Part shown: in pieces, positions 1 through 64,000 of the stretch | Position numbering within the stretch: the first letter of the stretch is position 1 | Layout of the letters: each line of letters opens with the position of its first letter | NCBI GenBank assembly: GCA_947627465.1 | Contig: CANQWD010000001.1 | Location: 16,561 to 80,560 of the forward strand | Source: an uncultured Clostridia bacterium | GTDB taxonomy: Bacteria > Bacillota > Clostridia > Oscillospirales > Ruminococcaceae | Reading direction: 5' to 3' | Length of the DNA: 64,000 bases | The notes under the pieces: model-generated | What the model saw: the letters and a program-made list of their open reading frames with translations, nothing else | What the model was told of the DNA's origin: nothing | Databases searched by the model: none | Position numbers and translations under genes: made by a program

Positions 1-1
1 T

Positions 2-1510
2 ACTCAGGGGCTTGCGGAGTATATCCTCGAAAACGGCGTTGAGAAAAGCGTCGCGATCGCTTACGACAGCCGCATTAAGTCCACTTATTTCGCTAAATCA
101 GCCGCAGAGGTGCTTGCGGCGAACGGCATTAAGGTGCACATCTATAAGGAGCTTATGCCTACGCCTATGCTTTCTTGGGCGGTAAGATATTTGAAGTGCG
201 GAGCGGGTATCGTGGTTACGGCTTCGCACAATCCCGCTAAGTACAACGGCTATAAGGTTTACGGCGCGGACGGCTGTCAGCTTACTCTTGAAGCGGCGGC
301 TATCGTGCTCGATAAGATCAACCACATTGATATTTTTGAGGGCGTGAAGTCCGTTGACTTCGACAAGGCGGTCGCGGACAGCTCTATCATTTACAACGAC
401 GATAAGGTTATTGACGAGTATCTGGCTAAGGTTAAGGAGCAGGGTCTGCACACCGACCTCGTGGCTTCTTCGGGATTGAAAGTTGTTTACACGCCGCTTA
501 ACGGCACGGGTAACAAGCCCGTTCGCCGTATTTTGAAAGAGATCGGCGTTAAGGACGTGACGGTAGTTCCCGAACAGGAGAACCCCGACGGCAACTTCCC
601 GACCTGTCCGTTCCCGAACCCCGAAATTCGCGAAGCGCTTCAGAAAGGTCTCGACCTTTGCGAAAAGGTTAAGCCCGATCTGCTTCTCGCAACCGACCCC
701 GACTGCGACCGCGTTGGTATCGCGGTGCCCGACGGCGACCACTACGAGCTGTTCACCGGTAACGAGACAGGCGCGCTGCTTCTCGAATATATCTGCAAAG
801 AGCGCATCGCTTTGGGCAAAATGCCGAAAAATCCCGTTGCGGTCAAGACTATCGTAACCTCCGACATCACCAAGGCTATCTGCAAGAAGTACGGCGTGGA
901 GCTTCGCGAGGTATTGACGGGCTTTAAGTTCATCGGTGAGCAGATAGGTCTGCTTGAAAAGGACGGCGAGGAGAACCGCTACATCTTCGGCTTCGAGGAG
1001 AGCTACGGCTATTTGGCGGGCGGCTATGTTCGCGACAAAGACGCTGTCGTGGCTTCTATGCTTATCTGTGAAATGGCGGCGTTCTACCGCACTAAGGGTA
1101 TTACGCTTATCGAGGCGCGTAAAAAGCTCTACGAGGAGTACGGCGTGTACTACAACTGCCTTGAGAACTTCCAGTTCGAGGGCGCGGCGGGTATGCAGAA
1201 GATGAAAGACCTTATGGCGGGTATCCGCGCGAACAAGCTTGATGACATTGGCGGTTTGGACGTTCAGGCGACCACCGACTACACCACCTCCGTTAAGACG
1301 GCGGCGGACGGCACTACAAGCGAGGTTACTTTGCCGAAGTCGGACGTTATCACGTTCAATTTGGCGGACGACGCTTCCGTTATTATCAGACCTTCGGGCA
1401 CGGAGCCGAAAATCAAGGTTTATTACACCACTAAGGGCGCGACGAAAGACGACGCTGTGGCTCTTCAACAGAAAATTTCGGCAGATTTCAAGAAAAAGAT
1501 TGGAGTTTAA
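2..1510 (+). CDS. pgm: Phosphoglucomutase/phosphomannomutase (alpha-D-phosphohexomutase), 5'-truncated by the window
   Basis: Open frame from base 2 (TQGLAEY...AYDSR) continuing into ORF 110..1510; catalytic TASHNP, metal loop DPDCDR, FEESYG, RPSGTEPK motifs. Confidence 0.93.
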   Translation, partial: TQGLAEYILENGVEKSVAIAYDSRIKSTYFAKSAAEVLAANGIKVHIYKELMPTPMLSWAVRYLKCGAGIVVTASHNPAKYNGYKVYGADGCQLTLEAAAIVLDKINHIDIFEGVKSVDFDKAVADSSIIYNDDKVIDEYLAKVKEQGLHTDLVASSGLKVVYTPLNGTGNKPVRRILKEIGVKDVTVVPEQENPDGNFPTCPFPNPEIREALQKGLDLCEKVKPDLLLATDPDCDRVGIAVPDGDHYELFTGNETGALLLEYICKERIALGKMPKNPVAVKTIVTSDITKAICKKYGVELREVLTGFKFIGEQIGLLEKDGEENRYIFGFEESYGYLAGGYVRDKDAVVASMLICEMAAFYRTKGITLIEARKKLYEEYGVYYNCLENFQFEGAAGMQKMKDLMAGIRANKLDDIGGLDVQATTDYTTSVKTAADGTTSEVTLPKSDVITFNLADDASVIIRPSGTEPKIKVYYTTKGATKDDAVALQQKISADFKKKIGV

Positions 1511-1556
1511 GCGTTCGTTTTGTGCAAAATGCTATACAAAAGTTTTGGAAAAGCCC

Positions 1557-1585
1557 TTGACTTTTTCGATAACTTATGGTATAAT
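1557..1585 (+). promoter_or_regulatory. Sigma-A promoter of rpmE
   Basis: TTGACT (1557-62), 17 bp spacer, TG-extended TATAAT (1580-85). Confidence 0.8.
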
Positions 1586-1625
1586 TTTATAGTATGATAT
1601 GCAAAACGGATTGAGGTGACTATAA

Positions 1626-1829
1626 ATGAAAGACGGTATTCATCCCGCATACGAGGCGACTACCATTAAGTGCGCTTGCGGAAACGTTATCGAAACGCGT
1701 TCCACCAAGAAAGACATTAAGGTAGAAATCTGCTCTAAGTGCCACCCGTTCTTCACCGGTAAGCAGAAGCTGGTTGACAGCGGCGGACGTGTTGACAGAT
1801 TTAAGAAGCGTTACAATTTGGGCAAGTAA
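1626..1829 (+). CDS. rpmE: 50S ribosomal protein L31 (Zn-binding type)
   Basis: MKDGIHP, CACG...[10 protein letters not shown] motifs; GAGGTG RBS. Confidence 0.97.
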
Positions 1830-1859
1830 CCCTTTGTGCGTTTTATGTTCTCTAAGATC

Positions 1860-1893
1860 AAACTCACGCATAACTTTTGTGCGTGAGTTTTTC
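1860..1893 (+). terminator. Intrinsic terminator after rpmE
   Basis: AAAACTCACGCA / TGCGTGAGTTTT inverted repeat followed by a T-run. Confidence 0.8.
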
Positions 1894-1920
1894 TTATTAA
1901 ATTGAAAGTTGGAACTCAAA

Positions 1921-3297
1921 ATGCCAAAAAGCAAATCGGTTTTTATTTGCCGCGAGTGCGGCGCGGAATATTCAAAATGGAACGGAAAATGCACTGCCTG
2001 CGGCGCGTGGAACACCTTGGAGGAGACCGTTCCGGTAACGGTGGGCACAGGCAAAGCCGCGCCGATAGGCTCGTTTAAATATTCACGGATAAGCGAGATA
2101 AGCTACGATGACGAAACGCGCTACGACACGGGAATTTCCGAGCTTGACAGGGTTCTCGGCGGCGGTTTGGTGAAAGGCTCGCTTGTTTTGATTGGCGGCG
2201 ACCCGGGAATAGGGAAGTCCACGCTGCTGCTGCAAATATGCGGATTTATGGGTAAAGATCACACGATATTTTATGTCTCGGGCGAGGAGAGTGAACGCCA
2301 GATAAAGCTTCGCGCGGAGCGGCTGGGCGTGGCTTCGGAAAACCTTTTTTTAGCGTCGAACAACAACTGCGAAAGCATTATCAGAGCCGTTTGTGAAAAC
2401 AAGCCCGAGATCGTTATCATTGACTCCATACAGACGATAACTTCAAGCGCCCTGACTTCAACGGCGGGAAGTATCGTTCAAGTTCGCGAGTGCACGGGCG
2501 CGTTTATGCGAATGGCGAAGTCCGAGGAGATACCCGTGTTTATCGTGAGCCACGTCAACAAGGACGGCGGTATCGCGGGTCCGAAAATAATGGAGCATAT
2601 CGTTGATACCGTGCTGTATTTTGAGGGCGAAAAACAGTTGGCTTACCGTATTCTCCGCGCGATAAAGAACCGTTTCGGCTCTACTAATGAGATAGGCGTG
2701 TTTAGAATGGACGACGACGGACTCACCGAAGTCGAAAACCCGAGTGAAATGATGCTGTCGGGCAGGCTTAAAAACGTTTCGGGAAGCGCGGTGGTGTGCG
2801 CTATGGAGGGCACTCGTCCGATACTCGCCGAGGTTCAGGCGCTTGTTACCAAATCAAGCTTCACAAGTCCTCGCCGCGTGGCTACGGGATTTGACTACAA
2901 CAGGCTTTATATGATACTCGCGGTTTTGGAGAAGCGCTGCGGGTTCGCGTTCGGGGGACTGGATGTTTACGTGAATATTGTCGGCGGCTTGAAGATCGAC
3001 GAGCCTGCCGCAGATCTCGCGGTTGCTATGGCTCTGTGGTCGGGACTGTGCGACAAGGCAATCCCCGAGGACTTGCTTGTATTCGGCGAAGTCGGCTTGG
3101 GCGGAGAGATACGCTCGGTGAGCCGCGTTCACGAGCGCGTTAAAGAGGGAGCGCGGCTCGGCTTTACGAAATGCGTTATCCCGAAGCACTCGTTCAGAGA
3201 GCTTTCCAAAACCGATAATTACGGCATTAAGATAATCGGCGCGGACACCCTTTCGGGCGCGTTTAAGGCAATCGGGGCAGGGGATAATTTAAAATGA
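1921..3297 (+). CDS. radA: DNA repair protein RadA/Sms
   Basis: N-terminal CxxC..CxxC zinc finger, GGDPGIGKST Walker A, KNRFG motif, Lon-like C-terminus; ATG 1921 preferred over TTG 1909. Confidence 0.96.
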   Translation: MPKSKSVFICRECGAEYSKWNGKCTACGAWNTLEETVPVTVGTGKAAPIGSFKYSRISEISYDDETRYDTGISELDRVLGGGLVKGSLVLIGGDPGIGKSTLLLQICGFMGKDHTIFYVSGEESERQIKLRAERLGVASENLFLASNNNCESIIRAVCENKPEIVIIDSIQTITSSALTSTAGSIVQVRECTGAFMRMAKSEEIPVFIVSHVNKDGGIAGPKIMEHIVDTVLYFEGEKQLAYRILRAIKNRFGSTNEIGVFRMDDDGLTEVENPSEMMLSGRLKNVSGSAVVCAMEGTRPILAEVQALVTKSSFTSPRRVATGFDYNRLYMILAVLEKRCGFAFGGLDVYVNIVGGLKIDEPAADLAVAMALWSGLCDKAIPEDLLVFGEVGLGGEIRSVSRVHERVKEGARLGFTKCVIPKHSFRELSKTDNYGIKIIGADTLSGAFKAIGAGDNLK

Positions 3298-3656
3298 AAA
3301 AAAGACTTATCTGCGCGGGAATTTCTGTCGGCGTTTTGGGAATTGAGACGCTTATCGCGCTGTTTGTTCACGATAATTTTATACGTCCCTATTTCGGGGA
3401 CGTTCTTGCTGTTGTGTGCGTGTATTTTTTCGCGCGGATATTTCTCCCGGAAAAGCCGCATTATCTTTCGGCTTGGGTGACGGCGTTCGCGTTCTGCGTG
3501 GAGCTTATTCAGCTCTCGCCGCTGTCCGAAATTCTTCCGAAGCCGCTTAACATAATAGTCGGAGGAACGTTCGATTTTAAAGATCTCGCGTGCTATTTTG
3601 TCGGGGGGGCGGGGTGCTTTTGGATAGATAGAAAGTTTTTTCACAAATATACTTGA
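3294..3656 (+). CDS. Small membrane protein, DUF2809-like
   Basis: FIRPYFGDVL and GGTFDFKDL motifs, hydrophobic helices; start overlaps the radA stop. Confidence 0.75.
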   Translation: MKKRLICAGISVGVLGIETLIALFVHDNFIRPYFGDVLAVVCVYFFARIFLPEKPHYLSAWVTAFAFCVELIQLSPLSEILPKPLNIIVGGTFDFKDLACYFVGGAGCFWIDRKFFHKYT

Positions 3657-3984
3657 TGTGAATATTACCAAATTTTGATTTGGCGGTTTGTATAAATCTA
3701 CAAAAAATTCTACTCTATAAATGTTTTTTTGTAAAAAGATATACACTTATTAGAAAAAAGATGTATAATATTTTTGAGAAATGTTTTTGATACGGCTGTT
3801 TATTTGTTTGCCCTACCGCGGGGGGATACAGAGTTTTTTACAGTTTGTATTAAGAAACGGAATTCTCAATAAAAATGAAAAGAGGGATAAATATTTTTTT
3901 AACGGCGCAGCAAAATGTTTTATATGGTAATTATTTATTGAAGTGCGGGAATTAACTTTTCCGCGAAATTCGGGGGGTATTTTT

Positions 3985-4851
3985 ATGAGCAAATTTTTAA
4001 AAAGAATTACGGCGGCGATTTTGTCAACGGCATTGATTACATTGCCATCTATGACAACTTCGGGCGCGGAAGCGAACGTGGAGAGTGGTTATCCAAGTTC
4101 AATTTTATCGGTAAGGGCTGAATATGTCGATGAATATCCAAACGACGTCGAGTTGATTGACAACGTTATTGAGGATATTTTCGACGATCCGCAATTTACC
4201 GCGATTTATGACTGTGACGAGGAAGAAGCTGCCGACACATTAAGGGATGCTTTGGACAGATCAATACAGTCCGAATGCGGCATACAACCGCAATCTTATG
4301 TGGGGACTTACGCAAGCAGCAAATATTACGTACCTGTGGTTAAACAAAAGACAAACTATTACTGCGGTCCCGCGTCAATTATTGAGGCTTTGGTTGGAAA
4401 CGGGATATTGGACGATGAAAATTCCGTAACACAAGGAACGATAGCGGCAAAGGCGGGAACTACTTCTAACGGTACATACGTTTATAAGGTAAGAGATGTG
4501 CTTAACTCATATTATAGCAGCTCTCCGTATGAGTACAAATACGTTTCACATTACACTTCCAAAGACAGCGTGTATTTGTTGGTCGACAGCTTAGCCAATG
4601 ATTTTGTGCCCGTTGTGCTGTTTAGTAATACATCTAAACTGGGCTATTATAATGGAAAAGCATATAGTCACTATGTCGCTGTGGAATATGTTGATCTTAA
4701 CGCGAAAAAAATAGGGATCGTTGACCCAAATTATATTTCGCCTTACGGTGGAGAACATGAGGTTTCTTTTGACAGTTTTTCAAAGGCTTTAGACAGCGAG
4801 GGGTGGATAATTTCTTTCAGCCCACCCGATAAACCCAATGAAGATAAGTGA
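3985..4851 (+). CDS. Secreted C39-like (papain-fold) cysteine peptidase with an acidic pro-region
   Basis: Signal peptide (MSKFLKRITAAILSTALITL), VPVVKQ..YYCGPAS catalytic Cys, SHYVAV His, IVDPN Asp; ATG 3985 follows a G-rich RBS. Confidence 0.7.
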   Translation: MSKFLKRITAAILSTALITLPSMTTSGAEANVESGYPSSILSVRAEYVDEYPNDVELIDNVIEDIFDDPQFTAIYDCDEEEAADTLRDALDRSIQSECGIQPQSYVGTYASSKYYVPVVKQKTNYYCGPASIIEALVGNGILDDENSVTQGTIAAKAGTTSNGTYVYKVRDVLNSYYSSSPYEYKYVSHYTSKDSVYLLVDSLANDFVPVVLFSNTSKLGYYNGKAYSHYVAVEYVDLNAKKIGIVDPNYISPYGGEHEVSFDSFSKALDSEGWIISFSPPDKPNEDK

Positions 4852-4892
4852 AAAAATTGCAAATTTGACTATCATGAAAGGACACTTCAGCA

Positions 4893-5876
4893 ATGAAAAT
4901 CTCCAAAAAAGTTTTACTTTTATTACTCACACTAGCTCTTTTGAACCTTACTGCCTGCAAAAATGAGAATACCGAAAGCACAAGCGGTTCGGACAGCACA
5001 TCGACATCGGTCGGCGACGTTTCGAGCGAAACAAGCATATCCGTTCCCGAAAACAGTTCAAACGGAATTGTGGGAGTGGAATCGCTTGAAACTTCCGGCG
5101 GCTCGGACAGCGAAACAACGGAATCCGCAGACGCTTCGAGCGTCACGGAAGTTTCCGTTCCCGAAAGCAGTTCACACCTTATATCAGAAGTGGTACCCTC
5201 CGAAACGGAAAGCGGCGACAACGAACAAGCGCCCGTGAACGAACAAGCGCCATTGAAAGAAGAGGTATACAAGGGTTTTCCGAATGAGACGAAATTCGAG
5301 GAACCGAGGATTGGCGGAAATACCGTACTCAAATCGGTTTCCGATTACGGAGTGACCGCGTCTGTTGTTCTTATGTGTATAGGTGAATTTCCGGAAGAAA
5401 GCAATGATGGTATGTGGGCAGCCGACGGCGTGTATATCGTAATTCGGGACAGCAGCGGCAAAACCGCTTATGAAAGATTTCTGAACGGAATGGTAGGCGG
5501 CGATGGTCCGGTAGACCATGATCGCTGCAACCCACATTCTCATCATCTTAACCCCGGATGTGTAACCGGAAACTCTACGAGGCTGTTTGAGGTGGAGCAG
5601 AACGGAAAAAAACACGTCATTTTAATGCAGTACATCAATATCAACAATGGCTTAGATGTGATGTTTTACGACTGCGACCTTAAGGATTATCCCGCTTTTT
5701 CCGACGGTTCCGATATTACGGACAATGTTTTGGGATACTCTTATTTTGTGAATATTCCGCACAACTTTTCCGGCAGCTTTGAGTTTGTCGAGGGCACAAC
5801 GTTTAAAGACCCCGTATCGGGTTACAACTATGTCTTTGACTGCGAAAAGCGTGAAATAAAGCTTGAAAAAACTTAA
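4893..5876 (+). CDS. Hypothetical lipoprotein with a Ser/Thr/Glu-rich linker
   Basis: Lipobox LTAC, low-complexity S/T/E region, globular C-terminal domain; 18-bp duplication encoding NEQAPV-NEQAPL. Confidence 0.7.
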   Translation: MKISKKVLLLLLTLALLNLTACKNENTESTSGSDSTSTSVGDVSSETSISVPENSSNGIVGVESLETSGGSDSETTESADASSVTEVSVPESSSHLISEVVPSETESGDNEQAPVNEQAPLKEEVYKGFPNETKFEEPRIGGNTVLKSVSDYGVTASVVLMCIGEFPEESNDGMWAADGVYIVIRDSSGKTAYERFLNGMVGGDGPVDHDRCNPHSHHLNPGCVTGNSTRLFEVEQNGKKHVILMQYININNGLDVMFYDCDLKDYPAFSDGSDITDNVLGYSYFVNIPHNFSGSFEFVEGTTFKDPVSGYNYVFDCEKREIKLEKT

Positions 5877-5894
5877 CCACCGAAGCTTGTATAC

Positions 5895-5924
5895 AAAAAA
5901 ATCCCCCGATCATATCGGGGGATT
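5895..5924. terminator. Terminator hairpin between convergent genes
   Basis: AATCCCCCGAT-CAT-ATCGGGGGATT hairpin preceded by an A-run. Confidence 0.75.
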
Positions 5925-5952
5925 ATAATTTGGAGAGCTGTTTTTACAGCAA

Positions 5953-6654
5953 TTACAAATGAGTCTCTGTAAGCGAATTTTCGGTCAGCGCTTTGTGTTC
6001 CGCGATTTCATTTTCCATTTCCCTTTGAGCGCGTTCTTCCTCGAGCTTTTCAAATATCTTGAGGATAAACGAGCCGTGCACATAGCATAAAAGCGCGGGC
6101 GCTAACAGCAATCCGATAAACATCGTGGTGTAATTCCACATTACAACAAACATTATCGCAATCGTTATTGCGAATAGTATAAGCGTTCTTCCGATAAAGC
6201 GCAATCCTATAAAGATACCGTTTTTTACCGTCTGAACGGGGGTGTTTTCGTATCTCGCGGCGCACGCGAAAACGTAAGTCACCGCGATAAGAAATACCGC
6301 TGCCGCCACAAGCGTCAAAACCGAGAAATAGTCCGCCGCGCCTTTCACGCTTGCCATTCCGAAAAAGTAAAGGTATATCATATACGCTATCGCAAGTCCG
6401 AACGGCAGCAGGATAAGCCACGACAGGGTAGCTTGACGGAAGTTGCTCTTAAAAGCGGAGAAGAACTGCCTGCATATATGCCCGTCCTCGTCTTTGAGCA
6501 TTTTAAAGCACACCGAATACAGCGCCGTCGTTGAAGCTCCGAGAGTTACTATCGGAATGCTGCACAACAGCCAGCACAATGACAGTAATACCATATTCGT
6601 GAATTTTGTGATCGCCTGATAAACAGGACCGTCAACTTTAAAAAGACCTTTCAT
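5953..6654 (-). CDS. YesL/DUF624-family membrane protein associated with sugar ABC transporters
   Basis: WLLCSIPIVTLGASTTALY and FFSAFKSNF motifs; ATG 6654 has a GAAAGG RBS. Confidence 0.85.
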   Translation of the reverse strand: MKGLFKVDGPVYQAITKFTNMVLLSLCWLLCSIPIVTLGASTTALYSVCFKMLKDEDGHICRQFFSAFKSNFRQATLSWLILLPFGLAIAYMIYLYFFGMASVKGAADYFSVLTLVAAAVFLIAVTYVFACAARYENTPVQTVKNGIFIGLRFIGRTLILFAITIAIMFVVMWNYTTMFIGLLLAPALLCYVHGSFILKIFEKLEEERAQREMENEIAEHKALTENSLTETHL

Positions 6655-6685
6655 AGCATTTTCCTTTCTCCGCTTTGGTTGCACA

Positions 6686-6718
6686 AATAGGAGAGCGTTT
6701 CTTCTGCTCTCCTATTTG
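6686..6718 (-). terminator. Stem-loop 3' of the solute-binding protein gene
   Basis: AAATAGGAGAGC / GCTCTCCTATTT perfect 12-bp stem. Confidence 0.7.
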
Positions 6719-6798
6719 CATTACTACACTATTTTTAAGGGAGGGGTAATCATTAATTTTTACTTCGCTTTTGAAAAAGGGGAAACGTACTGTTTAAA

Positions 6799-8688
6799 TC
6801 AGATGCCTGCCTTTTCTTTAGCGCGCTTGGTAGCTTCCGCTCTGCGTGCGGCTTCGCTCTTGTAGAACTCTTCGAGCTGATCGGAGCCGTACTCCTTGCA
6901 CTTATCCTGCATATCCTTGATGATCGAATCAAACTCTGCATCGTCCTTAGCGAAGATTGACTTGTAGCTTGCCGTCTTGAGGTAATTGCAAACGTTCGTC
7001 TTAATGCCCTCAAGTTCAGTAGAAAGCTCAGTCCAGCTGAAGTCGGTAGCCCAACAGCGAGTATATGTTCTCTGATCAAAGTACTCGTCGAACTTATCCG
7101 TAGCCTTTGCCCAAGAAGCCCAATCCTTGAATACATCATAATTAAGGTTTACGTTCAAGGTGTCCCAACGTTCCCAGTTGAATGTTTCGCCGTTATCGGG
7201 ATCTTTAGCGTCCTTTGCAAGGGTAGTGTTGTTGATCTTGCACTCGCCGTCTTCAAAGCTCTTGTCAATACCGTCAAATTTGGTATCTTTCTTATTGGAC
7301 TGCGCTGTCTGACCTACTTCGGTAAGAGTGGGTTTGCCGTCTTTGTAGTACCAGCCCGCGTCCTTGCTCTCGCCATCGCCCTTAGGACCGTAGTTCATAG
7401 TAAGTACGCCTTCGGGAGTGGAGAGCCAGTTGATGATAGCCATGCAAAGCTCAGGATGCTGAGTCTTGGAGCCTATCGACCACAATCTCTCACGTCCGTA
7501 AGGTGCGAGCATATAAACGATATTCGACATATCGTTTGCTGCTACGGGGTACATCGCTTTTCCTGCCTCAAGGTGCTCGGTCGTGTTATACATTTTGGGC
7601 GTCATCCAACCGAACTGGTTGAAGAAAATCGCGCCGTCGAGAGACTTAGCCGTCAAATCGGGATAGGTCTGCGTTGCGGAGTCGGGATCGAGCAAGCCCT
7701 CTTGGTTGAGTTTGTTATACCACTTAAGAGCCTTGATGTACTGACCGTCGGAATCGAGCGCACTCTCCCAAGTGTCGTCGTTGCAGTTGTAAAGACCAAC
7801 GCCGAACTCGTCGTAGCCGTAAAGACCCGAAATAGCCTTGACCATCATAACCATATCGCCGTCCCAATCGGGGAAGAGCGAAACACCGTAAGTCTTTTTG
7901 CCGCTGTCGCTTGTCGGGCAGTCTTTCTGCATTTGCTTCAAAACGGGGATATAATCGTCGAGAGTCTTGATCTCGGGAGAACCCTGAGCCTTGTACAGAT
8001 CCCAACGAATACCGGGCCAATATTTAAATTCTTCCTTATCGTCGTAAGTATAAGCTATATCGTGACCGAAACCGTGGATCTTGCCGTCGGACTCTGTGAT
8101 GTTCTTTGCGGTCTCAAGTGCCGTTTGGAAATTGTTCCATACGTAAGGAGCGTAGTCCTTGCCGATGTCCTCATCTTCCCAGTCCCAAAGCAGATTTGCC
8201 TTAGCAGCCTTGCCGTAGTCTCCCGTGCCGCCGAATACTATGATATCGCCGAGGTTGCCGGCTTCCATTCTGGTATTGAACGCTTCGGCAGTACCGGAAA
8301 TGATGTTCAGCTTTACGTTGAACTTATCGAGCATTACCTTTGCGAACCAACCTTCCTGTTCGCCTTGGTAGTTTGCTGTCTCACTGAATACGTCGAGAGT
8401 AACGGTTTCTTTAGGGATAATGTCCGCGAGGTCTTCAGCTTCCTTGGGACCGTCGTAAGTTTCGGGAGTTGATGTGTCTCCGGAGGTTGCCGCTTCGGAA
8501 TTGTCGCCGGACGCAGCTTCGGAAGATCCTGCTCCAGAGGACGCCTCAGTCTTGGACGCTTCGGAACCTGCGCCGGAATCAGCGGGTGCTGATGTGCTGC
8601 TTGTTTCCTTTTCGCCGCAAGCAGCAAGCGAGAACGTCATCGTTGCCGCAAGAATTGCCGCAGCGATCCTTTTAGTTGTCTTTACCAT
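6799..8688 (-). CDS. ABC transporter oligosaccharide-binding lipoprotein
   Basis: Lipobox LAAC, Ser/Ala-rich linker, 629 aa; directly downstream of two sugar permeases. Confidence 0.88.
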   Translation of the reverse strand: MVKTTKRIAAAILAATMTFSLAACGEKETSSTSAPADSGAGSEASKTEASSGAGSSEAASGDNSEAATSGDTSTPETYDGPKEAEDLADIIPKETVTLDVFSETANYQGEQEGWFAKVMLDKFNVKLNIISGTAEAFNTRMEAGNLGDIIVFGGTGDYGKAAKANLLWDWEDEDIGKDYAPYVWNNFQTALETAKNITESDGKIHGFGHDIAYTYDDKEEFKYWPGIRWDLYKAQGSPEIKTLDDYIPVLKQMQKDCPTSDSGKKTYGVSLFPDWDGDMVMMVKAISGLYGYDEFGVGLYNCNDDTWESALDSDGQYIKALKWYNKLNQEGLLDPDSATQTYPDLTAKSLDGAIFFNQFGWMTPKMYNTTEHLEAGKAMYPVAANDMSNIVYMLAPYGRERLWSIGSKTQHPELCMAIINWLSTPEGVLTMNYGPKGDGESKDAGWYYKDGKPTLTEVGQTAQSNKKDTKFDGIDKSFEDGECKINNTTLAKDAKDPDNGETFNWERWDTLNVNLNYDVFKDWASWAKATDKFDEYFDQRTYTRCWATDFSWTELSTELEGIKTNVCNYLKTASYKSIFAKDDAEFDSIIKDMQDKCKEYGSDQLEEFYKSEAARRAEATKRAKEKAGI

Positions 8689-8798
8689 AATAACACTCCT
8701 TAATAAAATTAAAAATGTAACATTTGAGCCGTTCCGTTTGGAAGCGGCAGTTTTATTTCCGCGGTTTGACCCGCCGGATCACAAATTTTTACATATAC

Positions 8799-9722
8799 TC
8801 AACCCTTTACGGCGCCGAGCATAATGCCTTTTTCAAAGTACTTCGACATAAACGGATAAACTATCAATATCGGAATTACCGTTACCATAGCGACCGTGAA
8901 TTTTATCGGACGCATATTCATCGAAGCCTGCGCCAACGTTTCCTCCGAGCCGCCCGAAAGCATTGCTGCTAGGTTCGTTGACTCGTTCATGTACGTGTAC
9001 AAACGGTGCTGCAAGGTTTGGAGCTTCGCGTTGCCTGTCATCAAGATCAATGAGTCGGTGAACGAGTTCCAATGTCCTACCGCGCCGAATATTGCGATCG
9101 TTGCCAAAATCGGCTTGGAAAGCGGGAAGATTATCTTGCGGAATATCGTGAAATATCCCGCGCCGTCTATCGACGCGCTTTCCTCAAGCTCTCCGGGTAT
9201 CGATTCTATGTAGGTCTTTACAAGAATGATGTTGTACGGAGAAATTATGCCGGGGATTATGTAAGCGAGGAAGTTGTTTGTAAGTCCCAACATCGACATA
9301 TTCATATACCACGGAATTATGCCCGCGTTAAAATACATCGTGATAACTAAAAATCTGTACCAGAACTTGCGTCCCCACATTTCCTCTTTGGTTACAAGAT
9401 AACCTACGAGCGCGCTTGCGAGTACCATCAATATCGTACCGATAACGGTTCGCGCTATAGAAACAATGAACGCCGTGCCCAGTCCGTTTATCTTGGTGAT
9501 GTTCGCGTAATTGTCGAGGTGAAAGCCCTGCGGCCAAAGCGAAATTACGCCTCTGCCAACAAGCTCGTTGTCGCTTATCGTGTTGATAAACAGATAATAG
9601 AACGGGAACGCGCATATCAGCGAAAACAGTATAAATACCGTATAGTTGATGATATTGAATGTTATGTCGCCGGGGGATAAGCGCATTTTATGCTTTTCGG
9701 TCTTATTAACTTTTTCAGCCAT
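8799..9722 (-). CDS. Carbohydrate ABC transporter permease
   Basis: EAA-loop ELEESASIDGAG, multiple TM helices, GAVKG C-terminus. Confidence 0.93.
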   Translation of the reverse strand: MAEKVNKTEKHKMRLSPGDITFNIINYTVFILFSLICAFPFYYLFINTISDNELVGRGVISLWPQGFHLDNYANITKINGLGTAFIVSIARTVIGTILMVLASALVGYLVTKEEMWGRKFWYRFLVITMYFNAGIIPWYMNMSMLGLTNNFLAYIIPGIISPYNIILVKTYIESIPGELEESASIDGAGYFTIFRKIIFPLSKPILATIAIFGAVGHWNSFTDSLILMTGNAKLQTLQHRLYTYMNESTNLAAMLSGGSEETLAQASMNMRPIKFTVAMVTVIPILIVYPFMSKYFEKGIMLGAVKG

Positions 9723-9734
9723 ATTTATCCCTCC

Positions 9735-11210
9735 TTATACGATCGATTGTCCGCGGATGGCCTTGGACGCCTTGTTCGCACTGAACAGGAGTATAACGCT
9801 TATCAGCGATTTCGCCATACCTACGGCTGTCGACAGCGGTATCGAACCGCCCGTGCCGAGACCCAAGGTATATGTGTAGAGGTCGAGCACTTCGATCTTG
9901 CTCTGGTTGAACGCGTTTTTAAATACGAGGTACTGATCCATTCCGTTAGACAAGATGTTTGAGATCGAAAGTACAAGCTGTACGAAGAACGTCGGCATTA
10001 GTCCGGGAATCGTAATATGCCACATTCTTTGGAAACGTCCGGCACCGTCTATCGTCGCGGCTTCGTAAAGAGCCTGATCGATACCGGATATTCCGGCAAT
10101 GTAGATGATAGCGCCCCAGCCTAAGCCTTTCCATGTGTTCCACAGCCACATCTTGAACCAAATGCCGCTGTTCGACTGGAGGAAGTTTATCGGCTCCGAG
10201 GTGAAATTCAAGTTCATCAGAATGTGATTCATAAATCCGTCGGAGGAGAAGAGCGCGAACGCTACGGTGTAAACGAGAACCCAGCTTATGAAGTTCGGGA
10301 TCGTCGTTATTGTTTGTACCACTCTCTTTACGTGAGAGTTCTTTACTTCGTTCAGGAAGATCGCGAACGCCAACGGCAGCCACGACATTGCGAGACCTAT
10401 GCCGCTTACCGCCAGAGTGTTTACGATAACTCTTCCGACATCGGCGCGCATCGCGGAGTTCTGGAACAAATAAGCGAACCATTTAAAGCCTACGAAGTTA
10501 TCGGAGGTGAGTGCCTGACCGGGAGTGTAGTCGTAGAACGCATAGCGCCAGCCCCAAAGCGGCAGATATGAGAACAAAACTACTAAAACGATAAACGGAG
10601 ACATCATCAGGAACAAACGGAACTTACCTTCCATTACGTATTTGTCATCCTTGCCTGCCTGCGGCAGTTTCAAGAGATAAGCAATACTGAGGAGGAGACA
10701 TACTCCGTAAAACGCGATGAACGCAAATCCTCCAACCGGTGTGAGCGGCTTAATTCTTTCGGGGTTCGCAGCATTGTTAAAGCCGGTCTGCTGAAGCTTT
10801 ATAAAAACAGCTCCCAGCACAGCGATTCCGCTGCCCGCTATGGCAACCTTTGCGCCAAGTCTTTTAAACTTGATCTCTCCGAGCGTCATTGCACAACCCG
10901 CAAGCATAACGAGCGAACCTATGAGCGCGGTGATTGAACCTATGTAAGTTCTTACAAGAACGCCGCTTTCGATGTAACCTTTATTGAAAGCTCTTGTGAA
11001 GCCTTCGGTAAGTCCGCCGTAAGAAATTCCCGAAGTGAAGAACGAGTCGCTTTCTTTTATCAGTTCGCTCATTCGCGTTGGGTTTAGAGCCGGAACGAAC
11101 AAACATATCATAGTTAATACGATCGTTATTCGGAGAACATAACCGATTAAATCGACGGTTGTTTTTGCCGGTTTGGACTTCAGTCCGGGTGACTTTGCAG
11201 CTGTCATCAA
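9735..11210 (-). CDS. Carbohydrate ABC transporter permease with an extra N-terminal membrane domain
   Basis: C-terminal ~300 aa with LYEAATIDGAGRFQ EAA-loop; ~190-aa hydrophobic N-terminal extension. Confidence 0.88.
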   Translation of the reverse strand: MMTAAKSPGLKSKPAKTTVDLIGYVLRITIVLTMICLFVPALNPTRMSELIKESDSFFTSGISYGGLTEGFTRAFNKGYIESGVLVRTYIGSITALIGSLVMLAGCAMTLGEIKFKRLGAKVAIAGSGIAVLGAVFIKLQQTGFNNAANPERIKPLTPVGGFAFIAFYGVCLLLSIAYLLKLPQAGKDDKYVMEGKFRLFLMMSPFIVLVVLFSYLPLWGWRYAFYDYTPGQALTSDNFVGFKWFAYLFQNSAMRADVGRVIVNTLAVSGIGLAMSWLPLAFAIFLNEVKNSHVKRVVQTITTIPNFISWVLVYTVAFALFSSDGFMNHILMNLNFTSEPINFLQSNSGIWFKMWLWNTWKGLGWGAIIYIAGISGIDQALYEAATIDGAGRFQRMWHITIPGLMPTFFVQLVLSISNILSNGMDQYLVFKNAFNQSKIEVLDLYTYTLGLGTGGSIPLSTAVGMAKSLISVILLFSANKASKAIRGQSIV

Positions 11211-11333
11211 ACCATCCCTTTCTTAATTTAACTTGAGAATGCCATGCCGAAAAACAGATCTGTTTCCGCAAACGTGCGACCGATAATCGTCATTCGTTCG
11301 CGAGTGGAAAGTTTTTTCTTTCCTTGTACTTAT

Positions 11334-11362
11334 ATTATATAACACGACTTAACTTTTGTCAA
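11334..11362 (-). promoter_or_regulatory. Sigma-A promoter of the ABC operon
   Basis: Minus strand TTGACA (11357-62), 17 bp, TATAAT (11334-39). Confidence 0.8.
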
Positions 11363-11545
11363 TAGACTTTTGTTATTTTCGGCTTAATATATAAACATTT
11401 AGTGTAAATCTTGTGCATGTTTAACACATATTTGGCGAAAATGGCTGTAATTAAGTAAGCCTTCTTTTTTTATTTGAGGGTTAACTAAAAAAACAGCCGC
11501 GTTAAGTTGAAAAGCTCACGCGGCTTAGGTAAAGGATATCGTTTT

Positions 11546-12967
11546 TTACTTTACGGTTCCGATCGGTTCATAACGAATTCGCAAACGCGGCATTTCGGTA
11601 AGTTCGGCGTAATAATTTTCAGCCCAGTCTACCGCGCCGTTATCGACGTTCACGCCGTCGGCGGGGGTGGCGAAAAACTTTAAGTAAAGCGTCTTTGCGC
11701 CGTCAAGCGGCGCTTCGTAAAACGCGGGCATAAGATCGACTGTTTTCAATGTCGGATTTTTATAAAACCACTTTCCGTTGATCTCCAGCATAAGGCTCAA
11801 TTCGTCGTCGAACGTAACCTCGCAGAACACGGGATTTTTCTCAAAATCGATTTTCACGGCTATGCCGTCCGCGTCCTCCGCGCCGCCCCAACGCAGCTGC
11901 GCGGGAAGCTCCACATCGCCCGTCGTTTCGATCGGCGGCATAAAATACGGGTCGTTCAATATTTTTTTGTACTCGCGCATTATCGGCTGCGGTATGCCGA
12001 CTTCTTTGTTGTTCGGATCCTCGATCTCCAGTCCGAGACGACCTCTGTCGCGAAACTGATAAAACGACACAGACTTGAACCAATCCGCTTTTTCATCGCG
12101 TATCTTTTCGTAAAACCGCATTACGGATTCGCCCTGCGCCGCCGCGCCCGTAACATCTCCGTCGGTGTTCAGTTCGGCGGTGATCATGGGCTTTGGAACG
12201 CCGCCGTTAAGCTGAGTTAAGCGCTCGTAAGTCTTTTTGAATAGATTGAAATTGTCGTCGACGCAGCCGCAGTTATGGGTATTTCCGCCCTTTTCCGCAA
12301 CGTCGAAAGGCCAGCCGTAATGCAGTGCGAGATACGCGTCGCCGCTCCACTCGTCCGCCGCTTTGTAAGCGTCGGCGAACGCCGCTTCCTGTTCAACCGA
12401 GCCGTCCTCGTTTCTCGCGAAGCCCGCGCAGAACACCGTTTTGACGTTCGGCGCTTCCTCTTTGATTATGTTCGTGAATTTCACGAAAAACGCTCCTATT
12501 TCCTCAAACGTAAAACGGCGGTTGTGCGTGAACCATGTGCCGCAGCACTCGTGATTTATGCGAAGCCGCATTCTGCCGTAGGGTCGAAGATCGTGCGCTA
12601 TTTTCCGCAAGACTTCATCAGGCAGCGAACAGTCTATCGTAAGCGTTAAGAAAACGTCCTGCCCGTGGCGGCGCACGTCTTGCATCTGCTTAAACGGCTG
12701 TCCGTTCGCGCCGTAGGGGAAGTAGTCGTCATACGGATAATCCCACTGAAAGGTTATCTCCATATCCTTGCAGATCTCGGAGATCTTCTTGTTGCTCCAT
12801 TCGGGGTCGTTGGGGTAGTAGGTGTACATCAGCCCGACGGAACGGTGCGGTCTGCCGAGGACGTTCAAAATATAGTCCTGATTTACGTATTCGCCGCGCT
12901 CGCTGCCGTCGCCAAGATCGAGTGCGCATTCCGCCGCGCCCATGTGTATTTTGTAAAGTTCGTTCAT
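11546..12967 (-). CDS. Uncharacterised cytoplasmic glycoside hydrolase, GH26-like (clan GH-A)
   Basis: RLRINHECCGTWF resembles the GH26 acid/base motif R..HE..G.WF; KPMITAELN resembles the nucleophile strand; no signal peptide. Confidence 0.55.
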   Translation of the reverse strand: MNELYKIHMGAAECALDLGDGSERGEYVNQDYILNVLGRPHRSVGLMYTYYPNDPEWSNKKISEICKDMEITFQWDYPYDDYFPYGANGQPFKQMQDVRRHGQDVFLTLTIDCSLPDEVLRKIAHDLRPYGRMRLRINHECCGTWFTHNRRFTFEEIGAFFVKFTNIIKEEAPNVKTVFCAGFARNEDGSVEQEAAFADAYKAADEWSGDAYLALHYGWPFDVAEKGGNTHNCGCVDDNFNLFKKTYERLTQLNGGVPKPMITAELNTDGDVTGAAAQGESVMRFYEKIRDEKADWFKSVSFYQFRDRGRLGLEIEDPNNKEVGIPQPIMREYKKILNDPYFMPPIETTGDVELPAQLRWGGAEDADGIAVKIDFEKNPVFCEVTFDDELSLMLEINGKWFYKNPTLKTVDLMPAFYEAPLDGAKTLYLKFFATPADGVNVDNGAVDWAENYYAELTEMPRLRIRYEPIGTVK

Positions 12968-12971
12968 AAAA

Positions 12972-15311
12972 TTACACCGCCTTTAGTTTCGCGGAGGTAT
13001 CTCCCGCGTTTACTTGTACGCTTTCCCCGTCCGCGAGTTTCACCTTGAAAGGCTTCGGCGCTGCGGGGAACGCTGCTTCGATAGTATCTCCGCGGCGAAC
13101 CGCTTTAAGCTCGAATATCTTGTTTGCGTCGGTATCATAGATCGGCGCGGTGATTTCAACGCCGTCGTCGGGCTGATAGATCGTGAATTCCGCGTTCTCA
13201 AGATAATCGTATTCAAAACCGCGCTTGAAGTCGCCGTAAGCGATTATCGAATTGGGTTTCGCGAGACACGGAAGTCCAAAGTAATCATAAGTTTCTTTAT
13301 AGAATTTACCGCCTTCGTAAACTTTGCCGCTGATTATGTCCGTCCACTTGCCCTCGGGGAGATAGAACTCGCCCAAACCCTTATCGTTGCAAATTGGAGC
13401 GACAAGGATATTGTCTCCGAACATATACTGACGGTCGAGGGTATGGCACGCGGGGTCGTTCGAGTAGTCGATAACCATTGCCCTCATCATCGGAACGCCC
13501 GTGTTGTGGGTCTTTATCGCCTGTGCCCAGAGGTACGGCATAAGTCTGCCTTTAAGTTTTGTAAAGAACCTTAATACATCCACCGCCTCGTCGTCGAACA
13601 GCCACGGAACGCGGTAGGACGAATTGCCGTGAAGTCTGGAATGCGACGAGAGCAGTCCGAACGCGCTCCAACGCTTGTAAATATCGGGAGTGGCGGTCGC
13701 TTCAAAGCCCGAGATGTCGTGACTGAAAAATCCGAAGCCGCTCATGCAAAGCGACAAACCGCCGCGTATCGTTTCAGCCATAGAGGTGTATTCAGCCGAG
13801 CAGTCGCCGCCCCAATGTACGGGGAACTTCTGCCCGCCGACGGTCGCCGAACGAGCGAACAGGCACGCTTTGTTTTCGCCGTAAAACTCTTTCAGCACGT
13901 TGAACACGGTTTTGTTGTAAAGATAGGTGTAATAATTGTGCATAGCAACGGGGTCGGAGCCGTCGAAGTATTTAACATTGGTCGGGATACGTTCGCCGAA
14001 GTCGGTCTTGAACGTGTCCACGCCCATTTCGCAGAGTTTTTTGAGCTTCCCCGCATACCACTCGCAAGCGGCGGGGTTGGTGAAATCGACTATCGCAAGC
14101 CCCGGCTGCCACATATCGCACTGGAACACGCTGTTGTCGGGATTCTTTATCAGATATCCGCCCTGTTTGCCCTCCTCAAACAGCGGCGAACGCTGACCGA
14201 TATACGGATTTATCCAGACACAGGTTTTTAGCTGCTTATCGGTTTTCAAGCGCTTCAGCATCGCGGCGGGGTCGGGGAACTGCCGCTTATCCCAATCGAA
14301 ATCGCACCATTGGAACTCTTTCATCCAGAAGCAGTCGAAGTGGAACACCTCAAGCGGGATATCGCGCTGTGCCATTCCGTCAATGAACGACGTTACGGTC
14401 TCCTCGTTGTAATCCGTGGTGAACGAGGTGGTGAGCCACAGCCCGAACGTGAACGCGGGCGGGAGAGAGGGCTTTCCGGTAAGATCGGTGTAGTTTTCGA
14501 GAACCTCCGCGACGTTTTCCCCGCCGATAACAAAATACTCCAAGGTTTCTCCGGGCACGGTGAACGACACCTTTGAAACGGTATCGGAGCAGACTTCAAA
14601 CGACACGTTATCCAAGGAGTTTACGAAAATTCCGTAGCCCTCGCTCGATACGTAAAACGGGATAGACTTATACGACTGGTCGGAGCAAGTGCCGCCGTCG
14701 CTGTTCCAGATCTGCACGGTCTGACCGTTCTTGACAAACGGTGTGAACTTTTCGCCGAAGCCGTAGAAATACTCGCCGACGTTCATTGAAAGCTGTTCGC
14801 GAATATAAGTCGTTTTCTCGTTACGCGGGTAATCCCAGAACGTGTTGTCCTGTGTTGCGTCAAGGCGAGCCGACTTTATAAACTCGCTTTCCGTGATAAC
14901 GGATGCGCTTCTCCACGCGCCGCCCGTCAAGCGCTTATCCTTGTAGTAATACTGAACGCTGTAACTTCCTTTTGCGATAACGACTTTGGTGTCGCCCGAA
15001 ACAATCTCCCAGTCGTTTTCGTTTTCCTTTATCTCGGGCTTGAAGCCTTGATCTTCGTTAAGCTCAAAGCGCGGAACGTTGTCCAAGCCGCCTTTGTAGT
15101 GCACTATCGACACCTTGATAACGTTCTTTTGCGTTGAGGTGAACGTTATATCGAGGCACGGTCCGCCGAGGGTTTGCCCTCTGTTCTGAATATACTGCGT
15201 GGGAACGTAAACGTTAAGTCCGTTTTCCACGGGCGTTATCTCATAGCTTTGAGCCGCGTAGTTTACGTCGTAACCGCGCTTGTTGAGCCAAAATCCGTCC
15301 GAAAATTTCAT
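12972..15311 (-). CDS. yicI: Alpha-xylosidase, GH31 (YicI-like)
   Basis: MKFSDGFW start, FGLWLTTSF, FHFDCFWM, FKTDFGE nucleophile, HWGGD, SHDISGFE. Confidence 0.92.
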   Translation of the reverse strand: MKFSDGFWLNKRGYDVNYAAQSYEITPVENGLNVYVPTQYIQNRGQTLGGPCLDITFTSTQKNVIKVSIVHYKGGLDNVPRFELNEDQGFKPEIKENENDWEIVSGDTKVVIAKGSYSVQYYYKDKRLTGGAWRSASVITESEFIKSARLDATQDNTFWDYPRNEKTTYIREQLSMNVGEYFYGFGEKFTPFVKNGQTVQIWNSDGGTCSDQSYKSIPFYVSSEGYGIFVNSLDNVSFEVCSDTVSKVSFTVPGETLEYFVIGGENVAEVLENYTDLTGKPSLPPAFTFGLWLTTSFTTDYNEETVTSFIDGMAQRDIPLEVFHFDCFWMKEFQWCDFDWDKRQFPDPAAMLKRLKTDKQLKTCVWINPYIGQRSPLFEEGKQGGYLIKNPDNSVFQCDMWQPGLAIVDFTNPAACEWYAGKLKKLCEMGVDTFKTDFGERIPTNVKYFDGSDPVAMHNYYTYLYNKTVFNVLKEFYGENKACLFARSATVGGQKFPVHWGGDCSAEYTSMAETIRGGLSLCMSGFGFFSHDISGFEATATPDIYKRWSAFGLLSSHSRLHGNSSYRVPWLFDDEAVDVLRFFTKLKGRLMPYLWAQAIKTHNTGVPMMRAMVIDYSNDPACHTLDRQYMFGDNILVAPICNDKGLGEFYLPEGKWTDIISGKVYEGGKFYKETYDYFGLPCLAKPNSIIAYGDFKRGFEYDYLENAEFTIYQPDDGVEITAPIYDTDANKIFELKAVRRGDTIEAAFPAAPKPFKVKLADGESVQVNAGDTSAKLKAV

Positions 15312-15332
15312 AATGTATCCTCCTTATTTAAA

Positions 15333-15448
15333 AAATTTCAAAATCTCGTCTAGCTTACTCACTTCGCTCACTTCGTTCGCTCCATTCGCAAGCTATTCGA
15401 GACCGGTCAAAATTTTGCAAAGCAAAATTTTGACACTTTTTGAAATTT
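15333..15448. repeat. Multi-stem palindromic intercistronic element
   Basis: Outer inverted repeat AAATTTCAAAA / TTTTGAAATTT; perfect 13-bp hairpin GTCAAAATTTTGC-AAA-GCAAAATTTTGAC; loop motif shared with the pheS-leader repeats. Confidence 0.65.
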
Positions 15449-15487
15449 ATGCGCCGCCAAAGCGTTGATTAGAATTTAAAATCTGCT

Positions 15488-18121
15488 CTAATTTAAAATT
15501 GCGTTCAGTAGGCTTGCCGCGAAATGTTTTACCTCGATATTATCCGCAATTTCCCATAATCTCGACGTGCATACTACGCCGCCGTTTCTATATAACAGCC
15601 CAAGCCGCGCGGCGCGTTCGGGGTTGTCTATCACCCAAACGTCGGGCGCGATCTCCGTGCCGTCCAAATTCGACGAAAAGCTGTGCGTTACGATATTGTA
15701 CCAAATAGGCTCCGTGTGAGCCGCGCATGGGAAGTCTTTCAGCAGTTCGCTTTCCGTATCGGGCAGAAGTCCGAGCGTTCCCGTCGGAATTGCCTTTCCC
15801 ATACTTTCCGAAATGGACTTGAACATTCCGTAGCACCAGAAGTCCGTACAATATTCGCCGCGAAGATCGTTTTCGCTCGGATACGGTATGCAGAGCGCGT
15901 TTTCGCGGGGCTTATCGTGCACTATCGGTAGGTTTTTTCCGTTGTACGTTATCTCGTTTTCCGTGATCTTAACGTCGATATTCGGATAAACGTACAGCGT
16001 GTATATATTGACAAATTCTCCCGCGTTAAGTTCAAGCGTGGCTGTTATGGGCTTTGTGCAGTTCAGCTCGAAAAAAGCGTTTTCGGCTCTCGCTATGCGC
16101 CCGTCAAACGCACCGACCGCGCTTTTGCCCTTTGCGAGGACTTCTCCGTTCGCCGTAACGCGCCATTCTATCTCGCGGATATCGACGTTCGGCGCGGTAT
16201 TCGAGACAAGCAGACCGCAGGTTATTTTCTCGCAGCTTGTGAAAACGAATTTCGGAAGCTCCGCAAGCAGTACCGTATCATTGCAGAATTGCCGCCACTC
16301 GCCCGGCTCTATCAAACCTTTGCTTTCCATAAACGCGTTGAGAATGCCGACCGCGGCTATTCCCTGACCGGGAAAATCCTGTATGTCCAGAAGCTGAAAT
16401 CCCGACATTTTTCCCGAACGCAGAGCCGCTTCTATCTCGCGGCGGTAACACTCTACGGAAAGCGCGCCGCTTGCCTTGAAAAATTTCTCGGCGTAAGGCA
16501 GTAAACCCTTTTCGGAGGCTGTTTTGCGGTATTTCTCATAAGCGAAATGCCGCAAAGAGCCTTTGTAAGAAGCAATCTCGCCGTAATCGGGATAGGTGTA
16601 ATACTGCCCTATCTCGTGCGAGATCACGGGAACGTCGGGAATGAGAACACCGCCGCTTTCGCCTTGCACCTTTTTCATTTCGGTGCCATATTGTATCATT
16701 ATTTCGCCGCCTTGCTCGGCGGACGTTTCAAACTTTGGGGAGAACGTGTTATCGTAATCGCGAACGCTGTTCGGGCGCTCCGTTTGAACGTGTCCGAACG
16801 GAACGTCGCACGACGCGTAGCCCCCGCGAATTTGACGGTCTATGTCAAAGCGCACGCCGCTGAAGAAGTCGTCGTTTTCGAGAATGCACGGCACCCACTG
16901 GAAGTTGTTAGAGCCTTGCGTGTACAATTTATCGGGGAAATCGCGTTTGTACTCGCCGAGCAAAGAATTCAGCGCTTCGCGGCTGCCCCAAAGCTCGTTG
17001 CCCATTGACATCATCACAAAAGACGGGTGACGACCGAATTCGCGAAGAATACGAAATCCCTCGGTTTTCAGGAACTCAAATTCCGTGTTCGGCTTATCGG
17101 GTATCGTTCCCCAGAACGGCAGTTCGGGCTGCAAATAAATTCCGAGAATATCCGCCGCCGCAAACGCCGCTTCGGGAGGACAGCAAGTGTGAAAACGGTA
17201 GTGGTTTATTCCGTATTCCATAGCGGTTTTAAACACATCAAGCCAGCTTTCGACATCCGTCGGCGCGAAACCCGTTTTGGGGAAGACCAAGCCGTCGTGT
17301 TTTCCGCGCAGAAACGTTTCGTTGCCGTTTATCAAGAGTTTTAAACCGTCCGCTTTGAACTCGCGTAAACCGAATTTCACAACGCGCGTATCATTGTCGA
17401 TCTTAATTTCCAAATTCAGCAAATTCGGCGCGAACTCGCTCCATTTCGGAGCGTTTTCCGAAAGTTTTACCGTGCATTTGAGCGTATTGGAGAAAACCGC
17501 CGTTTCTTTGCCGAACTCAAACTCGTCGTTGTAAATCCTGAGGTGCGCCGTGCCGCGTTGTTCTCCTAAAATATCTGCTTTTACCGTTACCGAATTTTTA
17601 GAAATATCGGACGTTATCTGAATAAATTCGGGGTAAGCGTCGTAACTCAACAGCGCGATGTTTCCCGTTATTCCGTTCCAATTGGTCTGCGTATCGGGAG
17701 AAGTGAGGTGCCCGCCTTTTGTGGGGTAATCGGTGTTGTCTACCCGAACTATAAACTCGTGCTCGCCCTCCGAAAGCCCGTTCAACGAATATCTGTGCCG
17801 CGCGCATAAGGAACAGTACTCGCCGATCTTCGCGCCGTCAACGAACAGCGCGGTCTTGCGGGTGCGCTCTAAAATGAGCATAAGGTTTTTCTCCGCCATT
17901 TCGCGCGTTATCGTTATTTTTCGGCAAAACCACGCGTACCCCTCAAATTTGTATAGGTCGGTAAGGCAGCCGTCGTTCTTCTCCGAATTTCGTTTTTCGA
18001 GCCGCGAGTTTGAGGTAGTGTTCGGCAACGTGATTTTGTCGGGGAACGCTTCGGGAAGCGCTTCGGACTTTGTTTCGTCAAGGAAAGCGTGCCACTCTCC
18101 GCTAAGATCGGTGTATGTCAT
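15488..18121 (-). CDS. Glycoside hydrolase family 2 (beta-galactosidase/beta-glycosidase-like)
   Basis: N-terminal sugar-binding domain, NHYRFHTCCPP, HPSFVMMSMGNE acid/base, PVISHEIGQ nucleophile. Confidence 0.85.
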   Translation of the reverse strand: MTYTDLSGEWHAFLDETKSEALPEAFPDKITLPNTTSNSRLEKRNSEKNDGCLTDLYKFEGYAWFCRKITITREMAEKNLMLILERTRKTALFVDGAKIGEYCSLCARHRYSLNGLSEGEHEFIVRVDNTDYPTKGGHLTSPDTQTNWNGITGNIALLSYDAYPEFIQITSDISKNSVTVKADILGEQRGTAHLRIYNDEFEFGKETAVFSNTLKCTVKLSENAPKWSEFAPNLLNLEIKIDNDTRVVKFGLREFKADGLKLLINGNETFLRGKHDGLVFPKTGFAPTDVESWLDVFKTAMEYGINHYRFHTCCPPEAAFAAADILGIYLQPELPFWGTIPDKPNTEFEFLKTEGFRILREFGRHPSFVMMSMGNELWGSREALNSLLGEYKRDFPDKLYTQGSNNFQWVPCILENDDFFSGVRFDIDRQIRGGYASCDVPFGHVQTERPNSVRDYDNTFSPKFETSAEQGGEIMIQYGTEMKKVQGESGGVLIPDVPVISHEIGQYYTYPDYGEIASYKGSLRHFAYEKYRKTASEKGLLPYAEKFFKASGALSVECYRREIEAALRSGKMSGFQLLDIQDFPGQGIAAVGILNAFMESKGLIEPGEWRQFCNDTVLLAELPKFVFTSCEKITCGLLVSNTAPNVDIREIEWRVTANGEVLAKGKSAVGAFDGRIARAENAFFELNCTKPITATLELNAGEFVNIYTLYVYPNIDVKITENEITYNGKNLPIVHDKPRENALCIPYPSENDLRGEYCTDFWCYGMFKSISESMGKAIPTGTLGLLPDTESELLKDFPCAAHTEPIWYNIVTHSFSSNLDGTEIAPDVWVIDNPERAARLGLLYRNGGVVCTSRLWEIADNIEVKHFAASLLNAILN

Positions 18122-18130
18122 AGTTTCTCC

Positions 18131-19675
18131 TTATATTGTGTAAAACCCGGCGGAATACGGCGACGCAACGATTTTCTTGCCGTCCGATTTCGCCGTTTCT
18201 CCGAATGAGTAAACTGTCTCTTTGAGCGCAAGTTTGCTTTCAAAAGATACGGTTTCGCTTGACGGGTTTATTATCACAAGAATTTTTTCGTTCTCCGATT
18301 TTCTGACGTAAGCCAGCGGATAAACGTTCTTTTCCGCGTAAACGAACTCTATCTCGGAACGGTTGTTAAGCGCCGTGTGTGTCTGCCGTATCTTTATCAG
18401 CCGCTTTATCTCGTTGTAAAGCGAGTTTTCGTCGGCTTTCTGATTTTTAACTGTCGGTCTGTCGGGAGAGACGTCCTGCGCTATATAGAGCTTTTCGGCG
18501 GGCGCGGAGCTGAACCCCGCGTTGGACGAATTATCCCACTGCATAGGCGAACGCGAGCCTGTTCTGCCGTAGCCGCCCTCAACGGAGGTCAGCCCCTCGA
18601 CATACCGCATACCGATCTCGTCGCCGTAATAAATAAACGGCGCACCGGGCATTGACAGCAGAAACGCGAACGCGATCTTTAAATTATCGCCGTGTATATT
18701 TCGTGAAAGTCTGTCCATATCGTGATTTCCCGACGGTATGCAGATAAGCCCTTTCTTTTCCGATTTTTCGTAGTTCTCAACGTATTTCCTGACAAACTCC
18801 GAAACGTCGCCCTCTCCGCCGAAAAACGGGTTTTCACAGCGGAAAAGATCGTTGTAGTGAGACGGTCCGAAATGCAAAAGAAAGTCCATGTGAAAGCCGC
18901 CTTGCAATGATTTGTCCGGCTCTCCCCACTCGGAGACCATAGCGGCGTTCGGGAACTCTTTATCCAGAAATTCACGGACGTTTTGCCACAGCTTTACCGT
19001 GCCCTTGCCGTCCTCGTCGTTCTTGACGAGCGAACCCGCCATATCCACGCGGAAACCGTCGCAGCCCGCGTTCAGCCAAAAGCGCATTACGTCTTTCATC
19101 GCTTCGAGTGTCGCACGAGCGCCCTCGCTGTCCGTTGAATGCTGCCACTTTTTATCGGGATTGGGCTTGTAAAAGCCGTAGTTCAGTGCGGGCTGGTGCG
19201 AGAAGAAGTTCACCGCGCAAGAGCCGTCGCGGTCGGAAATACCGCGAATACAGCCCATTCCCTCGGGACTTTCCCAAATGCTGTCCGTCCAAACGTATCG
19301 GTCGGTAAACTCATTGCGCTCCGCTTTTATTGACTGCTTGAACCACGGGTGCTCCACCGAGGTGTGCCCGGGAACGAGGTCGAGAAGTATGTGCATATCC
19401 CGTTTGTGGACTTCATCGAACAATCGCTTCAAATCGTCGTTTGTTCCGTATCTCGGCGCGGTCTCCAGATAATCCGAAACGTCATAGCCCGCGTCGCCGA
19501 ACGGTGATTTAAAGCAAGGGTTCATCCAGATCGCCGTGCAGCCCAAGTCTTTTATATAGTCCAGCTTTTCGATTATTCCGTTGAAATCGCCTATGCCGTC
19601 GCCGTTTGAGTCTTTGAAAGACTGCGGATATATTTCATAGAAAACCACGTTGTCAAGCCATTTGGGAACATTCAT
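18131..19675 (-). CDS. Alpha-amylase family (GH13) glycosidase
   Basis: DSNGDGIGD, GFRVDMA, MVSEW, GNHD catalytic motifs; ATG 19675 follows an AAAGGAG RBS. Confidence 0.88.
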   Translation of the reverse strand: MNVPKWLDNVVFYEIYPQSFKDSNGDGIGDFNGIIEKLDYIKDLGCTAIWMNPCFKSPFGDAGYDVSDYLETAPRYGTNDDLKRLFDEVHKRDMHILLDLVPGHTSVEHPWFKQSIKAERNEFTDRYVWTDSIWESPEGMGCIRGISDRDGSCAVNFFSHQPALNYGFYKPNPDKKWQHSTDSEGARATLEAMKDVMRFWLNAGCDGFRVDMAGSLVKNDEDGKGTVKLWQNVREFLDKEFPNAAMVSEWGEPDKSLQGGFHMDFLLHFGPSHYNDLFRCENPFFGGEGDVSEFVRKYVENYEKSEKKGLICIPSGNHDMDRLSRNIHGDNLKIAFAFLLSMPGAPFIYYGDEIGMRYVEGLTSVEGGYGRTGSRSPMQWDNSSNAGFSSAPAEKLYIAQDVSPDRPTVKNQKADENSLYNEIKRLIKIRQTHTALNNRSEIEFVYAEKNVYPLAYVRKSENEKILVIINPSSETVSFESKLALKETVYSFGETAKSDGKKIVASPYSAGFYTI

Positions 19676-19688
19676 AAAATCGCTCCTT

Positions 19689-20630
19689 TCAATCTTCTCG
19701 GAGAATGCCGCGTACTCTTTGCGCGATATTTTCCGACGAAATTCCAAACTCTTTCAAAAGCTGCTCGGCTTTGCCAGAGTAGCCGTAAACGTCGGGTATG
19801 CCTATCATCGTAACGTGGCACGGACAGCCCGCGCAGACGGTATCCGCGACCGCCGCTCCCAAGCCGCCTATCACGCTGTGCTCCTCGACTGTTACAATAC
19901 GGTGAGTTTCGCGGGCGGCTTTGAGGATAATTTCCGTATCTAAAGGCTTTATTGTGTGAATGTTTATCACCCGTGCCGAAACGCCTTCTTTTTCAAGCGT
20001 TTCCGCCGCGTTAAACGCTTCGTTTACCGCAAGCCCCGTTGCGATTATCGTGACGTCTTTACCTTCCTTTAGCTGAACTCCTTTGCCAAGCTCAAACTTA
20101 TAATCGCCGCTGTTGACGTTCGGCACGGCAAGTCTGCCCAACCTAAGGTACACGGGACCGTCAAGGTTTATCGCCGCTTCGACCGCCGCTTTTGTTTCAA
20201 TATCGTCGGCGGGGTTGATTATCGTCATTCCGGGGATAGTCCGCATAAGCGCGATATCCTCGTTGCATTGGTGAGTGGCGCCGTCCTCGCCGACGGAGAT
20301 CCCCGCGTGAGTCGCGCCTATTTTTACGTTCAGGTGCGGATAGCCTATCGAGTTGCGGACTATCTCAAACGCTCTGCCCGCCGCGAACATAGCGAAAGAG
20401 CTTGCGAAAACCGTCTCGCCGACGGCAGCCAGACCCGCCGCAACGCCCATCATGTTCGCCTCGGCAATTCCGCAGTCTATGAAGCGCTCGGGGCACTTTT
20501 TCTTAAAGATACCCGTTTTTGTAGCCGCCGCCAAATCCGCGTCCAATACCGCGAAGTCGTATTTTTCGGAAAGCTCCGCCAACGCTTCGCCGTAGCTTTG
20601 GCGCGTCGCTTTTTTTATCGTTTCGGACAT
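19689..20630 (-). CDS. Transketolase, C-terminal subunit
   Basis: DADLA, GIAEANM, GEDGATHQ, VEEHSVIGGLG motifs. Confidence 0.93.
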   Translation of the reverse strand: MSETIKKATRQSYGEALAELSEKYDFAVLDADLAAATKTGIFKKKCPERFIDCGIAEANMMGVAAGLAAVGETVFASSFAMFAAGRAFEIVRNSIGYPHLNVKIGATHAGISVGEDGATHQCNEDIALMRTIPGMTIINPADDIETKAAVEAAINLDGPVYLRLGRLAVPNVNSGDYKFELGKGVQLKEGKDVTIIATGLAVNEAFNAAETLEKEGVSARVINIHTIKPLDTEIILKAARETHRIVTVEEHSVIGGLGAAVADTVCAGCPCHVTMIGIPDVYGYSGKAEQLLKEFGISSENIAQRVRGILRED

Positions 20631-20631
20631 T

Positions 20632-21477
20632 TCACACACCCCTTTCCAATGCTTGAAGCTGAGCGCAAAGCTCGTCTATCGCCTGTACGCGCTGTTCGTC
20701 GTTCGGGGCGGTGCCGTGCCAGCCGACTTGGTTTTCCATAAACGAAACGCCCTTGCCCTTGACGCTCTTCTGAATTATCGCCGTGGGTTTGCCGTTTTGC
20801 GGTATCTCATTGAACGCGCGGTCTATGTCGTCAAAATCGTGCGCGTTCATTGTAAGTACGTTCCAGCCGAACGCCCGGAACTTCTCGTTAATAGGCTCGG
20901 GAGAATTTACCTCAGTGATTTTGCCGTCGATCTGCAAACCGTTGTTGTCGATTATCGCCGTGAGATTGTCGAGTTTCTTCGCCGCCGCGAACATCGCCGC
21001 CTCCCAGACCTGACCTTCCTCAATCTCGCCGTCGCCCAAAATCGTGTAAACCTTAAAGTTCTTGCCTTTAAGCTTAGCGCCCAGAGCCATTCCGCAAGCC
21101 GCCGAGATACCCTGACCGAGCGAACCCGTACTCATATCGATACCGGGCAGATCGTTCATATTCGGATGTCCTTGCAGCCGCGAACCTATTTTCCGCAATG
21201 TGAGCAGTTCTTCCTCGGGAAAGAAACCCCTCTGCGCCAGCACGGAATACAGCGCGGGCGCGCAATGCCCCTTAGACAGCACAAATCTGTCGCGCTGCGG
21301 ATCGTGCGGAGCGTGGGGGTCTATGTTCATTTTACTAAAGTACAAATAAGTAAGCGCGTCGCATATCGAAAGCGAACCTCCCGGGTGCCCCGACTGTGCT
21401 GCGTGTACCGCGTCTATAACGCCAATTCGCGCCTTGCAAGCCGTTATTTCAAGAGCGCGTTTTTTGCTTTTGTCCAT
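20632..21477 (-). CDS. Transketolase, N-terminal (TPP-binding) subunit
   Basis: SGHPGGSLS, LSKGHCAP, GSLGQG, GDGEIEEGQVWEA...DNN TPP motif. Confidence 0.95.
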   Translation of the reverse strand: MDKSKKRALEITACKARIGVIDAVHAAQSGHPGGSLSICDALTYLYFSKMNIDPHAPHDPQRDRFVLSKGHCAPALYSVLAQRGFFPEEELLTLRKIGSRLQGHPNMNDLPGIDMSTGSLGQGISAACGMALGAKLKGKNFKVYTILGDGEIEEGQVWEAAMFAAAKKLDNLTAIIDNNGLQIDGKITEVNSPEPINEKFRAFGWNVLTMNAHDFDDIDRAFNEIPQNGKPTAIIQKSVKGKGVSFMENQVGWHGTAPNDEQRVQAIDELCAQLQALERGV

Positions 21478-21506
21478 AATTCATCAGCCCTTTCTTTATT
21501 GATGTT

Positions 21507-21559
21507 ATTGTAACGCATAATTTTTATTTTGTCAATACACTTTATAAAACTTTTATCAA
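21507..21559 (-). promoter_or_regulatory. Transketolase operon promoter with an upstream candidate operator
   Basis: Minus strand TTGACA (21530-35), 17 bp, TACAAT (21507-12); near-palindrome TTTATAAAA-C-TTTTATCAA at 21541-59. Confidence 0.65.
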
Positions 21560-21708
21560 TATATTGTATTTTTGGTGTAATGCACAAAATGTCGGCGCTT
21601 ATTTTGTACGATATGTTATGCGATTTAACAAAAGGCTCGACACAACCAATGCCGAGCCAAGTTTAATTATAATTGAGTTGGTTTTGCAATTCAATGCGGG
21701 AACATAAA

Positions 21709-22833
21709 TTACAGTTCGTCCAAAAACTTTATTATAAAGTGAAGCGCCGCTCCCATCGGTATCGTGTGCTTGCGGTGGCGGCTTAGGTGAATATAATCCG
21801 CTTTGGGTTCAAAGGGATTCAGCACCGCAAGGTATTCCTTCAAACGCGGCATGGAATTCTCAATAAATTCTGATAAGTAGCCGCCCAGCACCACATCGCA
21901 GTCCAATACCATTCGGATATTATTGATACCTATCGCCAAATGCCGCAGATAATTTTCCCACAGCAGCATGTATTCAACGTTGCCGCTGTTAAGTTCTTTT
22001 GTAAATTCTTCCTCGGTGATACCGAGGTCGGAACTTATTCGCCGCGTCGAGCAGTACGCTTCAAGGCAGCCTTGCCGTCCGCAGCTGCACTTTAAGCCGC
22101 CCGGTTCAACGCAGATGTGCCCGAATTCGCCGCTGCGGTGATTGTCGCCGTAATACGGCGTTCCGCCTACAAAAACCGCGCCGCCTATGCCTTGTTCAAG
22201 CGAAAGATACGCGAGATTTCTTTTTGAATCGCGCACGAACCATTCCGCGCCTCCACCGCAGTTCGCGTCGTTCTCGAGATGAATGGGATAAGGACACTCC
22301 TCTTTGAACGCGTCGAGCGAAACGTCGCGCAGTCCCAATGTGGGCGCGTATTCAAGTTTGAAACCGTCCTTGGAGACTACTCCGGGCAAAGCCACTCCCA
22401 CGCCGAGCAAGCGCCGGCGGTCTACTTTAAATTCCTCGATAAATTTTTCGACCTCTTTTGCGATTATCTTGGCGTAGCCATTCGGATCGTCGGGACGGTG
22501 AAATGTTACCTTTTTATAAGCCAATTCGCTCAGCCGCAGATCTACTTCGGAAATTCTAATGCTGTCGGCGCTTATCGACACGCCGATAGCAATGTGCGCG
22601 TCGGAGACGATGGACAAGCCTTCGACGCGTCTGCCGCCTGTGGAGAGCTTTTCGTCGGTGGTGCACACCAACCCCAGTTCCATAAGCTCCGATAAGTTTT
22701 GATAAACAGTGGGAAGACTCAGTCCAAGCTCGTTGGAGAGCGTCTGCCGCGAGCAGAAATCCTTGCAGTTGTAAAGATAGCGGTAGACGCTGTTGCGTGT
22801 GGCGCGTTTTCTGTCAATATTATCCGATTTCAT
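21709..22833 (-). CDS. ROK-family transcriptional repressor (XylR-like)
   Basis: N-terminal HTH (SRQTLSNELGLSLPTV), ENDAN, GEFGH..C.CGRQGCLE ROK motifs; divergent from xylB. Confidence 0.9.
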   Translation of the reverse strand: MKSDNIDRKRATRNSVYRYLYNCKDFCSRQTLSNELGLSLPTVYQNLSELMELGLVCTTDEKLSTGGRRVEGLSIVSDAHIAIGVSISADSIRISEVDLRLSELAYKKVTFHRPDDPNGYAKIIAKEVEKFIEEFKVDRRRLLGVGVALPGVVSKDGFKLEYAPTLGLRDVSLDAFKEECPYPIHLENDANCGGGAEWFVRDSKRNLAYLSLEQGIGGAVFVGGTPYYGDNHRSGEFGHICVEPGGLKCSCGRQGCLEAYCSTRRISSDLGITEEEFTKELNSGNVEYMLLWENYLRHLAIGINNIRMVLDCDVVLGGYLSEFIENSMPRLKEYLAVLNPFEPKADYIHLSRHRKHTIPMGAALHFIIKFLDEL

Positions 22834-23086
22834 ATTCAGCACCTCAATTTTAATAATGTCTCTTTATCTATATTTTAACACATTTTCAAATTAAGTCAAG
22901 CGGTTTTAATAAAATATTTTTAATTTGACAGGAAAAATACGTGCAATTATGCCAGAATTCCGTTTTGAATTGTAAACTTCGCTGCAAAAGTACAAAAAGG
23001 TTTATATTATCTTGTGATTTTATATAAAATTTACAAAAATATTAGTGTATTATATCCAAAATTTAAGCGAAAAGAGATAAACCCCC

Positions 23087-23115
23087 TTGACATTTATAAA
23101 ATAGTTTTATAAAAT
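23087..23115 (+). promoter_or_regulatory. xylB promoter containing a perfect palindromic operator
   Basis: TTGACA (23087-92), 17 bp, TAAAAT (23110-15); TTTATAAAA-TAG-TTTTATAAA at 23093-23113. Confidence 0.75.
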
Positions 23116-23154
23116 GTAATTGTAAAATTATGCAGAAAGGCTTGGTGTTATTGC

Positions 23155-24630
23155 ATGTTATATATCGGAACAGATCTCGGCACCTCGGCTGTGAAGCTTT
23201 TGCTTATGGACGAGAACGGAAAAATTCATAAGATAGTGTCGCGCGACTATCCGATTAGCTTTCCGAAACCGGGATGGTCTGAACAAAACCCGGAGGACTG
23301 GCTTCACGAAACGCTTGAGGGAATAAGCGATCTTACCGCGTTTTGCGATAAAAGCGAGATCGCGGGGATAGGCTGCTGCGGGCAAATGCACGGGTTGGTT
23401 ATCCTGGACGAGAACGACCGCGTCATTCGTCCCGCGATCTTATGGAACGACGGGCGCACCGCCGAGGAAACGGATTACTTAAATAACGTTATCGGACGGG
23501 AAAAGCTGTCGGAATACACGGCAAATATCGCGTTCGCGGGCTTTACCGCGCCGAAGCTGCTGTGGCTCAAGAAGAACGAACCCGAAAATTTCGCAAGGAT
23601 ACGCAAGATAATGCTTCCGAAAGACTACATAAATTATATGCTTACGGGAGCGTTCTGCACGGACGTTTCGGACGCTTCGGGAACGTTGTTCTTCGACGTT
23701 AAAAACAGGCGCTGGAGCCGTGAAATGCTGGATATTTGCGATATCCGCGAGGAACAGCTTCCAAAGGTCTATGAAAGCAGCGAGGTTGTCGGAACGCTTA
23801 AAGAGGATATCGCGAAACAACTGGAGCTTCCGAAAACCGTCAAGGTATGTGCGGGCGCGGGCGATAACGCCGCCGCCGCGGTCGGAACGGGCACAGTCGG
23901 AAACGGCAGCTGTAATATCTCCTTGGGAACCTCTGGAACGGTGTTTATCGCAAGCAATGAATTCGGCGCGGATCCGTTTAACGCTCTGCATTCGTTCGCG
24001 CACGCGGACGGAAACTATCACCTTATGGGCTGTATGCTGTCCGCGGCTTCATGCAACAAGTGGTGGAATGAAAACATAATCGGCACGTCGAATTATAAAG
24101 CAGAGGAAGAAAAGATATCCGAAGAAATGCTCGGACGTAACCATGTGTTCTTCCTGCCGTATCTAATGGGTGAACGTTCTCCGATAAACGATGTAAACGC
24201 GCGCGGTATGTTTATCGGAATGTCCATGGACGCCGAGCGGCGGGATATGACCTTGGCTATGCTTGAGGGCGTTGCGTTCGGAATACGCGATTCCGTGGAG
24301 GTGGCGCGTAGGCTCGGACTTAATCCGGAGCGCAGCAAGATCTGCGGCGGCGGCGCTAAGAGCGCGCTTTGGAGAAAGATATTCGCGAACGTCCTCAATA
24401 TGGAGATCGACACGGTAGAGACAGAGGAGGGTCCCGGCTACGGCGGCGCGATATTGGCGGGGGTCGCCTGCGGAGAATGGAAAAACGTTGAGGAGGCGGC
24501 AAATAAGCTCGTGATGATCAAGGGCACAACGTCTCCCGAACCGGAGATCGCGGCGCTTTACGAGGAGCGCTACGAGCAGTTTAAGCAGATCTATCCCGCG
24601 GTAAAAAATCTGTTTTCCAAATTGACTTAA
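23155..24630 (+). CDS. xylB: Xylulokinase
   Basis: IGTDLGTS, GQMHG, AILWNDGR, GAGDNAAAA, LPYLMGERSP FGGY-kinase motifs; xylose context. Confidence 0.9.
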   Translation: MLYIGTDLGTSAVKLLLMDENGKIHKIVSRDYPISFPKPGWSEQNPEDWLHETLEGISDLTAFCDKSEIAGIGCCGQMHGLVILDENDRVIRPAILWNDGRTAEETDYLNNVIGREKLSEYTANIAFAGFTAPKLLWLKKNEPENFARIRKIMLPKDYINYMLTGAFCTDVSDASGTLFFDVKNRRWSREMLDICDIREEQLPKVYESSEVVGTLKEDIAKQLELPKTVKVCAGAGDNAAAAVGTGTVGNGSCNISLGTSGTVFIASNEFGADPFNALHSFAHADGNYHLMGCMLSAASCNKWWNENIIGTSNYKAEEEKISEEMLGRNHVFFLPYLMGERSPINDVNARGMFIGMSMDAERRDMTLAMLEGVAFGIRDSVEVARRLGLNPERSKICGGGAKSALWRKIFANVLNMEIDTVETEEGPGYGGAILAGVACGEWKNVEEAANKLVMIKGTTSPEPEIAALYEERYEQFKQIYPAVKNLFSKLT

Positions 24631-24643
24631 GCGAGGTGTTGTT

Positions 24644-25273
24644 ATGGAGATCTTATCGGTTTATTCAAAGGAATTCGCGCCCTACGGAAAAGTGTTGGTG
24701 GGGTACGATACAAAAGAGTTGGTGAGGGTTTTGGACGAAGCCGTGACGCTTGGCGGCGGCGTGGAATATGTAATGAGCTTGTCGGAGCTTGAAATGCTTC
24801 CGATAGCGAGCGACTTTGCCGAGAACGCTTTCGGAGGGCTTGATATTCAGGTCGGGCATTGCAGCGGCTTTAATACAAAGCTTAATTGTCTTGAATATCA
24901 CAAAAGCAGCGAAATTAACATAGGCGCACAGGATTTCATTTTGCTGCTTGCACAGATGGTGGATATGGAAAACGGGCGGCTTGACACTTCAAAGGTGAAA
25001 GCGTTCAAGGTCGCTGCGGGAACGGTTGTTGAACTGTATTCGACTACGCTTCACTACGCGCCGTGTTCCGCCAAAAAGGGCGAGGGCTTTAAGGTGGCGG
25101 TGGCGCTTCCCGCGGGTACAAACGCCAAGCTGAACGCGAAAGTTTACCGTCAGGACAAGACGCTTTACGCGGTCAACAAGTGGCTTCTGGCTCACCCCGA
25201 AAGCGCCGAGGCAAAAACGGGCGCGGAAGTGCTTTTAGACGGCGACAACATTGATATTTACGATATGATTTAA
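24644..25273 (+). CDS. DUF4867-like protein
   Basis: GFNTKLNCLEYHKSSEINI and LHYAPC motifs; located between xylB and the isomerase. Confidence 0.7.
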   Translation: MEILSVYSKEFAPYGKVLVGYDTKELVRVLDEAVTLGGGVEYVMSLSELEMLPIASDFAENAFGGLDIQVGHCSGFNTKLNCLEYHKSSEINIGAQDFILLLAQMVDMENGRLDTSKVKAFKVAAGTVVELYSTTLHYAPCSAKKGEGFKVAVALPAGTNAKLNAKVYRQDKTLYAVNKWLLAHPESAEAKTGAEVLLDGDNIDIYDMI

Positions 25274-25285
25274 GGAGGATAAATT

Positions 25286-26773
25286 ATGCTTACAAATATT
25301 CCGCAAGTAAAATTAGGTCTTATCGCGGTATCGCGCGACTGTTTTGTAATTTCTCTTTCCGAGAAACGCAGAGCGGCTGTCGCGGAGGAGTGCGGTAAGC
25401 TCGGCATTGACATTTTTGAGTGCAAAACGACGGTCGAGAACGAGCTTGACATGCTGAAAGCCGTCGATGAGGCGAACGCGGCGGGGTGCAACGCGCTTGT
25501 TGTATTTCTCGGCAATTTCGGTCCCGAAACGCCCGAAACGCTTATCGCCAAGAAATTTGACGGTCCTGTGATGTATGCCGCTGCTGCCGAGGAATCGGGC
25601 GACGATTTGATAGGCGGACGCGGCGACGCTTACTGCGGCATGCTGAACTGCTCTTACAATCTCGGTATGCGGCACTTAAAAGCGTACATTCCCGAATATC
25701 CCGTGGGAACGGCGGAGGACGCTGCTCGGATGATAAGCGAATTTGTTCCGATCGCCCGCACGCTTATCGGTCTTTCGGAACTTAAGATCATCACGTTCGG
25801 ACCGCGTCCGCAGGACTTTTTCGCGTGCAACGCGCCGATAAAAGGGCTTTACGAATTGGGTATAGAAATTGAGGAGAATTCCGAGCTTGACTTGCTCGTA
25901 TCCTATAAGGCGCACGCGGACGATCCGCGTATCCCGAAAATCTGCAAGGAAATGGCCGCCGAAATGGGCGAGGGCAGGTATTATCCCGATATGAGCGCAC
26001 GAATGGCTCAGCTTGAAATAACGCTGCTCGATTGGGCGGAGAAGCACAAAGGCTCTCGGAAATACGTCGCGTTCGCGGATAAATGCTGGCCCGCCTTCCC
26101 CGAGGCGTTCGGGTTTGAGCCGTGCTATGTGAACTCTCGGCTTGTGGCGCGTGGTATTCCCGTATCGTGCGAGGTGGATATTTACGGGGCGCTCTCGGAA
26201 TACATAGGAATGTGCGTAACAGGCGACGCCGTTACTCTGCTTGACATCAACAATTCCGTACCCGCCGACCTTTTCAAGCAGGACATAGAGGGGAAATTCC
26301 CTTATGTTCTCACCGATACTTTTATGGGCTTCCACTGCGGAAACACTCCCGCGTGCAAGCTCTGCGCCGACCGCGCGGTAAAGTATCAGCTTATTCAGCA
26401 CCGTCTGCTTGAGCCAAAGAATTCCGAGCCGGATTTCACACGCGGTACTCTGGAGGGTGACATTGCGGCTTCGGACATCACGTTCTACCGTCTGCAATGC
26501 AACAGCGACGGCAAACTGTGCGCTTATGTCGCGGAGGGCGAGGTGCTTCCCGTTAAAACGCGTTCGTTCGGCGGCATCGGTATTTTCGCCATTCACGAAA
26601 TGGGAAGATTTTACCGTCACGTTTTGATACAAAAGCGTTATCCGCACCACGGAGCGGTTGCGTTCTCGCATTGCGGAAACGTGATTTTTGAAGTGCTGAA
26701 AATGCTCGGCATTGAGGATATTTCTTACAATCAGCCCAAGGAACAGCCTTATCCTACCGAGAGACCGTTTTAA
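25286..26773 (+). CDS. L-fucose-isomerase-like sugar isomerase, probable XylA-II type xylose isomerase
   Basis: GNFGPE, DAYCGMLN, CEVDIYG, GFHCGNT, PHHGAV motifs; operon with xylB. Confidence 0.8.
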   Translation: MLTNIPQVKLGLIAVSRDCFVISLSEKRRAAVAEECGKLGIDIFECKTTVENELDMLKAVDEANAAGCNALVVFLGNFGPETPETLIAKKFDGPVMYAAAAEESGDDLIGGRGDAYCGMLNCSYNLGMRHLKAYIPEYPVGTAEDAARMISEFVPIARTLIGLSELKIITFGPRPQDFFACNAPIKGLYELGIEIEENSELDLLVSYKAHADDPRIPKICKEMAAEMGEGRYYPDMSARMAQLEITLLDWAEKHKGSRKYVAFADKCWPAFPEAFGFEPCYVNSRLVARGIPVSCEVDIYGALSEYIGMCVTGDAVTLLDINNSVPADLFKQDIEGKFPYVLTDTFMGFHCGNTPACKLCADRAVKYQLIQHRLLEPKNSEPDFTRGTLEGDIAASDITFYRLQCNSDGKLCAYVAEGEVLPVKTRSFGGIGIFAIHEMGRFYRHVLIQKRYPHHGAVAFSHCGNVIFEVLKMLGIEDISYNQPKEQPYPTERPF

Positions 26774-26794
26774 ACCGTTTTAATTAAACGTTAT

Positions 26795-26818
26795 GCGCCG
26801 CCCCGTTTCGGGCGGCGC
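26795..26818. terminator. Terminator hairpin between convergent genes
   Basis: GCGCCGCCC / GGGCGGCGC 9-bp stem. Confidence 0.7.
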
Positions 26819-26829
26819 AATTGTTATAG

Positions 26830-27023
26830 GGCAACACCGCGCAATTACCGGCTAACGCCTTTGCCGCCCGCTTGCTTGCATATTTTCCGTCATATTGCAC
26901 AATTCGTCCTCGCAAGGCGTCAGCCTTGCTTCGTCCTCATTGTACAAGTGTTGAGCAAAGCTCAACCCGCTGACAGAAAAATCTGACTGCGCAATCGGAC
27001 AGCAATAATTGTGCGGTGTTGCC
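26830..27023. mobile_element. 194-bp MITE, copy 1
   Basis: 18-bp terminal inverted repeats (one mismatch), ATAG duplicated on both sides (26826-29, 27024-27); 3 differences from the copy at 48014. Confidence 0.88.
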
Positions 27024-27072
27024 ATAGATCTTTCGTTCTCCGATAAGGGCAGGGGATCGCTTTGTGAGATTT

Positions 27073-28065
27073 TTACCGATGATTTTTTGAAACGTTTTCC
27101 AACATTTCCAGATAACGGGCTTTGAGGTCTTGGGGAGCAAGTATCTGCGCATTCGTTCCGAATTGGAACAGCCAGCCGAAGAACGGTTCGGGGGTGGAGG
27201 CGCGCACGGGAACTCTCACCGTGAAATGCGTTTCTCCGTCGGGGTAAAGCGTGATCTGCTTGCCGAAACGGTCTATTACCGCGTTTATGAGAGCGTTGTC
27301 AAATCGAAGAGTAACGGTTTCAACGTTGCCGCTGAACATCGAAAACGTGGACTTCAAATATTCGGAAAGCTTGAAGCCGCTCGGCATTTTATTCGAGGGT
27401 GTGTCAAGTATTCTTACGTTTTCCATTTTGTCGACGCGGAAATGCGAGATGTCGTTATACTTTTCGTAATGAGCAATAAGATAATAACGTTCTTCGTTCC
27501 ATGTAAGCGCGTAGGGACTGCAGCAGCGTTTGCCGCCGCGGTATTTCTTGCGTTTTTTTATGTCGTAGTCGAAGTAATCAAAGGATATCATACGCTTCTC
27601 GGCAATGGCGCGGTGGATTTCATTGACGTTGTAGTAAATTCGTTCGTTGTCGGTGGTAAGGCGGTTCGCTATGAAAACCTGACGGCGTATGGATTTCGCT
27701 TCGTAAACGCTGCACAGGCTCTCCAGCTTTTGTATCAGCGCTTTAGCCTTTTTCTCGGTAAAAAAACGCGACGACGATACCGCGTCCGCCAAAAGCTTCA
27801 GTTCGGGCAGCTCAAATTCGCGCGACCCCAAGCAATAGCCGCTGTTCTTTCCCATTCCCGAAATTATATCAACTCCAAATTCGCGCAGGATATCAATATA
27901 TTCGTAAACAGCCTTTCTGCCCGCCGATACGCCGTATTCGTTAAGTTTTTCAAGTATCTGCGGCATTGTTATAACGTGCTCGCCGTCGGTGTTTTCCCAA
28001 AGTATTTTGTATAAATAAAGTATCTTTGCTGCGCCGCTTGTTTTGTTTTGGTCGGTTTTCGCCAT
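27073..28065 (-). CDS. WYL-domain transcriptional regulator
   Basis: N-terminal HTH, SPYALTWNEERYYL and FRVDKM WYL motifs, C-terminal WCX-like region; AAGGAG RBS before ATG 28065. Confidence 0.88.
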   Translation of the reverse strand: MAKTDQNKTSGAAKILYLYKILWENTDGEHVITMPQILEKLNEYGVSAGRKAVYEYIDILREFGVDIISGMGKNSGYCLGSREFELPELKLLADAVSSSRFFTEKKAKALIQKLESLCSVYEAKSIRRQVFIANRLTTDNERIYYNVNEIHRAIAEKRMISFDYFDYDIKKRKKYRGGKRCCSPYALTWNEERYYLIAHYEKYNDISHFRVDKMENVRILDTPSNKMPSGFKLSEYLKSTFSMFSGNVETVTLRFDNALINAVIDRFGKQITLYPDGETHFTVRVPVRASTPEPFFGWLFQFGTNAQILAPQDLKARYLEMLENVSKNHR

Positions 28066-28081
28066 ATTCCGTTCTCCTTGA

Positions 28082-29176
28082 TCATCGGTCGTCCTCGACG
28101 TAATATGCAAGAATAAGCTCGGTCACTTTATCGTAAGAAAGCTGACCGTCGGGTACGCCCTGGGCTTTGATGAAATTGTCGTTGAAGTCAAGCGAGGTGT
28201 CCATGACCTCGCCTTTATGAGCGTCGATATACTCGTTCATCGCGTGAAAATCCAGCGACATTCCTGGGGTTATGTACTGCTGAATATCGGCGTGCATTTC
28301 CGTGCTGTAATCGTAAAGCGCATTGGAACAGTAAACGAACGCTTCCATATAGCCTGAATAGCGGTACTCGGCGTAAGGGCTGTTTATACAGGACAAAAAC
28401 GCCAGAAAGTTGCACTCGTTTTCAAAGGCTATTCCGCGTGCGTGCGCGCTTTCGTGAGCGGCGGTAAACGGTATCCCGTAATCCGCCTGCGCGGTGTTGA
28501 CGTTGCACTCAACTATAAACGGGCAGTAAACGCCGACTATTCCCGTATACGACCACTGTTCGGACAGCAGAACGGGCTTTTCGCGGCTCACGGTCGTTTT
28601 AAGATACGGATATTCCTTTTCGATGTTCTTATAGCCGTCGCCCGAGCGTTTTAACTCCGTATAAATGCTCTCCGAAAGCTTGAAAGGCTCGTCCTCGGAA
28701 ATGCCCAGTTCTTTTCGGGCTTGCGAAGCGCCCTCGGCAAGTTTTACGCAGGCATTGTACAAGTCCTCGGGAGTTTTTTGCGAGGTGTCCAAATTCATCT
28801 GCCGCTCGATGGGGTAGCGATAGTAATTAACGCCGTGGCAGCTCATATACATAAAGGCGGCTATCGATACCGCGCCGACAACGAATTTTCCCGCGCCCAA
28901 CAGCGTTTTTTTGCGGCGCTCCTTGTGCTTTACGAGCTTTACGATAAGAACAGCGAGAAGCGCTATTATCGCGGGAGCCGCCAAGATGACAAGCCATTCG
29001 GTAAGCGAAAACGGCGCAAAGCTCGTTAAAACGCCCATGGGCACGGTTATTATCTTGAACAACCCGCGTGAGAACGCATATTCCGTAACATCAGGGAAGT
29101 GCGGCAGGATAAAATACATAAGCGCCGCGAGAATAAGCGGGATAAATACCCAAAATCTTTTAAAAAAATTTTTCAT
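28082..29176 (-). CDS. DUF3810-like membrane-anchored putative zinc metallopeptidase
   Basis: Three N-terminal TM segments, GVYCPFIVECNVN, AHESAH (HExxH), ENECNF. Confidence 0.75.
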   Translation of the reverse strand: MKNFFKRFWVFIPLILAALMYFILPHFPDVTEYAFSRGLFKIITVPMGVLTSFAPFSLTEWLVILAAPAIIALLAVLIVKLVKHKERRKKTLLGAGKFVVGAVSIAAFMYMSCHGVNYYRYPIERQMNLDTSQKTPEDLYNACVKLAEGASQARKELGISEDEPFKLSESIYTELKRSGDGYKNIEKEYPYLKTTVSREKPVLLSEQWSYTGIVGVYCPFIVECNVNTAQADYGIPFTAAHESAHARGIAFENECNFLAFLSCINSPYAEYRYSGYMEAFVYCSNALYDYSTEMHADIQQYITPGMSLDFHAMNEYIDAHKGEVMDTSLDFNDNFIKAQGVPDGQLSYDKVTELILAYYVEDDR

Positions 29177-29296
29177 AATTCTATCATTCCATACAAAATA
29201 CACTGTGTTTTTTTGTTAAAACTTACAAATTTTCCCTAACATTTACCATATTCTTTAAATGTGTGATAAAATAGTAAGAGTAAGGAGGCGGAAGTT

Positions 29297-29881
29297 ATGC
29301 GTAAAATCGAAAACAGCAATAACTGGTACAGCGGATATTTGCGTGATATTCAGATAGCCCAGACCGAACTTTCTCTTAATATCGGCTTCGATCCTAAAGA
29401 CGTCCTTTGTGATATCTACTCGCTTCCGTCGAACAATCATCAAACTTTTTTTTGTAAAGTGATTTTGGAAAACGGATTTGCAAAGGTGATCTACGCAAAG
29501 GCTATTCAAAACTCTATATGGTTTTCCGATCCTATTTATATGTATCGTTTTGAGGAAGCGAAAAACTTCGCCGATCACCCGGTGCGGCGCGGTCGGATAT
29601 TCTGCGGTAAGAAGATAATCAAGCAGAGCGCGGCGGATCGTTTGATGAATATGTTGAACGCGCTTGAATCCGAACAGCCGGACGATCTCGTAGATCCATG
29701 TGTTGACGCGGATTTTACGGCGATACGCATTTATGAGAACGGAAAGTGTACGTCGGAAATCCTCTATACAAACGCTGAGAAGCTGCGGTTTAAAGCTGCC
29801 GAAGAACACTCGAGATTTTCGGATTATATGCGCGAGCTTCATCTTTACGTAGAAGCGATAATTGGTATTGGCATTTGCTGA
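29297..29881 (+). CDS. Hypothetical protein
   Basis: 194-aa ORF with a strong AAGGAGG RBS and a downstream hairpin; no family recognised. Confidence 0.65.
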   Translation: MRKIENSNNWYSGYLRDIQIAQTELSLNIGFDPKDVLCDIYSLPSNNHQTFFCKVILENGFAKVIYAKAIQNSIWFSDPIYMYRFEEAKNFADHPVRRGRIFCGKKIIKQSAADRLMNMLNALESEQPDDLVDPCVDADFTAIRIYENGKCTSEILYTNAEKLRFKAAEEHSRFSDYMRELHLYVEAIIGIGIC

Positions 29882-29889
29882 ACCGCCGT

Positions 29890-30552
29890 TTATTCGGCGG
29901 TTTTGTTTTCGGAAAACACGATCTCGGCGATAGCCGAAAGCCTTTCCGCTATGAAGTCCGCGCCGCAGTTCTCCAGTTCCTCACGCGAGCCGAACCCGCA
30001 CAGCACCCCCGCGCAGCGAACTCCGCAGGAATGTGCGCCCTCAACGTCGTAGGAGCGGTCGCCTACCATAAGGACGTTTTCGGGGGCGGCTCCTGTTTTC
30101 TTCAGCGCGAGAGTGATAACATCGGCTTTCGCGCTGATTTTTCCGTCAAAGCTCGCGCCGACTATGTTTTCAAAATAATTCTCATATTTGAATATTTTGA
30201 TTATTTTCTCGGCGTATTCCTGCGGTTTTGAAGTCGCTAGGCAGAGTGAAACACCTCCGCTTCGGAGCGTTTTCAGAAGCTGTTCCGCGCCGTCTATCGG
30301 GTTTTGTTCGTATATGCCCTTTTCGGGGTAGTATTCGCGGTACAGCCGCACCGCTTCGTTTGAGCGTTCGACGCTTAATCCAAATCGCCGCTTGAACTCA
30401 TCGAAGAGCGGCGGACCCACAAAGCTTTTAAGGCTTTCGCGCGGCGGCGCGGGAATGCCGAGCCTTTCCAACGCGTACAGCACTCCGTTTGATATCCCCT
30501 CGAAAGAATTGCTGAGCGTTCCGTCCAAATCGAAAAACACATTTTTTATCAT
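29890..30552 (-). CDS. HAD-family hydrolase (phosphoglycolate-phosphatase-like)
   Basis: FFDLDGTL motif I, ATSK motif II, MVGDRSYD motif IV. Confidence 0.9.
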   Translation of the reverse strand: MIKNVFFDLDGTLSNSFEGISNGVLYALERLGIPAPPRESLKSFVGPPLFDEFKRRFGLSVERSNEAVRLYREYYPEKGIYEQNPIDGAEQLLKTLRSGGVSLCLATSKPQEYAEKIIKIFKYENYFENIVGASFDGKISAKADVITLALKKTGAAPENVLMVGDRSYDVEGAHSCGVRCAGVLCGFGSREELENCGADFIAERLSAIAEIVFSENKTAE

Positions 30553-30845
30553 TATCCGTTTCCTTTTTTACTGATCAGCTTTTATGTGAATTCTCCGTTT
30601 TCGCGTCCTCGTCGAAAACCGCTTAACTCTGTATTTATTATAACTCATTCGCGAAAATTTGTCAACAGCGGGGGATTTTCACATATATTTTACATTTTTT
30701 GCCATTTTCACGGCTTTTTCACCTAAAATTTGAAAAAAGGGGGTTACATTTAAGAAAAAAATGTGCTATAATATATAATGTATGATTATGGACGGACTTT
30801 TTTCGTTTATAATTCATATTTCGTGTAATTCATAACATATTTGGG

Positions 30846-33221
30846 GTGAGTAAAATGAACAACAGACGAAAAATTCGCTACATTAAAATTAAAGAAGAAG
30901 ACGAGCCCAAAAAGGAAACCGCCGCCAAGAAGAAAAGCGGCAAGGTCGGCAAAAACATAAGCAACGCGCTTACCGTCGTCGGAACGACTGTTTCGGCTAT
31001 GCTGTTGATCTTCGTTATAATGATGTGCATTGTCGCGACTGTCATTACGGTTTATATCCTCGATTTCGCCGACAGCGGCTATGACATCAATTTGCGTGAC
31101 GCGGAGACCAAGTTCACAACAATGGTTTACGGCTATGACGAGGAGGGCAAAGAGGTGGAGGTCAAGCGCCTTGCCGCGGAGCAGAACCGTATTTGGGTGG
31201 ACTACGACGACATTTCTCCCAACCTTATCCACGCCGTTATCGCGACGGAGGACAAGCGTTTCTACGAGCATCAGGGCGTTGACTGGCGCAGAACCGTGTT
31301 CTCGCTGGGCGCGGACGTGTTTAACCTTTCAAGAGCGGGCGAGGGCGGCTCGACAATCACTCAGCAGCTTATAAAGAACCTCACGGGCGACGACGAGCGT
31401 TCTTGGGAACGTAAGCTTCGCGAGATATTCCGTGCGCTGTCCCTTGAGAAAAAATACACCAAGACGGATATTATGGAGAGCTACCTCAACAACATAGGCT
31501 GGGGCGGTATGAACTACGGCTGCGGCGCGGCGGCTCAATATTATTTCGGCAAGGACGCGAAAGATCTCGATATTGCCGAGTCCGCAATTTTGGCTTCCAT
31601 GATAAAAAATCCCTCGGTGCGTTCGCCGTATATCGACCTCGCAAACTGCAAGGAACGTCAGGAAGATACGCTCTATTATATGTACGAGCAGGGTTATATC
31701 AACACCGACGAATACGAATCGGCGCTCAACGAGCAGGTAAAGTTTGTTCAGACGGTCTACGGGGACGATTTCGGTTACACCGACCCGCGTTCGCTTGAAA
31801 ACAATGATACCTCGTCTTCCGATGACGATGATGACGACGACGGCGATTCGACTTATGAAGCATACCGTTGGAACGAGTATTCCATTTCGCAGAACTGGTA
31901 CGTAGACGCGGCGATAGATCAGGTTTACGACGACTATGCGGAATTAAAGGGCATTTCGTGGTCTTCCGCGAAGAAAGAGATCTCCAACGGCGGTTATAAG
32001 ATTTATATAAACGAGGATATGGCGCTGCAAAAGCGGTTGGAGGAAATGTTCAACGATCCGTATTTGGCGGTTTACAGCTACGATCAGAATACTCAAAGCG
32101 ATAAACTGCTTCAATCGGCGTTTGTGCTGATGGACTACAACGGAACGATAAAAGCAATTATCGGCGGCTTGGGCGACAAGCCTGGCGACAACTGCTGGAA
32201 CAGAGCTACGATGTCGGTGCGTGCGCCGGGTTCTACTATGAAGCCGATCTCGGCGTATTCTATGGGTATTCAGAACAATCTTATAACCTACTCTTCGATG
32301 ATACCCGACAAGGGCGTTTACCTTGACGGTTCGACGGAAGAATGGCCTCTCGACTTTGAAAAATACAACACAGGTACGCTTATGCCCGCATGGCAAGCCG
32401 TCAGCAAGTCCACGAATACCATTGCGGTGCGCGTGGCTAGGCTGGTTACTTTGCCGGTGCTTTACAGTCAACTGGAAACCAACCTCGAAATTACCACTCT
32501 GGTTCCCGAAAAGGACGAGCAGCTTTCTCCGATACCGCTCGGCGCGCTTACGGACGGCATTAAGCTTTATCAGCTTGCGGGCGCGTATCAGATGTTCGGA
32601 AACGGCGGTATTTTCTACCCGCCGAAAATGTACAGCAAGGTGCTAGACAGCAAAAACAATGTCATTTTGGAACAGGATTTCTATGGCAATCAAGCAATCG
32701 ACAGCGACGCGGCTTGGGTAACCAACCGTATGCTTCGCACGGTCGTTTCCGTTCCGAACGGTTCGGGACGCTACGCCGACCTCGGAAACGTTGAAGTTAT
32801 AGGTAAAACGGGAACATCAAACGATGGTAAGAACCTGCTGTTTGCGGGTCTCACACCGAATTATATCGGCGTGGTTTGGATGGGCGTCGACGACGGTACG
32901 GAAATTGACAAAGCCAATCCAAATCACAAGTATGCCGCCGAGATTTGGCATAATATTATGAGCGATATAGAGGATCTTTCTACGGTTCAGCAATTTGTTG
33001 AGGATTCCTCCGTTGAGAAGCGCAGATACTGTACGGAAACGGGCTTGCTTGCTTCCGAAAAGTGCGAGAACACAGATATCGGTTATTACAGACCAAGCAA
33101 TATTCCGCGGTTCTGTTCGGGAGATCACGAAGCGGAAGTTCAACAGATCTGGGACGAATGGAACGCCATTGACGCGAACGGGGGTACGAAGCCTCAAGAA
33201 AACAGCGACAGCGATGATTAA
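30846..33221 (+). CDS. Class A penicillin-binding protein (PBP1A-like)
   Basis: EDKRFYEH and GSTITQQL transglycosylase motifs; STMK, STN and KTG transpeptidase motifs; N-terminal TM anchor. Confidence 0.93.
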   Translation: MSKMNNRRKIRYIKIKEEDEPKKETAAKKKSGKVGKNISNALTVVGTTVSAMLLIFVIMMCIVATVITVYILDFADSGYDINLRDAETKFTTMVYGYDEEGKEVEVKRLAAEQNRIWVDYDDISPNLIHAVIATEDKRFYEHQGVDWRRTVFSLGADVFNLSRAGEGGSTITQQLIKNLTGDDERSWERKLREIFRALSLEKKYTKTDIMESYLNNIGWGGMNYGCGAAAQYYFGKDAKDLDIAESAILASMIKNPSVRSPYIDLANCKERQEDTLYYMYEQGYINTDEYESALNEQVKFVQTVYGDDFGYTDPRSLENNDTSSSDDDDDDDGDSTYEAYRWNEYSISQNWYVDAAIDQVYDDYAELKGISWSSAKKEISNGGYKIYINEDMALQKRLEEMFNDPYLAVYSYDQNTQSDKLLQSAFVLMDYNGTIKAIIGGLGDKPGDNCWNRATMSVRAPGSTMKPISAYSMGIQNNLITYSSMIPDKGVYLDGSTEEWPLDFEKYNTGTLMPAWQAVSKSTNTIAVRVARLVTLPVLYSQLETNLEITTLVPEKDEQLSPIPLGALTDGIKLYQLAGAYQMFGNGGIFYPPKMYSKVLDSKNNVILEQDFYGNQAIDSDAAWVTNRMLRTVVSVPNGSGRYADLGNVEVIGKTGTSNDGKNLLFAGLTPNYIGVVWMGVDDGTEIDKANPNHKYAAEIWHNIMSDIEDLSTVQQFVEDSSVEKRRYCTETGLLASEKCENTDIGYYRPSNIPRFCSGDHEAEVQQIWDEWNAIDANGGTKPQENSDSDD

Positions 33222-33224
33222 AAA

Positions 33225-33301
33225 ATAAAATTCCCCGTCATTTGGCGGGGAATTTTATTATCAAAAAAAGCGGGGCGTTTAACGCTCCGCTTTTTTTGAT
33301 A
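33225..33301. terminator. Two adjacent terminator hairpins between convergent genes
   Basis: AAAATTCCCCG..CGGGGAATTTT and AAAAAAAGCGG..CCGCTTTTTTT. Confidence 0.8.
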
Positions 33302-33318
33302 CTGATTTTTTTGCCACA

Positions 33319-35532
33319 TCAATATTCTTTTGCCGCGCATTCGGCGGTTCGTTTATGCCATGGCAGGTAGTCGGTGGGGTTTAAGAATTCATCGCCGATG
33401 CTTACGCCAAAGTGACAGTGATATCCGTAAGCCCGTCCCGTCATTCCGACATACGCGATAAGATCGCCCGCCGTGACGCGCTGACCCGCCGATACGGCTA
33501 ATTCGCTGTTGTGATAATAGTAGGTCGTGTAGCCGCTGTCGCCTTGAATGACCACATAGTTGCCGCGGTCGTCGCTGTTGCCCGCGTAAACCGCCGAGGT
33601 AACTACTCCGTTTTCCGTGGCGTAAACGGGCGTTCCGTAAGGCGCAGCGATATCAATGCCGCGGTGTCCGCTGTAACCGCCGTGCCACCATACGGGTTCT
33701 TCGATAACGCCGCCGTCGTAGCCGCCTACGGGCCACAGCATCAGTCCCGCGCCGATAGTCTGTTCGGGGGCGGTGTCGTTCGTGCGTGGCTTGGTGCCGA
33801 CGGAAACGACCTCCGTTACAGCTTCCTTGGTTACGGTTCTGGAAAGGATCCTTCTGCTTACCTCGCTGCCGTTTATGTAAGAAACGTTCGCCACAACTGA
33901 GCGCTCACCGTTTTCGCCCTCGGTTTGTATCTGTTTAATTCCCGCATAGACAGTATCGTCGTCAACATACTCCGTTTCGTAGTCGAAAGTTTCCGTATAG
34001 TGCTGCTCGCGCGTTACCATAACCGTGAGGAACGGCTCGTCCGATGTTGTTTTCAGCTTATGTCCCGTGTAGAACTGATAATTCTCGTCGAAATCGTCGT
34101 TCAGCTTTTCAAGCTCCTCTATCGTCATTCCCGTTTCTTCCAGAACGGATTCCATGCAGTCGCCGTCTTTTATTGTGTAATATGTCGCGACCTTTTTGTT
34201 GCCGGTGAACTGCTCAATTATCTTTTCCTCGTCTACGAAGCTGTCCGCGAGATATGTTCCGCTGATGTAATTTATCGTTTTATCAAGCTGAACGGTCTCT
34301 TTTTCGGCGCCGGTGCTGTATTTCGCGAGAAGCTCTTTTATTGCGCTGTCGAGCCTTGTGTGCGAGGTGAGCGTGCCGTAATAGGCGTTTCCGAGATATA
34401 ACCCGTAGCCTTCCTTAACATCCTTGCCCAGCAGATTCAAGAGTTTGTCGGCTACCTGATATTGGTTCAAAAGCGCGTTGCTGCCGACATTTTCCACCTC
34501 GTATGCGGCGTCAAAACTTATGATCTCGACTTTGCTTCCCGTATAATTTATGCGGTTTTGCACCATTTTTTCGGCTTCGGTAAAAGCGTTGTCGTCGCTT
34601 ATGTAGCCTACGAAATCTCCGTTTACGGTAAGTTTGAGCGCGTAATTTTGGCTGTTCGCGTAGCCGATTATGTTAATGAGGAACACACACGAAACGATCG
34701 GAAGTCCCCAGTTTACGGCAGTCGCGAGTATACCGCGCTTTCCGAAAACGGTGCGTCCCGCTACCTTGAACCAAGCCGCCAAGCCACCCCATTTGCCTTT
34801 TTCCTCGCGAGCCTTTGCAATTTCCGTAGAACCCAGGCTTATCGCTTTTTTGTGACGTATAATGGGGTTTTTGAAAAGTTCGCCAACATTTTTGAAAAAT
34901 CTCACGAACGGTTCCTTGATGTGTGAAAGTCCTCTTAAGAGCGTCGCGGCGAGGTACATCAGGCAAAGTCCGAGATATTTTGTAATGCTCACGAATACTT
35001 TGACCAAATATTCTCCGACCCGCGCGAGAACACGGTATATTTTATTAAGTACGACCGCCGTTTTGCTAAGCCCGATCTTGGTTTTATCAAGTATCACGCC
35101 GAGTATTATGCCAAGCGTCTTTTTGAACTTTATCATTGCTTCGCTTGGTTCTTTCGGCGGTTTTGGAGGTTTAGGCGGTTTTGGCAGGGCAGCTTTTTCA
35201 GCATTTTGTGTTTCGGCGTTTTTGCGAAGCTCCTTGATTTTTTCCCTTTCTTTGATTTTTTCTATAAAAGAAATACACTTATTGTTGTTTTCGATATTGC
35301 TTTCCTTGTTTTCCGATGTTTCCTCGGGCTTGCTTTCCGTTTTTTCGGAGTTTTCCGGTTTTACTTCAACTTTATCGTCTTCCGAGATCGTCTCGGTATT
35401 TTTGGCTTTTTTATCCTTGCGCTTGCGCTCTAAGTCTTTATCGGACTTTGTAAGCTCGGGCGCGTTTGCCGCTGCGGTTACTTTGGAGGTTTCGGTATTC
35501 TGTTCCTTTTCGGTTTCCTGTGTAAGGTTCAT
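33319..35532 (-). CDS. Membrane-anchored M23 peptidase with LysM and G5 domains
   Basis: YTIKDGDC LysM-like segment, G5-like TEYVDD...GENGER, HRGID (HxxxD) and HCH (HxH) zinc motifs. Confidence 0.88.
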   Translation of the reverse strand: MNLTQETEKEQNTETSKVTAAANAPELTKSDKDLERKRKDKKAKNTETISEDDKVEVKPENSEKTESKPEETSENKESNIENNNKCISFIEKIKEREKIKELRKNAETQNAEKAALPKPPKPPKPPKEPSEAMIKFKKTLGIILGVILDKTKIGLSKTAVVLNKIYRVLARVGEYLVKVFVSITKYLGLCLMYLAATLLRGLSHIKEPFVRFFKNVGELFKNPIIRHKKAISLGSTEIAKAREEKGKWGGLAAWFKVAGRTVFGKRGILATAVNWGLPIVSCVFLINIIGYANSQNYALKLTVNGDFVGYISDDNAFTEAEKMVQNRINYTGSKVEIISFDAAYEVENVGSNALLNQYQVADKLLNLLGKDVKEGYGLYLGNAYYGTLTSHTRLDSAIKELLAKYSTGAEKETVQLDKTINYISGTYLADSFVDEEKIIEQFTGNKKVATYYTIKDGDCMESVLEETGMTIEELEKLNDDFDENYQFYTGHKLKTTSDEPFLTVMVTREQHYTETFDYETEYVDDDTVYAGIKQIQTEGENGERSVVANVSYINGSEVSRRILSRTVTKEAVTEVVSVGTKPRTNDTAPEQTIGAGLMLWPVGGYDGGVIEEPVWWHGGYSGHRGIDIAAPYGTPVYATENGVVTSAVYAGNSDDRGNYVVIQGDSGYTTYYYHNSELAVSAGQRVTAGDLIAYVGMTGRAYGYHCHFGVSIGDEFLNPTDYLPWHKRTAECAAKEY

Positions 35533-35620
35533 TTTTACGCTCCTTAAAGTTTTTGTTCCCGATTATGCGAGGCGGTTTTCCGCCTTTTTTTCTGTAAAGG
35601 CATACTATACGCCATAAGTT

Positions 35621-35672
35621 ATTATATCATATTTGTAACTTTTTTGCAAGGATTTTGTAACCTTTTTGTAAC
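35621..35672 (-). promoter_or_regulatory. M23-gene promoter overlapped by phased TGTAAC direct repeats
   Basis: Minus strand TTGCAA (35644-49), 17 bp, TG-N-TATAAT (35621-26); plus-strand TGTAAC at 35634, 35656 and 35667. Confidence 0.65.
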
Positions 35673-35815
35673 TTTTTAGCCGATTTTCGTGAACTTGTCA
35701 CAAATTTCGCGCGAATATGCGGCGTCTTATCGACAGTATTGGGGAATCAAGTACAAAAAACGGACAAGGTTACCCTTGCCCGTTCAAACGATCGTTTTAT
35801 TTTGTTTACCTGTGA

Positions 35816-36079
35816 TTATTCGGCAAATTCGCTTTCAACCAACTTTACCAAACCGTCAACAGCAAGCTGCTCATCGGAACCGTCAGCAATAATACGAATT
35901 TGCGCGCCGCCTACGATACCGAGCGACAAAATTCCCAAGAGCGATTTCGCGTTTACTCGGCGCTCCTCTTTTTCTACCCAAATTGAAGACTTGTATTCGT
36001 TAGCCTTTTGGATAAAGAATGTAGCGGGTCTTGCGTGTAAACCCACCTGGTTTTTTACTTCAATGTCTTTCATGCACAT
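35816..36079 (-). CDS. ptsH: Phosphocarrier protein HPr
   Basis: GLHARPA (His15) and NAKSLLG (Ser46); GGAGG RBS before ATG 36079. Confidence 0.93.
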   Translation of the reverse strand: MCMKDIEVKNQVGLHARPATFFIQKANEYKSSIWVEKEERRVNAKSLLGILSLGIVGGAQIRIIADGSDEQLAVDGLVKLVESEFAE

Positions 36080-36291
36080 AATAACAACCTCCGTACAGTT
36101 CTGTTCAGTTGAGACTTCACCTTGTGAAACGAGTTGCGCCACCTGACTGCGCTCACGCGTCTCACGGTTCTCCCTGTTTTTATCATTTTGCGCCTACAAC
36201 CATGGTTTGAAGAGAAGTCGGTTAAGCCCAAGTTCCCGCCGTTATATCTTAATTTGTATGATCGGCGCTTTTCCCTTCATCTCTTAATTAC

Positions 36292-36320
36292 AGTATAGCC
36301 CAAAATTTCAAATAAGTCAA
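36292..36320 (-). promoter_or_regulatory. Sigma-A promoter of ptsH, giving a leader of about 205 nt
   Basis: Minus strand TTGACT (36315-20), 17 bp, TATACT (36292-97). Confidence 0.7.
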
Positions 36321-36507
36321 TAAAAAATTAAAATTTTTCCTGAAACTCCCCCCAATTTCTGTTTTTTGCCGTATTTTACACGAAACGCGCCCGTATCAAT
36401 TGTTAATCTTGCACAAAAAGTTTTCAACATTCTAATCAACATAAACATCAGTTTTCAACAATTTGTAATTGTAATCGTTTTCGGGAAGCTTTTCGCGGTA
36501 AAGAGCT

Positions 36508-37323
36508 TCAGCGGGTGTGGAATTTTTTTATGCGCCTTGAACGTCCGCGGGCATTGCGTTTTGTGCGGACGGCAATAATGCAGACGCTTATTACGAATAC
36601 GGGGATACTTATAAACTGCGAGGTGGAGAGATTTAGGATATGTCCGCGGTAATCGTCGCCGCGCAAAAATTCCAAGCCGAACCGCCCGACCGAATAGATT
36701 GCGAGATACAGCGGCAAGAGCAGACCGCGCAGCTTTGCGGTGCCGTAGAAGATATACATCAGAACTCCCGCCGTGATCAGATTGAATCCTGCTTCGATAA
36801 GCTGTACGGTCACTCGCGGCACGCCGTTCGCCGAACTTATGAGCGAGTTTTCAAAGGTGACGCCGTGTTCCCACTCGACGCCGTAGCAGCAGCCCGCCAG
36901 AAAGCAGCCGACCCGCGCTATAGCGTGGAACAGCGGAATAGACGGCGCGAGACAATCGCTCACGATGTCGAACCGAAGCCCCTGACACCGCACCGAAAGC
37001 GCCCCCGCCAATATTCCGCAGAGTAGTCCGCCGTAGTATACCGAGCCGCCGAAGATATCCGAGAAAGTCTTTAAAAAGCCGTTAAAGCTTTCGGCGGCGA
37101 AAAGCTCGTCCCAATACGCGATGTTTGTAAGTCCGAACAGCAGATGCATTCCGAAAAAAGCTCCTACCGCCGCCCATAGGATAACAAAGATCATTGAGGA
37201 AGCGTCGCGGGTTATTTTATAATAACGTTTAACCGCAAACGGAAATGCCGTGAATATCCCGATTAGTCCGCATAGTCCGTAGCTTGGCAGAAAAAATTCT
37301 CCTATATTAAATCCGGGAAACAT
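36508..37323 (-). CDS. lgt: Prolipoprotein diacylglyceryl transferase family protein
   Basis: YYGGLLCG, ARVGCFLAGCCYG, GRFGLEFLRGD motifs; multi-TM. Confidence 0.85.
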   Translation of the reverse strand: MFPGFNIGEFFLPSYGLCGLIGIFTAFPFAVKRYYKITRDASSMIFVILWAAVGAFFGMHLLFGLTNIAYWDELFAAESFNGFLKTFSDIFGGSVYYGGLLCGILAGALSVRCQGLRFDIVSDCLAPSIPLFHAIARVGCFLAGCCYGVEWEHGVTFENSLISSANGVPRVTVQLIEAGFNLITAGVLMYIFYGTAKLRGLLLPLYLAIYSVGRFGLEFLRGDDYRGHILNLSTSQFISIPVFVISVCIIAVRTKRNARGRSRRIKKFHTR

Positions 37324-37526
37324 AAAAATTTAATTACTCCTAAAATTTTTAAAAACATTATAGCACATTTTAACAAAAAAGTCAAACGGGTTTGTATAGC
37401 GTTCCGAAATTTGCCAATAATGGAAGCGCACGGATATTGACAGTCTGCCAAAAATGGCGGTAAAGAGCCGTGTTTGACAACACAGCGCGTTAATTAAAAA
37501 AAGCGGAAGATAATAAGGAGTTAAAT

Positions 37527-38156
37527 ATGAAAAAGGTACTTACGGTTTTGGCTTTGAGCATGGGGATCGCGGCTTTCGCGGCTTTTGGAGCGTTCAGGAC
37601 GTTTTCCGCGAACTGCGCTGACGTATACGGAGAGGTCCTGCGGCTGCATATCCCCGCGAACTCCGACAGTGAGGAGGATCAAGCGATAAAACTCAAGCTG
37701 CGCGACAAGCTGCTGAAGGAGTTCGGCAGCGAGCTTTCGGGCAGCGGCGGGCTTGAGGACGCCGAAGCGCGCACCGCAGAGCTTCTTCCCGAGATAGAAC
37801 GCGCCACAAATGATTTTTTGTGTGAAAACGGCTTTTCCTACGGCGCAAAAGCGGAGCTTGTCGAAACATGGTTCCCGACCCGCGAATATGACAGACTTAT
37901 TCTACCCGCGGGAGAGTACAAGGCTCTGCGTGTGACGTTGGGCAGCGGGGAGGGTCACAACTGGTGGTGCGTTATCTTTCCGCAGCTTTGTTATCCCGCC
38001 GCTTCGGAAGTATCGGAGGACGAGAACGTCGACGAGGTTTCGGAAGTTTCGGAGGACGAAAACGCCGACGAGGTTTTGGAAACATTTGGCAAACCTCAAA
38101 AGGTCACGGTCAAGTTTGCATTGTACGAATGGATAACAAAAATATTCCAAAATTAA
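37527..38156 (+). CDS. spoIIR: Stage II sporulation protein R
   Basis: LRLHIPANSDSEEDQAIKL, FPTREY, LGSGEGHNWWCVIFPQLC. Confidence 0.92.
   Translation: MKKVLTVLALSMGIAAFAAFGAFRTFSANCADVYGEVLRLHIPANSDSEEDQAIKLKLRDKLLKEFGSELSGSGGLEDAEARTAELLPEIERATNDFLCENGFSYGAKAELVETWFPTREYDRLILPAGEYKALRVTLGSGEGHNWWCVIFPQLCYPAASEVSEDENVDEVSEVSEDENADEVLETFGKPQKVTVKFALYEWITKIFQN
38004..38075 (+). repeat. In-frame 36-bp tandem duplication within spoIIR
   Basis: SEVSEDENVDEV / SEVSEDENADEV. Confidence 0.85.
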
Positions 38157-38395
38157 CAAAAAATGGATTTTAAGTGTAACTTGTGAAAATTATGCTGTGC
38201 ATTATCAACAAAATACGCGTGCAAAAATTGAATGAAATTGACAAATTTTTTTAAATACGTCAAAAAGCCCTTTTCATATTCGGAATTTTGTGCTAAAATA
38301 TTAAAAGAGTATTATTTAGTAAATCGGCGGCGATGTGGTTTGTTTTTCGGAATTGTCACCGAGGCGTTGAGCAACAACGCGGAGAGGGGAAGATT

Positions 38396-39139
38396 ATGTC
38401 TCAGTCACAGATAATTGCGGTTACGGCGGGTAAAGGCGGTACGGGTAAATCCACCACCTCGGCGAATGTAGCAACGGGTCTTGCGTCGCTTGGTCACAAG
38501 ACGTTGCTTGTGGAGTTGGACTTCGGCTTGCGCTGTCTGGATATCATTTTGGGTATCAAGGATAAAATAAAGCACGATATCGGAGAATATCTCGAGGGCA
38601 GGATAGACATCAGATCCGCTTGGACAAAGGTTGACAGAGTGGATAATCTTTCGCTGGTCTGCGCTACAAGAAACCCGTTTATTGATATAAATCCCGAAAA
38701 GATCATGGGCGTTTGCGAAGAAATGCGCGATCATTTCGAGTACATAATCATTGACACCGCGGGTATCGGAAGTTCCGTGTTCAGCGTTATCAAGGCGGCG
38801 GATCTTATCCTTATGGTAACTACGCCCGACGCTGTGTGCGTGCGCGACGGTCAGATGCTGTCGGACTTTTTGTATGTAAAGAACTGTATAAATCAGCGTT
38901 TGGTAATTAACAAGGTCAGCCCGAATTTCAAGGGCGAGGATATCCTCTACGATCTGGATGTTGTTATGGATACCGTCGGCATCCCGCTTATCGGCGTTGT
39001 TCCCGAGGACGTGAATATCAAGATATGCGGCTCTAAGGGGCTTGCTCTGCCTCCGTCCTGCGGAGGATATAAGGCTTATTCGTCGATTGCAAGGCGTATC
39101 GAGGGTCAGGATGTTCCCTTGTCCATTAGGATCGATTGA
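38396..39139 (+). CDS. minD: MinD-like P-loop ATPase
   Basis: GKGGTGKST deviant Walker A, ELDFGLRCLD, YIIIDT; adjacent to mgsA. Confidence 0.78.
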   Translation: MSQSQIIAVTAGKGGTGKSTTSANVATGLASLGHKTLLVELDFGLRCLDIILGIKDKIKHDIGEYLEGRIDIRSAWTKVDRVDNLSLVCATRNPFIDINPEKIMGVCEEMRDHFEYIIIDTAGIGSSVFSVIKAADLILMVTTPDAVCVRDGQMLSDFLYVKNCINQRLVINKVSPNFKGEDILYDLDVVMDTVGIPLIGVVPEDVNIKICGSKGLALPPSCGGYKAYSSIARRIEGQDVPLSIRID

Positions 39140-39172
39140 TTTTACGGTACACTACGGGGAGGAATTTTTAAA

Positions 39173-39568
39173 ATGAACATTGCTCTTATCGCTCATGATT
39201 CCAAAAAGGAGCTTATGGTTCAGTTCTGCATTGCGTATTGCGGAATTCTCAGCAGGTATAACATTTGTGCGACCGGTACTACCGGAAAGCTTGTAAGCGA
39301 GGCTACGGGGCTTCATATCCAGCGTTTTATGAGCGGCTCTCAGGGCGGCGATCAGCAGCTTGCTTCCAGCATAAGCTGCAACGAGATCGACTTGCTGCTG
39401 TTTTTCCGCGATCCGCTCAACGCTAAGGCTCACGAGCCGAATGACATCAATATTCTGCGGCTTTGCGACGTTCACAACATTCCCGTCGCAACGAACATAG
39501 CCACTGCCGAGGCGCTTATTCACGCGCTGGAACGCGGCGATCTCGATTGGCGCGAGTATATGCGGTAG
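39173..39568 (+). CDS. mgsA: Methylglyoxal synthase
   Basis: IALIAHDSKK, ATGTTG, GGDQQ, FFRDPL, HEPD, ATNIATAE. Confidence 0.96.
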   Translation: MNIALIAHDSKKELMVQFCIAYCGILSRYNICATGTTGKLVSEATGLHIQRFMSGSQGGDQQLASSISCNEIDLLLFFRDPLNAKAHEPNDINILRLCDVHNIPVATNIATAEALIHALERGDLDWREYMR

Positions 39569-39695
39569 TCCGTGTTGGAACGCGGCGGTTTTGGTCGGTG
39601 CGATATTGCGGGAGACTTTGCGTTTGTTTTATCTGAATGCGATGCGGCGCGTCCTTTTTAGGCGCGCTTTTCTTTTGGTATAGCGGTTTGATCGT

Positions 39696-40493
39696 TTGGG
39701 GGTGAGGGCTGTGCTTGTGACTTGTGACGGGATCGTCGTCGGGCGGCGTGATATCGGCGAAAACAGTTGTTTTATCGATATCCTCACCGACGAGTTGGGC
39801 GTCGTTGAAGCGACGGCTCACGGCGCAAGCAAAATAAACAGCAGTCTTTTATCAAGCGCGGCGTTGTTTTCCTATTCTACTTTTTGCTTGAATAAGAACA
39901 AGCTGCGGTACACGATAAATTCGGCGAAGCCCAGGTTTTCTTTTCACGAGATTGGCGCGGATATTGAAAAACTCGCGCTGGCTTCGTATTTCGCACAGGC
40001 GGTGAAGTTCTGCACGCCGTCCGAGCAGGAACAGATCGGGGAGGGGCGGGACAGCCTTGTCAGATTTTTTGCGATCGCGCTTTATGAAACGCTTCACGCG
40101 GGGGAGACGCGTTCGCTTGAAGCGGTAAAAGCGGCGTTTGAACTGCGGTACAGCGTGATACTCGGCTTTGCGCCGAATTTGGTGGCGTGCCACAACTGCG
40201 GACATTATGAATGCGGGCGCGGAATGTATTTCCTTACCCGCAAATCGAAGCTCGTCTGCGCGGACTGTCTTAATCCCGAATTTGAGGGCGAACGCGTTTT
40301 GCTGCTTCCCGAAACGCTGTTCGCTATGCGAAGCGTCGTGTTTTCGCCGCTTGAAAGGTGCTTTAAATTCAGCGTAAGCGCAAACGCGGAGAAACAGCTC
40401 GCCGAAATTGCCGAGGACTGCTTTTTATACAGAACCGAGCGCTCGTTCACCGCGCTTAAATACTACAAAGATTTGACGAAAGGGGAGATTTGA
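39696..40493 (+). CDS. recO: DNA repair protein RecO
   Basis: OB-fold N-terminus (DIGENSCFIDILTDELG), CxxC...CxxC zinc motif. Confidence 0.82.
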   Translation: MGVRAVLVTCDGIVVGRRDIGENSCFIDILTDELGVVEATAHGASKINSSLLSSAALFSYSTFCLNKNKLRYTINSAKPRFSFHEIGADIEKLALASYFAQAVKFCTPSEQEQIGEGRDSLVRFFAIALYETLHAGETRSLEAVKAAFELRYSVILGFAPNLVACHNCGHYECGRGMYFLTRKSKLVCADCLNPEFEGERVLLLPETLFAMRSVVFSPLERCFKFSVSANAEKQLAEIAEDCFLYRTERSFTALKYYKDLTKGEI

Positions 40494-41128
40494 TGAATAT
40501 TCCAAATCCAAACACGATTTTTCCCGCGCCGAACAGCGACGCGGTAACTTACATAAAGCCTACCGTAACAAATCCCAACATCATCGTCGGCGATTTTACG
40601 TATTTCAGCGACCGTGATTTTGAAGCACACGTTACGCACCACTACGATTTTTACGGCGATAAGCTTATTATAGGAAAATTCTGCCAGATAGCGGCTGGCG
40701 TGGAGTTCGTAATGAACGGCGCCAATCATCAGATGAATGCCGTTTCGACGTTTCCGTTCTACATATTCGAGGGTTGGAACGAGGACGTGCCGCCGCTTTC
40801 CGAACTGCCAAACAAGGGCGATACCGTTGTGGGAAACGATGTGTGGATAGGGCAGAACGTCACGATACTTCCGGGCGTTCACATCGGCGACGGCGCGATA
40901 ATCGGCTTGAACAGCGTTGTAGCGGGCGATATCGAGCCGTATACGATTGCGGCGGGAAATCCCGCGCGTATGATAAGGCGGCGTTTTGACGAGGAACTTG
41001 CCGCGCTTCTTTTGGAGCTTCGTTGGTGGGACAAAGAAGTTTCCGAGATAAACGAACTGATACCGATTCTGACTTCAAGCGACCTCGAACGCGTAAAGCG
41101 TGAAATAAGGAGCATACTTTATGGATAA
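40490..41128 (+). CDS. Vat-family (streptogramin A type) xenobiotic O-acetyltransferase
   Basis: PNIIVGDFTY, LIIGKFCQIA, NGANH, GNDVWIG hexapeptide-repeat motifs. Confidence 0.85.
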   Translation: MMNIPNPNTIFPAPNSDAVTYIKPTVTNPNIIVGDFTYFSDRDFEAHVTHHYDFYGDKLIIGKFCQIAAGVEFVMNGANHQMNAVSTFPFYIFEGWNEDVPPLSELPNKGDTVVGNDVWIGQNVTILPGVHIGDGAIIGLNSVVAGDIEPYTIAAGNPARMIRRRFDEELAALLLELRWWDKEVSEINELIPILTSSDLERVKREIRSILYG

Positions 41129-41786
41129 AACGCAAGCGATTTTCCGCAGTCGAAAGCCCGTTTTACAAAAGCTTGGGGAATACGGCTTTGCAAAACGCGG
41201 GAAGTCTTATGAGCTTACGAAAGTCCTGCCGTCAAGCGGATTTTTGCTAAAATGTAAGGTAACGGGCGGCGGAAAAATTTCCGCGAAAGTTATCGAGCCG
41301 GAAGTAGGCGAGTACACATTGCATTTGACGAACAGCGCGGGCAGCTTTGTCGGGAGCGTTCGCGAGGAATACGAACAGGCTCTGAACGATATCGCTGACA
41401 ATTGTTTTGTGCCCGACGTGTTCAAGGCGGCTCAGACCTTGCGGCTTATTGAGTATGTCCGCGAAAAGTACGGTCGGGAGTTGGAATTTTTGTGGGACAA
41501 ATTCGAGGGAAACGCGGTGTGGCGGCGCGGTGACACAAACAAGTGGTTCGCGGCGGTGCTTACCGTTTCGCGGCGCAAGTTGGGTTTGAATTCGGACGAG
41601 GTTGTTGAGGTGATCGACTTGCGCTTACCGCCCGAGGAGATGGCGGCTCTCGTTGACGGAGTGCGTTTTTTCGGCGGCTGGCACATGAACAAGAAGCACT
41701 GGTTTACGATAATTCTCGACGGCTCGGTCGAGTTTGAGGAAATTTGTCGCAGAATTGACGTTAGTTACACGCTTGCGGTAAAATAG
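41121..41786 (+). CDS. MmcQ/YjbR-family protein with an N-terminal extension
   Basis: C-terminal WHMNKKHWFTIILDG motif. Confidence 0.82.
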   Translation: MDKTQAIFRSRKPVLQKLGEYGFAKRGKSYELTKVLPSSGFLLKCKVTGGGKISAKVIEPEVGEYTLHLTNSAGSFVGSVREEYEQALNDIADNCFVPDVFKAAQTLRLIEYVREKYGRELEFLWDKFEGNAVWRRGDTNKWFAAVLTVSRRKLGLNSDEVVEVIDLRLPPEEMAALVDGVRFFGGWHMNKKHWFTIILDGSVEFEEICRRIDVSYTLAVK

Positions 41787-41794
41787 GAGCGCTT

Positions 41795-42130
41795 ATGAAA
41801 CTTACTTTAAATAACGATGATGACATTCGCGTTCAAGACGGTAAAATCGTTGCCATATTTGAGAACAAGGAGTACTCATTCGCCAAAGATGAGATAGAAG
41901 CCGCGATGATAATTACCACGGATAAAGGACCGTTCTGCGATGATATGTGTTTGGCAATACGTATTGACGCGGAAACCGCGATATTTATGATGTCGGAGCA
42001 TCCGAGGTGTTCCGGGTTTCTGTTCGACGAGCTGAAAACTCTTATCGAGCTTGATTACAATAAGGTTATCGAGGCTTCCGCCTGCACGGAAAACAACATT
42101 TTTATTTTATACAAGCGCGGCGGCGTGTAA
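41795..42130 (+). CDS. Hypothetical protein
   Basis: AGGAG RBS; operon spacing; GPFCDD motif; no family recognised with confidence. Confidence 0.65.
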   Translation: MKLTLNNDDDIRVQDGKIVAIFENKEYSFAKDEIEAAMIITTDKGPFCDDMCLAIRIDAETAIFMMSEHPRCSGFLFDELKTLIELDYNKVIEASACTENNIFILYKRGGV

Positions 42131-42142
42131 CGGGAGGGCGTT

Positions 42143-42820
42143 ATGGATAACAAGCCGGATTATTTTTTCGAAAAATACTGCGCTCAATGCTATGAGGTAT
42201 TGGATTGGCGCTTCAAAAACGGTGTATGTCCCGTTTGCGGACAAAAAACGTCCGCGCTTAACATAAATCAACGGCTTAAATTTGATAAGTCCATAGAAAA
42301 AAAGGACAGGTGCGCTCTGATAAAGGCGGCGGCAATGATGGGTATCGCAAGTTTGCTTCAGCTTGCGTACTCGATAATCGCGCTGCTGGCGTTTACGGGA
42401 GTGATAGGCGGTTCGCTCGGCGAACTTGCCGCTTCTCTGCCGGAGGGTTTTGAGGGTTTAAACACTGCGCTTTCGGCGGCGTTTATACTTCTTTCGGCAG
42501 CGGGCGCGGCGTTAAGCGCGGGAATACTTGCCGACGCTGACCGCTCGGTCTCGCTCTCAATGCGCTTTCTGGAAAAAATCGCGCCGGCGGTGGTTATATC
42601 GCTTAATTTGGCGAGTCTGGGATTGTATATCGGCACATATTTTTATCTTGATAAACTTCACAAATGTTTGGGCTGCGACAAGCTGCAATTAGCCCGTCAA
42701 ATCAACGTTTACAACGCGAAGAACCCGTTAGGCTCGGAGAATACTTGGTGCTGCAAATACTGCGGATATATCAACAGCAAGCGCGATAATGAGTGCAAGT
42801 CCTGCGGAAAAAATAAATGA
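42143..42820 (+). CDS. Hypothetical membrane protein with zinc ribbons at both termini
   Basis: CAQC..CPVC at the N-terminus, 3-4 TM helices, W-C-CKYC..N..CKSC (RanBP2-like) at the C-terminus. Confidence 0.7.
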   Translation: MDNKPDYFFEKYCAQCYEVLDWRFKNGVCPVCGQKTSALNINQRLKFDKSIEKKDRCALIKAAAMMGIASLLQLAYSIIALLAFTGVIGGSLGELAASLPEGFEGLNTALSAAFILLSAAGAALSAGILADADRSVSLSMRFLEKIAPAVVISLNLASLGLYIGTYFYLDKLHKCLGCDKLQLARQINVYNAKNPLGSENTWCCKYCGYINSKRDNECKSCGKNK

Positions 42821-42828
42821 GGTAACTT

Positions 42829-45210
42829 ATGAACAAATACTACAAAAAACTTGAATTGGATAAGATATTGGAGCTTTTCGCGGAGCAGACGGTGAGCGAC
42901 GGTGCGCGTGAAGCCGCTTTAAAGCTGAAACCGCAAACGGATTTCGATACGATAACGCGCGAACTTCAAAAAACCGACGACGCGTTTACGCTGTCGGCGA
43001 AATTCGGCACGCCCTCTTTTCGGAAGATAAAGGATGTTTCGGGAAGCCTTAAACGCGCCGAGACCGGCTCTATGCTGTCGTTTCGGGAACTTTTGGACGT
43101 TGCGGCGGTACTGCGCGAAACGGCGGCGCTTTGCGATTGGTATTCTCAGTGCGAGAATATGGAAAACTCCCTTGCGGGGTATTTCGGAGGGCTTGTTCCC
43201 GTAAAGCCATTGGAAAAGCGCATTTCGGAGAGCATTATCTCCGAGGAGGAGATGTCGGACGCGGCTTCTCCCGAACTTGCTTCAATTCGCAGAAGAATTG
43301 CGCGGCAAGGGCAGAATATCCGCGAAAAATTGGACGGCATGATAAAAAACAAGACCACGCGCGGATATCTTCAGGAAGCTATCGTGACAATGCGCGACGG
43401 GCGGTATGTCGTTCCCGTAAAAAGCGAACACAAGGGCGACGTTTCGGGTTTGGTGCACGACACGTCCGCAACGGGGCAGACGTTCTTTATAGAGCCTATG
43501 GAGGTCGTTGAAGCCAACAACGAGATACGCGTTCTGCAAAGCCGCGAACAAGCCGAGATAGAACGCATTACACGCGAGCTGTCCGCGCAGGTCGGCGAGA
43601 ACGCCGAGGCAATTCAAGAGAATTTTAAGCTGTCTCAAATTCTCGAACTTTATTTTGCGAAAGCAAACCTCGGCGCGAAGATGAAAGCGGTCTCCGCGAA
43701 AGTCGTGAACGAGCCTAAAGTGATCTTAAACAACGCAAAGCACCCGCTTCTCGACCGCGATATTGCCGTGCCGATTTCCGTGCAAATAGGCGAAAAATAC
43801 GATTGTCTTATCATCACCGGACCGAATACGGGCGGTAAGACTGTCGCTATCAAGACCGTGGGACTTCTGACGCTTATGACGCAATGCGGACTGATGATAC
43901 CCGCGGGCGACGGCTCCGTGATCGGCTGTTTTGAGCGTATTTACGTTGATATCGGCGACGAGCAGTCAATTGAACAAAGTCTATCGACGTTTTCTTCGCA
44001 CATGACGAACGTTATTAAAATAATTAACTCGGCGGACGAAAACTCCCTGGTCTTAATAGACGAACTCGGCAGCGGCACCGATCCTGTTGAGGGCGCGGCG
44101 CTTGCTGTGTCTATTCTTACGCAATTGAAAAGCTACCGCGCTAAAGTTCTGGCGACAACTCACTATCAAGAGGTAAAGATGTTCGCGCTTGAAACGGACG
44201 GCGTGGAAAACGCGTCCTGCGAGTTCGACGTGGAGACGTTAAAGCCGACTTACCGCTTGATAGTCGGCGTGCCCGGTAAATCCAACGCGTTCGCTATAAC
44301 AAAGCGGCTCGGTATGGACGATTATGTAATAAAACGCGCGGAGGAACTCGTAAGCACCGAAAACCGCCGCTTTGAGCAGGTGATAGACCAATTGGAGCAG
44401 TCGCGAAAAGAGCTTGAAGAGCTGAAGATCAGCGTAGAAAAATCCGAGAGAAACGCAAAACTCACCGAAAGCGAACTAAAGCAAAAGCTGACGGAACTTG
44501 AAGCTCAAAAGGAAAAGGAGCTTGAAAACGCGCGGCAAAGGGCGATGTCGATAATCGAGCAGACCAGAGCGCAGTCCAATCTTTTACTTAACGAGTTGGA
44601 AGAATTAAAGAAAGTTAAGGACAAAGAAGCGCTGCGGAAAGGTTTATCGGACGCTAAATCCAAGGTCGGCGGACGGCTCAATAAAATGCAGGACGAAGCC
44701 AATCCCGTTATCGAGCGCAAAGCGGAAAACTATGTGCCGCCGCGCCCGTGGAAACAAGGCGATACCGTAAAACTCGCCGATACGGGCAGAGAGGGCACGC
44801 TTATCACTTTGCCGAACGTCAAGGGCGAGTGCCGTGTTTCGGTCGGTTCTATGACGGTAAAAACCAACGCGAAAAATCTGCGGTTGGTCGAAAAAGCGCC
44901 GCAAAAAAAGCAGCCAAGCTCCGCGGGAAAAATAAAGAAGTCGCTCACTTCAAACGCGGCGCGGCGCGGCGGTATGGAACTCGATATCCGCGGCTGTATG
45001 GGAGACGAGGGCGTTATGCAGATGGAAATGTTCCTTGACGGCGCTATTCTTTCGGGATTAAATCAAGTGGTAATTATTCACGGCAAGGGAACGGGCGCTT
45101 TAAGAGAAGCAGTTCACGCGGCTTTGAAGCGTAATCCGCGCGTGAAAAGTTTCAGGCTCGGCGCTTATGGCGAGGGCGAGGCTGGAGTTACCGTTGTGGA
45201 GCTGCAATAA
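42829..45210 (+). CDS. mutS2: MutS2 endonuclease / ribosome-collision factor with a C-terminal Smr domain
   Basis: ITGPNTGGKT, QSLSTFSSHM, DELGSGTDP, ATTHY; IHGKGTG Smr motif. Confidence 0.96.
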   Translation: MNKYYKKLELDKILELFAEQTVSDGAREAALKLKPQTDFDTITRELQKTDDAFTLSAKFGTPSFRKIKDVSGSLKRAETGSMLSFRELLDVAAVLRETAALCDWYSQCENMENSLAGYFGGLVPVKPLEKRISESIISEEEMSDAASPELASIRRRIARQGQNIREKLDGMIKNKTTRGYLQEAIVTMRDGRYVVPVKSEHKGDVSGLVHDTSATGQTFFIEPMEVVEANNEIRVLQSREQAEIERITRELSAQVGENAEAIQENFKLSQILELYFAKANLGAKMKAVSAKVVNEPKVILNNAKHPLLDRDIAVPISVQIGEKYDCLIITGPNTGGKTVAIKTVGLLTLMTQCGLMIPAGDGSVIGCFERIYVDIGDEQSIEQSLSTFSSHMTNVIKIINSADENSLVLIDELGSGTDPVEGAALAVSILTQLKSYRAKVLATTHYQEVKMFALETDGVENASCEFDVETLKPTYRLIVGVPGKSNAFAITKRLGMDDYVIKRAEELVSTENRRFEQVIDQLEQSRKELEELKISVEKSERNAKLTESELKQKLTELEAQKEKELENARQRAMSIIEQTRAQSNLLLNELEELKKVKDKEALRKGLSDAKSKVGGRLNKMQDEANPVIERKAENYVPPRPWKQGDTVKLADTGREGTLITLPNVKGECRVSVGSMTVKTNAKNLRLVEKAPQKKQPSSAGKIKKSLTSNAARRGGMELDIRGCMGDEGVMQMEMFLDGAILSGLNQVVIIHGKGTGALREAVHAALKRNPRVKSFRLGAYGEGEAGVTVVELQ

Positions 45211-45290
45211 TTATCGACGCCTCGCCCGAAACAGCGCCGAAAAAGTCCCGTGTTTATTTTGGCGCAGGCGGGAAAAACTGTTTTTTTGCC

Positions 45291-45319
45291 TTGACAAAAT
45301 TATGAAAATGTGGTAAAAT
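45291..45319 (+). promoter_or_regulatory. Sigma-A promoter of the HD-GYP/hemerythrin pair
   Basis: TTGACA, 17 bp, TG-extended TAAAAT. Confidence 0.75.
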
Positions 45320-45370
45320 AGTTATAGATATAATTTTAAACTCTGCGTTTGTTCTTCTAAGGAGTTAAAA

Positions 45371-46486
45371 ATGATCATAGTAAATGTTGAAAAACTTCGC
45401 GAGGGCATGCAGCTCGCGGAGGATGTGTGCACCACCACTGCCAAAGAGTATAAGGTTCTGCTGAAAAAGGGAATGTTCCTGTCCTCTCAGATGATTAATG
45501 TGATGAAGGAAAAGGGAATAAAATCCGCGAAAATCGTCAGCGGGGGGCTTGAGGACGCGGAGACGCCCGTGAATTTGTCGTCAGCCGCTGCGGCGGAGAA
45601 ACAGCGCAACGAGCGAATTTCCCGCGCCCTCACCGACTTGGACGAGATATTCGATTGCAACGAGGAGATCAAGGAACTGTCGCATACGGCAGTGCAAAAG
45701 GTGGACAACATCGCCAATGATATCATTTACGATATTGCAAGCGACACATCGTTTCTCGGAAATCAAATGATCGCTTTGCAGAACTACGACGATTACACTT
45801 ATAAGCACTGCCTGCGCGTTTCTATGATGGCGGCTTCGGTAAGCGCCGAATTGGGGCTTTCCGAAGACGAAACGAAGGAAGTCGTTGTTTCGGGTCTTCT
45901 TCACGATATCGGCAAATCCAATATCGACCACGACATCATCATAAAGCCGGGCAAACTTACGGACGAAGAATTTGCCGAGATAAAGCGGCATCCCGTTATC
46001 GGCTACAATATCCTGAAAAACAGCGGCGAATATAACTCCAACATAATGTCGGGAGTGCTGTTTCATCAGGAAAAGTACGACGGTTCGGGGTATCCTACGG
46101 GTATCGCGGGCGAGGAAATACCGCTTATCGCGCGTATTTTGACAGTCTGCGATGTGTTTGACGCTCTTACCTCCAACCGACCATACAGAACACCGTGGTC
46201 GGTTGCCGAAACGGAGGAATACATACTCGGAGCGTGCGACCAGCACTTTGACTATGAGGTGACTAAGGCGTTTCTCCGCGCGTTCAACCCTTACCCGATC
46301 GGCACTATGGTGCAGCTTTCGGATAAACGCCACGGCGTGGTCATTCGTCACAACGAGAACGTTTTGCGGCCCGTTGTGCGGATCATGGGCAAGTTCGCGG
46401 GGGAGGAGCTTGATTTGATGAACGACTTCCGATTTCTCACGACTTCGATCACGGGACTTTACAACGGCGACGATTTTACACAATAA
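45371..46486 (+). CDS. HD-GYP domain cyclic-dinucleotide phosphodiesterase
   Basis: HCLRV, LHDIGK, HQEKYDGSGYP, CDVFDAL..RPYR. Confidence 0.9.
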   Translation: MIIVNVEKLREGMQLAEDVCTTTAKEYKVLLKKGMFLSSQMINVMKEKGIKSAKIVSGGLEDAETPVNLSSAAAAEKQRNERISRALTDLDEIFDCNEEIKELSHTAVQKVDNIANDIIYDIASDTSFLGNQMIALQNYDDYTYKHCLRVSMMAASVSAELGLSEDETKEVVVSGLLHDIGKSNIDHDIIIKPGKLTDEEFAEIKRHPVIGYNILKNSGEYNSNIMSGVLFHQEKYDGSGYPTGIAGEEIPLIARILTVCDVFDALTSNRPYRTPWSVAETEEYILGACDQHFDYEVTKAFLRAFNPYPIGTMVQLSDKRHGVVIRHNENVLRPVVRIMGKFAGEELDLMNDFRFLTTSITGLYNGDDFTQ

Positions 46487-46503
46487 CAGAAAGGAAAACA
46501 ATT

Positions 46504-46899
46504 ATGGCGCGATATGAACTTACCTCGAATTTACTTACGGGCAACTCGATAATTGACAGGGAGCACCGAGAGCTTATCGACGCGGTGAACAAGCTTTTGG
46601 ACGCGTGCGGCGGAAAAGGCTCGGAGCAGCTTCAAGCAACGGCGAAATTTCTCAACGATTATGTAGACAAGCATTTTTTGCACGAAGAACAGCTTCAGCA
46701 GCAGAGCGGTTATACAAACTATACGGCGCACAAGGCGTTCCACGATAAGTATAAGCAGACTTTGCGCGAGATAACCGCGAATTTTTCGGACTCGCCCTCT
46801 TTCGCGGATACGGCGAAGCTTAACGGTCACATAGGGGTGCTTATCACTCATATCAAGACCGAGGACAGGCGGCTCGGAGAGTTCCTTAATAAAAAATGA
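46504..46899 (+). CDS. Bacteriohemerythrin
   Basis: IDREHRELI, HFLHEE, HKAFH, HIKTED iron-ligand pattern. Confidence 0.9.
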   Translation: MARYELTSNLLTGNSIIDREHRELIDAVNKLLDACGGKGSEQLQATAKFLNDYVDKHFLHEEQLQQQSGYTNYTAHKAFHDKYKQTLREITANFSDSPSFADTAKLNGHIGVLITHIKTEDRRLGEFLNKK

Positions 46900-46926
46900 C
46901 GAAAATCCCCCGTTAATTGGGGGATT

Positions 46927-47055
46927 CAGTCTGTAGAAAAGTGTATTTTCAAACTGTTGAGAAATCCTCAGATACGAGGAAACTGCTCCGCGGCTAGCCT
47001 TTATGGCTGCCGCGAGGGCGGCTGACGAAGTAGATGAGGGTTTATCGACAGTCTG
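46927..47055. mobile_element. 129-bp MITE-like insertion flanked by a 23-bp duplicated terminator hairpin
   Basis: Imperfect inverted ends CAGTCTGTAGAAAA / TTTATCGACAGTCTG; flanks AATCCCCCGTTAATYGGGGGATT at 46904-26 and 47056-78. Confidence 0.75.
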
Positions 47056-47064
47056 AATCCCCCG

Positions 47065-47937
47065 TTAATCGGGGGATTTTTTCTTATTGTAAAGAAACAT
47101 CGCCAGCGCCGCCGTGATAATAATGAAATAACCCGTAAACGACAGCGCGTCCGGCACCTCGCATTTAAACGCGAAGCCGAGCATCCCCGCGAATATTATT
47201 TGCGAGTAGTCGTAAATTGAAACCTCTTTGGCGGGTGCGTAGGAGTAGCTTGCCGTTATCGCGAACTGCCCGCCCGCTGCCGCCGCGCCCGCGCCGAGCA
47301 GCAGAAGAAGCTGAACGATAGTCATCGGGTGATAGTCGAAAATAAGCGCGGGCGCGGCGCACAATGTTGAAAACGCGCTGAAAAAGAACACTATGTAATA
47401 GCCTTTGGTGCCGTTGTTCGTGAGCTTTCGCACGAACGTGTAGGCAAGTCCGGCGCACGCTCCGCCGAAAAAGCCCGCGCAGGAGGGAAGAAGCTCCGCG
47501 TTTTGAAAGCTCGGCTTGAGCACGAACATCGCGCCGCAAAATGCCATAATAATGCAGACAAGCTGAACCTTTTTCGGCTTTTCTTTAAGCAGAAAAGCCG
47601 AAAACAGCACCGCGAAGAACGGCGACATTTTGTTCAGCAGCGACGCGTCCGAGACTTTCAGAGCCGAAAGCGCGTAAAAGTTCCCGAGCATTCCCAGAAA
47701 TCCCGCCGTTGAGCGCATTATAATGCCGAACCGTTCGCCTTTTTTCGGAATGATATAGTGCTTGTTTTTTATCATCGTAACGCTCGCTATCAGCATTGCG
47801 AAGAAGTTTCGGAAGAACGTTTTCTGAATTACGGGAACGTCGCCCGACAGCGAAACGCACAGGTTCATAACGGCGAAGCAGAACGCCGAGGTTATTATCA
47901 AGAGTATGGCTCGCGAGAGCCGTTTTTTATTATCCAT
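47065..47937 (-). CDS. DMT/EamA-family transporter
   Basis: Two 5-TM repeats, FFRNFFA, SPFFAVLFS..LLKE, SIYDYSQIIFA. Confidence 0.9.
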   Translation of the reverse strand: MDNKKRLSRAILLIITSAFCFAVMNLCVSLSGDVPVIQKTFFRNFFAMLIASVTMIKNKHYIIPKKGERFGIIMRSTAGFLGMLGNFYALSALKVSDASLLNKMSPFFAVLFSAFLLKEKPKKVQLVCIIMAFCGAMFVLKPSFQNAELLPSCAGFFGGACAGLAYTFVRKLTNNGTKGYYIVFFFSAFSTLCAAPALIFDYHPMTIVQLLLLLGAGAAAAGGQFAITASYSYAPAKEVSIYDYSQIIFAGMLGFAFKCEVPDALSFTGYFIIITAALAMFLYNKKKSPD

Positions 47938-48013
47938 TTATATCACCAAAGTAATTTTTTTGAAAGCGCGGTTTTATCGACTTTTCCCGCCTGCGGCAGG
48001 GAAAAGCCATTAA

Positions 48014-48207
48014 GGCAACACCGCACAATTACCGGCTAACGCCTTTGCCGCCCGCTTGCTTGCATATTTTTCGTCATATTGCACAATTCGTCCTCGCAAG
48101 GCGTCAGCCTTGCTTCGTCCTCATTGTACAAGCGTTGAGCAAAGCTCAACCCGCTGACAGAAAAATCTGACTGCGCAATCGGACAGCAATAATTGTGCGG
48201 TGTTGCC
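48014..48207. mobile_element. 194-bp MITE, copy 2
   Basis: Perfect 18-bp inverted ends GGCAACACCGCACAATTA; TTAA duplicated at 48010-13 and 48208-11. Confidence 0.9.
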
Positions 48208-48309
48208 TTAAATCATCACCTATATAATTATAACGCCGACTTTGGGATTTGTCAAGCATAATTCTCTTTTCTCCGCATAAACTAACCGAAAAACCAAAGG
48301 AGATAATTT

Positions 48310-49299
48310 ATGGAGAAGATTGCATTTTTTGACGCGAAGCCGTATGATAAAGAATGGTTTGATAAGATCAACAAGAAGTACGAGATAATTTATTACGAAA
48401 GCCGTCTGCGCCCCGAAAGCGCGCGGCTTGCGGAAGGCTGTAAAGCGGTTTGCGCGTTTGTAAACGATGTGATAAACGCCAAAACGATCGATACTCTTGC
48501 GGAACTTGGAGTCGAGGTGCTTTTGATGAGGTGCGCGGGCTTTAACAATATCGCGCTCTCCGCCGCAAAGGACAAGCTGAAAATTCTGCGCGTGCCCGCG
48601 TATTCGCCTTACGCCGTTGCCGAGCACGCAATGGGAATGATACTCGCGTTGAACCGCAAGATACCGCGCGCCTATATACGCACGCGCGACTTCAATTTCA
48701 GTCTGGTCGGACTTACGGGCTTCGATTTGCACGGGAAAACGGCGGGCGTTATCGGCACGGGCAAGATCGGACAGGCGTTTATCGATATCTGCAAGGGCTT
48801 CGGTATGGAAATTCTCGCTTACGACCCTTATCCCGCGAAAATCGACGGCGTTGAGTATGTCGATACGGACGAGCTTTTCAAACGAAGCGATATTATTTCT
48901 CTGCATTGCCCTCTTACCCGCGAAAACCGTTATATCATAGACGAAAGCGCGATAGGTCTTATGAAAAAGACCGCGCTTATCGTCAACACCTCGCGCGGGC
49001 GGCTTATCGACAGCGAGGCTCTGCTCTCGGCGCTGAACGATAAGAGAATAGGCGGCGCGGCGCTGGACGTTTATGAGGAGGAAAGCGGAATTTTCTTCGA
49101 GGACAACTCCGACAAGATAATCACCGACGAGGTGCTCTCAATGCTCGTCAACCGTCCGAATGTGCTTATAACCTCGCATCAGGCGTATCTTACCGAGGAA
49201 GCCCTGCGCGGTATCGCGGAGGTCACTTTGCAGAATTTCGACGATTATTTGAGCGGCAGGGAACTGAAAAACGAGGTAAAAGCCCAACAAAGTACTTGA
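48310..49299 (+). CDS. D-isomer-specific 2-hydroxyacid dehydrogenase (D-lactate dehydrogenase-like)
   Basis: RCAGFNN, YSPYAVAEH, GVIGTGKIG, SLHCPLT, NTSRG, ITSHQA. Confidence 0.9.
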   Translation: MEKIAFFDAKPYDKEWFDKINKKYEIIYYESRLRPESARLAEGCKAVCAFVNDVINAKTIDTLAELGVEVLLMRCAGFNNIALSAAKDKLKILRVPAYSPYAVAEHAMGMILALNRKIPRAYIRTRDFNFSLVGLTGFDLHGKTAGVIGTGKIGQAFIDICKGFGMEILAYDPYPAKIDGVEYVDTDELFKRSDIISLHCPLTRENRYIIDESAIGLMKKTALIVNTSRGRLIDSEALLSALNDKRIGGAALDVYEEESGIFFEDNSDKIITDEVLSMLVNRPNVLITSHQAYLTEEALRGIAEVTLQNFDDYLSGRELKNEVKAQQST

Positions 49300-49324
49300 C
49301 AAACTTCGCGGAATGTGATATAAT
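49296..49324 (+). promoter_or_regulatory. Consensus sigma-A promoter of pheST
   Basis: TTGACA, 17 bp, TG-N-TATAAT. Confidence 0.88.
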
Positions 49325-49329
49325 GAAAT

Positions 49330-49571
49330 CGGCGTTGAAGATGTGTAAGTAGATTTTCGTAAGCCGTCCGCAGAGAATGAACGTCAGCGGCTGAGAGCGT
49401 TCAGGCGGCGCGAAAGTTGAATTTCAGCATTGGAGCTTTCTGCGAGAAACTAAGCGGACGTTCGCCGCGTTAAGGCGTTTTGAGAGTGTGAAGCAATTCA
49501 CAAATTTGGGTGGTACCGCGGATCGTTAAAGAATTATCCGTCCCAAAGTCTTTGACTTTGGGGCGTTTTTT
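49330..49571 (+). ncRNA. T-box riboswitch (Phe)
   Basis: AGTA, AGAGA and GCTGAG stem-I motifs, candidate TTC specifier (GAATTTCAG), T-box AATTTGGGTGGTACCGCG at ~49503-20, terminator hairpin plus T-run at 49539-71; upstream of pheS. Confidence 0.9.
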
Positions 49572-49590
49572 GTTATTTCAACGCAGAAAA

Positions 49591-50057
49591 AGCGCATAAA
49601 ATTTGCGAAAGCGAGTGACGTTGTGCACTCGAAACGGAGCGAAGTGAAGTGAAGAGTGCGCAATGTCGCTCGGCTAGCGAACGGAGCGCGAAGCGCGTAG
49701 AGAGCGGTTCGCAAATTTAAAATTTAAAGTTCGCGAATTTAAAGCAGCGTAAAAGCAGCGCATAAAATTTGCGAAAGCGAGTGACGTTGTGCACTCGAAA
49801 CGGAGCGAAGCGAAGTGAAGAGTGCGCAATGTCGCTCGGCTAGCGAACGGAGCGCGAAGCGCGTAGAGAGCGGTTCGCAAATTTAAAATTTAAAGTTCGC
49901 GAATTTAAAGCAGCGTAAAAGCAGCGCATAAAATTTGCGAAAGCGAGTGACGTTGTGCACTCGAAACGGAGCGAAGCGAAGTGAAGAGTGCGCAATGTCG
50001 CTCGGCTAGCGAACGGAGCGCGAAGCGCGTAGAGAGCGGTTTGCAAATTTTAAATTT
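49591..50057 (+). repeat. Tandem array of about 2.8 copies of a 166-bp palindromic unit
   Basis: Units start at 49591, 49757 and 49923 and are near-identical; each is bounded by AAATTTGCGAA / TTCGCAAATTT. Confidence 0.92.
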
Positions 50058-50073
50058 AGATAAGGAGAAGAAA

Positions 50074-51093
50074 ATGAAAGATTTCAGCGAGATCAAAGAG
50101 CAGGTTAAACAGGTGCTCGGGGAAGTCGCGGACGGCGTTCAGCTGTCGGATTTCTGGCAGAAGTACCTTGGAAAAACGGGAGTAATTTCCGGTTTGATGA
50201 AAGAAATGAAAACCGTGCCGCCCGAGGAAAAACCGACGTTCGGCAAGGCGGTAAACGACGTGCGCATTTGGGCACAGAATTTGTACAACGAGAAGCAGTC
50301 CGAAATAAAGGAGTATGAGCTGAAAAAGCGTTACGAGCGCGAGACGTTGGACGTCACTATGCCCGCCTTAAAGCGCCCAACGGGTAATCTTCACCCGATA
50401 ACGCTTATAACTCAGCAGATGATAAGCGTGTTCGCGGGAATGGGATTTGAAGTATTGGAGTACCCCGAGGTGGAGGACGACGACCACAATTTCACGCGCT
50501 TAAACGTGCTTAAAGACCACCCGTCGCGCGATATGCAGGACACGTTCTGGCTCACCGAGGACTTGCTTTTGAGAACGCACACTTCTCCGGGACAGATACG
50601 CACAATGGACGCGGAAAGACCGCCCATAAAGGTTCTCGTGCCGGGCAAAGTGTTCCGCTCGGACAGCGACGCTACGCACTCGCCGATGTTTATGCAGATG
50701 GAGGGTTTGGTGGTCGACAAGGGCATAAACCTCTGCGATTTGCAAGGCATGCTCGACCAATTTGTAAAGCAGATGTTCGGCGACGGCACAAAAACGCGTC
50801 TGCGCCCGAGCTACTTCCCGTTTACCGAACCGTCCGTCGAAGTCGACGTTTCGTGCTTCGAGTGCGGCGGTAAAGGCTGTTCGCTGTGCAAGGGCACGGG
50901 TTGGATAGAAGTTCTTGGCGGCGGCGTTGTCAACAAAAAGGTGCTCGAAAACTGCAATATTGACCCCGAGGAGTATTCGGGCTTGGCGTTCGGTATCGGC
51001 GTGGAGCGCATTACAATGCTGAAATACGGCATTCCGAATATGGGAATGTTCTTCGCGAACGATGTGGATTTCTTGAAACAATTTAAGGCGTAA
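50074..51093 (+). CDS. pheS: Phenylalanine--tRNA ligase alpha subunit
   Basis: [40 protein letters not shown]; AAGGAG RBS before ATG 50074. Confidence 0.97.
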
Positions 51094-51105
51094 GGGGGCG
51101 GAATT

Positions 51106-53514
51106 ATGAAAATACTTTTCAGTTGGTTAAAGGATTATGTCGATATAGAGTGTCAGCCCTTGGAGCTTGTGGACAAGCTGTTCGGCGCGGGCTTTGAGGT
51201 CGAGGAAACGAAATATCTCGGACAGGACATTGAAAAAGTGGTAGTCGGCGAGGTCACGTCTATCGAGAAATACGAGGGCACGCACCTTTATATTTGCCAT
51301 GTAAACTGCGGCGAATACGGCGCGGACAACGTGATACTCACGGGCGCGGACAACGTGTTTAAGGGCGCGAAAGTACCCGCGGCGGTGGTCGGCGCGAAAC
51401 TGCCGGGCGGAATTGAAATTCAGCCGCGAAAAATGGCGGATATGATGAGTTACGGAATGCTGTGCTCGGGCGGCGAGCTGGGAGTTACCGAGGATTGGAT
51501 AAAGGGCGCGGACGTTCACGGTATCCTGATGTTGCCGAGCGGCGCGAACGTTGGCGAGGACATCAAGAAAACTCTTGACCTTGACGATTATGTGTTCGAC
51601 ATCTCGATAACAGCCAACCGCCCCGATTGTCAGAGCGTTCTGGGCATAGCGCGCGAAGTCGCGGCGTTCCTCGGAAAGCCGCTTAAGGAGCCGGATTACT
51701 CGTTCACGCGAACGGACGTTACAAAGCCCGAGATTTCCGTGGAAATTGAAGCGCTCGACCTTTGCCCGCGCTATCTGGGCGACTACATTTACGAGGTGAA
51801 GCATTTTGAGAGCCCGCAGTGGATGAAGCGCAGACTTTCCGTGTGCGGTTTTTCGTCTATCGACGCTATTGTTGATATAACTAACTATGTGCTTTTGGAA
51901 ATAGGTCAGCCTATGCATGCTTACGATTTGGACACCTTGGACGGCAAATCTATTCTCGTGCGCCGCGCTAAAGACGGCGAGAAAATAACCACGCTAGACG
52001 AAAAAGAGCGCGTTTTGACGAAAGACAATCTGCTTATATGCGACAAGCACAAGGGCGTGGGTTTAGCGGGAATTATGGGCGGCTTGAACTCCGAGATTGA
52101 AGTCAAGACGAGCGAGATTCTGCTTGAAGCCGCGAAATTCCGCCGCGACAATGTTCGTAAGACCTCGCGCGCTCTCGGACTTCACACCGACGCGGCGGCG
52201 CGTTTTGAAAAGGGCGTTGACGAATACGGCGTTGAATGCGGAATGAACCGCGCTTTGAACCTCGTTGAAAAGCTCGGAGTTGCGAAGATAGGCAATTCTC
52301 ACTTTGACGTTTCGGCGGGCGAGGACAAGGGCGAAGCGAAATTCGATGTGACTGTTGATAAAGTAAATTCCGTCTTGGGAATAGACGTTCCCAAAGCGGA
52401 CATCACGCGCATTTTGAAGTCGCTGATGTTCGGCGTTGAGGAAAACGGCGAAACGCTCTCCGTAACCGTTCCGCGCTGGAGAACCGACGTTGAGAATTAT
52501 CAGGACATCGCCGAGGAAGTTATCCGCGAATACGGCTACGACCACGTTATCCCGCGCTTTCTGGACAGCGCAAAGGTCACGAACGGCGGACTTTCATTCT
52601 TGCAGAACAAGGAGCTTTCAACAAAAGAATACTTCTGCTCTCAGGGCTTTTACGAAGTCAGAACGCTTGCTATGTACTCCGAGCACGAACTCGATATGCT
52701 GAGACTTCCGAAAAACGCTCCCGAGCGCAATGTGATAAAGCTGTTAAATCCGATAACCGACAATCTCTCGATTTTGAGAACCGTGCTCGCGCCCTCAATG
52801 ATAAACGTTATCGCCGACAACATCAAAAACGACTGTTCGGCGGCGCGTTTCTTTGAGATAGCTAATGTGCATATTCCCAAGGCTCTGCCGCTTACGGAAG
52901 CGCCCGAGGAGCGCAAGGAACTGTGTCTGGGCGTTTACGGCGCGGACGAAACATTCTTCACGCTTAAAGAAGCGGTCGAGGGCTTTGCGGCGGCGAACGG
53001 CTTAACGTTCAGATTTGAGCGCGGCGAGTGCAGTTATCTCCACCCCGGAATTTGCGCGGATATTCTCTGCGGCGGCGTTAAGATAGGTCAAATGGGCAAG
53101 CTGCGCTACGAGATAGTAAACGATTTGAACATCGCCGAGGGCAAGAAGTCCGACCTTTCGATTTTCATTGCGGAGATTAACTACTCCGCGATAGAGGGGC
53201 TTTACAAGCGCGAGATGAAGTTTACCGCCGACAACGGCAAGCTGAAAGCGAAGCGCGACATTTCGCTTATCTGCGACAAGAAAACGCTCTGCGTGGAGAT
53301 AGAGGACGTGATAAAGTCCGTAAGCGCGAAAGCCGCCGACGTCAAACTCATTGACAGTTTCGAGAGCGAAAAGCTGGGGCTTGGCAAGAAGTCGCTGACG
53401 TTCACGATAACCTACGCGGACAATGATGACGTTACCGACGAGATCGCCGACAGCGAGACCGATACGATAGCGAGTGCGCTTAACGACAAGCTCGGGGCGG
53501 TTCGGAGAGTATAA
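51106..53514 (+). CDS. pheT: Phenylalanine--tRNA ligase beta subunit
   Basis: SITANRPDC, DITNYVLLEIGQPMHAYD, RFEKGVD; follows pheS. Confidence 0.96.
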   Translation: MKILFSWLKDYVDIECQPLELVDKLFGAGFEVEETKYLGQDIEKVVVGEVTSIEKYEGTHLYICHVNCGEYGADNVILTGADNVFKGAKVPAAVVGAKLPGGIEIQPRKMADMMSYGMLCSGGELGVTEDWIKGADVHGILMLPSGANVGEDIKKTLDLDDYVFDISITANRPDCQSVLGIAREVAAFLGKPLKEPDYSFTRTDVTKPEISVEIEALDLCPRYLGDYIYEVKHFESPQWMKRRLSVCGFSSIDAIVDITNYVLLEIGQPMHAYDLDTLDGKSILVRRAKDGEKITTLDEKERVLTKDNLLICDKHKGVGLAGIMGGLNSEIEVKTSEILLEAAKFRRDNVRKTSRALGLHTDAAARFEKGVDEYGVECGMNRALNLVEKLGVAKIGNSHFDVSAGEDKGEAKFDVTVDKVNSVLGIDVPKADITRILKSLMFGVEENGETLSVTVPRWRTDVENYQDIAEEVIREYGYDHVIPRFLDSAKVTNGGLSFLQNKELSTKEYFCSQGFYEVRTLAMYSEHELDMLRLPKNAPERNVIKLLNPITDNLSILRTVLAPSMINVIADNIKNDCSAARFFEIANVHIPKALPLTEAPEERKELCLGVYGADETFFTLKEAVEGFAAANGLTFRFERGECSYLHPGICADILCGGVKIGQMGKLRYEIVNDLNIAEGKKSDLSIFIAEINYSAIEGLYKREMKFTADNGKLKAKRDISLICDKKTLCVEIEDVIKSVSAKAADVKLIDSFESEKLGLGKKSLTFTITYADNDDVTDEIADSETDTIASALNDKLGAVRRV

Positions 53515-53531
53515 TTTCTTTATAGCTATGT

Positions 53532-53567
53532 AAGAAGTCTGCTTTTGTATAAGCGGGCTTCTTTTTT
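53532..53567 (+). terminator. pheST terminator
   Basis: AAGAAGTCTGCTT / AAGCGGGCTTCTT stem followed by a T-run. Confidence 0.82.
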
Positions 53568-53581
53568 GTGCATTTGCGCAG

Positions 53582-53610
53582 TTGACTTTTTGCGGAAATC
53601 GTGATATAAT
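53582..53610 (+). promoter_or_regulatory. Strong sigma-A promoter upstream of the XRE-CPBP insert and eno
   Basis: TTGACT, 17 bp, TG-N-TATAAT. Confidence 0.78.
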
Positions 53611-53734
53611 TTTTTATTGGGAACTATATCGATAAATTATCACTCTACCAATGGTTGATTTCTCCCCACTCAACCATCGGTTCGTGTACTTTGTCGCGAT
53701 AATCGTCTATACTGAAAGTGAAAGGAGGCACACT

Positions 53735-54361
53735 ATGGATCAAGTGAAAATCGGAAAATTCATTGCTGAGCGGAGAAAAAAGTCTAACTTGACACAAATG
53801 CAGTTGGCAGAAAAACTGAACATCACCGATAGAGCGGTATCAAAATGGGAAACGGGAAAATCAATGCCCGATACATCCATTATGCTTGAACTGTGTGATA
53901 TTCTCAAAATTACCGTTAATGATTTGTTATGTGGGGAGGTCGTTACTGTGGATAACTACAACAGAGAATTAGAAAACAACTTACTTGAGATTATTAGTCA
54001 AAAAGAACAAGCGGATAAAAGATTGCTGATAACAGAAATCGTTCTGGGAATTATATGTTTAATTCCATTGACGGCTGCTGTGGTCTTTGCAGCTGTAATG
54101 CCGTTGGAGGAATGGATTAAAAATATTATTCTTATCGCGGGCATTATTCCCCTGCTTGCCGCAACGCCTTTTGCAATAAAAATCGAGCAAAACGCAGGCT
54201 ATTATGAATGTCGGAAGTGCGGACACATACATATCCCTCAATACAGCAGTGTATTCTTAGCTATGCATATAAACAGAACAAGATATATGCGCTGCCCAAA
54301 GTGCGGTAAAATGTCATGGCAGAAGAAAGTATTGCACAATGAAGAATCAGGTTCTACTTAA
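53735..54361 (+). CDS. XRE-family HTH regulator with TM helices and a C-terminal zinc ribbon
   Basis: IGKFIAERRK..TQMQLAEKL..VSKWETGKSMPD; two TM segments; CRKC...CPKC; AAAGGAGG RBS. Confidence 0.88.
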   Translation: MDQVKIGKFIAERRKKSNLTQMQLAEKLNITDRAVSKWETGKSMPDTSIMLELCDILKITVNDLLCGEVVTVDNYNRELENNLLEIISQKEQADKRLLITEIVLGIICLIPLTAAVVFAAVMPLEEWIKNIILIAGIIPLLAATPFAIKIEQNAGYYECRKCGHIHIPQYSSVFLAMHINRTRYMRCPKCGKMSWQKKVLHNEESGST

Positions 54362-54374
54362 AGGCGGGGGCAGT

Positions 54375-55160
54375 ATGAAAAATTACATTAAAGCATATTG
54401 GAAAACTCTTTTATTTTTCGCTGTGATAGGTTTTATCGGTGGTTTCTTCACGGGAATATACGCCTGGGAGGACTTTCCCGAAAACACAAAACAACAATAT
54501 CTTGAACAAATAAATGCCGGCGGTCTCGGTCAATTTCCCGCCGATATTATTGTGGGCATCAGTACGGCGATCCAAACTGCCGTCGTTTATGGCATCGTGT
54601 TAGGCGCAATAGGCATTTGGCTCGGAAAGAAAACAGGACTTTGGAAAGACGAAAAAAACATAACAAAAAAGCCTTTGGCAGCTTCTCTTGTCGTTGCCGT
54701 GGTTGGTGGTCTTGCATTGATTTTAACCGATGTGCTGTTCTTTGGAAATCATTCTGAGGCAGTTATGAATACCTATGTAGAAAAACCGACTATTCCGTAT
54801 CTGTTGGCAACTGTAACCTATGGTGCAATTATTGAAGAAGTAATGATCAGACTTTTCTTTATGTCACTAATTGCGTTTGTTCTTCATAAATTATTTGGTA
54901 AGAAACACGATAAACCGACAGTTGCAATTTTAATTGTGGCGAATGTGTTTGCGGCAATTTTGTTTGCCGCAGGACACCTTCCTGGAACCGCTCAGACGAT
55001 AGGTCTAACGCCAATAATAATCTTTAGATGTTTCCTGATGAATGGCGGCTTTGGTTTATTGTTTGGTTGGTTGTATAGAAAATACGGTTTGCGTTATGCG
55101 ATGATTGCTCACGGCGGATGCCATATTGTATCAAAGTTAATTTGGATTTTGTTCATATAA
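54375..55160 (+). CDS. CPBP (CAAX/Abi) family intramembrane metalloprotease
   Basis: IIEEVMIR (EExxxR), FAAGH, AMIAHGGCH; multi-TM. Confidence 0.88.
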   Translation: MKNYIKAYWKTLLFFAVIGFIGGFFTGIYAWEDFPENTKQQYLEQINAGGLGQFPADIIVGISTAIQTAVVYGIVLGAIGIWLGKKTGLWKDEKNITKKPLAASLVVAVVGGLALILTDVLFFGNHSEAVMNTYVEKPTIPYLLATVTYGAIIEEVMIRLFFMSLIAFVLHKLFGKKHDKPTVAILIVANVFAAILFAAGHLPGTAQTIGLTPIIIFRCFLMNGGFGLLFGWLYRKYGLRYAMIAHGGCHIVSKLIWILFI

Positions 55161-55254
55161 CTTCCGATTTATCGACAACTTCAATAAATCATAATGCTCC
55201 CCAAATACCGAATGAATAATTCTCCAAAAAAGAGAAATACTACCTCTAAAATAA

Positions 55255-56571
<1,317 letters not shown>

Positions 56572-56597
56572 AAATTTAAATTTTTTTGAAAAACCTA

Positions 56598-56626
56598 TTG
56601 ACAAATAAAAACGGTTGTGGTATAAT
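56598..56626 (+). promoter_or_regulatory. Consensus promoter of infC-rpmI-rplT
   Basis: TTGACA, 17 bp, TG-extended TATAAT. Confidence 0.88.
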
Positions 56627-56636
56627 ATATCGGTAA

Positions 56637-56810
56637 AGCAGAGCCACCACACTCTCACCCGCCGACGGGGTGCGTTTTAACGGGATTTTATGCCATGTTG
56701 AAGCGCAGGCTTGACAGTCAGGCGCGGTAGTTTATTCGATAAGTACCCCGAAACAATGGGATAATTACGTTTAAGCGTGAGTTGTGTGCTCACGCTTAAT
56801 TTATTTCTTT
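56637..56810 (+). ncRNA. L20 leader-like attenuator
   Basis: 5' GCAGAGCCACCACACTCTCACC resembles the L20 leader; 11-bp hairpin TTAAGCGTGAG / CTCACGCTTAA followed by a T-rich tract before infC. Confidence 0.6.
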
Positions 56811-56840
56811 GGAAAAGCAAACGAAAGGCGGTGCTTTAAA

Positions 56841-57356
56841 ATCGCAGCGAAAGAACAGCTCATCAATGAGGATATCCGTGAAAAGGAAGTAAGAGTTATC
56901 AGCGCGGACGGCGAACAGCTCGGGATAATGTCGTCGAGAGACGCTCTCGAAAAGGCTATAGACGCCGATCTGGACTTGGTGATGATATCTCCCACGGCGA
57001 AACCTCCGGTATGCCGCATTATGGATTACGGCAAATACCGTTTCGAGCAGACAAAACGGGAAAAAGAAGCCAAGAAAAATCAGAAAACAGCGGATGTTAA
57101 GGAAGTTAAAATGTCCCTTAATATCGACACCAACGATTTCAATATCAAGGTGAAGAACGCGATAAAATTTCTGCAAAACGGCGATAAGGTCAAAGTCACG
57201 ATACGTTTCAGACGTATGCGCGAGCTTACGCATGTAAATCTCGGCGAGGACTTGATGAAGCGTTTTTGCGACGCGGTTGCGGAGTACGGCGGCTCGGATA
57301 AGCCCTCGAAACTCGAGGGAAGAAACTACGCGGTAGTGCTCAGTCCGAAGAAATAA
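56841..57356 (+). CDS. infC: Translation initiation factor IF-3, non-canonical ATC start
   Basis: [35 protein letters not shown]; AAGGCGGTG RBS before ATC 56841. Confidence 0.95.
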
Positions 57357-57403
57357 TAAGCGTTGACGGCGCACTTTTAAAACACTTACAGGAGGAAAAC
57401 AAA

Positions 57404-57601
57404 ATGCCTAAGATCAAAACACACAGCGGCGCGAAAAAGCGCTTTAAGCTCACGGGAACCGGTAAGGTTAAAATGCAGCATTGCGGTAAGCGTCACATTC
57501 TTACCAAAAAGTCCACCAAGCGTAAAAGAGGACTTAGAGCGGGCGCGTATGCGGACGTGACCAACGTAGAGCAGGTTAAGAGCCTTATTCCGTACAAATA
57601 A
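57404..57601 (+). CDS. rpmI: 50S ribosomal protein L35
   Basis: [23 protein letters not shown]. Confidence 0.97.
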
Positions 57602-57754
57602 GAAGTAATTCATAAAAACACATAAGCGGAGCACGCCGCCGAGACGGTGAAGCGGAGCGGAACCGTTTTAGCAAGGCGAGAGCGGATATTCGGAGCGAAA
57701 GCGGAGAATATGCGCGCGGTGCGAAGCGATTTATAAATAAGGAGGACAATCACA

Positions 57755-58108
57755 ATGGCACGTGTTAAGGGCGCACTTGCTACGCGCAAGAGAAGAAATA
57801 AAACCTTGAAGCTCGCGAAGGGCTATTGGGGAGGTAAGAGTAGACTTTTCAAGACCGCTAAGGAAGCGGTGATGAAGAGCGGTCAATACGCATACATCGG
57901 CAGACGTTTGAAGAAAAGAGATTTCAGACGCTTGTGGATCACCAGAATTTCGGCGGCTTGCAAGGCAAACGGCATGAACTATTCCACATTTATGAACGGT
58001 CTCAAGAAAGCGAACATCACGCTTAACAGAAAGATGCTCTCCGAGATCGCAATTAACGACGCGGCGGGCTTTACGGCGCTTACCGAGAAAGCTAAGGCGG
58101 CGCTTTGA
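57755..58108 (+). CDS. rplT: 50S ribosomal protein L20
   Basis: [35 protein letters not shown]. Confidence 0.97.
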
Positions 58109-58118
58109 TTGACTTAAT

Positions 58119-58151
58119 TCTCACGCCTTGTACTTCGGGGCGTGAGATTTT
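58119..58151 (+). terminator. rplT terminator
   Basis: TCTCACGCC / GGCGTGAGA stem followed by TTTT. Confidence 0.75.
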
Positions 58152-58192
58152 CGCTATTATAAACTATTTTCGACAAAAAGGGGAAAAAGGCT

Positions 58193-58957
58193 GTGGATGT
58201 GATAACCTCGCGGAAAAACTCTGACGTTCGTATGATGAGGGAGCTGCTGAAAAGCGCGGATTATCGCCGCGAGACCGATTTGTTCGCGGTTGAGGGCGAC
58301 CACCTTTGCGGGGAGCTTGCGGAGCGCTCGTCGTTGGAGTGTTTTCTGTATACCGAAAAGGCGGCGAGGAAATATCCCGATACCGTGAGAAAAGCGGCGC
58401 AAATATGTAATTGCGCGGCTGTCATAACCGAGGAGCTGTCGGAATATATTTCCGATACGAAGTCTCCGCAGGGTCTGTTCGCGGCGGCGGAGCGTTTCGG
58501 AAACCCCATACCCGAAAACGCTGAAAGGCTGATTGTTCTGGACGGCGTTCAAGACCCGGGAAACGTCGGCACGATAATCCGCGCGGCGGAAGCGTTCGGA
58601 ATGGACGGCGTGCTGTATTCGCCGACCTGCGCCGATAAGTTTTCGCCCAAAACGCTCCGAGCTTCAATGGGGAGTGTGTTCAGAGTGCCCGTGCAGTTTT
58701 ATTCGGGCGCGGAAAATTTGCGCGGTTATTTAAAAGGCTTCACGGTGTACGGCGCTATGCTCGACAAGAGCGCGAAGCGGCTCGGAGAGGTGAAGTTTCC
58801 CGAGAAAACCGCGATAGTTATCGGCAGCGAGGGGCGCGGCATATCTCCGGAAATCGCCGCGGTCTGCGATGAGAAAATATACATTCCCATAAAGGGCGCG
58901 GAAAGCCTGAACGCCGCAATGGCGGCAAGCGTTTTGCTTTGGGAACTGTCAAGATAG
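58193..58957 (+). CDS. TrmH/SpoU-family RNA methyltransferase
   Basis: LDGVQDPGNVGTIIR, IVIGSEGRG, ESLNAAMAA. Confidence 0.92.
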   Translation: MDVITSRKNSDVRMMRELLKSADYRRETDLFAVEGDHLCGELAERSSLECFLYTEKAARKYPDTVRKAAQICNCAAVITEELSEYISDTKSPQGLFAAAERFGNPIPENAERLIVLDGVQDPGNVGTIIRAAEAFGMDGVLYSPTCADKFSPKTLRASMGSVFRVPVQFYSGAENLRGYLKGFTVYGAMLDKSAKRLGEVKFPEKTAIVIGSEGRGISPEIAAVCDEKIYIPIKGAESLNAAMAASVLLWELSR

Positions 58958-59136
58958 TTGACAGTTGATAGTTGACAGTGTGCAGTTGATGTTTCGGGGC
59001 TGTCTGATACTAATTCATAATCAACGTATAGACTAACATTTGTGTTATTGCAAGGCATTAGGTTTTATTTTTTGTCTGCACCTTGATTGTAAATTAGTAT
59101 GATAACTGTACACTGTCAAATGTACACTGTAAACTA
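58955..59136. repeat. ~180-bp imperfect palindrome with 7-bp-type subrepeats
   Basis: Left arm TAGTTGACAGTTGATAGTTGACAGTG...TGATACTAATTCATAATCAACGTATAGAC; right arm GTCTGCACCTTGATTGTAAATTAGTATGA...ACTGTACACTGTCAA. Confidence 0.65.
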
Positions 59137-59157
59137 ATAAGTTTGGAGGATAAAATT

Positions 59158-61248
59158 TTGGCTGATCTAGTAATTCTGGAGTCGCCGTCAAAGGCGAAAA
59201 CCGTTAAAAAATATTTGGGCGCGGGTTATGACGTTATGGCTTCAACGGGGCATATCATAGACCTGCCGAAAAGCAAGCTCGGCGTGGACGTGGAAAATAA
59301 TTTCACGCCGCAGTACGTCAATATGAAAGACAAGGCGGACGTTATCAAGGAGCTTAAAAAGCGCGCCAAATCCGCCGACGTCGTTTATCTCGCGACCGAC
59401 CCGGATAGAGAGGGCGAAGCTATCGCGTGGCATTTGTCGCATTTGCTGAACATCGACGAAAAAGCGCCCGTTCGCGTGACGTTCAACGAAATAACGAAAA
59501 CTGGCGTGCAGTACGGAATGAGCCACCCGCGCACTATCGACCCCGATGTGGTGAACGCTCAGCAGACGCGCCGTATTCTCGACAGAATAGTCGGTTATAA
59601 GCTGTCGCCGTTTTTGTGGAAAAAGGTTCGCAGAGGACTTTCGGCGGGGCGCGTTCAGTCCGTCGCGGTGCGTATTATCGTAGACCGCGAGGAGGAGATA
59701 CGCGCGTTTAAAACCACCGAATACTGGAGTATTGACGCGAAATTCTCGGCAAATTCTTCCAAGAAAACTTTCGCGGCGAAGCTCGCTGAAATAGACGGTG
59801 AGAAAGCGAAGATAGACAACAAGGAACAAGCCGACGCTATTCTCGATAATCTTAAAGGCGCGGATTTCGTCGTTACCAACCTCAAAAAGTCGCAGAGAAA
59901 GAAACAGCCCGCGCCGCCGTTCACGACTTCCACTTTACAGCAGGAAGCAAGCCGCCGCTTGTCGTTTCAAGCGCGGAGAACCATGAAAGCGGCTCAGGAG
60001 CTTTACGAGGGCGTTGATGTTGAGGGCACGGGCGCGGTCGGACTTATTACTTATATGAGAACCGACAGTCTGCGTATTTCCGACGAAGCGAAAACCGCCG
60101 CCGCCGAACTCATCAAGAACACCTACGGCGCGGAGTATCTTCCCGAAAAGCCGAGGACGTTCAAGTCCAAAAGCAACGCTCAGGACGCGCATGAAGCTAT
60201 CAGACCCACCAACGTCGAGTTCACTCCCGAGAAAGTGAAAAAGTCGCTGACAAGCGACCAGTTCAAGCTGTATAAACTCATCTGGGAGCGCTTTATGGCA
60301 AGCCAAATGGCGAACGCCGTTATGGATACCGTTTCCGTTGAAATTACCGCGAAAAACTGCCTGTTCAAAGCGAGCGGATATTCCGTCAAGTTCGACGGCT
60401 TCACCAAACTTTACGAAGAAAGCCGAGACGACGACGAAAAGGGGGGCGCTCTGCCGAAAATAGAAAAAGGCGAAACGCTGAAATGCGCGGAAATTCTCGG
60501 AAATCAACACTTTACTCAGCCGCCCGCGCGCTATAACGAAGCGTCGCTTATCAAGGCTTTGGAAGAAAACGGTATCGGTCGTCCGTCCACTTACGCGCCG
60601 ACTATTTCCACAATCCTTGATCGCCATTATGTGGAGCGCGAAACGGGTAATCAACTCAAGCCCACGTCTCTCGGAGAGGTAATAACGGGGCTTTTGAAAG
60701 ACAAGTTCAATAATATCGTTGACGTAAAATTCACGGCGAAAATGGAAAGCGACCTCGACGATATCGAAAAGGGCGGCAAGGATTGGGTCGCAACGCTCGA
60801 CAAGTTCTATAAGGGCTTTTCAAAGTCGTTGGAACAGGCGGAACATGATATGGAGGGCAAGCACCTTAAAGTCCCCGACGAGCCTACCGACGTAATCTGC
60901 GAAGAATGCGGAAAGCCTATGGTAATAAAAATCGGACCTTATGGAAAATTCCTTGGCTGTTCGGGTTTCCCCGAGTGCAAGTTCACGAAAAAGATAGTCA
61001 CCGAGACCAAAGGTCTTTGCCCGAAATGCGGCGCGAAAATGCTCCTTAAAAAGTCTAAGAAAGGCAAGCCGTTCTACGGCTGCGAAAACTACAAGGACTG
61101 CAACTTTATGACGTGGGATATGCCTTTGGAAGAAAAGTGCCCCGAGTGCGGTTCCAGCCTGTTTAAAAAAACGGGCAAATTGGGCAAGATATATTGCGCG
61201 AAAGAGGGCTGCGGTTACGAGCGTCCTCTCGATAAGGAGAGTAAATGA
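59158..61248 (+). CDS. topA: DNA topoisomerase I
   Basis: LVILESPSKAKT, LATDPDREGE, SAGRVQS, LITYMRTDS, QDAHEAIRPT, C-terminal zinc ribbons; GGAGG RBS before TTG 59158. Confidence 0.97.
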   Translation: MADLVILESPSKAKTVKKYLGAGYDVMASTGHIIDLPKSKLGVDVENNFTPQYVNMKDKADVIKELKKRAKSADVVYLATDPDREGEAIAWHLSHLLNIDEKAPVRVTFNEITKTGVQYGMSHPRTIDPDVVNAQQTRRILDRIVGYKLSPFLWKKVRRGLSAGRVQSVAVRIIVDREEEIRAFKTTEYWSIDAKFSANSSKKTFAAKLAEIDGEKAKIDNKEQADAILDNLKGADFVVTNLKKSQRKKQPAPPFTTSTLQQEASRRLSFQARRTMKAAQELYEGVDVEGTGAVGLITYMRTDSLRISDEAKTAAAELIKNTYGAEYLPEKPRTFKSKSNAQDAHEAIRPTNVEFTPEKVKKSLTSDQFKLYKLIWERFMASQMANAVMDTVSVEITAKNCLFKASGYSVKFDGFTKLYEESRDDDEKGGALPKIEKGETLKCAEILGNQHFTQPPARYNEASLIKALEENGIGRPSTYAPTISTILDRHYVERETGNQLKPTSLGEVITGLLKDKFNNIVDVKFTAKMESDLDDIEKGGKDWVATLDKFYKGFSKSLEQAEHDMEGKHLKVPDEPTDVICEECGKPMVIKIGPYGKFLGCSGFPECKFTKKIVTETKGLCPKCGAKMLLKKSKKGKPFYGCENYKDCNFMTWDMPLEEKCPECGSSLFKKTGKLGKIYCAKEGCGYERPLDKESK

Positions 61249-62555
61249 CAGTAAAAGTTATCGGCGCGGGTCTGGCGGGGTGCGAGGCGGCTATGCAGTT
61301 GGCAAACCGCGGATTTTCCGTGGAGCTGTACGAAATGAAGCCCGTGAAGTTTTCTCCCGCGCATAAATACGAGGGCTTTGCGGAGCTTGTGTGCTCAAAT
61401 TCGCTGAAAGCCGCACGGGTGGACAGCGCGTGCGGACTTCTCAAAGAGGAAATGCGGCGCTTGGGTTCGGTGATCTGCGAGGCGGCGGCGAAAACCGCCG
61501 TTCCCGCGGGCGGAGCTCTGGCGGTCGAACGTTACGCTTTCTCGGACGAGGTCACGCGTATTGTCAAAAGTCACCCGAACATTACGGTTATCGAGGGCGA
61601 AGTTTGCGAATTTCCCGAGGAAAACGCGGTTATCGCGACGGGTCCTTTGACTTCGGACGCGCTTGCGGATAAGATACGCGAAAAGTGCGGAGATTATCTA
61701 AGTTTTTACGACGCGGCGGCTCCGATAGTTACCGCCGAGAGTATCGACTTTTCGATAGCGTTCGAGCAGTCGCGTTACGACAAAGGCGGCGCGGATTACG
61801 TCAACTGCCCGTTCAGTAAAGAGGAGTACGATGCGTTTTACAACGCGCTGATAAATGCCGAGGGCGCTCCGCTCCATGAGTTTGATAAACCGGAAGAGAG
61901 TGCGGGCTTGCGCGTTTACGAGGGCTGTATGCCCGTTGAGGTTTTGGCAAAGCGCGGTTATGACAGCGTTCGCTACGGCTGTATGAAACCCGTCGGACTT
62001 ATCGACCCGAGGACGGGTAAACGTCCTTTTGCTGCGGTTCAGCTTCGGAAAGAGAACGTTGAGGGTACGCTTTATAATCTCGTGGGATTTCAGACGAACC
62101 TCAAATTCGGTGAGCAAAAGCGTGTGTTCTCGTTTATCCCGGGACTTCAAAACGCGGAGTTCGCGCGGTACGGGGTTATGCACCGAAACACGTTCTTGTG
62201 CAGTCCGCGCTTGCTGGACGAGCATTTTATGCTTAAAGGCTCAAAAAACGTATTCTTTGCGGGTCAGATGACGGGAGTTGAGGGCTACGTTGAAAGCGCG
62301 GCTTCGGGCATTGCGGCGGGGCGTGCTTTGGCAGATATTCTCGACGGCAAACCGCCGATAACTTACCCGAAAACCACAATGATAGGCGCTCTTTCGTGGT
62401 ATGTGGCGAACGCATTTCCCGAAAATTATCAGCCTATGGGCAGCAATATGGGCATTCTGCCGCCTCTTGAGGAGAATATACGCGACAAGAAACTGAAGTA
62501 TCAGCGGCTTGCGGAGAGGGCTATTGGGGATTTGGAAAAGGCGCTTTGCGTGTAA
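61245..62555 (+). CDS. trmFO: FAD-dependent tRNA (uracil-5)-methyltransferase TrmFO
   Basis: VIGAGLAGCEAA, ELVCSNSL, GFQTNLKFGEQ, AGQMTGVEGYVESAASG. Confidence 0.96.
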   Translation: MTVKVIGAGLAGCEAAMQLANRGFSVELYEMKPVKFSPAHKYEGFAELVCSNSLKAARVDSACGLLKEEMRRLGSVICEAAAKTAVPAGGALAVERYAFSDEVTRIVKSHPNITVIEGEVCEFPEENAVIATGPLTSDALADKIREKCGDYLSFYDAAAPIVTAESIDFSIAFEQSRYDKGGADYVNCPFSKEEYDAFYNALINAEGAPLHEFDKPEESAGLRVYEGCMPVEVLAKRGYDSVRYGCMKPVGLIDPRTGKRPFAAVQLRKENVEGTLYNLVGFQTNLKFGEQKRVFSFIPGLQNAEFARYGVMHRNTFLCSPRLLDEHFMLKGSKNVFFAGQMTGVEGYVESAASGIAAGRALADILDGKPPITYPKTTMIGALSWYVANAFPENYQPMGSNMGILPPLEENIRDKKLKYQRLAERAIGDLEKALCV

Positions 62556-62584
62556 ATCGAAATTTGTTGAAAGGAGATACTATT

Positions 62585-63257
62585 GTGAATATAGAGGAGC
62601 AATTTAACCTAATAGCTAAAGAATATGATTGTAATCGTAGAAAATTTATTCCATGTTTTGATGATTACTATGAAAATTCAACAAAATTTATACTTTCAAG
62701 TATTAAGAAGCCCAAGAGTGTGTTGGATTTAGGTGCCGGAACAGGTTTGCTGTCTTATTATTGGTATGTGCAATGCTCGTCAGCGGAATATGTGTTGGTT
62801 GATATAGCGGACGAAATGCTTGGATATATCGAGAAAAAGATTTTTAGGATTAAACAACGTTCAACATAGAATAATGGATTATACAAAGGTACTTCCCGAA
62901 GAAGATTTTGATACTGTTATATCAGCATTATCCATTCATCATTTGGATAATGCTCAAAAAGAAAATTTATTTATAAAGATTTACAACATGTTGCCGGAGA
63001 AGGGAATATTGGTAAATTACGATCAGTTTTGCGCTGATACACCTGCGATGAATGATTGGTTTAATTCGTATTGGGAGAGTCAGTTATATTCCGGTGGATT
63101 GACTGAAAGAGATATTGAATTATGGAAAGAACGCAGAAAATTAGATAAGGAGTGTTCTGTTGAAGCAGAAATACAAATGCTTAACAGATGTGGATTTTCG
63201 GAAGTTAAATGTATCTATTCTTATCATAAATTTTCTGTAATTGTTGCAGTTAAGTAA
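62585..63257 (+). pseudogene. AT-rich class I SAM-dependent methyltransferase split by a +1 frameshift near 62819-62823
   Basis: ORF 62546..62869 carries VLDLGAGTG; ORF 62820..63257 continues DISRKRF...SALSIHHL; removing one base gives a single frame. Confidence 0.8.
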
Positions 63258-63316
63258 CTATTATCGCAGTCATAAATTCCAATTTACCGCATCATCAAAA
63301 ACATACGGAGGAGCAT

Positions 63317-64000
63317 ATGAAAATAGTAATTGACGGTTTCGGCGGCGACAACGCCCCCGACGAAGTATTAAAAGGCGCGGCTATGGCGGTCGAGGGTCTG
63401 GGGATTGAGGTAGCGGTGACGGGTGAGCTTGACAAACTCAAAGAACGTATGTCGGCGCTTAATATTCCCGAAAAGGGCATTGAACTTGTTGAAGCGCACG
63501 GCGTTATCACTACCGAGGACAACCCGCGTTCCATACTGAAAGGCAACGCGGGTACCTCAATGGGTGTGGCGTTCAATATGCTGAGCAAGGGAGAAGCGGA
63601 CGCGGTTATCTCGGCGGGAAGCACTGCCGCTATCGTGTTGGGCGGTACTATGATAGAAAAGCGCATTAAAGGCGTGAAGCGCACGGCTCTCGTGCCGCTT
63701 ATGCCCGCAGACGGCGGCGTTAAGTACGCGGTTTTGGACGGCGGCGCAAATTTGGACTGCCGCCCCGAAATGCTTCTGCAATTCGCGATACTCGGTTCTT
63801 GTTTTATGGAAACTACCATGGGAGTAAAAAATCCGCGCGTGGGGTTGCTCAACATAGGCACCGAGGACGAAAAAGGCAGAGAACTTGAACATGAAACGAA
63901 GAAGCTTCTTGAAAAAGCGCCGATAAATTTCGTGGGCTACATTGAAGCGCGTGAAGCGCCGCTCGGGGCAGTGGACGTTCTGGTCACGGACGGCTTCACG
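63317..64000 (+). CDS. plsX: Phosphate acyltransferase PlsX, 3'-truncated by the window
   Basis: Translated by eye: MKIVIDGFGGDNAP, ISAGST, LDGGAN, GLLNIGTEDEKG, GYIEARE; GGAGGAG RBS. Confidence 0.93.
   Translation, partial: MKIVIDGFGGDNAPDEVLKGAAMAVEGLGIEVAVTGELDKLKERMSALNIPEKGIELVEAHGVITTEDNPRSILKGNAGTSMGVAFNMLSKGEADAVISAGSTAAIVLGGTMIEKRIKGVKRTALVPLMPADGGVKYAVLDGGANLDCRPEMLLQFAILGSCFMETTMGVKNPRVGLLNIGTEDEKGRELEHETKKLLEKAPINFVGYIEAREAPLGAVDVLVTDGFT

Follow-up and report, generated by a model that had tools for sequence, protein, structure and literature searches.

Within the stretch of 64,000 nucleotides that we analyzed (the window), the leader of pheS contains a tandem array that, on balance, we judge to be a head-to-tail amplification of a lineage-restricted repeat acting in cis as an RNA leader module. 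Tandem Repeats Finder places the array at 49591-50058, with a period of 166 bp, 2.8 copies, 99% matches and zero indels, which bears out a sequence-only reading of this DNA that had described about 2.8 units of 166 bp following a T-box terminator. The array follows the Phe T-box terminator and precedes the Shine-Dalgarno (SD) sequence of pheS (Table 1). Both the T-box sequence GGGTGGTACCGCG and the terminator are found in this leader, the specifier is probably UUC (Phe) at 49423-49425, as read from GAAUUUCAGCA, and the pheS genes of relatives are preceded by the same T-box leader. No promoter-like site or second terminator is predicted within the array, so upstream T-box control should stay intact. 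On the plus strand, no open reading frame (ORF) runs through the units, the one exception being the pheS frame, which extends upstream by 31 codons.

Table 1. Features of the pheS leader and two diverged members of the repeat family in the window
Feature	Position	Strand	Details
Sigma-70-type promoter of the pheST leader, TTGACA-17-TATAAT	49296-49324	+	12/12 matches, TG extension
T-box leader	49326-49548	+	RF00230 full length, 91.2 bits (1.8 bits under the Rfam cut-off of 93), E = 2e-20
T-box intrinsic terminator	49539-49575	+	12-bp stem then U-run TTTTTTGTTA; hairpin itself 49539-49565
Approximate extent of inserted DNA, three head-to-tail elements	49581-50046	+	boundaries estimated against the empty pheS leader of G016
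Unit 1	49591-49756	+	5' box AGCGCAT; private SNP GAAGTGAAG; repeat finding, folding
Unit 1, predicted helices		+	P1 49599-49609/49708-49718; P2 49612-49630/49654-49672; P3 49673-49705
Unit 2, with predicted helices	49757-49922	+	P1 49765-49775/49874-49884; P2 49778-49796/49820-49838; P3 49839-49871
Unit 3 (last)	49923-50058	+	then A/U-rich tail TAAATTTAGAT; covariance model R1, 114.5 bits
Unit 3, predicted helices		+	P1 49931-49941/50040-50050; P2 49944-49962/49986-50004; P3 50005-50037
Linker segment GTTCGCGAATTT	49729-49740, again 49895-49906	+	near-copy of the P1 3' strand
pheS SD, AAGGAG	50062-50067	+	6 nt 5' of the ATG at 50074
pheS	50074-51093	+	tRNA-synt_2d, E = 4e-93
pheT	51106-53514	+	B3_4, B5 and FDX-ACB domains
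Type-B member, outer stem AAATTTCAAAA / TTTTGAAATTT	15320-15458	-	39 bits, E = 7e-5
Type-C member between rpmI and rplT	57613-57744	+	27.8 bits; downstream protein L20

Independent metagenome assemblies of the same species include three contigs with one pheS unit, one contig with at least two units and the same linker, and three that break within the array. The tandem structure is therefore present in a second, independent assembly, and the exact number of pheS units, which may be one or may be three or more, is uncertain across assemblies.

Folding predicts that a family unit, about 130-166 nt long, is a three-way junction formed by an outer helix (P1) and two inner hairpins (P2 and P3). A full element starts with a short conserved 5' box, GGCGGCGCAT; P1 is an A/U-rich helix of 10-12 bp across the family; the tips of P2 and P3 consist of a GCGAAGC mini-hairpin framed by (CGNAG)n purine loops; and the 3' end is an A/U-rich tail, TTTAAAT, predicted to be single-stranded, which abuts or supplies a strong SD. 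In the pheS units, the outer inverted repeat (AAATTTGCGAA / TT(C/T)GCAAATTT) has the 11 bp originally proposed for it, whereas the inner stem, put at 14 bp in that proposal, is 19 bp long with three G.U pairs on the plus strand. The purine-rich loops and GCGAAGC motifs attributed to each pheS unit are present as well, the loops being built from CGNAG pentamers and the motifs lying at 49688, 49805, 49854, 49971 and 50020. A single pheS unit folds at -66.9 kcal/mol (z = -5.95) and the entire leader at -215 kcal/mol (z = -9.7). Folding of the pheS array indicates that the linker segment competes for the P1 5' strand of the following unit, so that the pheS units may not form three clean junctions; single-copy family members carry two hairpins.

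An iterative nhmmer search seeded without the SD tail detected 33 units at 24 loci in this genome, including six tandem arrays, and a covariance model gives 29 matches. The sequence-only reading had allowed that its motif family might be absent from the rest of the genome. These counts place it there, and the two related stem-loops cited in that reading, at 15333 and 57626, are diverged family members of types B and C, respectively. The type-B copy ends in TTTAAATAAGGAGG, 5' of the start (15311) of a 779-aa gene that we take, by reading, to be putatively GH31-like; the type-C copy ends in TTTATAAATAAGGAGG, ahead of the rplT start at 57755.

Placement at genes is highly regular. All 24 loci (24/24) hold the element in gene-sense orientation, with the start codon 6-14 nt past the match, and 22/29 units in relatives follow the same gene-sense, SD-docked arrangement. 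Arrays of the family are docked at their sense end in 22 of 26 cases and at the opposite end in none (0/26). In a conventional MITE family of the same genome, which served as a control, only 7 of 46 copies lie close to an SD and start codon. Sense placement directly against the ribosome-binding site (RBS) is unusually strict for a bacterial interspersed repeat. Roughly 14 of the 24 loci are intercistronic, with a same-strand ORF stop at most 50 nt upstream, and the genes preceded by an element include pheS, dnaK, dnaJ, rplT, yidC and tsaD. Judged from their sequences, the elements appear to lie within mRNAs and to have neither a promoter nor a terminator of their own. A promoter within the element was considered and rejected, as a promoter-like site occurs in 1/33 elements versus 13% in shuffles, and the pheS array has none.

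The A/U-rich tail is near-invariant across 54 copies, and a typical locus has the 3' end TTTAAAT-AAGGAG, 6-14 nt upstream of the start codon. AAATAAGGAG is found upstream of 15/20 element-linked genes versus 12/1386 other genes, and TTTAAA(A/T)TAAG upstream of 12/20 versus 1/1386. At positions -26 to -13, A+T content is 0.87 in linked genes versus 0.62. The RBS of linked genes has an unpaired probability of 0.596, above both the 0.453 of other genes (p = 1.2e-5) and the 0.490 of those other genes that have AAGGAG (p = 2.5e-4). The SDs of rplT and pheS look native, so the element may dock beside an existing SD rather than bring one. The earlier reading had overlooked both the gene-sense SD docking at 24/24 loci and this element-specific tail.

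The helices of the family are maintained by compensatory changes. In sub-types A and B, P1 emerges when RNAalifold is run on a plain MAFFT alignment. An alignment of 10 type-A units made from sequence alone has 94.4% of its cells paired, versus at most 43.4% in slid controls, and double changes occur at 20/29 pairs, a level reached by 0/500 shuffles. The corresponding values for 52 distinct copies from five species are 94.8% versus at most 43.9%, with double changes at 27/29 pairs and 414 compensated cells. The fold also appears to be favored on the mRNA strand: sense RNA is predicted to be more stable than antisense by 8.1 kcal/mol (42/45 copies), G.U outnumbers A.C by 71 to 27 (p = 1e-5), and a strain SNP turns a U-A pair into U.G, on the sense strand only. 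Part of the size of this asymmetry could come from the purine-rich loops and base composition, and covariation by itself would be equally expected from a requirement for hairpins at the DNA level. The literature agrees with the earlier statement that GCGAAGC forms unusually stable single-stranded DNA hairpins, the motif being much more stable in DNA than in RNA form (PMC13037366), and for this reason a single-stranded-DNA role of the element is conceivable. Selection for structure on the sense strand makes a role at the mRNA level plausible, in keeping with part of a suggestion that the repeat stabilizes mRNA; stabilization itself is something we infer.

The family has multiplied within the genomes of a few uncultured gut Ruminococcaceae, and it is gained and lost between species. 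Four sister species hold from 24 to more than 72 units each. Carriers make up 5-6/25 species of the genus and 0/16 other families, and the family was undetected in some 19 other species of the genus, the closest species (G016) included, in a census that used a type-A-based covariance model with stricter filters and that diverged sub-types in "non-carrier" species could escape. The exact P3 motif was found in only 4 MAGs among 185,579 species genomes. This narrow, patchy range, like the sub-threshold full-length match to Clostridiales-1 described below, went unremarked in the sequence-only reading.

Filled and empty sites exist between related genomes at pheS, dnaJ and rplT. At pheS, G016 (93% PheS identity), G009 and G024 have an empty site, which is filled here and in G006; at dnaJ, five species have an empty site, G009 has one unit and this genome at least two; and the rpmI-rplT spacer occurs in empty, one-unit or two-unit states among relatives with identical L20. 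Copies group by genome (8 label changes versus 26.6 in shuffles), and the sets of genes with the element differ between carriers. Contigs encoding identical proteins contain no strain-level empty sites: same-species samples share insertions and differ only in copy number of the element, and a 44-nt module varies between samples, from 3 to 4 copies. The dispersed copies, arrays and filled or empty sites support the original proposal of a self-propagating interspersed family with local tandem duplication. As a practical matter, elements of the family break short-read assemblies.

Patchy range, high copy number, genome-wise clustering and insertion polymorphism at three sites would also fit a selfish, DNA-level explanation, which we regard as possible but rather unlikely. 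A gene-less structured repeat would spread by recognizing translation-initiation regions, with an enzyme or copy-choice event inserting it in sense orientation at the A-rich 5' edge of the SD; the fold would serve mobilization as single-stranded DNA hairpins, and effects on mRNA would be incidental. The docking, with 0/26 arrays at the opposite end, is hard to obtain from random insertion plus selection, the constant AAAT end is followed by varying SDs, which suggests that the element docks onto native ones, and the element's 3' end is recurrently duplicated over 22-25 nt; the exceptional DNA stability of the GCGAAGC mini-hairpin points the same way. The G.U excess, however, fits RNA better than DNA, and linkers vary from array to array as slippage predicts, unlike the outcome of site-specific integration. 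A consistent target-site duplication was not seen, an ATAAG direct repeat flanking the type-C copy only. The 11-bp inverted repeat P1 is flanked on either side by conserved sequence that is not palindromic. No transposase with matching ends was found across the carriers, in a search that covered the Y1 type explicitly and excluded a Y1 HUH enzyme in 4/5 of them, and the model matches in this genome include no end pairs 0.5-3 kb apart of the kind expected for an autonomous cognate. Site-specific, integron-like tandem integration was rejected, as linker break points differ among the six arrays.

A more specific version of mobility, suggested by the sequence-only reading, is a REP/BIME-type element mobilized by a RAYT/IS200-like HUH tyrosine transposase. 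The elements are indeed palindromic, extragenic and present in many copies, and one carrier, G010, has a Y1_Tnp gene, the only one among carriers. Yet no element flanks that gene (the best R1 score there is 20 bits, on A/T-rich noise), PF01797 (Y1) is absent from this genome (G000, 97% complete) and from G006, G009 and G024, and branched units of 130-166 nt in a single orientation are not short inverted REP pairs. The nuclease idea thus did not hold up, and we consider such an origin highly improbable.

An Rfam search at the gathering threshold gave no match in the whole window. A permissive search returned only the T-box and a sub-threshold match to Clostridiales-1 (RF01699), for which the pheS units score 26.8, 26.7 and 21.0 bits versus a gathering score of 48. 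Under this alternative, the units would be copies of the Clostridiales-1 small RNA, that is, independent non-coding RNA genes. The resemblance is extensive: the 166-nt unit aligns to positions 1-166/166 of the model across all helices (E = 9e-4 at genome scale), including a similar GGAG.GCG.AGC.CG.AG hairpin, and the two have in common a length of 166 positions, hairpins enclosed by an outer stem, a GGAG...AGC...AG hairpin rich in purines and gut Clostridiales hosts. It is nevertheless tied to tandem register, the only arrangement in which the outer stem and three hairpins of RF01699 form. There the linker pairs with the next P1 strand, and this competing helix, which arises only via the tandem linker, is "hairpin 1" of the Clostridiales-1 alignment. 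Single-copy members and sub-types B and C have no Rfam match, and elements that appear to lie inside mRNAs, with no promoter or terminator of their own, do not resemble independent genes. Clostridiales-1 itself is listed as not cis-regulatory and of unknown function (Weinberg et al. 2010, PMC2864571). Membership was rejected because 0/300 genomes of the order hold a member above the cut-off and the lone near-match elsewhere (G308, 39 bits) differs in context, not being SD-linked. We accordingly give this alternative very little credence.

Sequence is conserved at the hairpin tips and in the 5' box, whereas stems covary. This pattern could reflect a cis-regulatory leader that binds one trans factor, a protein or an RNA, at the CGNAG/GCGAAGC tips or the GGCGGCGCAT box, in which case dozens of genes would form one post-transcriptional regulon similar to the Neisseria REP2/CREN contact regulon. 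The elements precede housekeeping and stress genes (dnaK, dnaJ, pheS, rplT, yidC and tsaD), and REP2 offers a precedent in which two stem-loops and an RBS stand ahead of co-regulated genes (PMC3184786). We nonetheless think this improbable. The same genes occur in sister species without the element, so any regulon would be recent and dispensable, and gene sets vary between carriers. CsrA-type GGA sites were rejected because the middle base of CGNAG varies between copies, leaving GGA unconserved; no antisense partner locus was seen, and no candidate for the factor emerged.

The repeat matches no known family of ribozymes or riboswitches. A K-turn in P3 was dismissed on inspection by eye, since the internal-loop sequences misfit the bulge and tandem G.A consensus, and a hammerhead was dismissed since its core motifs are missing from the junction strands (AG / none / GG).

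The closest known systems are Neisseria REP2, mycobacterial MIRU and pneumococcal BOX. REP2 (CREN; Morelle et al. 2003) and the Borrelia IR-A/IR-B repeats (Dunn et al. 1994) are, by the summary in PMC3184786, elements of about 120-150 nt without classic terminal inverted repeats, in some 20-30 copies, placed in sense immediately 5' of ORFs, with two internal RNA stem-loops and an RBS at the 3' end. The family described here has this layout of two RNA stem-loops followed by an RBS directly 5' of ORFs. REP2, in that description, carries a promoter and an ATG, whereas here 1/33 elements are promoter-like and most copies are intercistronic; further distinctions are the P1-closed three-way junction, the tandem arrays and the Firmicutes host. 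Mycobacterial interspersed repetitive units (MIRU; Supply et al. 1997, PMC3184786) are described in the same source as intercistronic in operons and transcribed in gene direction, with filled and empty sites between species and variable tandem arrays. Our family is likewise intercistronic, co-oriented with operons and variable in tandem copy number. By that account, MIRU are 40-100 bp long and contain small ORFs whose ends overlap flanking genes, whereas the period in our family, 166 bp, is not divisible by 3 and there are no such coupling ORFs; the defining trait is instead a covarying three-way junction with an A/U-rich tail on the SD.

BOX elements (boxA-boxBn-boxC) are similarly modular, with variable internal tandem modules, an RNA fold and co-transcription with genes, and a BOX between the two T-box motifs of the trp leader produces a compound leader of nearly 1 kb (PMC3049150). 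BOX, RUP and SPRITE are, unlike this family, enriched between convergent genes in both orientations and show no SD docking (PMC3049150). REP/BIME-RAYT systems share extragenic location, palindromic structure, lineage-specific expansions and an ability to stabilize mRNA. REP sequences, however, are hairpins of only 20-40 nt that lie mostly 3' of genes and frequently form inverted pairs, none of which holds here, and they are linked to a Y1 transposase gene that has REPs on either side, which is not the case here.

Firmicutes have 5' stabilizers and processed intercistronic leaders, including those of ermC and aprE, the cryIIIA STAB-SD and the processing of cggR-gapA. These combine a stable structure, located at the 5' end or close to it, with an accessible SD after it, an arrangement that protects the cistron that follows and lets genes of one operon be expressed at different levels. 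They are single gene-specific leaders, whereas the present repeat is a multi-copy, mobile-like family, and we would draw the parallel as a functional analogy only. If the repeat acts in cis within the transcript as a portable leader module, its stable junction would insulate the RBS from upstream sequence. An endonucleolytic cut in the single-stranded 5' box may then leave the junction as a cap that shields the downstream cistron from 5'-to-3' decay, and the unpaired A/U-rich tail and SD would promote efficient ribosome loading. Insertion before essential genes (pheS, dnaK, dnaJ, rplT, yidC and tsaD) would be tolerated because the element preserves or improves translation start signals. In this model, the element spreads like a small mobile repeat, tandem arrays arise by slippage or unequal crossing-over, and in the pheS leader the SD would be served by the last unit only.

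Small interspersed repeats are usually tolerated at the 3' ends of genes and in gaps between convergent genes, in both orientations. The conventional MITE family of this genome follows that "safe" pattern, and the leader family does the opposite, occupying the most sensitive nucleotides before the starts of essential genes, in sense and with a covarying RNA fold. The family creates variable-number tandem repeats in core-gene leaders and may mislead riboswitch or small-RNA prediction, as the sub-threshold Clostridiales-1 match illustrates. If it is selfish, it would point to a targeting mechanism that reads translation-initiation regions, and each gene hit would gain a standard insulated leader. 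If it is functional, it would be a natural portable insulator, stabilizer and RBS module, of interest for the control of operon expression in Firmicutes and as a synthetic-biology part.

The one strong array that Tandem Repeats Finder (TRF) gives in the window spans 49591-50058, with a period of 166, 2.8 copies, 99% matches and no indels. The array that a sequence-only reading had placed in the pheS leader after the T-box terminator is therefore real, and its surroundings (T-box, terminator, pheS) are as that reading had them. Each unit has an 11-bp outer inverted repeat (AAATTTGCGAA / TT(C/T)GCAAATTT). The inner stem, put at 14 bp by the sequence-only reading, measures 19 bp and includes three G.U pairs on the + strand. 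The loops are purine-rich CGNAG pentamers with GCGAAGC motifs within. A single unit folds as RNA at -66.9 kcal/mol (z = -5.95) and the entire 525-nt leader at -215 kcal/mol (z = -9.7). A gathering-threshold Rfam search of the 64-kb window returned zero RNA families because the pheS T-box scores 1.8 bits below the cut-off. We favor a model in which T-box control of pheS would be untouched by the array and the last unit alone would serve the Shine-Dalgarno (SD) site.

Coordinates and dimensions of the pheS leader, related elements and element helices
Feature	Position	Strand	Details
Sigma-70-type promoter	49296-49324		12/12; upstream of T-box
T-box leader	49326-49548		91.2 bits, E = 2e-20; Rfam cut-off 93
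T-box terminator	49539-49565
SD of pheS	50062-50067		AAGGAG; 3' of array
pheS	50074-51093
pheT	51106-53514
Type-B member	15320-15458	minus	outer stem AAATTTCAAAA / TTTTGAAATTT
Type-C member	57613-57744		between rpmI and rplT
Control MITE copies	26830-27023 and 48014-48207; contig C31:20046-20214; ~45 other places
P1 (outer helix)			10-12 bp, A/U-rich; then two-base AG linker
P2 (inner hairpin)			hairpin, 12-20 bp
P3 (inner hairpin)			short (type A) or long (type B); junction then closed by GG plus the P1 3' strand

The pheS unit belongs to a larger leader family. BLAST and iterative nhmmer searches of the 2.52-Mb, 52-contig genome (G000) recovered 33 units at 24 loci, in three sub-types that joined as the search was iterated; type A is the pheS type. 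The motif family is thus present elsewhere in the genome, and the "related stem-loops" remarked on at 15333 and 57626 are type-B and type-C members. At all 24 loci the element lies on the strand of its downstream gene, and the final unit always closes with (T)TTAAAT-AAGGAG, a start codon lying 6-14 nt past the match; the nhmmer seed stopped at the outer stem and left out the SD. Downstream genes, assigned by Pfam, are mostly housekeeping (pheS, rplT, dnaK, dnaJ, yidC and tsaD, along with pyrF-type OMP decarboxylase, aconitase-family, GltD-like, RecJ-like DHH proteins and others). At approximately 14 of the 24 loci a same-strand ORF stops within 50 nt upstream, indicating an intercistronic position.

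As a control for docking we used a conventional MITE family from the same genome (~170-194 nt; ≥46 full-length copies oriented either way, some of them sharing 98% identity). An SD and start codon lie within 30 nt of either end in 7/46 control copies, versus docking at the sense end in 22 of 26 leader-family arrays and at the opposite end in none (0/26). The four arrays without docking are either truncated at the edge of a contig or followed downstream by a duplicated unit. One control copy on C31 sits just before a AAATAAGGAG site and start codon. The pheS leader of another compared genome, G045 (locus L062), holds a different palindromic element of ~165 nt with outer repeat AGAACCTGTCCACATAGCC in its terminator-to-SD gap; this is a different MITE family, with copies in G000 at C14:7929-8093, C3:112441-112604 and C4:13468-13621.

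The A/U-rich tail is specific to the element, not generic: AAATAAGGAG precedes 15/20 element-linked genes versus 12/1386 other genes (≥200 aa), TTTAAA(A/T)TAAG precedes 12/20 versus 1/1386, and the tail is nearly invariant across 54 aligned copies from five species. The SD proper at rplT and pheS (TAAGGAGGA..., AAGGAGAA...) is also found in relatives with an empty site, and the bases 3' of the constant AAAT vary by copy (AAGGAG, AAGAGG, AAGGGG, AGGAG, CAGGAG). We therefore cannot tell whether the element would bring its SD or dock flush with a native one or a few bases 5' of it.

Single-copy members are predicted to fold as a three-way junction, with a CGNAG-CGAAG-CGNAG module at both hairpin tips that we read as a putative GC-clamped GAA triloop under a 3x3 G-N-A / G-N-A loop. 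The hairpin loops are (CGNAG)n microsatellites whose repeat number varies from copy to copy (window 49633-49653, 49799-49819 and 15358-15388, the last, in the type-B copy, also flagged by TRF). Given 18 units aligned with plain MAFFT, RNAalifold recovered P1, with compensatory changes in 6/10 pairs. In 10 type-A units, aligned from sequence only and so unbiased by structure, 94.4% of P1/P2/P3 cells are paired versus at most 43.4% with slid partners, and double changes occur in 20/29 pairs, a result matched by 0/500 shuffles. The covariance model that had been called for was built from type A (R1); its alignment of 52 distinct copies from five species, which is model-fitted and leans towards structure, gives 94.8% versus at most 43.9%, with double changes in 27/29 pairs and 414 compensated cells. 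All three helices are supported by covariation.

The sense RNA fold is more stable than the antisense by 8.1 kcal/mol on average, a difference that purine-rich loops may inflate, and the sense strand is the more stable in 21/22 copies in G000 and 21/23 in relatives. Paired columns contain 71 G.U versus 27 A.C combinations (p = 1e-5), A.C being G.U on the opposite strand, and a strain-level SNP in P3 changes U-A to U.G on the sense strand only. Together, these observations point to selection acting on the transcript. Selection on the non-template DNA strand is the less likely alternative. As the sequence-only reading correctly took to be established, d(GCGAAGC) mini-hairpins are extraordinarily stable; their RNA counterparts have far lower stability (PMC13037366), making a single-stranded-DNA role possible.

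Six G000 loci are tandem arrays, several extending to contig ends, and their linkers vary by locus. A 44-nt array of the element's 5' module alone (GGCGACGCATAAATTTCAAAA...), upstream of an Lrp/AsnC-family gene (C11 ~49850-49990, L028), has three copies in G000 and four in another sample (L127). The differing linkers and the change in module copy number point to slippage or unequal crossing-over as probable routes. The 5' box is also partially duplicated on its upstream side at C15, C31 and C12. The pheS linker differs from a simple joining of single-copy flanks and looks like the element's tail joined through GTTCGCGAATTT to its 5' extension; GTTCGCGAATTT nearly duplicates the P1 3' strand and, in the predicted fold, competes for the P1 strand of the following unit. 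The last 22-25 nt of the element (P1 3' strand and tail) are duplicated at C1:114740-114790, C13:~51275-51300 and window 49708-49740, which may be a footprint of element copying or of slippage. At C7:98284-98700 a type-B element is followed by a type-A element, and the first 15 codons after each are identical (MARQKHPMAPANNKR). These codons open a 31-aa stub behind the type-B element and a 103-aa ORF behind the type-A one, so the duplication carried the gene start along with the leader.

Seven independent metagenome contigs encoding identical PheS were used to judge array copy number. Three have exactly one unit (spacer 442 versus 774 nt, a difference of 2 x 166), three end inside the last unit, and one, from a different sample, has two or more units plus the linker, showing that the array is no single-assembly artefact. 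The one-unit version combines the unit 1 SNP with the unit 3 3' end, sites ~65 nt apart; collapse by a k = 55 assembler and a genuine one-unit allele would give the identical sequence. Some strains may carry a single unit; the array here has at least 2.8.

R1 matches are confined to the window's genus (5-6 of 25 sampled species), with 24 in G000 under stricter filters (29 in another run), 50 in G009, 24 in G010, one in G022 and at least 72 each in G006 and G024 (85 candidates scored per genome). The R1 search found the family in 0/16 other families of the order, and among 185,579 species genomes scanned for the exact P3 motif only four MAGs matched, all uncultured Ruminococcaceae or 'Ruminococcus sp.'. 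Filled and empty states occur at three orthologous sites: pheS, dnaJ and rpmI-rplT. The closest species (G016, PheS 93% identical) has zero copies, its T-box terminator and pheS SD separated by ~25 nt; the site is also empty in carriers G009 and G024, with a copy before pheT in G024 and before pheS in G006. At dnaJ, five species have an empty site, G009 a single unit and G000 at least two; relatives whose L20 is identical have an rpmI-rplT spacer that is empty (68 nt) or carries one or two units. On a tree, copies cluster by genome (8 label changes versus 26.6 in shuffles, minimum 22), which indicates lineage-specific expansions. By these sequence comparisons, the family behaves as a proliferating repeat, not an ancient riboswitch.

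Filled and empty sites, genome clustering and arrays bear out the earlier proposal of a self-propagating family with local tandem amplification, and the sense-strand bias leaves its mRNA role plausible; the HUH-nuclease idea is unsupported. A REP/RAYT system was rejected: four of five carriers have no Y1 transposase (RAYT/IS200-type TnpA), and G010's single gene is unlinked to the element.

Positions -16 to +5 have a predicted accessibility of 0.596 for 20 element-linked genes versus 0.453 for 300 others (p = 1.2e-5) and 0.490 for 200 other AAGGAG genes (p = 2.5e-4), and A+U content in the 14 nt before the SD is 87% versus 62% elsewhere. Promoter-like sites inside elements (1/33) are not above chance, and by terminator prediction the pheS array adds no further terminator. 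From the accessible ribosome-binding site, the A/U-rich tail and the lack of added promoter or terminator, we infer, as the favored reading, a cis-acting leader module in mRNA. The very stable junction would shield the leader from upstream RNA; a cut within the conserved, single-stranded 5' box would leave it guarding the 5' end of the downstream cistron; and 3' of it an unstructured A/U-rich enhancer would lead into a strong SD. This mechanism draws on paradigms established in Firmicutes: A/U-rich enhancers, 5' stabilizers and intercistronic processing by RNase Y.

The pheS unit matches Rfam Clostridiales-1 over its full length (166/166 positions) at E ~1e-3, far below threshold; we rejected membership, as the match is tied to the tandem register and sub-types B and C have none. 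No Clostridiales-1 member exceeded the cut-off in 300 genomes of the order. The best match elsewhere, L107 (G308:C11:11368-11476; 39 bits, under the cut-off), has a similar outer stem, a long hairpin and a GAGCGGAGCGATAGAGGAGAGCGG hairpin, followed by GC-rich GCGCTCCGCAGAGCGC repeats with no SD or start codon downstream. The nearest described concepts are the Neisseria REP2 and Borrelia IR repeats, which by description likewise place two RNA stem-loops and a ribosome-binding site directly upstream of ORFs but carry a promoter (PMC3184786). MIRUs are similarly intercistronic, sense-oriented and variable in tandem number, although ORF-bearing (PMC3184786), and pneumococcal BOX elements are modular, with one inside a T-box leader, but are enriched downstream of genes (PMC3049150). 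The leader family falls in the known class of bacterial interspersed structured repeats, set apart by its obligatory sense docking on ribosome-binding sites and its covarying three-way junction.

Follow-up and report, generated by a model that had tools for sequence, protein, structure and literature searches.

Two loci in this chromosome raise the same question, namely whether the short AT-rich sequences found at the edges of small accessory genes, which are themselves set between conserved housekeeping genes, are the joints at which those accessory genes came in. The window, i.e. the whole stretch of 64,000 nucleotides from an uncultured Clostridia bacterium that was analysed, had been suggested in an initial annotation to hold four copies of a motif, AAAT-N4-ATTT-RYCG, seen there as dispersed, integron-like sites that receive cargo genes. 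The four 17-mers quoted are present exactly at 62553-69, 63273-89, 55158-74 and 3669-85; trmFO terminates in the TAA at 62553 and a CPBP gene in the TAA at 55158, and the site at 3669-85 starts 12 bp past the stop codon of a DUF2809 ORF. Three of these sites, at the left and right ends of a methyltransferase (MT) block and at the right end of the CPBP block (termed MT-left, MT-right and CPBP-right), turned out to be real, but the fourth, beside a C39 island, did not. The motif itself is the core of a genuine 22-bp dyad, two inverted copies of which bracket small accessory-gene cassettes in transcribed spacers upstream of essential genes.

As a pattern in its own right, the loose motif does not stand out. 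With at most one mismatch allowed, AAAT-N4-ATTT-RYCG has 4 instances in the window (expected, 3.2), a count of 4 being reached by 43 of 100 shuffles, and its 126 matches in the 2.52-Mb genome amount to the same density as in the window. An enrichment at borders of composition was not seen either: with the four discovery sites excluded, the pattern is found there at ~5% versus a background of ~6%, thus without excess. Significance was taken from dinucleotide-preserving shuffles, since permuted-motif controls alter the dinucleotide content. The permuted motifs, for their part, gave fewer matches than the loose pattern. The sequence beside the C39 island (3669-3685) deviates from the site model derived below at 7 of 18 positions, which is at chance level (border p ~0.25), and is not a member of the group; for this site, chance stands as the explanation.

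The full site is a 22-bp dyad of the form CCGRTAAAT-N4-ATTTAYCGG (9-4-9), which extends to ~25 bp in one species. Its consensus was built from the cassette ends of two related species, L097 and L178, with two degenerate positions that also admit the MT-right variant of the window. MT-right (63269-63290), GTCATAAAT-TCCA-ATTTACCGC, holds an 18-base stretch, ATAAATTCCAATTTACCG, that is identical in 18 of 18 positions to the right site in the enolase (eno) leader of L178, the two loci being otherwise unrelated. It is also the sole match without mismatch to the strict form, TAAATYCCRATTTAYCG, in the 2.52-Mb genome; in 1.41 Mb of fetched related loci, the strict form with up to two mismatches is confined to cassette ends (on both strands) and MT-right. 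The border p, defined as the chance of an equally good match in the border zone (61 bp as stated for the C39 site), is ~0.0015 for MT-right, ~0.0016 for CPBP-right and ~0.01 for MT-left, and ~0.25 for CPBP-left taken alone. One could argue that all this is a chance likeness of AT-rich intergenic sequence chosen post hoc, with the inserts representing unrelated horizontally acquired DNA. Such a view would be in line with the behaviour of the loose motif, which is as chance predicts, and with the lack of individual significance for the C39 site and CPBP-left. Identity of 18 out of 18 bases across non-homologous loci in different species, the absence of the strict form from the related loci outside the positions just named, and a joint border probability of ~1e-5 for the two MT ends speak against it, and we regard this explanation as highly improbable for the set as a whole. 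For MT-right and CPBP-right in particular, chance is very unlikely. In its sequence the dyad may resemble site I of the gamma-delta/Tn3 resolvase (…CCGATAA…TTATCG…) as well as CodY and Spo0A boxes.

The sites around the MT gene had been read as direct repeats, a reading to which their palindromic arms lend themselves. The 4-bp spacer is asymmetric, with CGGA, CGGA and CGAA in the left copies and TCCA, CCCA, TCCG and TCCA in the right copies; the resulting consensus sequences, YGGA (left) and TCCR (right), are reverse complements of each other, and the copies are therefore inverted. Accordingly, the inverted alignment scored better than the direct one in 4 of 4 cassettes examined (12 vs 7 for the MT cassette, and 10 vs 8, 12 vs 11 and 15 vs 11 for the others), and the terminal inverted match extends over 17/19 positions at the MT cassette (with one 1-base indel), 14/16 in L097 and 20/25 in L178. 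This bears directly on the model as originally written, in which circular cassettes integrate at a direct-repeat, integron-like att site present at four places: with inverted sites, simple insertion of a circle at an att site does not fit. A core, TAAAT-N4-ATTT, is indeed common to three of the four sites, and the cargo is promoterless and positioned such that upstream genes retain their stop codons, as that model would have it. Yet the pattern shows no enrichment, its supposed member beside the C39 island does no better than chance, no site has any of the genome's 26 recombinase-like ORFs as a neighbour, and neither a long attC-like palindrome nor an array is present. In this form we consider the model quite improbable. 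What survives of the cassette-site idea is that a specific short dyad borders promoterless, recombinase-less cargo in transcribed spacers and leaves the flanking genes unbroken; the motif was too loose, however, one of its four members had to be excluded, the sites are inverted, and a genome with just two such blocks hardly harbours a dispersed system.

The MT block lies between trmFO (61245-62555, plus strand), the final few codons of which differ from those of relatives, and the 5' part of plsX (63317-64000, plus strand; the window ends inside the gene). GC content drops from ~0.53 to ~0.32 across the trmFO-plsX block, and the MT gene itself has ~33% GC. MT-left (62549-62570), CGTGTAAAT-CGAA-ATTTGTTGA, contains the trmFO stop codon TAA and is a weaker copy than MT-right, with 5 mismatches to the site model. 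Between the two sites resides an AT-rich, frameshifted pseudogene of a class I SAM-dependent methyltransferase (62585-63257, plus strand), which starts with GTG preceded by a ribosome-binding site of its own. Members of this family normally measure 223 aa. Here, one extra base near 62823, pinpointed by alignment to two relatives of intact length, splits the gene into two ORFs (62585-62869 and 62820-63257). In L081 and L082, two assemblies of this species, the sequence is the same from end to end, frameshift included; two more (L083 and L084) show zero differences inside the cassette, each with a cluster of differences in one flanking gene. Recurrence of the frameshift in independent assemblies of the species indicates a true pseudogene rather than an assembly error. 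The MT cassette is an old, dead example of its kind, with a frameshifted gene, an indel in the left site and a sequence that is invariant in every same-species assembly compared; its invariance in L081-L084 means that it is currently immobile in those assemblies.

That the MT gene was inserted, as initially proposed, is borne out by 80 related genomes, in which the order topA-trmFO-plsX is kept and MT occurs in none. The trmFO-plsX spacer of these genomes usually measures 0-60 bp but is variable, reaching up to 2.6 kb. No empty allele could be defined, since all same-species assemblies carry the cassette and, in the nearest other species, whose TrmFO is 88-91% identical, the spacer measures 167-580 bp and is unrelated to it (167 bp in L027 and L088; 580 bp with a 78-aa ORF in L085). 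The limits of the unit are better seen from the nearest MT locus elsewhere, in a Coproplasma assembly (L094). Here, DNA similarity spans 62560-63286, starting within the left site and finishing with the right one, and L094 retains decayed copies of both ends, the sole hint that the module may occur in different contexts; other relatives of the MT gene (L090-L093) match 62572-63264 only. Similarity over nearly the whole unit suggests that the sites delimit the MT unit or travel with it. No promoter-like site was found on the plus strand of the block, in agreement with the original description, and no terminator either, which argues for read-through from trmFO to plsX across the cassette; plsX is thus presumably transcribed by such read-through.

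The second locus is the leader of eno, downstream of pheT. A strong sigma-70-type promoter (TTGACT-17-TATAAT with TG; 53582-53610, plus strand) follows the pheT terminator and lies upstream of both the cassette and eno; it is conserved in L097, L178 and L180. The cassette begins at CPBP-left (53629-53650), TCGATAAAT-TATC-ACTCTACCA, the outer arm of which matches in 8 of 9 positions and the inner arm of which is degenerate; the site is orthologous to the CCGATAAAT-CGGA-ATT... site of L097 and L178. Its cargo (53735-55160, plus strand, ~39% GC) consists of two genes on the plus strand, encoding an XRE-type helix-turn-helix protein with a zinc ribbon and a membrane segment (53735-54361) and a CPBP/Rce1-like intramembrane protease (54375-55160). 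CPBP-right (55154-55175), CATATAACT-TCCG-ATTTATCGA, includes the CPBP stop codon TAA, and the flank shared with L097 and L178 restarts exactly at this site. L097 represents a related species (TrmFO 91%, PheT 94% and Eno 97% identical), and its pheT-eno spacer carries different cargo, a gene for a 161-aa membrane protein. Conservation stops immediately after CCGATAAAT on the left and restarts on the right at the cargo stop codon, within a perfect copy of the motif, TAAATCCCAATTTATCG. In L178 (Eno 96% identical), a third cargo, a P-loop kinase-like gene that is AT-rich and broken into two ORFs, is located between CCGATAAATCGGAATTTA and TAAATTCCAATTTACCGG, an arrangement shared by 24 assemblies. 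The three-way alignment of the window, L097 and L178 thus comprises the common promoter, a left flank that is shared as far as the left site, and a right flank that is shared again beginning with the TAA of the right site, with three unrelated cargos (XRE plus CPBP, the 161-aa membrane protein and the split kinase-like gene) between one and the same pair of sites. In the slightly more distant L179 and L180, the space between pheT and eno is occupied by other genes, and the site is absent. A metagenome scan with enolase returned distant relatives only (~80% identity), which had no pheT upstream. Common to both loci is that the cassette sits just upstream of an essential gene (eno or plsX). In 3 of 4 cassettes, the last cargo gene terminates at the TAA of the right site. 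None of the inserts was found to encode a recombinase, as had been claimed: the MT, XRE and CPBP products and three scanned ORFs of the C39 island are all of other kinds.

The dyads exist, they coincide with the points at which cargo differs between species, and further copies lie at a second locus that is not homologous to the first. The reading that we favour, and that we hold to be roughly an even call, is that they represent junction sites of cassettes lacking a promoter and a recombinase of their own, which would have been moved by an activity provided in trans; the movement is what we infer. Cassettes may have been inserted or exchanged at the dyads by an enzyme supplied from elsewhere. 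Candidates for this enzyme are site-specific recombinases that act on a palindromic core, known from the dif modules of Acinetobacter, and, as an equal option, transposases for which the dyads would be terminal inverted repeats, the situation in mobile insertion cassettes. Several observations count against the junction reading: the genome holds two cassettes only, no recombinase adjoins any site, neither an empty site nor an excised circle was seen, the eno leaders of L179 and L180 have no site, and the MT cassette does not vary in L081-L084. Classical site-specific recombinases acting on inverted sites cause inversion, not excision. It should also be kept in mind that the three eno-leader alleles are orthologous, such that their sites are not mutually independent and independent support comes mainly from the MT cassette.

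The same dyads may be viewed from the RNA side. Each site can fold into a hairpin (9-bp stem, 4-nt loop); the right copy of L097, with 1 mismatch, is an almost perfect palindrome. The dyads might then be functional hairpins or protein-binding palindromes of the eno leader (an mRNA-processing or stabilising stem, or a pair of operators); cargo turnover would be due to illegitimate or homologous recombination, and the MT block would be a piece of leader copied together with its hairpins from another species. The location of the sites in the 5' UTR and directly past stop codons, where structured RNA is common, would be in line with this notion, as would the well-kept flanks, which include a conserved hairpin that covers the ribosome-binding site of eno, and the finding of no signs of mobility. 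A copied leader would not be expected, however, to show what is seen at the MT locus, where similarity to the eno leader ends exactly at the outer edges of the dyads on both sides. Nor did a search of the eno-leader region against Rfam reveal any family match, and compensating base changes between left and right copies were not visible in the aligned sites when inspected by eye. As to an operator function, a DNA-binding protein is encoded in the window's cargo only. Taken together, we rate an origin of the dyads as leader hairpins or operators as unlikely, albeit as a serious contender to the junction reading.

If the dyads are cassette junctions, the question is to which known type of element they belong. 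In Acinetobacter plasmids, dif modules consist of cargo between inverted pdif sites for XerC/XerD, have no recombinase of their own, and their movement is attributed to a host enzyme in trans (PMC6449649, PMC13141974). The cassettes described here share with them short inverted dyads around one or a few genes, the lack of a recombinase inside, and varied cargo between like sites. They differ in the architecture of the site, which reads as 9-4-9 (or 7-8-7, with inner ATAA/TTAT) rather than 11-6-11 and has no XerD arm of the TTATG type; in their residence within chromosomal operons of a Clostridia gut bacterium instead of Rep_3 plasmids; and in number, with two modules per genome and no arrays. 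A scan of the draft genome for a canonical dif site (ATAA-N6-TTATG) revealed no convincing chromosomal dif.

Mobile insertion cassettes, a type of element originally reported from the Bacillus cereus group (cited in PMC6542083, PMC4337579), and MITE-like non-autonomous transposons likewise have terminal inverted repeats of ~18-25 bp around passenger genes and no transposase inside. In contrast to these elements, no consistent target-site duplication was seen at the cassettes (at most a possible TA beside the eno-leader cassettes and none beside the MT cassette), and no parent insertion sequence with matching ends was detected in this draft genome. The presence of three cargos at exactly one site in three species is also better accommodated by site-specific exchange than by random transposition.

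With integron cassettes, the units have in common that they are promoterless and read from an upstream promoter and that the cargo ORF ends within the site. An attC of 57-141 bp is missing, however: the sequence shared at non-homologous sites is confined to 18-22 bp, and no longer palindrome was found at 63258-63316 or 55158-55275. Further, neither an IntI integrase nor an attI lies alongside, and the units form no array but occur singly at two loci, between inverted sites. With no attC-type site, adjacent integrase or array, and with its sites inverted, an identity as an integron was rejected. As regards an invertible DNA switch, none of the 16 serine recombinases adjoins a site, and the bracketed segment has a single orientation in the assemblies fetched. 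On the basis of this comparison, the cassettes would be closer to dif modules or mobile insertion cassettes than to integrons.

Carried one step further, the junction reading would describe a chromosomal cassette exchange in gut Oscillospiraceae, in which a host recombinase, acting on inverted pairs of a new 9-4-9 dyad, swaps promoterless genes into the leaders of essential genes that are highly expressed. This extension we put forward only tentatively and consider doubtful rather than probable; if true, it would be a chromosomal counterpart in Firmicutes of the Acinetobacter dif modules, with immunity-type proteases, small-molecule methyltransferases and kinases as cargo. More generally, a dyad that works as a recombination site would provide abundant gut anaerobes with a minimal means of placing accessory genes in their strongly expressed housekeeping operons, and the logic of a module between inverted sites with the enzyme in trans would extend beyond Acinetobacter plasmids. 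Such cassettes have neither an integrase gene nor an array, so that current mobile-element finders would miss them; the dyad would then offer a searchable signature for small cassettes now overlooked by annotation pipelines. If, on the other hand, the dyad is a leader hairpin only, the case would call for caution of a different kind, as a loose AT-rich motif that fails in enrichment tests may yet in part mark a real conserved element.

How far the dyad reaches was assessed in the genome and in several collections. The 52 contigs of the genome contain no further inverted pairs or non-coding copies of the site beyond the two cassettes. Dyad matches at C31:3620, C3:3651, C32:16440, C48:591 and C1:1527 lie inside long ORFs of normal GC content and were put down to chance; the same holds for an inverted pair on C48, with 3 mismatches per site, the left member in an ORF and the right member outside. 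An iterative search, seeded with two sequences, yielded 16 serine and 10 tyrosine recombinase-like ORFs, three of which were confirmed in Pfam as Resolvase or Phage_integrase; candidates for an enzyme acting in trans are thus numerous. They include small serine recombinases at C9 34390-34959, C14 16440-17069 and C2 132115-132750 and an Xer-like tyrosine recombinase at C16 48097-49182. As for an autonomous element or insertion sequence with similar ends, none was found in the draft genome, which is a weak negative result; insertion sequences are often lost from draft assemblies. Among the assemblies fetched, we saw neither a second genomic context for the same cargo nor an inverted form; all of them carry the bracketed segment in one orientation. 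Neither cassette was matched in the plasmid collection, and a literature search by site sequence returned vector and primer coincidences only. Viral contigs gave 7 perfect-dyad matches, a number near the chance expectation of a few as roughly estimated by hand, and these matches look like ordinary terminator palindromes.

The AT-rich methyltransferase inserted between trmFO and plsX, one of four cassettes bracketed by the inverted dyad CCGRTAAAT-N4-ATTTAYCGG, carries one extra base at window positions 62820-62830 when aligned with two relatives that are about 85-90% identical to it at the DNA level. The extra base breaks the reading frame into ORFs of 94 and 145 amino acids, and the inserted gene is a pseudogene. 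The frameshifted sequence is unchanged across the four same-species assemblies compared (L081-L084). A second bracketed cassette, the eno-leader cargo of a sister species (L178:3255-3865), encodes a P-loop protein (AAA_28/dNK-like) distributed over two overlapping ORFs of 103 and 102 amino acids; because it is split in this way, this cargo may be broken as well, in which case two of the four bracketed cassettes would contain a damaged gene.

The closest relative of the methyltransferase gene on a long contig was found in a Candidatus Coproplasma assembly (L094:3839-4510). Here, the SAM-binding motif (LDLGA*TG) is interrupted at its second glycine by an in-frame TGA; either the gene was inactivated independently or, with lower probability, the stop is recoded. 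The two dyad ends of this copy, one on either side of the gene, are present only in decayed form. Another close methyltransferase homologue, P0002 (88% identical; its cluster has 534 member sequences), lacks the usual stop, and its reading frame continues as ...AVKWLFCHGKRNCLNT. When back-translated, this protein is compatible with a GGTAAACGGAATT-like dyad located just downstream.

In the eno leader, window positions 55238-55275 hold a hairpin (tactacctc...gaggtagta) with a T run behind it. This element stops just 5' of the start codon of eno, and the GGAGG ribosome-binding site is buried in it. The hairpin is kept in all relatives examined (L097 and L178, with dyad-bracketed cargo, as well as the slightly more distant L179 and L180), and it may regulate enolase through translation or attenuation. 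In L178, the eno promoter is preceded by a piece (positions 3040-3115) resembling the last codons of pheT plus the terminator, while pheT itself is absent at that locus; the entire leader module has apparently moved in this species.

The trmFO-plsX spacers of five related genomes (L001, L004, L005, L017, and L085) measure 100-580 bp and are packed with GC-rich palindromes that include GCGAAGC-type mini-hairpins. These palindromes look like a separate repeat family colonising the same spacer. In the genome that contains the window, contigs C20, C28, C30, C2, C9, C31, and C4 carry about 11 ORFs as long as large serine recombinases (roughly 500-575 amino acids), several of them in tandem, with three consecutive ORFs on C30 adjoining a tyrosine recombinase. 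Their number and tandem layout suggest that this 2.5-Mb genome harbors multiple integrated elements.
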